Assembly (NCBI GenBank): GCA_964525635.1
Contig: CAZGJX010000038.1
Span: 1 to 23,109 of the forward strand
Source: an uncultured archaeon
Lineage (GTDB): Archaea > Asgardarchaeota > Lokiarchaeia > Sigyniarchaeales > SOKP01
Reading direction: 5' to 3'
Length of the DNA stretch: 23,109 nt
The notes under the pieces are model-generated. The model saw only the letters and a list, made by a program, of their open reading frames with translations. It was not told the origin of the DNA and did not search any database. The first letter of the stretch is position 1; every line of letters begins with the position of its first letter. Below, piece by piece: positions 1 through 23,109 of the stretch. The translations under genes and the position numbers were made by a program.

Positions 1-207
1 TTATTATAAAAGAAAGTAATATGGAGGTATATAAGAATTATAGGACACTAAGTAATATTTCTTTACACGAAAAAAAAAAATCTTTCAATTAGATTATAAA
101 AAAAATCAGTTTCAACTAATATATGTTTTAAATTAAGGAAGATAATAAAAAATAAAAAAAAGTTAAAGAAAATAAAGAATTTGATTATAAATTTAAAGCA
201 GGTGCAC

Positions 208-1353
208 TTAGAAGCACCTATGGATTACCTGGGGCCCCATCTCTTTGTATTCGCGTCTAGTTACCCACATACGATGGAAGGTCTTTAAAGAACTCAAGAT
301 TGAGCCACCAATCCAAACGGAATACATTCTTTCTGGTGGAGCAATTATTTTTACATCAACTGATTCTGGAATTTGTTCTTTTATTTCCTTAGTTAATCGC
401 TCTTTAATACCAGGGAACATAGTAGAACCACCGGATAAAACAATATTACTGTATAAATCACGTCTTAGATCAACATCACATTCAGAGATAGCATTTACAA
501 TTACATCATCTAAAGGTTCTAATTCTTTACCAATGACGGATGGATTAAAGAAACATTCAGGTGCTAAAAATCTTTCTACACCAACGTTTATTGTTTCACC
601 ATCAGGTAACATATAACTTTTCTCCATACCTGCAACTTTCTTTGAAAGCATCATTTCTTTTTCAGGATCAATTGCTACGTAACATAATTTTTCTTTAATA
701 TCACGCACAATTTCTTTCTCTGCAGATGTGGTGAATGAATATCCTTTTTGTCTTAATAATCGTTGTAAATATGTAGTAATATCTCTTCCTGCTAGATCAA
801 TTCTTTGAATAGCATGACTTAAAGCGAATCCTTCGAATATTGGGACTACGTGTGAAACACCATCACCTATATCAATAACACATCCAGTCGTACGACCAGA
901 AGCATATAAAGATAAGACTGCTTGCATAGCAACATATAGAGCAGGTGTATTAAATGTTTCAAACATTATTTCAGCCATTTTTTCTCTATTTGGTCTTGGA
1001 TTTAATGGAGCTTCTGTTAAAAGTACAGGGTGTTCAGAAGGATCAATTCTCAAATCTGTGTAAAAAGTGTAATGCCAAATTTTTTCCATAGCTGTCCAAT
1101 CCTCAATAATACCATGTTCGACTGGAAACATCAATTTGAGAACACCTTTTAGTTGCATAGCTTCTTCACCGATATAATATTCCCGAGTATAGTGTTCTAC
1201 ATCAGTCATTATGGATTCATATTTAGGATATCCAATAAGTGTTGGAAAAACTGATCGAGGTTGATCCTCTCCAGCGAATCCATTCTTGGAAATACCAGTC
1301 CCGTTGTCAACTACTAAGGCTTTTGCATTTAAAAAACTTTCTTCTTCTGCCAT
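208..1353 (-). CDS. Asgard actin (Lokiactin-type), eukaryote-like actin
   Basis: Actin motifs throughout: [105 protein letters not shown]-terminus VIHRCF (eukaryotic IVHRKCF). Confidence 0.97.
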
Positions 1354-1750
1354 TTTTTTTTTCAGCCTTGTTATATTTTTTTAATTTTGGATATTTGATT
1401 ATATTCCATATATTATTTTTTTTATCATTTATATATTTTTATCTTTATAACTTATTTTTTAGTACAAGAGTTATAAATGAAAATTAAATGAATAATAAAA
1501 TTCTATATTTATAAATTTTTTTAATACAAAATAAAATATTTTATATACAAATAAATTTAAGAGTCGTTTTTATATCCATTAAAAAATTTTCTATATTTAC
1601 TTTAAATATTGAATGAATCTGGTAATTTAAATTATTTCTTAAGAAAATATAATATGTATTTTTGGTAAAAATTTTTATAAAATTATCTTTGAACGTTTTA
1701 AATAATAATTAACTATTTTTGGTAGTTTTAATAATATAATACTGCAGATA

Positions 1751-2863
1751 ATGACGGAATTAGATATTAAGGATCTACATAAAAGACTTAATTTTTTAGA
1801 TAAAGAAAATAAACAACTTAAAAAGGAGTTAAATTCTTTTAAAGATCTCTTAAATAATTTAAAAAAAAGACCTTTATTAATTGGTTCAGTCGAACGCGTT
1901 TTAGAGGATAAACGGACAATAATTTCACATGCTCCGGGCAATAGGATTATACTCCCTCCAAATGAACTTATAAATCCACAAGCAGGAGATCAAGTTACAC
2001 TTCATCCTCAAAGTTATCAAATATTAGAAATACTTTCAAGGAAGATTCGTGGTCATGTAGCCAGTATGGAGTTGATAGAATCCCCTCAAGATACTTTTCA
2101 AGATATTGGAGGACTAGATGCCCAAATTGAAGCTATTCGAGAGGTAATAGAATTACCTTTACTTCATCCAGAATTATTTGAACAAATAGGTATCGATCCA
2201 CCCAGTGGTGCCTTATTATCAGGGCCTCCTGGGACGGGAAAAACATTATTAGCAAAAGCAATTGCAAATTCAACTAATGCAAGATTTATTCATTTGGTCG
2301 GTTCTGACCTTGTTCAAAAATTCATTGGGGAAGGATCAAGAATGGTAAGAGAAGTTTTTACTTTAGCAAAGGAAAATATACCTGCAATCATATTTATTGA
2401 TGAAATTGATGCAATAGCAATAAAACGTACAAGTGAAGTATATAAGGGAGATAGAGAAGTCCAAAGAACATTTATGCAATTATTATCTGAATTAGATGGA
2501 TTTGCTAACACGGAAGGTATTATGTTCTTGGCTGCAACAAATAGAGTTGATGTTCTTGATCCCGCAATTTTACGTCCTGGTCGATTTGATCGTATTATTA
2601 AATTTACCTTACCAAATGAAAAGGCTCGCCTTATGATTTTAAAGATTCATTCCAGAAAAATGAACTTAGATAGTATAGACTTTAAGGAGCTTGCAAAGAA
2701 GACAGAAGGTTTTAGTGGTGCCCATATTAAAGCATTAGTAACAGAAGCAGGGATAAAAGCACTCCGAAAAAGACAAACACAAATATCTCAACATAATTTT
2801 AATGACGCTTTAGCAGAGATTGTAGATAAAGAACATAGTGTTAAGGATTATATTTACACATAA
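1751..2863 (+). CDS. pan: Proteasome-activating nucleotidase (PAN/Rpt-type AAA+ ATPase)
   Basis: N-terminal coiled coil, then OB-like domain (PLLIGSV...), DIGGL, Walker A GPPGTGKT, pore loop KFIGEG, Walker [35 protein letters not shown]-terminal HbYX tail (IYT). Confidence 0.92.
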
Positions 2864-2960
2864 TTTAAGTCAAACCATTACATAGTATATCTTTTAATTT
2901 TCTACCAATTCCCAATGGATATTAATTATTTTAAGTTAATATTATCAAGGTTTTTTAGAA

Positions 2961-3524
2961 TCAATCTTCTAAAATATAATCCGAAATAAATAATTCCATT
3001 AAAACTTCATCATGATATTCTGATTCAATATAAAATTGTTTTTTTCTTACACCAATAACTTTGAATCCAATCTTTTTATAAAGGTTTAGAGCTCTTTCAT
3101 TTGTAGAAAAGCAACTTAATATTAGTTTATCTTTATTATTTAATTTTTTAGATTCTCTAATCGCAGCACCGATTAAATTATAACCAATCCCCATGTCTCT
3201 ATATTTTTTATTTATGATAATTCCCAAATGTCCAACATGGATCGCAGCGTCCCATTCAACATTAGTTATTTCACATTGTCCTACAATATTAGATGGGTAT
3301 TTTAAATCTAAATTATCTGCAACGATACAAATCTCATTTGCTTTCTTAAGATTATCATACCAAGACTGTTTTTCAAATTGTGAGGTAACAGGGAAGAGAA
3401 CAGGAAGATATATTCCTTCCTCAACAACTTCATTAAAATTCTTCCAAATTCCATTTACATCAGATCTCTTAACATGCCTTATAATAATCTTTTCCCCATT
3501 CTCAAGTTCGAAAAGTTCTTCCAT
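2961..3524 (-). CDS. GNAT family N-acetyltransferase
   Basis: Acetyl-CoA-binding motif A (LGIIINKKYRDMGIG) and motif B (N.RALNLYKKIGF..G), followed by D.VLM. Confidence 0.88.
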   Translation of the reverse strand: MEELFELENGEKIIIRHVKRSDVNGIWKNFNEVVEEGIYLPVLFPVTSQFEKQSWYDNLKKANEICIVADNLDLKYPSNIVGQCEITNVEWDAAIHVGHLGIIINKKYRDMGIGYNLIGAAIRESKKLNNKDKLILSCFSTNERALNLYKKIGFKVIGVRKKQFYIESEYHDEVLMELFISDYILED

Positions 3525-3568
3525 TACTTTATATAAGTTTTTATAATTAAATTGTTTATTGCAATAAT

Positions 3569-4000
3569 ATGGATAAGGATGAAAAGAAGGATGAGATCAG
3601 ATCCTATTTTGAAGAAGCTGCAAAAAAGAAAGAAAAAAAAGTAGCAAAAGAACTAGTGGAATTAACTCATGTTGAAATAAAGAAACAAGAAATAGGTCAA
3701 GATACTATTAATCTAGCAAAAACTTTAAAAGATCAAATTATAACTCATGATAGTTTTGAAAAACTGAGTAATGATGAAATGACAATTATAGAATCTATTC
3801 AAAATAAACGAATGTTTTTAAATAGGATTGCCATAATTGCAAATCAAAGTAGAATTCCAATGGGGAATGAACCTTATAAAAAAGCAGAACTAGAGGAGAT
3901 ATTAGGAAATCTAATTGCAAAGGGTTATGTTGATTCCGAAATCGTAGAGGATAATAGAGTATACTATCTCACTGAAAGAGGAAGATATAGAATACAATAA
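3569..4000 (+). CDS. Hypothetical protein with C-terminal winged-helix (MarR/PadR-like) domain
   Basis: C-terminal LEEILGNLIAKGYV...RVYYLTERG is the typical wHTH recognition helix plus wing; the N-terminus is charged and probably helical. Confidence 0.6.
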   Translation: MDKDEKKDEIRSYFEEAAKKKEKKVAKELVELTHVEIKKQEIGQDTINLAKTLKDQIITHDSFEKLSNDEMTIIESIQNKRMFLNRIAIIANQSRIPMGNEPYKKAELEEILGNLIAKGYVDSEIVEDNRVYYLTERGRYRIQ

Positions 4001-4053
4001 AACATTCTGAAGTTTTAGAAAAGTCAGATAATATAAAAATAAAAAAGAGCGAA

Positions 4054-4356
4054 TTAATCCTTTTTTAAAATGAGATTATTGATAGGAATATCTTGAAATT
4101 CTTCATTTGGCATTTCTCTTCTTATAGTTAATGGAAGAATTTTAGACTTAAGTTCTAATTGGGCAATTCTTATTGGATCTATCATAGTTTTTGGCTTGTC
4201 GACTAGAATAGGTGCCCCAAAACTAATTTGAAGCGCTCGAGCGCCAACAATTCTTGCTTTTTCGTATCTTGTTAAGAATATAGGCCCAATCTTTACATAT
4301 TCTCTAACTTCTTTATATTGTTTTCTTAATTCACGAGATTCTAAAAAACTGGACAC
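4054..4356 (-). CDS. rpoK: DNA-directed RNA polymerase subunit Rpo6/K (RPB6 homolog)
   Basis: [30 protein letters not shown]...LPLTIRR. GTG start preceded by AGGT. Confidence 0.96.
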
Positions 4357-4496
4357 TGTTAATTATACCTAGAAAGAGTAATTATATTATGAAATATTGC
4401 ATTTCATTTAATTTTTATGATTTCATAAAAAAAACACATTTTTTTTGTAGATGATATTTAATTACAATTAAAATAAGTTCTTTAAGAATAAAAAGA

Positions 4497-4662
4497 TGCG
4501 CGGAGAGGGATTTTCAAAAAATTTCGAAAAGATATTTTTATTCGAACCCCCGACCTTCGAGACAATGATTTTTAAATGATTGTATACACGGTGTGAGCGT
4601 TTAACGTTTTACAATGCATTCGCATGTAATAAGTCGTTATAACCGGGCTAAACTATCCGCGC
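4497..4662 (-). tRNA. tRNA-Val(CAC) with three introns (4601-4632, 4556-4584, 4511-4540)
   Basis: Removing 32+29+30 nt gives a 75-nt cloverleaf: GCGCGGA TA GTTT AGCCCGGTTA TAAC G ACACG CTCACAC CGTGT AGGTC GGGGG TTCGAAT CCCTC TCCGCGC A. Acceptor stem 7/7, anticodon stem 5/5, anticodon CAC at 4595-4593, discriminator A, CCA not encoded. Each intron junction folds as a bulge-helix-bulge or a relaxed form of it. Confidence 0.92.
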
Positions 4663-4744
4663 ATATTATTATTAAATAGGAATTACTGATTTGAATTAAA
4701 GTTTTACTTTTATTTTTGTTATATAACAATTTTCAACATGATTC

Positions 4745-5023
4745 ATGAAAAAAAAAGGATTAATTGTTGAAAAAATTATAATAGGTATGAGTCAAACTAA
4801 AATCATTAAAGGAGTTATTTTAAGCCTAATAATTTCCCTAATAGGTATTTTAATTATCTTTCTTTACGACATATACATCATATATGCCTTAATTGAGGGG
4901 AATACTGTGGATAATTTTGATGATTTTAAAAATTTTATACCTTGTAATGTATTTGGAATTATTTTAATTTTAATTGGTTTTTTGGGATTAATTAGATATG
5001 TTCTTCAAACCAATAATAAATGA
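4745..5023 (+). CDS. Small membrane protein, two predicted TM helices (alternative start ATG 4787)
   Basis: Two long hydrophobic stretches (GVILSLIISLIGILIIFLY..., VFGIILILIGFLGLI). Fills the intergenic space without overlap. Confidence 0.6.
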   Translation: MKKKGLIVEKIIIGMSQTKIIKGVILSLIISLIGILIIFLYDIYIIYALIEGNTVDNFDDFKNFIPCNVFGIILILIGFLGLIRYVLQTNNK

Positions 5024-5152
5024 TAATAGATTTTACATTTAATTTATTAAAAAGATATTAATTTAATTTAAGTTATCCTTAGGACTCTATTATTTTAAAT
5101 AGTCTAAAAATTCTATTATAACTAAAGCTCTAAATGGAAAGATTTCAACCTT

Positions 5153-7534
5153 TTGGTTAGTATGGTCCTATATAAAAAAGAATATCTATCTCATCCTTTA
5201 ATTCAAAAGGATATGATTGTTAGGAGATTATATCAAGAAAATATATTCATTAACTGTTTAGATCAAAATTCATTAGTGGTAATTCCTACGGGTCTTGGTA
5301 AGACTATAATAGCATTAATGATTGCTGTTCATAAATTAGAAAAGCTTCAAAACTCTAAAGTAATATTTCTTGCTCCCACTAAACCTTTAGTAAATCAACA
5401 TTATAATTCTTTTCTAAACCTTATGACAATCAAACCTGATTATTTACAATCAATAACTGGAACCATTTCTCCAGATCAACGTAAAGAACTATGGAAGGAT
5501 ATAAGAGTAGCTTTTATGACTCCCCAAGTGTTGCAAAATGATATAATTTCGAACCATTATTCTTTAGGAGATGTATCTTTAATAATATTTGATGAATGCC
5601 ATCGTGCTATAGGCGATTATGCTTACTGTTTTATAGCAGAAAAATATTTGAATAGTTCTATAAATCCTCAAGTGCTGGGTTTAACAGCGAGTCCTGGATC
5701 TACAGAAGAAAAGATTAAAGAAATTAAAAACAACTTATATATAGACCATATTGAAATTCGTACAGAAAAAGATCCAGATGTAGAACCATATATTCATAAG
5801 GTTGATCAAGATTGGATAAAGATTAAATTACCGAATGAATTTTTGGGAATCTTAAATATTTTATCTGAAAAACTTAAAGATATTTACAAACATCTTAAAA
5901 AAAATGATTTAATTAACTCTTATGATATAAATAAAACCACACGAAAAGATCTATTAAATATTGATAAGGAAATTAATCGAAGAATCTCATCTGCTTACAA
6001 TGAAAATGAAAAATTTCAATTATTCAGTCTAAAGAAACTACAAGCAAATGCAATTAGGATTTCTCATATGATAGAATTGATAGAAACACAAGGAATTAAT
6101 GCACTAAAGGAATATTTTAATAAAAATCTTGAAAAATTAAAGAGAAATACAGCAAATAAATCATTAAAAGAATTATTCCAAGATATTGATATGAAAAAAG
6201 TCATTAATTTAACAAACCAAGTTCACTCTCAAGGAATAATTCATCCAAAAATAGAAAAATTAAAAATAATACTTCATAAACAAATTATAGAAAATGCGGA
6301 ATCTAGGATCTTGGTATTCTGCCACTTTAGAGACTCCGTAAACAATATGATTAATATTTTTGAAAATGATGAAGTTGTTAGAGCACATAAATTTATTGGT
6401 CAAGCAAATAGAGGTTCAGATAAAGGATTAACACAGAAACAACAAATCAATATACTTGATCAATTTAGAGAAGGTATTTATAATACTCTTATAGGTACTA
6501 GTGTAGCAGAAGAAGGTTTAGATATTGCGGAATGTGATTTAGTTATTTTTTATGATGTTGTTCCAAGTGCAATTCGTTCTATACAGAGAAGAGGTCGAAC
6601 CGGAAGAAAAAAAGAGGGAAAAGTATATATACTTATGGCAGAAGGAACTAGAGATGAAGGATATTATTGGGCTGAAAAATCAAAAGAAAAAAACATGAAG
6701 GAAAGTTTGCGAAGAATTAAAAAATCTGAAGACTCCATAAATCAAAATGAACAAAAAAATCTATTGAGTTTTATATCAGACACTCCTAATAAATCAAGGG
6801 AAAAAAAAGAATTTTTGAATGATAATAATAATGTGATAAAACCTATAGAAGAATACTCAGAAGAAAAGATCGAAAAAATTAAAGATGCTGAAAATTATAC
6901 AATTATTTGCGACAATAGAGAAACTGCTTCTCCAGTTGTTAGAAAACAATCATTAATGGGTATTAACATAAAATTAGAAAACCTTGAAGTAGCTGATTAT
7001 ATAATTTCAAACAGAGTAGGAATAGAAAGAAAAAGTGCTAAAGATTTTAATGATTCCATTAAGGACGGAAGATTATTTAAAGAATTAATAAATCTCAAAA
7101 AGAATTTTCAGAGGGCGATTTTAATTTTAGAAGGAGATCCTTTCCTAAATACAAATATCAATGAAAATGCTTTATATGGTGCAATTTCCTCAATTATTTT
7201 AAAATTGGGTATAACTATTTACAGAACCAAAGATATCAATGAAACCACTTATTTTTTATATCATTTGGCTAAAAAAGAACAAATGAATAACAAAACAACT
7301 GAAAAATTAAGATTTGAAAAAGCACCAAATGATATTTCTTATTTATTAGAGTTTATAATTTCTGGCGTTCCTGGAATTAATGCTTTAAGAGCAAAAAGTC
7401 TTCTTAATGAAATGAAAACAATTCAGAAAATATTCAATGCTGATATAGGTGAGTTAATGAAAGTTGAGAATATAGGAAAAAAAATTGCTCAAGAAATTTA
7501 TAAAATAAGTCGGTTTAAATATAAAGATATATAA
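5153..7534 (+). CDS. hef: Hef/FANCM-type helicase-ERCC4 nuclease (start probably ATG 5162)
   Basis: SF2 motifs R.YQ, PTGLGKT, LAPTKPLV.Q, DECH, GLTASPG, TSVAEEGLDI, QRRGRTGR. C-terminal ERCC4 domain (D.RE, DY, ERKS..DF, SI.DGRL, LILEG) and HhH repeats (VPGI, VENIG). Confidence 0.95.
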   Translation: MVSMVLYKKEYLSHPLIQKDMIVRRLYQENIFINCLDQNSLVVIPTGLGKTIIALMIAVHKLEKLQNSKVIFLAPTKPLVNQHYNSFLNLMTIKPDYLQSITGTISPDQRKELWKDIRVAFMTPQVLQNDIISNHYSLGDVSLIIFDECHRAIGDYAYCFIAEKYLNSSINPQVLGLTASPGSTEEKIKEIKNNLYIDHIEIRTEKDPDVEPYIHKVDQDWIKIKLPNEFLGILNILSEKLKDIYKHLKKNDLINSYDINKTTRKDLLNIDKEINRRISSAYNENEKFQLFSLKKLQANAIRISHMIELIETQGINALKEYFNKNLEKLKRNTANKSLKELFQDIDMKKVINLTNQVHSQGIIHPKIEKLKIILHKQIIENAESRILVFCHFRDSVNNMINIFENDEVVRAHKFIGQANRGSDKGLTQKQQINILDQFREGIYNTLIGTSVAEEGLDIAECDLVIFYDVVPSAIRSIQRRGRTGRKKEGKVYILMAEGTRDEGYYWAEKSKEKNMKESLRRIKKSEDSINQNEQKNLLSFISDTPNKSREKKEFLNDNNNVIKPIEEYSEEKIEKIKDAENYTIICDNRETASPVVRKQSLMGINIKLENLEVADYIISNRVGIERKSAKDFNDSIKDGRLFKELINLKKNFQRAILILEGDPFLNTNINENALYGAISSIILKLGITIYRTKDINETTYFLYHLAKKEQMNNKTTEKLRFEKAPNDISYLLEFIISGVPGINALRAKSLLNEMKTIQKIFNADIGELMKVENIGKKIAQEIYKISRFKYKDI

Positions 7535-7642
7535 TTTTTATATCATTTCTTCTGAAAAAAAAATGCAAAAAAAAGATTTTTAACCAATAAACTTAATTAT
7601 ATATATAATTTAAAAAATGAATAATATTACATTTAACATATT

Positions 7643-8254
7643 ATGACAAAAAGTACAAGAAAACTTTTGAAATTTAAAGTTGTTGTTGCTGGTGCAAAAG
7701 ATGCTGGAAAGACAAGTTTAATCCGTCGTTATGCGACAGGAAAATTCCACGCGGATTTACTCTCAACTATTGGAGTCGATTTTGAAACAAAAAAAGTATC
7801 TGTTGATGATAAAGATATTTTGCTAAACATATGGGATTTTGCAGGTGAGAAAAAGTTTCGCATACTCTTACCCAGTTATGTTTCTGGAGCGTCAGGAGCA
7901 TTGATGTTGTATGATGTCACAAATAAGGAATCTCTTTCTGACTTGGATGATTGGATGAAAATCATTTCCTCTGTACCAAATAGTCCAAAAACAAAGATAT
8001 TAATTGAAACTAAATTTGATTTAGATGAGTTGAGAGAGGTTAGTAAAGAATCTGTAAACGATTTTTTTAAAAAATATAAGTTCCAAAGTGAATTGATTAG
8101 AACATCAGCTAAAACGGGGGAGAATGTAGAAAAAGCATTTGAGATTCTTAGTCGTGAAATATTAAGAAATAGTCTACAAAACTGCCCCAATTGTGGAAAT
8201 TTATATCCTGTGGAGCAAAAATTTTGTCAATATTGTGGTAGAAAGACACAATAA
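7643..8254 (+). CDS. Rab/Ras-like small GTPase with C-terminal zinc ribbon
   Basis: G1 GAKDAGKTS, switch I STIGVDF, G3 WDFAGE, G4 TKFD, G5 SAKTG. C-terminal CPNCG..x..FCQYCG. Confidence 0.9.
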   Translation: MTKSTRKLLKFKVVVAGAKDAGKTSLIRRYATGKFHADLLSTIGVDFETKKVSVDDKDILLNIWDFAGEKKFRILLPSYVSGASGALMLYDVTNKESLSDLDDWMKIISSVPNSPKTKILIETKFDLDELREVSKESVNDFFKKYKFQSELIRTSAKTGENVEKAFEILSREILRNSLQNCPNCGNLYPVEQKFCQYCGRKTQ

Positions 8255-8562
8255 TTTTATTTTATTAAATTTTCTATAAGATTATTCATTTTTAGCTGAA
8301 ATAGCCTAATAAATAAAATTTATTCCAACTAATCAGTTTACAATATAAAATCTAATCTTTAAAAGATCTTATAAATATAATGAGTATTAGAGGATAACTC
8401 TTATTATTACTAAATTCATTACTTTCTTTTGATAAAAAGTATTTTTTTGACTATATTTTATCCAATTCTATTTTTTGATCACATATTTCAAAAAAGATAA
8501 ATCAGAGAGATAATTATTTTTTTTGAGTATAATAAATCATTTAAAAAGATGTTAGAGATAAG

Positions 8563-9660
8563 ATGACTTTTAATATAAATGACGATATAAGTGAAATTGT
8601 TAATAGATTAGAAAAGGAGGGAATATCATTTAATAATAAAACGATACTAGTTACTGGTGGAGCAGGATTTCTTGGTTCATGGGTATGTGACGTTCTAGTA
8701 TCACAAGGTGCAAATTGTATTTGTCTAGATAATTATTCATCTAGTTCTCCTAAAAATATTTTAAATCTAATAGATAATGCTAATTTTCGCTTTATTAATC
8801 ATGATATATCTCAACCAATATTTTTTGGACTAAGTTATCATCCACATGGAATTTGTATAAGTGATATTAGAAAAATAGATATTATAATGCATATGGCAAG
8901 CAGAGCATCTCCTTTTGAATTTAAAGATCATCCAATTTCAATTTTAAAAAGTAATACTTTAGGTACAATGAATGCATTAGGTATAGCAAAAGCGCATAAT
9001 GCTCTTTATTTTTATGCAAGTACTTCAGAAGTATATGGTAATCCCCCAGATGATATGATCCCTACTCCTGAGACCTATTTTGGACATGTAAATCCGGTTG
9101 GTCCAAGAAGTTGTTATGATGAATCAAAAAGAGCAGGTGAAGCTTTTATTAAAGCTTATGAGCTTCAACATAAAATGAGAACTAAAATAGTTAGAATTTT
9201 TAATACGTCTGGACCGAGAATAAGATATGGTCCCGAATTTGGAAGGGTGGTGCCAAATTTTATCCATCAAGCTATTAATGATTTAGATATAAAAGTGTTT
9301 GGAGATGGATCTCAAACTCGCTCCTTCATCTATGTAGCAGATGAAATCGAAGGTATTTTAAAAATGGTTCATAATGATAATGCTTTAGGAGAAGTAATAA
9401 ATATTGGAAATGACAAGGAATATTCAATATTGGAATTAGCTCAGACTATAATTGATTTAACTAATTCGAATTCTAAGATCGTTTTTAGACAATTACCAAT
9501 TGATGATCCAAAAAGAAGATGCCCTGATTTATCAAAAGCAAAAAAAATTTTAAATTGGGAACCAAAAACATCACTTAAAGAGAGTTTAAGAAAAACAATT
9601 GAATGGTTTAAAGAACAAGAGAAGATAGAAGAATATGAATCAAACAAAACAAGATATTAA
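8563..9660 (+). CDS. UDP-glucuronate decarboxylase (UDP-xylose synthase)-like extended SDR
   Basis: LVTGGAGFLGS, H.AS.ASP, ASTSEVYG.P, VNPVGPRSCYDESKR, RIFNT, GDGSQTRSF.YV.D, LP.DDP.RRCPD are the UXS-subfamily motifs. Confidence 0.88.
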   Translation: MTFNINDDISEIVNRLEKEGISFNNKTILVTGGAGFLGSWVCDVLVSQGANCICLDNYSSSSPKNILNLIDNANFRFINHDISQPIFFGLSYHPHGICISDIRKIDIIMHMASRASPFEFKDHPISILKSNTLGTMNALGIAKAHNALYFYASTSEVYGNPPDDMIPTPETYFGHVNPVGPRSCYDESKRAGEAFIKAYELQHKMRTKIVRIFNTSGPRIRYGPEFGRVVPNFIHQAINDLDIKVFGDGSQTRSFIYVADEIEGILKMVHNDNALGEVINIGNDKEYSILELAQTIIDLTNSNSKIVFRQLPIDDPKRRCPDLSKAKKILNWEPKTSLKESLRKTIEWFKEQEKIEEYESNKTRY

Positions 9661-10138
9661 AAAAAGCTATGCTTATTTTAACAAATTAGTAACATTCTGC
9701 TTAATTACAGGAATTCTAATAGTTTCTGGATTTATTATTTATTTAGTGATTCAGCCAGAGCCTCCATATCAAACTTTTACTATTCTTAATGAAGATCAGA
9801 AAATGGAAAATTATCCGACAAATGCAACAAGAGGGGAGCCAATCTATTTTTATGTTGGTGTTGGTAATTATTTAGAAAGGGATTTATCTTTTAGAGTAAA
9901 AATCTTAAAGGGAAATTCTTCTACTATTCTAAATGAAACAGGTTCCTATAATGCAAATTGGACTTTTACAACCCCAAATACCACTATATATAATAATGCT
10001 GAATGGATTTCTCCACAATTAAATATATCCTTTTATGCGATTGGTGAGAGGATTTTAATAGCTGAACTTTATGAAATCAAACCAATAGGATATAAATTCC
10101 TAGATATCTTATGGCTTCGAATAAACGTCACAAATTAG
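9635..10138 (+). CDS. Membrane-anchored protein, DUF1616-like
   Basis: One N-terminal TM helix, then TF.ILN..K.ENYPT and a beta-rich domain with many N-x-S/T sequons. Overlaps the upstream gene by 26 nt and the convergent pmbA stop by 4 nt. Confidence 0.65.
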   Translation: MNQTKQDIKKSYAYFNKLVTFCLITGILIVSGFIIYLVIQPEPPYQTFTILNEDQKMENYPTNATRGEPIYFYVGVGNYLERDLSFRVKILKGNSSTILNETGSYNANWTFTTPNTTIYNNAEWISPQLNISFYAIGERILIAELYEIKPIGYKFLDILWLRINVTN

Positions 10139-11511
10139 TTCGCATTTCCTATTATTTGAACATTATCAATTTTTACATATGGTGCTTGATATGGACCATA
10201 TATTTTATATTCCTTTGAAATTTGACTAATATTTTGAAATAAATCCATTAGATTAATTCCAAACATAGTTTTATTTAACGAATGCTTAATTTCACCATTT
10301 TCAATTAAATTACCTTGCAATATTAATCCTGAAAAATCGCCTGTAGAGATATTTGCTGAATCTCCCGAATACTCAAAAAGAATTCCTTGTTTTATATCAT
10401 TAATTAATTCTTCCTTAGAAATTGTTCCTGGTTTTAGATTAAAATTTGTTGCATCTATTGAGGGTAATGAACTATATGATGATCGCATAGCATTTCCTGT
10501 GCTTTCAATTCCTTCTTTAGCTGCGGTATAACTATTATGGAGCAAACCTTGTTCAAGAAATTTACCCTTTTCAATGATCTTTTTATTTTTACATGGTGTT
10601 CCCTCATCATCAAATATAGAAGAACCAGTACCTCCTTCAATTAAAGCATTATCTTCGATATTAAGTAGTTCTGACCCAATTTGATTTCCTTTTTTCTCAA
10701 CAAGAAAACTTCTCTTATATTGGAAGGCTTCAGCATTAATTGCAGAAATTAAGGGTTGTAAAATTAGATTAATTGTACCTGTAGGCGTTAAGACCAAAGG
10801 AATCTTCATATTATTAACACCTTTTCTGTTTAAATGTCGTTTTGCATTTTTCAAAGCATTTATGGCAATTTTTTGAGCATTTAAATCTTTGATATTTCTT
10901 ACAGATTGCCAATCAAATCCAAATGATGTTTTCTTGGTTATTTTATCTTTAACTATTATATTTGATGATATTGAACATATTGTATTTTTACTTGAAACCT
11001 CTAAACCATTTGAATTTATGATATATATCTCAGAATAGTTAGATTTGAAATTTGCTGATTGAGAAATAGCTAGCTCATCTTCTTCACAAACTTTAATCAA
11101 ATCTTCTACATATTGAGAAGAATCCTCAACTTCAATTTGTTCAATATTTTTATCATATAATCCTCTGATTGAAGGATAATTTTTAGGTTTTTTTGGAAGG
11201 TCTTTAAAATCAGGATCAGATGTACCAACTTTCATCATTTTTATAGCCGTGTTTACAATCTTATCAATAGTTTTTTTTTCAAATTTATTGGTAAAAGAAA
11301 AACCTAAAGAACCTCTATTATCTATTACTCTTACAGAGACTCCCATTTCAGTCCCCAATGTACTATTTTTGATTGAATTTTCTTCGATTTCTATATTAAT
11401 ATATTTATCTTTACTCAGATACACTTCCGAACATTTTACATTTGTTTCCCTTACTTTTATAATATTTGTTATATTTTTAACTAACTCAAATATATCTATT
11501 TCCTCACTCAT
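10135..11511 (-). CDS. pmbA: PmbA/TldE family protein (non-catalytic partner of TldD)
   Basis: G.SVRVI...G.LGFS, FDDEGTP, STGNA.R, N..TGDFSG, LIENGEI, P.VKI. No HExxxH motif. Confidence 0.9.
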   Translation of the reverse strand: MSEEIDIFELVKNITNIIKVRETNVKCSEVYLSKDKYINIEIEENSIKNSTLGTEMGVSVRVIDNRGSLGFSFTNKFEKKTIDKIVNTAIKMMKVGTSDPDFKDLPKKPKNYPSIRGLYDKNIEQIEVEDSSQYVEDLIKVCEEDELAISQSANFKSNYSEIYIINSNGLEVSSKNTICSISSNIIVKDKITKKTSFGFDWQSVRNIKDLNAQKIAINALKNAKRHLNRKGVNNMKIPLVLTPTGTINLILQPLISAINAEAFQYKRSFLVEKKGNQIGSELLNIEDNALIEGGTGSSIFDDEGTPCKNKKIIEKGKFLEQGLLHNSYTAAKEGIESTGNAMRSSYSSLPSIDATNFNLKPGTISKEELINDIKQGILFEYSGDSANISTGDFSGLILQGNLIENGEIKHSLNKTMFGINLMDLFQNISQISKEYKIYGPYQAPYVKIDNVQIIGNAN

Positions 11512-11622
11512 CAGAATTTAACTCTTATGTAGTACTTTATTTTTTTTTTTCTATTTTCACTTAATATAATATTTTATACTTCGGTTTTTTTTATAAAATT
11601 GGATTTAAATAATCATAACACT

Positions 11623-11664
11623 CTATCTCAATCCACCTACAGTTATATTCTTCACACGAATATA
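11623..11664 (-). repeat. Orphan copy of the tldD 3' end (YIRVKNITVGGLR*); imperfect direct repeat of 13248-13289
   Basis: Minus strand TAT ATT CGT GTG AAG AAT ATA ACT GTA GGT GGA TTG AGA TAG versus tldD TAT ATT CGT GTG AAA AAT ATA ATT GTT GGA GGA TTA AAC TGA. The exact 14-bp core ttcacacgaatata is at 11651-11664 and 13276-13289. Confidence 0.92.
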
Positions 11665-13289
11665 CATAAAATTAGATATTATTTAAAGATCACCAACTAG
11701 ATCTAATATAAAAATCAAAAATCTATCATTCCCTATGTATTTATTCTTATTAGAAATTTTAAATAAAATAAGAAATAATAAATATTATTCAAATTATGTA
11801 ATGAATTAATAAGTGATATATAGTGTTTTACTGGTTGGGAATATATCTATAATTAAAAATAAGATAGATTATTTCCCTTATTTATAGAAAAAAAGACCTC
11901 ATAATCATCACTCATTATCTTTATAGATAAAAAAATTGAAAATAAATCCAAAATTATCATTAAAATTATATTGAATTAAAGTGTTTAAGAATTACAGGTA
12001 AATATGTAAATCTTATGGAACTATCAAAAAAAGAAAGAATTTGGATAAATCCATCAGAAATTCATAATATATATTCGGAGTTAAAGAATATAGGTATTCC
12101 ATATAAAAGAATTCAAGAAAAAATTAATAATAAAGAATTAAAAGATACAACATTTCTTGATAGACTAGAAAAATTATTCAATAAAAGTAAGATAAATGGT
12201 AAAAGTAACATCAAATTTTCCTCTCGCTATAAATTAACAGAATTATTAGGAATAAAATTTGGACGTTTACTTTACCCCGAAAAAAAAAAGAAATCTTTTA
12301 TTAATAGAGATATTTTAAATAAACTAGAGTTCTTATTAGGAAAAAAAATTTTACATAAAGTTTTTATTGGGCAATATCAGAAAATAGAAAGAGATAATGA
12401 TGCAATTCTAGCTGAATTTATTGGAATTTGTCTTGGAGATGGAAATCTTTTAGCTGAAGATAAACATTATGGAGTAAGAATTATTTTAGATTTTAAACAT
12501 GATCCAAAATATGTAAAATATGTATCACAGATAATGAAATTAATCCTTAAAAGAGATCCTGCAATTCAAGCAGTGAGTGGTACTAAAGTTTTAAGTATAT
12601 GGGGTAATTGTATTCCTGATTTTTTAATTTCAAAAGGACTAATTCCCGGAGATAAAGTTAAAAACCAAATAGGTGTGCCAAAATGGATAAAAGATAATGA
12701 TTTATTTGCTATATCTTGTTTAAAGGGGCTTATTGATACAGATGGTAGCATACATATTCATAAAAAGAGTAAAGGGATAAATATTAAATTCTCAAGTGCT
12801 TCTTATCAACTTATTTCTGATTTTAAAGAAATATGTGGGATGATAAATGTTAAAACAGGAAATATAATTAATTCCTTAAGAGGAATATCTAAAAAATCTG
12901 GGAAAAAAAAAATAGATTATAATATATTAATTTCCTCCAAAAAAGCAGTTAATCGTTTTATTGAAATTATTAATCCACAGAAGTGGAAGTATAGAGCTAA
13001 TATATTAGGATTACAATTAATTGCTTTAAAAAACTATGAAAAATGGAAATTTATAAAAGATAAACTAAATATCTCCTATCCAGATGGAAAAACACACTGG
13101 AATTTAAAATATGAGAATTATTTGAAGGATCTTTGTATTTTATATGGTTATGATGTTAGTCATAATGCTATAGAAAATGCGATATTTAAGGCATTTGAAT
13201 ATAAAAAGAATAGAATTTAAATAATCAATATTATAAAAAATATCTGCTCAGTTTAATCCTCCAACAATTATATTTTTCACACGAATATA
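11651..13289. mobile_element. Putative LAGLIDADG-endonuclease insertion element in the tldD 3' end (1625 bp between repeat cores)
   Basis: Bounded by the duplicated tldD 3' end, splits the tldD-pmbA pair, and contains a single ORF (LAGLIDADG) on the opposite strand. Confidence 0.8.
12015..13220 (+). CDS. Free-standing two-motif LAGLIDADG (intein DOD-type) endonuclease
   Basis: Motif 1 LAEFIGICLGDG, motif 2 CLKGLIDTDGSI, and the G..PG.K.....VPKWI segment between them. No intein splicing termini: Met start, no terminal His-Asn. Confidence 0.9.
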   Translation: MELSKKERIWINPSEIHNIYSELKNIGIPYKRIQEKINNKELKDTTFLDRLEKLFNKSKINGKSNIKFSSRYKLTELLGIKFGRLLYPEKKKKSFINRDILNKLEFLLGKKILHKVFIGQYQKIERDNDAILAEFIGICLGDGNLLAEDKHYGVRIILDFKHDPKYVKYVSQIMKLILKRDPAIQAVSGTKVLSIWGNCIPDFLISKGLIPGDKVKNQIGVPKWIKDNDLFAISCLKGLIDTDGSIHIHKKSKGINIKFSSASYQLISDFKEICGMINVKTGNIINSLRGISKKSGKKKIDYNILISSKKAVNRFIEIINPQKWKYRANILGLQLIALKNYEKWKFIKDKLNISYPDGKTHWNLKYENYLKDLCILYGYDVSHNAIENAIFKAFEYKKNRI

Positions 13290-14693
13290 TGGTCCACCAT
13301 CACAAACTCTAACACTTTGACCTCCTTTTCCACAATTTCCATCCGAAAAACTGATTTCATTACCAATCGCATCAATATTATTAAGAACTTCTAAAGTCAT
13401 TCCTGAGAGAGAAACATCTCTCATTAATTCTTTTTTTTCTCCATTTTCGATCTTATAAGATAATCTAGCTTTAAATTGAAAATTTCCTGTTGTTGGATCA
13501 GTGTATCCATATTGAAAATCTTCGCATAAAATACCTTCTTTAGTGTCTTCAATCATTTCTTCTATAGTCCAGTCTTTTGGTTCTAAAATAGTGATTCCCA
13601 TGCGAACTTGTGGTTTGGTTATGTTTGAAGCGGCTCTCCCATGACCGTTTGGCTGAACATTCATCCTTGATGCGGTTTCTATACTATGAAGATAATTCTT
13701 AAAGATACCCTTATCTATAATCGTTGTCTTTTGAGAAGATACACCCTCATCATCTATTAAATAACTACCATATAGTTCATAAGGTAAATTAATTTTCTCT
13801 CCTTGACCGAGTCTTGGATCATCTATTATTGAAACATCTTCAATAGCAACTTTTTCTTCAATTTTATCTTCTAAAATACTTTCTTTATTTAATACTAAAT
13901 CTGCTTCACACGCATGTCCAAATGCCTCGTGAATAAAAGTCCCTGTTAGTTTTGGATCCATTATTAATGTAAAGGTTCCCCCAACAGGAGATTGCGCATC
14001 TAATAAATTAACTGCTTCTTTAGCAGATAAAGAACTTATTTCCTTTGCTTTTTCTGTTTCTGTAATCTCAAATCCTCCAAGACCTCCTATCGAATTGACA
14101 CCTCTTTGGATGATACCATTTTTTTGAGCATAAACAGAACTAAATAATCTTAGTAGAGATAATTTTTGAGATATTTGGGATCCAAAAGAATTAATAAAAA
14201 TATTACTCCCTATCCCATCAAAATATAAGGTTTGGGTATTTTTTATGCTTGAACTAAAATTATTGGCAATTTTCTCATGTTCTTTAACAAGATTTATTTT
14301 TTCGGTTATGTCTATATTTTCTAATTGTTTTTTACTCTTTAATTTAAAATCTCTATTAATGATTTCAGTTTCTTTTATTTTAAATTTATATTTACATAAA
14401 GATTCTGATAATTGAGCTAATTTAACAGCCTTTTGAAAGTTTTTTTCAAGAGAATGTCTTGATAAATCCTCTATAACGACAAATCCCCACCCACCATTTA
14501 AAAAAGTTCTGATACTACATTTATTTGTCTCATAGGAAGAGATTTCTTTACTTTTTTTATCTGTAAATTCAATTGAAGTACCTATACTAGTCCCAGCTCT
14601 AATATCCCAATATTCTATCTTATTATTTGAAAGATTATTTAGTTTTTTTATTAATTTCTCATCAAATATTTTTAATTCTTCTATTAATTCCAT
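13248..14693 (-). CDS. tldD: TldD metalloprotease
   Basis: Metal-binding HEAFGH.CEAD, DDEGV, NGHGRA, P.VRM..T, and C-terminal CGKGGQSVRV.DGGP.IRV. Confidence 0.94.
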   Translation of the reverse strand: MELIEELKIFDEKLIKKLNNLSNNKIEYWDIRAGTSIGTSIEFTDKKSKEISSYETNKCSIRTFLNGGWGFVVIEDLSRHSLEKNFQKAVKLAQLSESLCKYKFKIKETEIINRDFKLKSKKQLENIDITEKINLVKEHEKIANNFSSSIKNTQTLYFDGIGSNIFINSFGSQISQKLSLLRLFSSVYAQKNGIIQRGVNSIGGLGGFEITETEKAKEISSLSAKEAVNLLDAQSPVGGTFTLIMDPKLTGTFIHEAFGHACEADLVLNKESILEDKIEEKVAIEDVSIIDDPRLGQGEKINLPYELYGSYLIDDEGVSSQKTTIIDKGIFKNYLHSIETASRMNVQPNGHGRAASNITKPQVRMGITILEPKDWTIEEMIEDTKEGILCEDFQYGYTDPTTGNFQFKARLSYKIENGEKKELMRDVSLSGMTLEVLNNIDAIGNEISFSDGNCGKGGQSVRVCDGGPYIRVKNIIVGGLN

Positions 14694-14802
14694 ATAAATT
14701 CTCTTAAATCATTTTACAGACAAGAAAAATTAATTCTTTTCTTTAAAGAATTCTTAGAAAACTAATTTAAATAACTTTGGGTTTAAGAAAAAATATAGGA
14801 TT

Positions 14803-15045
14803 TCAAGAATTATGCTTTCGATTCAAGTAATTTAGTATATCTTCCTTTACAGTTTTTTTTTTAAGTTCTTTTATTATAACTATCGCTGTGTTTAATGAAC
14901 ATTTTTTTAAGAATTTTGAAGATTTGTTAAAATCAAAAGTTCGATTACATCTCCAACATTTTTTTTTCTTTATTCTTCTTGGGCTATAAAACCATTCACC
15001 ACAATAAACACATCTAAAAAAGTAATAATTACCTGAATAACCCAT
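14803..15045 (-). CDS. Small zinc-binding protein, DUF1922-like
   Basis: Y.FFRCVYCG..FY....K.KKCWRC..F (two CxxC), basic. Co-oriented upstream of tldD. Confidence 0.65.
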   Translation of the reverse strand: MGYSGNYYFFRCVYCGEWFYSPRRIKKKKCWRCNRTFDFNKSSKFLKKCSLNTAIVIIKELKKKTVKEDILNYLNRKHNS

Positions 15046-15287
15046 TTCTTAAAATAAAAACGATCAAGAAATTATAAATAAAAATAGATTGATGAATTTC
15101 TGATTTAACACTCATTTATAGAAATATATTTATTATTAGTCTTTAATTAAATCAGTTTGTTTCTTAACTAATAAATAAATATATTTTTAAAAGTATCATT
15201 ATTAAATCTTAGAGAAGAATAAGTTTAGAATTATTATAAATAGTCTAAATTAAATATTGTAAAAAAAAAGATATAGAATGATGAGAA

Positions 15288-16646
15288 ATGAATCATAAAT
15301 TTATTCATCCTATTGAAACAAGATATCGTACGTCAATGGCAGAGATATTTACAGAAGAGAAGAAATTGGAAAATTGGTTAAGGATAGAAGGCATATTAGC
15401 ACTTGTTCATGCAAAATTAGAGAATATTCCATCAAAGGAAGCTGAAGAAATAAATAAAAAAGCAAATTTGAAGTATGTTAAATTAGAAAGAGTAAAGGAA
15501 ATTGATAAAGAGATACATCATGATCTTATGGCCATGGTAAAGGCTTTAGCAGAGCAATGCGATGGAGATGCAGGGAAATTTATACATCTTGGTGCAACAA
15601 GTTATGATATTGAAGACACTGCTATAGCAATGCAGTTAAAAGAGGGTTTAATTCTTTTAGAAACCAAATTAAAGGCTTTATTAAAAGAATTATTTTATCT
15701 TATAGAAAAAAATAAGGATCTTGTCTGTATTGGTCGAACACACGGACAACATGCAATACCTACTACATATGGAATGAGATTTGGAGTATGGGCTTATGAA
15801 GTTGACCGTCATATTGAAAGACTAAATCAGATAAAGGAGCGTATATCCTATGGTAAAATGTCAGGAGCAGTTGGGACAATGGCAAGTTTTGGTGAAAAAG
15901 GAATAGATATTCAGAATGAGGTTATGAAAGAATTAAACCTTAATCCTGTACAGATAGCTAATCAAATTGTTCAGAGAGATCGACATGCGGAAGTGATATT
16001 TTTAACCTCTTTAATAGGACAAACTTTAGCTAAAATAGCTCGTGAGAATCGAATACTTCAAAGAAATGAAATTGCAGAGGCATTTGAACCCTTCAAAAAG
16101 AAACAAGTAGGAAGCTCAACTATGCCTCATAAAAGAAATCCCCATAAATCTGAGAGAATATGTAGTCTAGCGAGAATTTTAAAATCTAATATTATTGTAG
16201 CATTGGATAATGTTGTGTTAGAAGATGAAAGAGATTTGACAAATTCTGCTTCTGAAAGGGTAATTTTCGCAGAAAACTTCATTTTTCTTGATTTTATGAT
16301 TTCCCAATTAATTCAACACTTTCAAGGGATACAATTAAACAAAGTGAATATTGAAAAAAATCTAAATTTAACAAAAGGAGCATGTTTAGCAGAAAAAATT
16401 ATGGTAGAATTAGTCAATAGAGGTATAGGTCGACAAGAAGCACATGAGATTTTACGTCAAACTGCTATAAAAGCAAGAGATGAAGATCGTTTTATGAAAG
16501 ATATTATCATGGAAAATAAAGAAATTAATCAAAAATTTTCAAACCAAGAGATTGAAGAACTATTTAATCCACATAAATATTTAGGAAAAGCAGTTGCTCA
16601 ATTAGATATACTTTTAAATAATTTAAAAAAAAAATATAAATTTTAA
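15288..16646 (+). CDS. purB: Adenylosuccinate lyase
   Basis: HHD.MA, H.GATS.DI.DT, GRTHGQHA.PTT.G, K.SGAVGT, fumarate-lyase signature GSSTMPHKRNP. Confidence 0.97.
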   Translation: MNHKFIHPIETRYRTSMAEIFTEEKKLENWLRIEGILALVHAKLENIPSKEAEEINKKANLKYVKLERVKEIDKEIHHDLMAMVKALAEQCDGDAGKFIHLGATSYDIEDTAIAMQLKEGLILLETKLKALLKELFYLIEKNKDLVCIGRTHGQHAIPTTYGMRFGVWAYEVDRHIERLNQIKERISYGKMSGAVGTMASFGEKGIDIQNEVMKELNLNPVQIANQIVQRDRHAEVIFLTSLIGQTLAKIARENRILQRNEIAEAFEPFKKKQVGSSTMPHKRNPHKSERICSLARILKSNIIVALDNVVLEDERDLTNSASERVIFAENFIFLDFMISQLIQHFQGIQLNKVNIEKNLNLTKGACLAEKIMVELVNRGIGRQEAHEILRQTAIKARDEDRFMKDIIMENKEINQKFSNQEIEELFNPHKYLGKAVAQLDILLNNLKKKYKF

Positions 16647-16659
16647 ACAATGTTAGAGT

Positions 16660-17844
16660 ATGAAAAATAAAAAAACAGACTTATATTCAAGTTTAGGTGT
16701 ATCCTCTAAAAAAGAAGATGTTCATAAAGCAATTGAAAATAAGGATAAAGGATTATTTCCAGGGGCATTTTGCAAAATTGTAAAGGATATAGCAGGTCGA
16801 GAAGATTATTGCTCAATTTTCCATGAAGATGGAGCAGGGACCAAAGCTAGTTTAGCCTATATGTATTATAAAGAAACTGGAGATATAACTGCTTTTAGGG
16901 GGATTGTAAGAGACGCTATAAATATGAATATAGACGATATTATGTGTGTTGGTTCTACAGGAAATATTTTGCTTTCAAATACAATCGCAAGAAATGCATA
17001 TTTTATTGATGGATATATGTTAAACGAGATTATTGATGAATATGAATCTTATTGTAAAAAATTATCCTCTTACGGTTTAAATATCAAAACTAGTGGAGGA
17101 GAAACTGAAGATATGGGAGATATTATTAAAACTCTTTCCGTATTTGCCTCTGTATTTACAACTATGAAGCAAGAAGATGTAATAAATGCTGATAATATAT
17201 CAGGAAATGACATTATTATTGGATTAGCTAGTTATGGAAAAGCTTCTTACGAAGAAGAATATAATAGTGGAATTGGAAGTAATGGGCTTACATTAGCTAG
17301 ACATGGAGTTCTTTCACATGATTATTATCATAAATATCCTGAATGCTATGATCATAAGATTCAAGAAAGTATGATTTTTTATGGCAAATATAAATTAACA
17401 GACATATTTGATGAAAGAAACACAACTATAGGTAAAGCTTTGTTATCACCAACGAGATCTTATGTTCCTGTTTTACTTAAAGTTCTAAAGAAATATAGAA
17501 ATAAAATTAATGGTATTATACATAATACTGGAGGAGGACAAACAAAATGCCTCAATTTTGGGAAAAATATAAAATACATTAAAGATGATCTTTTCACGCT
17601 TCCCAGAATTTTTGAAATAATTCAGAATTCATCTAAAGCAGCATGGGAAGAAATGTATGGCGTTTTTAATATGGGACATCGTATAGAACTATTTTGTGAT
17701 GAATCAATCTCAAAGGATATTATTAAAATAGCTAATCAATTTGATATTGATGCTAAGATCATAGGTTATTGTGAGAAATCCCCTAAAAAAAATAAGAATA
17801 TTTTAGAAATTAAATCTGTTTTTGGGAATTTTGTATATAGCTAA
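16660..17844 (+). CDS. purM: Phosphoribosylformylglycinamidine cyclo-ligase (AIR synthase)
   Basis: Y...GV, DGAGTK, MN.DD..CVG, GGET, S.GIGSNG.TLAR, LLSPTR.Y, H.TGGG, EMY.VFNMG. Lies 13 nt downstream of purB. Confidence 0.9.
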   Translation: MKNKKTDLYSSLGVSSKKEDVHKAIENKDKGLFPGAFCKIVKDIAGREDYCSIFHEDGAGTKASLAYMYYKETGDITAFRGIVRDAINMNIDDIMCVGSTGNILLSNTIARNAYFIDGYMLNEIIDEYESYCKKLSSYGLNIKTSGGETEDMGDIIKTLSVFASVFTTMKQEDVINADNISGNDIIIGLASYGKASYEEEYNSGIGSNGLTLARHGVLSHDYYHKYPECYDHKIQESMIFYGKYKLTDIFDERNTTIGKALLSPTRSYVPVLLKVLKKYRNKINGIIHNTGGGQTKCLNFGKNIKYIKDDLFTLPRIFEIIQNSSKAAWEEMYGVFNMGHRIELFCDESISKDIIKIANQFDIDAKIIGYCEKSPKKNKNILEIKSVFGNFVYS

Positions 17845-17856
17845 TGGGATTAAATA

Positions 17857-18819
17857 ATGGAAAAATTTGACGTTATATGTATTGGAGCAGCATTAATTGA
17901 TATTGTGGCTAGTGTTGATAGGCATCCTTTGGAGGATGATGAAGTTTTTGTTTCAAAACTTAAATTAATTTGTGGTGGAGCAGCTGCAAATACAGCTACT
18001 GCCTGTAGTAATTTGGGATTAAAGACTGCTTTTATTGGAAAACTAGGATATAAAGATACATATGGAAAAAAAATCATCCAAGATTTTAAAAATAATTCTA
18101 TAAATACAAAATTAATTAAATTCTCTAAAGAGTTAAAGACGGGTTCAACTTATATTGCACTAAATTCTGAAGGTGATAGAAGAATATATGCTCATAGTGG
18201 TGCTGCAAATTATTTAACAAAAGAAGATATAAAAGAAGAAGAACTTCTTTATTCCAAAGTAATATTTTTAAGTAGCCTAAAAAATTTTGAAGGTTTTTCA
18301 GAAGCGGGAAAGATTGGGAAAAAAAATAATATTCCTGTTATTTTAAATCCTGGTATGTTAATCATTGACCAAGGTTTTCTAAATATTAAGGAATTATTAG
18401 AAACAGTTGATATTTTAATATTATCTAAAAGAGAGTATGAAACATTAAATAACATAACTGAAATTAATTATGAACATAATAATTATATTGAGATTAATGA
18501 GAAATTCTGGAATCTAAATATTAAAGCCATTGTTATAACATTAGGAGAAGATGGTGCATTATTATTAACTAAAAAAAACAAACTATTAATCTCTTCAACA
18601 AAAATAAATCATGTTATAGATACAACAGGAGCAGGAGATGCTTTTTCTGCAGGATTTATTTATGGATTTCTTCAGAATTCCAACTTTGATTTTGATAATC
18701 TTATTAAGAATGTGAAGATTGGTAATTTTATCGCAACAAAATGTATTCAAGAATTAGGAGCAAGGAATGGTTTTCCCAGTACGGATCAAATTAAAGAATT
18801 TTATGACAAGATTAAATAA
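17857..18819 (+). CDS. PfkB/ribokinase family kinase
   Basis: GGAAANTA...LG...FIGK.G, G.R, ITLG..GA, DTTGAGDAFSAG. Confidence 0.92.
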   Translation: MEKFDVICIGAALIDIVASVDRHPLEDDEVFVSKLKLICGGAAANTATACSNLGLKTAFIGKLGYKDTYGKKIIQDFKNNSINTKLIKFSKELKTGSTYIALNSEGDRRIYAHSGAANYLTKEDIKEEELLYSKVIFLSSLKNFEGFSEAGKIGKKNNIPVILNPGMLIIDQGFLNIKELLETVDILILSKREYETLNNITEINYEHNNYIEINEKFWNLNIKAIVITLGEDGALLLTKKNKLLISSTKINHVIDTTGAGDAFSAGFIYGFLQNSNFDFDNLIKNVKIGNFIATKCIQELGARNGFPSTDQIKEFYDKIK

Positions 18820-18883
18820 TAAAGTTTAAAAAATTTTAATGCTAATACTTTTTAAATTAGTAAAAACTTAAAGGATTTTTTAA

Positions 18884-19936
18884 ATGAGTCCACAATTGAG
18901 TGCTGGAGAAAAAATATTCAATGATAGAAAACAATATTTAATTGAAGTATTGATAATATTTTTTGGAATATTTCTGTTTAATCTCACTACTTTTTACCTA
19001 TTGGAAATATTTATTAATTCTCAATCTGATTATTATGGTCCGCTATTATTCTTAACTAGAGCGTTAAGTATTTTCATTGCAATTCCTTTATTTTTATTTA
19101 TTTCCTCTCAGATACTACCATGGTTAAAGGAAAAGGTACTTCTTAAACGAGAAGAAATAAATCCAGCAATAAGTTATTTAAAATTATACGGTATTAATAA
19201 AAATAATTGTAAATATCAATTATTATATGGTATCTTACTTTTATTTCTTGTTTTTATTCCACTTGATTTTATTTTTTACTTTTTGATTCCTGAAACAATT
19301 TCCTATAGTCATAACGTATTAACTTTAGGAGATCCAGGAGCTAATAATTATTTATTAAATCCAAATTATTCGATTTTTTTAATATCCACAATCATCATTC
19401 ATTTATCTGTAGCTTTTTATGAAGAATCGCTTGCGAGAGGATTATTAGCATATAGAGGAAATAATTATTTCCAAAGAATGTCAGCTGTCATGATTTCATC
19501 TTTATATTTTGGTTTAGGACATTTTAGTTATATGTTTAAAATTCAATCATGGATTCCTATTTTATGGTTTTTCCAAACATTTATTGTTGGAATAGTATTA
19601 AGTTTGTTTTTTTTAAGAAAAAAATGGTTCTTTCCTGTGATATTCGCTCATGCTTTTAATAATATAATATCTTCTCATACAATTTGGAATTATCCAAAAG
19701 ATTTTTCATTTATCGCATTAACTCTCTATACACCGTTATTGATTATAAGCCTTATAATATTCATTTTCCAATTCTCAAGGATAAAAGCAGGTATTAATAC
19801 AGGGATAAACGATATCCGTAAGTATTTCAAAAATGATAAGAAAATAGGAGAAGAAAATTCTGATAAATATACAAGAATTGCACTTGATATATTACTTGTG
19901 GCAATATTATTTGTAGTTGGATTCGTACTTGTATAA
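18884..19936 (+). CDS. CPBP (Abi/Rce1-like) intramembrane glutamic protease
   Basis: Multi-TM protein with EE...RG (YEESLARG), F...H (FGLGH) and H...N (HAFNN) motifs. Confidence 0.88.
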   Translation: MSPQLSAGEKIFNDRKQYLIEVLIIFFGIFLFNLTTFYLLEIFINSQSDYYGPLLFLTRALSIFIAIPLFLFISSQILPWLKEKVLLKREEINPAISYLKLYGINKNNCKYQLLYGILLLFLVFIPLDFIFYFLIPETISYSHNVLTLGDPGANNYLLNPNYSIFLISTIIIHLSVAFYEESLARGLLAYRGNNYFQRMSAVMISSLYFGLGHFSYMFKIQSWIPILWFFQTFIVGIVLSLFFLRKKWFFPVIFAHAFNNIISSHTIWNYPKDFSFIALTLYTPLLIISLIIFIFQFSRIKAGINTGINDIRKYFKNDKKIGEENSDKYTRIALDILLVAILFVVGFVLV

Positions 19937-20016
19937 TCAGAGTTATTTAAATTTTACAAAATTTAAATTATATTAAGATAAGTAATCTCTTAAACTTTTA
20001 TAAATAAAATAAAGAA

Positions 20017-20370
20017 TTAAACGGGAAGATTATTAATATCAAGCATTTCAGGTATTTTGTTATTCCTCGTTAACCATGATATCTCACTTTTAGTATATCT
20101 CCAAGAAATTTCTGCTTTTTCAAGTTGATCCTTACTTTGTGTTTCCCATTCCCATGGATTAACAATTACAAGATCACCTTTTCTGATCCAGACTCTTTTT
20201 TTGATTTTACCACGGATACGACCAATTCGAGCAATACCATCTGCACAGAATACTCTCATTCGATCATTACCATAAATATCTATAACTCTTGCAAACATCT
20301 CTCCCCTTTTTCTGCTGGGAAATTTTATTCTCCCTATACTTTCGGACTGAGGTTCATTTTTTTTTTTCAT
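20017..20370 (-). CDS. eif1a: Translation initiation factor aIF-1A
   Basis: GE.FA.V....G..R..V.CADG..R..RI.GK.KKRVWIR.GD.V.V.PW, I.WRY. Confidence 0.95.
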   Translation of the reverse strand: MKKKNEPQSESIGRIKFPSRKRGEMFARVIDIYGNDRMRVFCADGIARIGRIRGKIKKRVWIRKGDLVIVNPWEWETQSKDQLEKAEISWRYTKSEISWLTRNNKIPEMLDINNLPV

Positions 20371-20407
20371 TTATAACACTTTTAGGATTTAATTTTGTTA
20401 AATTATA

Positions 20408-20749
20408 TTATATCATAATTTTATCATCAGGTTTATAGTCTCCCTTAATAAAAATAACTTTAATTTGATTTGATGAATCATTTCTTATATTATGCATTTC
20501 TTTTGGCTCAATTAAAAAAACTGTTCCTTCTCGAGCATTATATTCGTGATCATTTATTATCATTACACCATCTCCTTCTAAAAAATAGAATGTTTCATCA
20601 ATCATATTATGGCCATGTGGGGTGTCTGCCATTTTTTCTCCAGGTTTTAATAGAATTATTCCCCAATCTATACTTGGGCCTCGCATTAAATATTTAACCC
20701 CAGAGTCACCATTTCGATAATTAAAATCATTTTCATTTACTTTTCTAAT
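20408..20749 (-). CDS. Cupin-domain protein; probably extends 21 codons upstream of the called ATG (20686) to an ATT codon
   Basis: Cupin motifs PG......H.H....E.FY.LEG.G and G.V..I.P.E.H.I.N. The upstream in-frame sequence IRKVNENDFNYRNGDSGVKYL is open and looks coding. The start position is uncertain. Confidence 0.8.
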   Translation of the reverse strand: MRKVNENDFNYRNGDSGVKYLMRGPSIDWGIILLKPGEKMADTPHGHNMIDETFYFLEGDGVMIINDHEYNAREGTVFLIEPKEMHNIRNDSSNQIKVIFIKGDYKPDDKIMI

Positions 20750-20883
20750 ATTAAAACACCGATGGTTTTACTACAACGTTAAAAAGATATTATTTTACTT
20801 AATTAATATTTTTTATCATATTTTTAAAATAAAAATTATAATAGAAAAGCATTTATAGATGTAAAATTAAAAGATCATAGAGG

Positions 20884-21411
20884 TTATATGATACCTAATT
20901 TAATTAAAATTGCTTTAGACAGGGTTTCAAACGATTTATGAACATTTTCACCTGTTTTAGATGAAACCTTTACATATTCGATAAAATCATATTTCTCAAT
21001 TAATTCAAATACATAATCTTCATCTACGGAAATATCATCCCCCAAATCTGATTTTGTTCCCAAAAATATGATTGGTGCGGTTTTATTATCAGATCTACAA
21101 ATTTCAGTCCATTGATCGATGCGATCTAATGTTAAGGGTCGAGTTAAATCAAACATAATTAATGCTCCTTTAGCACCAGCTGCATAGGATTCTAATAAAA
21201 ACCTAAATCTCTCCTGTCCCCCAAAATCCCATAATTGAAGCGCTATTTTTTTTCCTTCGATGTTTAACTCCTTAAGAAAAAATTCAACTCCTATTGTCAT
21301 TCGAGTATCAGCCATGAATATTCCATCTACATAGCGACGAAGGAGAGTAGTTTTTCCAACACCCCCCTCACCAGCAGTTAATACTTTTAAAATTATGGGT
21401 TTAATAGACAT
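20884..21411 (-). CDS. Rab/Ras-like small GTPase
   Basis: G1 GEGGVGKT, switch I TIGVEF, G3 WDFGGQERF, G4 TKSD, G5 SSKTG. No C-terminal Cys. Confidence 0.93.
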   Translation of the reverse strand: MSIKPIILKVLTAGEGGVGKTTLLRRYVDGIFMADTRMTIGVEFFLKELNIEGKKIALQLWDFGGQERFRFLLESYAAGAKGALIMFDLTRPLTLDRIDQWTEICRSDNKTAPIIFLGTKSDLGDDISVDEDYVFELIEKYDFIEYVKVSSKTGENVHKSFETLSKAILIKLGII

Positions 21412-21692
21412 TGTTAATATATTTATTATATATAATATAAAATATTTATTACCAATACTTTTCTATAGAAATTTCCAATATTTAGACATTTCTAAATATA
21501 TAAAATATATTTTATATTCATAAAAAATTATTTGTTGAATTTAGATTTAAAAACAAAAATATCGATTGATTATTATTAATTCTTGAAAACATTTTTTCAT
21601 TTTTTATTATTGATGAAAATTCTTTAAAAAAATATAAAAATTAAATACGCTTTAAAAAAATAAGATTAATTTTGATTTTTATTTAAAATAAC

Positions 21693-23109
21693 ATGAGAAA
21701 GAAATCTATTTCAAAGAGATTCAATGATTTGGAGATTTTAAAAGATAATTTCGTTTTATATACAAATCTATTCATTTTCAACTTGATTATGATTATATTT
21801 GCAAGATTAATCATTCTAGAATCTGGTCATATTATTTATCCCTTAGATGATGCCTATATTCATATGGCTATAGCTAAAAATTTCAGTAAATATGGAGTAT
21901 GGGGGATAAATAAAGAATATTTTACATCTTCATCATCTTCTCTACTATATACAGTCATACTTTCCTTTAGTTATTAATTATTTGGAGTAAATGAATACTC
22001 TGCATTATTTTTAAATTTAATTTTTGGAAATATGTTGTTATACTATGTTTATTATATTTTAAAAAAAGAAAAAGTTTCAAGAATTTTTATTTTTTCAACT
22101 CTTTTATCCATTATTTTATTTGTTCCTTTACCAACAATTGCTTTTTTAGGATTAGAACACACTTTACAAAGTCTAATTTTCTTAATTTTTATGTATAATG
22201 CCTATGTTATTATTAAATATAAAAGAGAAAACCAATCAAGATGTAAATTTTCAAAAAAGATAATATTATTAATTAGTCCTTTAGTAGTTTCAGTTCGATT
22301 TGAAGGTTTTTTTATATTGGTTATTATAGTTCTACTTCTATTGTTGAATAGAGAATTTCTCTATTCCTTTCTTGTTACAATTCTTTCAATCCTCCCAATT
22401 GTCATATATGGATTAATATCGACGGTTAATAGATGGTTTTTCTTACCTAATTCAATAATACTAAAAGGAGGTTTATCCTCATTAGATTATATAAAATGGC
22501 TTGATTTTTTTGAAAGCTATTTTTTTTTATATACTCACATTTCGATTCTTCTCATTGCGGCAATATTGATTTTTTTTCTTACAATTATTCTAAATAAAGG
22601 AGTACATATAATCAAAAAAAATACATTGAGTATTAGCTTTATCTTTATTACTTTATGTTATTATGCTTTAATCTTCAATGGGGCTATAGATCACCTTTTT
22701 TGGATGCGTTATTACTCAAATTTAACTTGTATTGGAATTGTTATTATAGTGATGTCAATAAAAGATTTAAATATCTTTTATCAAGTTAAAAGAAGTTTTG
22801 ATCTCTTGAACATTGGAGTATTACGCAGAGAATTTTTAAAATCTTTTACCGGATTTTGTGTAGGTTTTACACTTTTCTTACTAATCATACCACAACTCTA
22901 TCGTGGATATATAGTTCTTTCAAAAACATATCAATCTTCTATAAATATATATCATCAACAGTATCAAATGGGCCTTTTCGTTAAGAAATATTATAATTCA
23001 AAAAATATTGCAATAAATGATATTGGAGCAGTAAATTATATTTCTGATGTGAACTCTTTAGATGTGCTTGGACTGGGTAATATGGACTCAGCAATCTTAT
23101 TATTGACAC
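21693..23109 (+). pseudogene. Multi-pass membrane protein, GT-C glycosyltransferase-like, interrupted by in-frame TAA at 21975-21977; runs off the window end
   Basis: LDDAYIH...A.N...G.WG...SSS.LY after the first TM helix. The same frame stays open from 21978 to 23109 (LFGVNE..., GLEH, RFEG, LPNS...K, QQYQM, NDIGAV.Y, LDVLGL) with many TM segments. Confidence 0.7.

What the first reader, a model, noticed from the sequence alone, without database searches (positions are those of the whole stretch)
4497..4662. Triple-intron tRNA-Val(CAC), all introns at non-canonical positions (28/29, 44/45, 59/60)
Seen in sequence (minus strand). Intron A (32 nt, 4632-4601): central helix AACG/CGTT, bulges AC^T and AA^A, inner stem TTACA/TGTAA, no exon-side outer helix (relaxed motif). 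Intron B (29 nt, 4584-4556): central helix CGTG/CTCG with one T-T mismatch, bulges TA^T and AA^G, inner stem ACAAT/ATTGT, outer AC/GT. Intron C (30 nt, 4540-4511): strict BHB with TTCG/TGAA, bulges AA^T twice, inner AAAAAT/ATTTTT, and the T-stem as outer helix. Cutting after the second nucleotide of each bulge gives a clean 75-nt cloverleaf. Introns make up 91 of 166 nt, and none is at the canonical 37/38 site. The central helices of introns A and B use D-stem and anticodon-stem strands, so the precursor cannot be a cloverleaf until spliced. Established knowledge: multi-intron tRNAs are best known from Thermoproteales and need a broad-specificity splicing endonuclease. Standard tRNA scanners may miss or mis-call this gene.
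Basis: partly seen in the sequence, partly recalled or inferred. Interest (0 to 1): 0.75.

Follow-up and report, generated by a model that had tools for sequence, protein, structure and literature searches.

The report
Hidden three-intron valine tRNA gene
This is a real valine tRNA gene of a Loki-type Asgard archaeon, cut into four pieces by three small protein-spliced introns that hide it from standard tRNA finders; such genes are already published, so it is a well-supported new example rather than a new kind of thing.

Summary
On the minus strand (4662-4497), removing 4632-4601, 4584-4556 and 4540-4511 gives a 75-nt tRNA-Val(CAC) that ARAGORN accepts. ARAGORN and Rfam both miss the unspliced gene. 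Ten related genomes carry an intronless Val(CAC) gene that matches the predicted product across all three junctions. Same-genus genomes keep all three introns: 72/75 exon bases are identical, the introns have diverged, and there are compensatory changes in exon-intron helices. A conserved BRE/TATA-like block lies upstream. The genome encodes a catalytic EndA alpha subunit with the specificity-loop lysine, a non-catalytic beta subunit and RtcB. This is the only Val(CAC) gene found.

It is not unusual here. About 91% of the host-type tRNA genes I recovered have introns, and four have three. Earlier follow-ups in this scan had already reported the Leu(UAA) and Ile(UAU) genes. Three-intron tRNAs are published for Thermoproteales and for Asgard archaea. 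Across 52 genomes of the family, Val(CAC) carries 0-3 introns at five sites, so turnover is fast. Verdict: real, new member of a known kind, modest interest.

The parts
4497..4662 (-). Whole tRNA-Val(CAC) gene (166 nt precursor body; no CCA encoded)
   Evidence: Spliced product accepted by ARAGORN; single de novo solution; orthologues in 52 genomes
4633..4662 (-). Exon 1, tRNA positions 1-28 (acceptor 5' strand, D-arm, start of anticodon stem)
4601..4632 (-). Intron A, 32 nt, at 28/29. Relaxed HBh' motif: central helix formed by nt 23-26 (AACG) with intronic CGTT, and no outer helix
   Evidence: compensatory changes GACG/CGTC (G016) and AACA/TGTT (G015)
4585..4600 (-). Exon 2, positions 29-44 (rest of anticodon arm with anticodon CAC)
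4556..4584 (-). Intron B, 29 nt, at 44/45. BHB with central helix nt 39-42 (CGTG) / CTCG containing one U.U mismatch, a 2-bp outer helix and a 5-bp inner helix
   Evidence: Hb is CACG, fully paired, in 4 of the 7 aligned orthologues
4541..4555 (-). Exon 3, positions 45-59 (variable loop, T-stem 5' strand, most of T-loop)
4511..4540 (-). Intron C, 30 nt, at 59/60. Strict hBHBh': TTCG/TGAA central helix, AA^T bulges, 6-bp inner helix, T-stem as outer helix
   Evidence: 59/60 is the commonest intron site in this genome, 11 genes
4497..4510 (-). Exon 4, positions 60-73 (T-stem 3' strand, acceptor 3' strand, discriminator A73)
4689..4707 (-). Putative archaeal promoter. A BRE-like GTAAAAC (4707-4701) plus a TATA-like TTTAATTC (4700-4693), 31-38 nt upstream of the mature 5' end, conserved in the four genomes of the genus while the surrounding spacer has diverged
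   Evidence: alignment A2; the function is inferred
4487..4496 (-). T-rich stretch (TCTTTTTATT) directly after A73, a likely transcription stop
   Evidence: inferred

Best explanation
A functional, single-copy tRNA-Val(CAC) gene of a Promethearchaeota (Lokiarchaeia-type Asgard) archaeon, interrupted by three short BHB introns at 28/29, 44/45 and 59/60. Inferred pathway: (1) Transcription starts from a BRE/TATA promoter about 8-10 nt upstream and gives a precursor of roughly 180 nt. (2) The acceptor stem and T-stem form, and each intron folds into its own hairpin, with a 4-bp helix between exon bases (23-26, 39-42, 54-57) and the 3' end of the intron. The three motifs do not overlap and can coexist, but they block the D-stem and the anticodon stem. 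(3) The (alpha-beta)2 splicing endonuclease, whose alpha subunit carries the specificity-loop lysine, cuts after the second base of each 3-nt bulge. (4) RtcB joins the four exons. (5) The cloverleaf then forms, the ends are trimmed and CCA is added. Shown here: the sequence anatomy, the exact junctions (from intronless orthologues), conservation with compensatory changes, and the presence of the enzymes. Inferred: transcription, cleavage, ligation and their order.
For: Splicing gives a clean 75-nt Val(CAC) cloverleaf. My search finds a unique solution, and the reversed-genome null gives none. Intronless Val(CAC) genes in 10 related genomes (for example L010, L024) are collinear with the predicted product across all three junctions. 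One of them, 72/75 identical to the product, scores 63.1 bits on Rfam tRNA. Same-genus genomes keep the three introns; exons are 72/75 identical while introns are only 17-26 of 29-33 identical. In the stated structure 98.1% of cells pair, against 33-54% in the slid controls, and 5 pairs change on both sides, including one exon-intron pair of intron A. There are further compensatory variants AACA/TGTT and TTCA/TGAA/TGGA. The upstream promoter-like block is conserved. EndA alpha has Y143/H151/K182 and K60 aligned to A. pernix K44 (PMC5829648). The beta subunit has Phe and Ser at the Tyr and His sites. RtcB is present. No other Val(CAC) gene turned up with ARAGORN, Rfam, my census or an anticodon-arm scan.
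Against: There is no RNA evidence. Folding energies are unremarkable: whole-precursor z = -1.6; single modules z = -1.6, +0.5 and -0.5. Intron A lacks an outer helix, and intron B has a U.U mismatch in the central helix, so both need a tolerant enzyme. tRNA-Val(UAC) might read GUG, so the gene may not be strictly essential. tRNAscan-SE and SPLITS could not be run.
Confidence: 0.93

Rival explanations
1. A decaying or silent tRNA pseudogene: the inserts are not removed, or not all of them, and GUG is read by tRNA-Val(UAC).
For: Relaxed motifs at introns A and B. No expression data. Two other Val isoacceptor genes and an intron-less Val(UAC) in the extra tRNA array exist.
Against: Exons are under much stronger constraint than introns within the genus. 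The exon-intron helices keep pairing through compensatory changes. The promoter block is conserved. The cloverleaf is perfect apart from U13.U22, which the orthologues share. It is the only CAC gene in a genome estimated 100% complete.
Confidence: 0.04
2. A real gene, but with a different exon-intron structure: other junctions, a different number of introns, or an obligatory splicing order with nested motifs.
For: Junctions B and C are degenerate by 1-3 nt at the sequence level. In the other genera the T-loop intron sits at 58/59, not 59/60.
Against: All the degenerate positions give the same mature RNA. My search returns only one solution. Intronless orthologues fix the product.
Confidence: 0.02
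3. A chance resemblance in AT-rich intergenic DNA.
For: None beyond the weak folding z-scores.
Against: The reversed-genome control gives no ARAGORN-positive solution. Orthologues occur in 52 genomes.
Confidence: 0.01

Closest known systems
[quoted passage not shown] 2024, PMC11291895; Goswami et al. 2026 preprint, 10.64898/2026.10.13.758758)
   Same: Same phylum. Short BHB introns mostly at non-canonical sites, many genes with 2-3 introns (up to five reported). Standard annotation misses them. Repeated gain is inferred.
   Different: This genome belongs to a Lokiarchaeia-type (Promethearchaeota) family that the text I read of those papers does not name. The Atabeyarchaeia-1 Val(CAC) is listed with 2 introns and marked 'possible pseudo'. 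Here the gene has 3 introns, with comparative support for every junction.
Multiple-intron tRNAs of Thermoproteales (Pyrobaculum, Thermofilum; Sugahara 2007/2008, cited in PMC4033280; PMC8450103: 'up to three')
   Same: Up to three BHB introns per gene at non-canonical positions, relaxed motifs, and dependence on an (alpha-beta)2 EndA with the Crenarchaea-specific loop.
   Different: A different phylum, a mesophile-like AT-rich genome, and introns of very uniform length (~30 nt). I found no similar intron copies elsewhere in the genome, whereas Thermoproteales show intron transposition between tRNAs.
Other three-intron tRNA genes of the same genome: Leu(UAA) C94, Ile(UAU) C50, Val(UAC) C22
   Same: Same architecture and the same preferred 59/60 or 44/45 sites. 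Leu(UAA) and Ile(UAU) were already reported in this scan (e1-5621276, e1-5621006).
   Different: The 28/29 site is used only by Val(CAC) in my census.
[quoted passage not shown]
   Same: Three ectopic introns, one per arm region, in one tRNA gene.
   Different: A eukaryotic nuclear gene and a eukaryotic Sen complex; there is no relation by descent.

Membership tests
Archaeal BHB (EndA-spliced) tRNA introns | [quoted passage not shown] | tested here: met
   Intron C is a strict hBHBh'. Intron A has a 4/4 central helix but no outer helix (HBh'). Intron B has 3/4 central pairs plus 2-bp outer and 5-bp inner helices.
Archaeal BHB (EndA-spliced) tRNA introns | Removal restores a canonical tRNA | tested here: met
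   The 75-nt product is called tRNA-Val(CAC) by ARAGORN. It is collinear with intronless orthologues, one of which scores 63.1 bits on RF00005.
Archaeal BHB (EndA-spliced) tRNA introns | The host encodes a splicing endonuclease able to cut relaxed motifs, and an RtcB ligase | tested here: met
   The alpha subunit (202 aa) has PF01974+PF02778, best PDB match A. pernix 3P1Z_B at E=4e-37, Y143/H151/K182, and K60 aligned to loop K44. The beta subunit (204 aa) lacks Tyr and His. RtcB matches at E=3e-166. The substrate range itself was not measured.
Archaeal BHB (EndA-spliced) tRNA introns | Actual excision and exon ligation in RNA | not testable with these tools
   No transcript data are available.
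tRNA-Val(CAC) | Cloverleaf with anticodon CAC, discriminator A73, U8, G18G19, U33 and a T-loop of the form UUCRAnn | tested here: met
   drawing; the search required these features. U13.U22 is the only stem mismatch, and the orthologues share it.
Split or permuted tRNA genes | Exons at separate loci or in rearranged order | tested here: not met
   The four exons are collinear on one strand within 166 nt.
Group I / group II self-splicing introns | A ribozyme core of hundreds of nucleotides | tested here: not met
   The inserts are 29-32 nt, and no Rfam family matches in the window.

The most novel reading that the evidence does not exclude
Two genera that are not sisters on an RtcB tree (the window's genus, and part of a second genus) occupy 28/29 and 44/45 and both interrupt the T-loop, at 59/60 in the first and at 58/59 in the second. 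Their nearest relatives carry intronless or one-intron alleles, and at least 25 gain/loss events are needed among 47 genomes. If much of this reflects recurrent insertion into the same BHB-competent sites rather than precise loss, the Val(CAC) locus of this family would be a natural time series. It could be used to work out how BHB introns enter genes, a mechanism that is still unknown.
Probability: 0.25. Interest if true: 0.55.

Novelty: new member of a known kind. Interest (0 to 1): 0.3.

Why it matters
For annotation: this is the genome's only tRNA for the CAC anticodon, and ARAGORN and the Rfam tRNA model do not see it. A pipeline relying on tools like these would report the genome as lacking it. 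For biology: it adds a Lokiarchaeia-type family to the Asgard lineages with heavily interrupted tRNA genes. My incomplete census gives about 1.5 introns per recovered host-type gene. It also gives a well-resolved case of exon-intron co-variation. Within one family the locus shows every state from 0 to 3 introns, which is useful material for studying intron gain and loss. It does not change what is known about the splicing mechanism.

Tried and rejected
- ARAGORN with introns allowed, and Rfam at gathering threshold and at E<=1 over the whole genome, do not find the gene.
- My first census script timed out, and the second was too slow on long spans. I restricted introns to 75 nt or less and spans to 380 nt or less, so longer introns and genes with introns in the acceptor stem are missed. 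About a dozen expected anticodons remain unrecovered.
- My first position labels were off by one downstream of position 44. This was corrected.
- Thermodynamics did not discriminate.
- BLAST of the three introns against the genome found only low-complexity matches, so there is no sign of recent copying between genes.
- An anticodon-arm scan gave one GC-rich hit, which turned out to be the 3' end of 16S rRNA.
- The tRNA in locus L008, whose T-loop intron resembles intron C, could not be resolved.
- Interior similarity of introns between genera is only suggestive for intron A (p=0.0015 against G016). It is absent for the T-loop intron, so gain versus loss stays open.
- Two divergent RtcB copies used as outgroups fell inside the tree and were dropped.

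Full report
OBSERVATION. Joining 4662-4633, 4600-4585, 4555-4541 and 4510-4497 gives a 75-nt sequence. ARAGORN draws it as tRNA-Val(CAC) with a 7-bp acceptor stem, A73, a 5-bp anticodon stem and a 5-bp T-stem. The only stem mismatch is U13.U22. ARAGORN (introns allowed) and the Rfam library find nothing in the unspliced window. A whole-genome Rfam tRNA search at E<=1 also misses this locus. The gene lies in a 388-nt gap between ORFs 4054-4356 (-) and 4745-5023 (+). Exons are 60% G+C and the introns 28, 24 and 13%, in a genome of 26.8% G+C.

IS IT MORE THAN CHANCE? I wrote an independent finder. It lists all GC-rich 7-bp acceptor pairs followed by U8, with C61 in place. It then lists bulge-helix-bulge (BHB) candidates of strict geometry and enumerates cloverleaves with up to four introns.
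In standard numbering the junctions are 28/29, 44/45 and 59/60.
- Over the whole genome it gives 53 solutions, of which ARAGORN accepts 50 after splicing.
- On the reversed genome it gives 4 solutions, all at or below 48% G+C, and ARAGORN accepts none.

ANATOMY OF THE MOTIFS.
- Intron A: exon bases 23-26 (AACG) pair 4/4 with intronic CGTT. The bulges are AC^U and AA^A. A long inner hairpin follows and there is no outer helix, so this is an HBh' motif.
- Intron B: bases 39-42 (CGUG) pair with CUCG except for one U.U. The bulges are UA^U and AA^G, the inner helix is 5 bp and the outer helix 2 bp (37-38 with 46-47).
- Intron C: bases 54-57 (UUCG) pair with UGAA (one G.U). Both bulges are AA^U, the inner helix is 6 bp and the T-stem is the outer helix, a strict hBHBh'.
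- The three motifs use separate bases and can coexist. A fold forced to contain them is -34.5 kcal/mol, against an unconstrained minimum of -38.1.
- Folding energies are not diagnostic (z = -1.6 for the precursor).
- Junctions B and C can slide by 1 and up to 3 nt without changing the product; the BHB rule fixes them.

COMPARATIVE EVIDENCE. The genome is a Promethearchaeota (Lokiarchaeia-type Asgard) MAG: the closest EndA loci are titled 'MAG: Promethearchaeota archaeon', which agrees with earlier notes of this scan. I resolved the Val(CAC) gene in 52 genomes of the family.
- Ten genomes have no intron. These genes are collinear with the predicted product across all three junctions. One of them (L024), 72/75 identical to the product, scores 63.1 bits on RF00005.
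- Eleven genomes have one intron, 23 have two and eight have three.
- The eight with three are the four genomes of the window's genus, three genomes of a second genus and one genome of a third. The second genus uses 28/29 and 44/45 with the T-loop intron at 58/59. The third uses 28/29 + 37/38 + T-loop.
- Within the genus, exons are 72/75 identical, whereas the introns are 25-26/33, 17-19/29 and 20-26/30 identical.
- The exon-intron helices keep pairing through changes on both sides. Intron A: AACG/CGTT becomes GACG/CGTC in G016 and AACA/TGTT in G015. Intron C: TTCG/TGAA becomes TTCA/TGAA and TTCA/TGGA. Intron B: Hb alternates between CTCG (U.U) and CACG (fully paired).
- On a seven-sequence alignment, 98.1% of cells of the stated structure pair, against 33-54% when partners are slid. 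Five pairs change on both sides.
- A block GTAAAA(C/G)TTTA(A/T)TTCAAAT lies 27-45 nt upstream and is conserved in the four genomes of the genus, in an otherwise diverged spacer. It looks like BRE+TATA. A T-run follows A73.

ENZYMES. Two PF01974/PF02778 proteins are encoded.
- The 202-aa protein is closest to the Aeropyrum pernix catalytic alpha subunit (3P1Z_B, E=4e-37). It has Tyr143, His151 and Lys182. Its K60 in GISKPR aligns with K44 of the Crenarchaea-specific loop. That loop lysine gives broad substrate specificity, and the loop is reported as conserved in Asgard (PMC5829648).
- The 204-aa protein has Phe and Ser at the Tyr and His positions, so it is a structural beta subunit.
- RtcB is present.
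- The subunit assembly and the substrate range are inferred, not measured.

CONTEXT IN THE GENOME. No second Val(CAC) gene exists by any method used. The extra arrays of mostly intron-less tRNAs on contigs C54 and C146 contain Val(UAC) only. Among the 34 host-type tRNA genes my incomplete census recovered, 31 have at least one intron, 15 have two or more, and four have three: Val(CAC), Val(UAC), Ile(UAU) and Leu(UAA). That is about 1.5 introns per gene. The commonest sites are 59/60 (11 genes) and 37/38 (10 genes); 28/29 is used only here. The introns have no similar copies elsewhere in the genome.

EVOLUTION. On an RtcB tree of 47 of these genomes (one marker, backbone poorly resolved), the window's genus is a 100/99 clade inside a 100/99 clade whose other members carry 0 or 1 intron. 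The minimum numbers of changes are 6 (28/29), 7 (44/45), 9 (T-loop) and 3 (37/38). Intron interiors are clearly homologous within the genus. Similarity to the second genus is suggestive for intron A only (p=0.0015) and absent for the T-loop intron, which there sits at 58/59. Gain and loss cannot be separated with these data.

WHAT IS KNOWN. Archaeal tRNA genes with up to three BHB introns are established for Thermoproteales (PMC4033280, PMC8450103). For Asgard archaea, 92-95% of tRNA genes of Atabeyarchaeia and Freyarchaeia have introns and many have three (PMC11291895 and its Supplementary Data 4). A 2026 preprint reports up to five intervening sequences per gene, 30% missed by tRNAscan-SE, and repeated gains (10.64898/2026.10.13.758758). 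This scan had already followed up the three-intron Leu(UAA) and Ile(UAU) genes of the same genome.

VERDICT. The finding is correct and well supported. It is a further member of a known kind, so I score interest at 0.3.

Noticed in passing
G000 contig C54:19098-20390 (-) and 25170-26273 (+); contig C146:5782-7574 (-) (outside the window): Arrays of about 27 tRNA genes, nearly all intron-less and U34-rich, that together cover all 20 amino acids. They form a second tRNA set beside the intron-rich host-type genes, and they have Val(UAC) but no Val(CAC).
   Followed up: partly
G000 C22:4304-4457 (+), C50:12594-12414 (-), C94:9058-9265 (+), C45:23745-23876 (+): Other multi-intron tRNA genes from my census: Val(UAC) with introns at 23/24, 33/34 and 44/45; Ile(UAU) at 22/23, 38/39 and 59/60; Leu(UAA) with three; Val(GAC) at 23/24 and 59/60. 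ARAGORN mis-calls or misses several of them when they are unspliced.
   Followed up: partly
RtcB loci of relatives G018, G052, G015, G143, G120, G129, G104: The RtcB match starts only at residue 73-86 of the query in these genomes although the gene is not at a contig end. The N-terminal part may be separated by an insert (a mini-intron or intein) or may be divergent.
   Followed up: no
L008 (G009:C9, around 2625-2676): A different, unresolved tRNA-like gene in another genus carries a T-loop insert 87% identical to the T-arm plus intron C region of the window's gene. This is a possible case of intron sharing between tRNA genes.
   Followed up: partly
Relatives of genus g2: G142, G109, G116 versus G016: A well-supported clade with a completely intronless Val(CAC) is sister to a genome with all three introns. 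This suggests loss of all introns at once, for example by replacement with a processed copy.
   Followed up: no

Follow-up and report, generated by a model that had tools for sequence, protein, structure and literature searches.

A probable splicing-free homing cassette carrying a recoded tldD end in a Lokiarchaeial chromosome

Introduction

Homing endonucleases are usually thought to depend on an intron or intein when they occupy essential coding sequence, or else to be intergenic. The mORFs of fungal mitochondria form "gene hybrids" with their host genes, e.g. atp6 of Allomyces macrogynus and atp6, atp9, cox2 and nad3 of Glomus (PMC3630166). In these hybrids the host gene body is followed by a foreign C-terminal piece in frame, the endonuclease ORF and the displaced native C*-terminal piece, and the displaced piece resembles the sequence of relatives more than the inserted piece does (PMC3630166 and its ref. 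48). T4-like phages carry free-standing Seg and Mob endonucleases that undergo "intronless homing", and F-CphI takes part in collaborative homing with the psbA intron (PMC6083498).

The window described here, a 23,109-nucleotide stretch of an uncultured archaeon of the order Sigyniarchaeales (Lokiarchaeia), shares with mORF hybrids an in-frame inserted gene end, an adjoining endonuclease ORF and a displaced end, with no intron or intein. At a second Lokiarchaeial locus (L045) the displaced piece is clearly nearer to relatives than the inserted one, as in the mORFs; in the window two amino-acid states point the same way, but four synonymous sites favour the in-frame tail. The window element differs from mORFs in lying in a cellular archaeal chromosome rather than an organelle. 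Its endonuclease gene is antisense, convergent and furnished with its own upstream region, whereas an mORF is read in phase with its host. The replaced pieces in Lokiarchaeia are very short (14-15 codons), and the insertion in the window splits a tightly coupled gene pair.

Other mobile elements share some of these features. As with the endonucleases of T4-like phages, the gene in the window is free-standing between conserved genes, and its spread is presumed to involve double-strand-break repair, co-conversion of flanks and immunity from differences near the target, as in phage intronless homing. Unlike the window protein, the phage enzymes are of the GIY-YIG, HNH or EndoVII-like types, and they come with neither a duplicated gene end nor an orphan. 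The monomeric two-domain LAGLIDADG fold is shared with I-DmoI, I-Tsp061I, PI-PfuI and the TliVMA intein; however, the window has no intron or Hint domain, its protein has extra N- and C-terminal helical domains, and rescue of the host gene would be achieved by a replacement end at the DNA level instead of by RNA or protein splicing. Islands in tRNA genes and tyrosine-integrase elements likewise supply a replacement gene end and leave a displaced copy, but the window insert has no integrase, measures 1.7 kb and is flanked by repeats that are diverged and recoded rather than by identical att sites.

We consider it probable (roughly 70%) that positions 11,665 to 13,289, approximately, form a splicing-free homing cassette comprising a recoded tldD end, an endonuclease gene and its upstream region. 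By analogy, the cassette is best read as working like the fungal mitochondrial gene hybrids. The original prediction of a homing element is supported by empty alleles in relatives and by recurrence of the design at a second gene.

Organization of the locus

The tldD gene (14,693..13,248, minus strand) encodes an intact protein of 481 amino acids that contains all three PmbA/TldD Pfam domains and ends in GGPYIRVKNIIVGGLN before its stop codon. Its last 14 codons, YIRVKNIIVGGLN with the stop (13,248..13,289, minus strand), form the in-frame tail. A 27-bp linker (13,221..13,247) separates the convergent stop codons of tldD and of the endonuclease gene (12,015..13,220, plus strand), which encodes 401 amino acids with a LAGLIDADG_3 match in Pfam (E=3.8e-7). 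Upstream of the endonuclease gene lies an AT-rich non-coding stretch of 350 bp without an ORF (11,665..12,014); it occurs once in the genome by own-genome search and is presumed to contain the endonuclease promoter and to be the right arm of the cassette. It is followed by a second tldD tail of 14 codons, YIRVKNITVGGLR with its stop (11,664..11,623, minus strand), which lies outside any gene, is directly preceded by ATG and is termed the orphan. A 111-bp spacer (11,512..11,622) connects the orphan to an intact pmbA gene of 458 amino acids (11,511..10,135, minus strand). Searches of the same genome with both spacers returned short AT-rich chance matches and nothing else. The gene order, coordinates and counts first reported for this locus all hold on re-examination of the window.

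A chimeric assembly of two strains, a concern raised at the outset, is extremely unlikely. The genome is a metagenome bin of 245 contigs, and several short contigs stop within the AT-rich 350-bp stretch. Nevertheless, an 18.9-kb Logan contig from a separate assembly of a salt-marsh run, which may derive from the same source sample as the window's assembly, is identical from pmbA through the orphan and the endonuclease gene to tldD. In another three runs, contigs span 11,290-12,578, 11,417-11,686, 11,726-13,717 and 13,164-13,767 with 0 differences, so that independent contigs cross every junction.

Direct repeats flanking an insert would also be expected of an integrase-type island, a transposon with target-site duplication, a group I, group II or bulge-helix-bulge intron, or an intein. 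These classes are very improbable here. ORFs for an integrase or a transposase are absent, the length of the insert is just 1.7 kb, and its repeats are diverged, coding and 35 bp or longer, without terminal inverted repeats. The window stretch has no Rfam match at E<=1, and tldD reaches a stop codon of its own ahead of the endonuclease gene, which is on the opposite strand; this arrangement argues against introns and inteins. No Hint domain was found by Pfam in the endonuclease or in the ten long homologues scanned. Homologues lying in long open frames had been candidates for inteins and were rejected, as Pfam shows LAGLIDADG domains only. The ORF, Pfam and Rfam results thus bear out the initial statement that features of integrases, transposases, introns and inteins are absent.

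The two tldD tails

The direct repeat formed by the tails (11,630-11,664 and 13,255-13,289) is 89% identical over copies 1625 bp apart and is the strongest repeat between the flanks (z=7.4 against shuffles). As first counted, the tails agree at 32 of 37 positions, share an exact core of 14 bp and differ synonymously at four of five sites. Divergence is graded, with 20/21 identical positions in the first 21 nt and 13/21 in the last 21 nt. Most differences within tail pairs are synonymous, which favours the cassette reading: the pair in the window has 4 synonymous and 3 non-synonymous changes, and the pair at L045 has 5 and 1, respectively (window and L045 pooled, binomial P=4e-4).

Sequence comparison leads us to propose that the in-frame tail, or at least the 3' half of it, is a recoded replacement end brought in by the cassette. 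The orphan shares its R-stop ending and a T residue with three congeners, whereas the N-stop ending of the in-frame tail is absent from congeners and is found in the tldD tail linked to a related endonuclease (P0002, below) and in other genera. At the four synonymous sites it is the in-frame tail, not the orphan, that agrees with congeners; this match could be codon bias, the orphan codons (AAG, GTA, GGT, TTG) being the less preferred ones. The view that the in-frame tail is the foreign, recoded copy therefore stands on the two amino-acid states, while the nucleotide comparison in the window is indecisive as to which copy is native.

Each tail also has the other as its closest relative, and both have GTG and AAT, which are missing from congeners. 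This would fit a one-off illegitimate insertion long ago, with some 70-80 bp duplicated in situ, after which the tails diverged in place with no ongoing homing and the endonuclease became inactive or domesticated, e.g. as a WhiA-like DNA-binding protein. The 4/7 synonymous changes in the window likewise fit one constrained and one neutral copy. However, if the congeners are used to polarise them, the four synonymous changes map to the orphan lineage, where a neutral copy would hardly have gathered them, and this history is judged quite improbable in the light of further evidence given below.

A second colinear block follows both stop codons (11,597-11,615 and 13,209-13,227), with 17/19 positions identical, a value reached in 0/300 shuffles. 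It suggests that the duplication is longer or older than the homing model needs. The copy at 13,209-13,227 overlaps the endonuclease stop codon, so that the block after the orphan mirrors the last codons and stop of the present endonuclease. This can be accommodated by two successive invasions, in which the orphan and the first 26 bp of the spacer are the left end of an older cassette, consisting of its recoded tail and the 3' end of its endonuclease; the gene for this endonuclease was later deleted together with the true native tail, leaving the 111 bp as a scar before the present cassette entered. The mechanism would be the same as in a single homing event; the history differs, and the orphan would not be native. 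The less-preferred codons of the orphan, where the in-frame tail matches congeners, speak for such a history. Against it, the orphan has the congener-type R-stop and T residues, and the last 85 bp of the spacer, when compared with the endonuclease gene and with the DNA upstream of it, showed no likeness to either. Two invasions are regarded as unlikely, and a single cassette insertion is preferred.

Related loci without the endonuclease

In all 29 related loci fetched, including those of three congeners, pmbA directly follows tldD and no endonuclease gene is present. The gap between the two genes is 0-3 bp, or the genes overlap, in the 23 same-family loci read. The TldD proteins of the three congeners are 79-81% identical to that of the window and end in the orphan-type VGGLR-stop. 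DNA identity of tldD to congeners is flat (0.72-0.89) up to the 3' end, and no long foreign co-conversion tract was seen along the gene in this comparison. The empty allele originally predicted is thus found as far as the joined tldD-pmbA pair and the R-stop tail of congeners are concerned, but not in the 111-bp spacer, which is missing from all relatives compared. A simple insertion into an empty site like that of the congeners does not predict the spacer, and the absence of this spacer from every relative favours two invasions. The insertion has broken the otherwise universal tldD-pmbA coupling as a side effect, and the spacer may provide a putative promoter for the uncoupled pmbA, compensating for this loss.

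Neither a conspecific empty allele nor a circular or excised form was seen in Logan contigs of the four salt-marsh runs (4-9x depth), and the expected empty-site or 1625-bp circular junctions did not appear in them. All contigs bearing the exact window PmbA also bear the endonuclease gene. The lack of an empty conspecific allele among the Logan contigs is in keeping with a one-off insertion. Cluster look-ups with TldD, PmbA and P0002 returned a single member each. One X4 contig connects position 11,407 to 13,408, with 85% likeness and a run of unknown letters in the middle; since it most likely belongs to a related species, it was not counted as evidence of a same-strain empty allele.

The endonuclease

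From its sequence and structural model, the window protein (P0001) appears to be a free-standing monomeric double-motif LAGLIDADG endonuclease and is predicted to cleave DNA site-specifically at a long target (about 20 bp), as enzymes of this class do. Its core spans residues 130-320, approximately, and is flanked by helical N- and C-terminal extensions. The motifs LGDGN (D142, in GDG) and LIDTDGS (D243, in DTDG) each place the catalytic acidic residue at the end of a helix; across 30 homologues D243 never varies and the conservation of D142 is 90% or more. Conservation of both catalytic Asp residues argues against an inactive or domesticated protein.

The AlphaFold2 model (pLDDT 92, pTM 0.88) contains two alpha-beta-beta-alpha-beta-beta-alpha domains in the DNA-binding saddle fold. 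The best structural matches by Foldseek were PI-PfuI, the TliVMA intein endonuclease domain (rmsd 2.2-2.3 A over about 195 columns), I-DmoI (TM about 0.7) and I-Tsp061I (0.65), and a sequence search of the PDB gave no match. A WhiA chain is also among the Foldseek fold matches, which would fit a domesticated protein left by a one-off insertion.

Recurrence at other loci

The endonuclease family is present in 48 of 151 genomes of the order (E<=1e-5) and in 0/3 congeners. Such a patchy distribution is expected of a mobile gene and disfavours a one-off insertion. The only close homologue of the window protein is P0002, from another metagenome (contig L067, run SRR8436473), which is 48% identical over its full length and is its reciprocal best hit. 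P0002 converges on a tldD tail and ends 9 bp from the tldD stop, and at this divergence the two endonucleases have kept the same insertion site in different lineages, which a one-off event would hardly produce. The orphan side is not visible at P0002 because the contig is just 1440 bp long. No further tldD-linked endonuclease was confirmed in metagenome contigs, genome contigs gave distant homologues only, and 135 same-family genomes held no close relative of P0002 besides the window.

A sister endonuclease lineage, with members 62-85% identical, occupies the 3' end of an AAA-ATPase gene. Four distinct occupied alleles were found there on six contigs (L045; L127/L128; L130; L131/L132), all of convergent design. 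Each has an intact, native-type orphan of 15 codons upstream of the endonuclease start, at a distance of exactly 179 bp in L127, L130 and L131 and about 180 bp in L045. The linker between the convergent stops is 9 bp in L067, L045, L127 and L131. These orphans match the tails of endonuclease-free congeners, and it is the in-frame tails that stand out. At L045, the orphan has 8 codons identical to those of the closest congener lacking the endonuclease, and the in-frame tail differs. In 24 other congeners of genome G059 (loci fetched) the AAA site carries no endonuclease. Gene-end duplications beside homologous endonucleases, which the original prediction had anticipated, are thus found in the four AAA-ATPase alleles, and P0002 adjoins a tldD tail.

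This recurrent geometry and the native-type orphans speak against a one-off insertion, and orphans so plainly native at the AAA site also count against two invasions at tldD. Cycles of decay and re-invasion are established for homing endonucleases. One AAA-site copy (L131) is split into two ORFs, a decay stage of the homing cycle, and such decay is a point in favour of two invasions. The preferred reading at tldD is still a single cassette insertion.

Among about 30 free-standing family loci examined, a clear duplicated 3' end of a protein gene was found at only two, the window and L045, which weighs against the cassette model. Other flank repeats occur at four loci: L068 (5' end), L047 (tRNA-like, with no match in Rfam), L050 and L056. 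In the case of L068/L124, an N-terminal region of about 100-117 amino acids is common to the endonuclease ORF and a downstream gene; this could be a 5'-end version of the cassette strategy or a mere shared domain, and L124 has no second copy of the region.

Proposed mechanism

The proposal is built on the anatomy of the locus, the empty alleles in relatives, the fidelity of endonuclease lineages to particular sites and the recurrence of the design at the AAA-ATPase gene; cleavage, target position, immunity and current activity we infer. The enzyme would cut the conserved tldD tail of cassette-free alleles. The break would be repaired from a cassette-bearing allele, with the tldD body as left arm and the tail plus downstream DNA as right arm, and the replacement tail and endonuclease gene lying between the arms would be copied. 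TldD would be kept at full length without an intron or intein, and the recipient's own tail would be stranded downstream as the orphan. Neither copy would rebuild the whole target, the 3' half of the in-frame tail being recoded and the orphan lacking the upstream GGTGGACCA. As everything in the tail from Tyr on is still present in the orphan, the orphan could be immune only if the target reached beyond the duplication on its upstream side.

Significance

No description of replacement-end endonuclease cassettes in archaeal chromosomes was found in the literature searched, and to our knowledge rescue by a carried replacement gene end was previously known from fungal mitochondria only. We lean slightly towards the broader view that a family of free-standing LAGLIDADG cassettes exists in Lokiarchaeia whose members home into chromosomal protein genes at their final 14-15 codons, with rescue at the DNA level by a recoded end in place of an intron or intein. 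If true, this would be the first "cut-and-rescue" system outside organelles, with sites in at least tldD and the AAA ATPase. It would also be a source of new meganucleases with inferable targets; because empty alleles give the target sequences, these enzymes are open to direct testing and might serve as meganucleases. The cassettes offer a concrete origin for gene termini acquired by horizontal transfer, for orphan gene fragments and for broken operons, and in Asgard genomes they would account for gene ends that are orphaned or mosaic and for operons that are split. A recurrent, site-specific strategy of this kind in Asgard chromosomes would add to the range of selfish elements in the prokaryotes most closely related to eukaryotes.

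Locus Layout and Assembly

The tldD gene (14693..13248, minus strand) ends in GGPYIRVKNIIVGGLN* (the asterisk marks a stop codon), and a convergent plus-strand ORF of 401 aa (12015..13220) ends 27 bp from it. The orphan tail, which reads YIRVKNITVGGLR* after an ATG, occupies 11664..11623 on the minus strand, 350 bp upstream of the endonuclease ORF start. A spacer of 111 bp lies between the orphan and pmbA, which directly follows it (11511..10135). The layout given in the original prediction was exact in all coordinates, and its comparison of the tails was likewise reproduced, with 32/37 positions identical, an exact core of 14 bp and four of the five differences synonymous. The two tails are the strongest direct repeat around the ORF (11630-11664 versus 13255-13289, 89% identical, z=7.4 against shuffles), and their divergence is graded, with 20/21 positions identical over the first 21 nt and 13/21 over the last 21 nt. 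Both stop codons are followed by a colinear 19-bp block (11597-11615 and 13209-13227) that matches at 17/19 positions, a value reached by 0/300 shuffles; the copy at 13209-13227 overlaps the endonuclease stop codon.

Seven contigs from several assemblies carry the identical 401-aa protein, and four of these contigs were fetched. An 18.9-kb Logan contig, which may come from the same sample as the window assembly, is identical across the whole pmbA-orphan-endonuclease-tldD stretch. Logan contigs from three further salt-marsh runs, which look like one sampling campaign and are not independent populations, bridge 11290-12578, 11417-11686, 11726-13717 and 13164-13767 with no differences. These bridging contigs rule out a chimeric assembly of two strains, a possibility that had been raised from the outset.

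The Endonuclease and its Family

The Pfam match of the 401-aa ORF is LAGLIDADG_3. AlphaFold2, supplied with 30 homologues, gave a confident model (pLDDT 92, pTM 0.88) that matches the endonuclease domains of the PI-PfuI and TliVMA inteins (rmsd 2.2-2.3 Å, about 195 columns) as well as I-DmoI and I-Tsp061I (TM 0.65-0.7 on target). In the predicted structure the endonuclease core covers about residues 130-320, with helical extensions to either side. The catalytic Asp pair is kept in the family, D243 (DTDG) being invariant and D142 (GDG) at least 90% conserved. The locus had been described as free of integrase, transposase, intein motif and intron, and this held: no integrase or transposase ORF was seen on ORF inspection of the locus, Pfam found no Hint domain in the protein and no Rfam family matched 11300-13600 at E<=1.

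One close homologue was found among 5.8 billion proteins. This protein, P0002, is 48% identical over its full length, and it and the window endonuclease are reciprocal best hits within the family. It lies on a 1440-bp contig from a different metagenome, the end of which consists of 36 codons of a tldD tail (...GGPYIRVDDVTVGGLN*) convergent on the endonuclease stop, with 9 bp between. The tldD-linked endonuclease follows its insertion site. The family occurs in 48 of the 151 genomes of the order, all within the window's own family, and in 0/3 congeners (both at E<=1e-5), and its distribution is patchy.

Other family members occupy varied settings. A frameshifted copy in the window's own genome (L003:1287-3079, G000:C146; ORFs of 152 and 128 aa) lies within a tRNA cluster, flanked by tRNA-Ser(gct) and tRNA-Ser(tga) and followed by three tRNA-Leu genes, which recalls SegB in the T4 tRNA cluster. 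A third copy (L002:1390-2265, G000:C136; 291 aa) is intact and lies between caspase-like and RNase H-like genes, with no flank duplication detectable by the direct-repeat screen. Order-level homologues on L036, L039, L042, L044, L046, L051 and L058 have LAGLIDADG domains within long open frames (640-970+ aa) where a Pfam scan detected neither a Hint nor a host-protein domain; these are large uncharacterised extensions and not obvious inteins.

Empty Sites in Relatives

Among the 29 relatives whose best tldD locus was taken, 3 belong to the same genus, 21 to the same family and 5 to other families of the order. The empty alleles originally predicted were found in part: pmbA directly follows tldD in 29/29 loci, none with an endonuclease homologue between the two genes, and the 111-bp spacer is present in no relative, same-family ones included. 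From tldD stop to pmbA start there are 0-3 bp, or an overlap, in the 23 same-family loci read. The 1736-bp insert of the window, measured from tldD stop to pmbA start, is derived, because pmbA directly follows tldD in the relatives. The three congeners read ...VGGLR*, with TAA/TGA, aaa and ATG at the junction, so their ending is of the orphan type. Compared with the congeners, tldD keeps a level DNA identity (0.72-0.89) as far as the tail, which limits any foreign tract to the tail itself. Separately, a contig of depth 8 from salt-marsh run X4 joins window positions 11407 and 13408, omitting 2000 bases, with unknown letters between and at an 85% likeness setting; it probably stems from a related species that lives alongside and has an empty tldD-pmbA site.

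Nucleotide comparison does not identify the native tail in the window. GTG and AAT are common to both window tails and missing from the congeners. At the four synonymous sites the congeners match the in-frame tail and not the orphan, a match of little weight, since the in-frame states are the preferred codons ending in A/T and these species are largely randomised relative to one another at third positions. By its amino-acid states the orphan is the likelier native tail: R* ends 3/3 congeners, two of which have the T residue, and the in-frame tail ends in N*, like other genera. The N* ending also adjoins P0002, the only close endonuclease relative.

The spacer can be read in two ways. Its first 26 bp repeat the sequence following the in-frame tail, endonuclease stop codon included. 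The other 85 bp show no likeness to the cassette or to other parts of the own genome in sequence searches. On one reading there were two invasions, and the orphan and the 26-bp block would be what is left, at its left end, of an older cassette that was mostly deleted. On the other reading the spacer arose in the window lineage before or after the insertion, and selection may have kept it as a promoter for pmbA after the operon had been split. No conspecific empty allele turned up among the contigs and protein clusters looked up.

The Same Design at an AAA-ATPase Gene

Flanks of family members were screened for direct repeats. The original prediction had proposed looking for duplicated gene ends beside homologous endonucleases, and four occupied alleles carry a duplicated AAA-ATPase 3' end. 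On L045 (G059, another genus), where the AAA-ATPase gene ends ...EKDYEVVLDKIRFPT*, an endonuclease gene of 588 aa converges on it with 9 bp between, and some 180 bp separate the endonuclease start from an orphan (...EKDYEVVLDKIKFPT*) upstream. The endonuclease gene is missing at this site in the 24 other G059 congeners with fetched loci, whose AAA tails read ...KFPT* with one exception (L104, ...LRFPT*). Over eight consecutive codons the nearest congener (L100, 93% protein identity) matches the L045 orphan exactly, and it is similar downstream; the L045 in-frame tail differs at five synonymous sites and one conservative site. This comparison clearly points to a native orphan and an imported in-frame tail.

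Three more occupied alleles come from other metagenomes or genome bins (L127/L128, P0008; L130, P0009; L131/L132, P0018), and their endonucleases share 62-85% identity with the L045 enzyme. In each allele exactly 179 bp separate the endonuclease start from an intact native-type orphan of 15 codons upstream, and the in-frame tails carry unusual residues. On L131:2501-4261 (GCA_036478875.1, JAZGEW010000017.1) the endonuclease gene is split into ORFs of 323 and 172 aa with 270 bp between, and the replacement tail and orphan are intact despite the broken gene; this is a cassette in decay, a stage expected in the homing cycle. The tail pairs of the window and L045 show 9 synonymous versus 4 non-synonymous changes (Nei-Gojobori), where chance would give 22% synonymous (pooled P=4e-4; window by itself, P=0.06).

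Other repeats were also observed. On L047:1180-2345 (G044:C67) a 237-aa family endonuclease gene (1390-2103, minus strand) lies between GC-rich, non-coding direct repeats of 160-190 bp, whose minus strand resembles a tRNA T-arm and acceptor end with long insertions; in the copy downstream of the gene, the T-loop holds 29 additional nt, mini-intron-like, and neither ARAGORN nor Rfam matched the repeat. On L068:3591-5357 (JAHLWS010000078.1) and L124:580-1809 about 100-117 N-terminal residues of the endonuclease ORF are shared with a gene start (MREY...). The shared L068 start is about 65-70% identical to the next downstream gene, ribosome-binding region included, and L124 has the fused form with the second copy absent; either a shared domain or a form of the replacement trick acting at the 5' end could account for this. 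A roughly 100-bp direct repeat at L050:911-1059 and 3348-3487 (G013:C20; 72-bp core about 95% identical, 2.4 kb apart) flanks a split endonuclease gene (ORFs of 331 and 243 aa) and seems to be upstream promoter-like sequence, not a gene end.

Proposed Mechanism and Significance

The tldD and AAA sites have a common geometry that fits double-strand-break repair: the core, 14-17 nt long, is identical, about 21-25 nt of recoded sequence follow, the right-hand boundary is precise and the orphan is of the native type. The enzyme would cut the tail of the empty allele, after which the recipient tldD body would pair with donor tldD, and the rest of the tail and downstream DNA with the donor's orphan side. 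Synthesis would then copy the endonuclease gene with its upstream region, along with the recoded end of the tail. The orphan would be largely the recipient's own tail, renewed with each invasion, which would explain the native, intact look of orphans. If both copies are to escape cutting, the target would have to span the left duplication boundary, which the orphan lacks, and extend into the recoded part, which differs in the in-frame copy; such an extended footprint could come from the additional N- and C-terminal domains of the endonuclease.

The closest known system is the fungal mitochondrial mORF gene hybrid, in which a foreign C-terminal piece has been inserted together with an endonuclease ORF and the native C*-terminal piece is displaced, described first in Allomyces atp6 and later in Glomus atp6, atp9, cox2 and nad3 (PMC3630166). 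The tldD cassette differs in that it has an archaeal chromosome as host replicon, an antisense endonuclease gene and a very short replaced piece, and in that it splits a coupled gene pair. Full-text searches of a limited set of papers found no account of archaeal elements of this kind. The observation itself is real, and the cassette interpretation first proposed is supported by the empty loci in relatives, the site-linked homologue P0002 and recurrence at the AAA site. The family-level pattern makes this reading directly testable.
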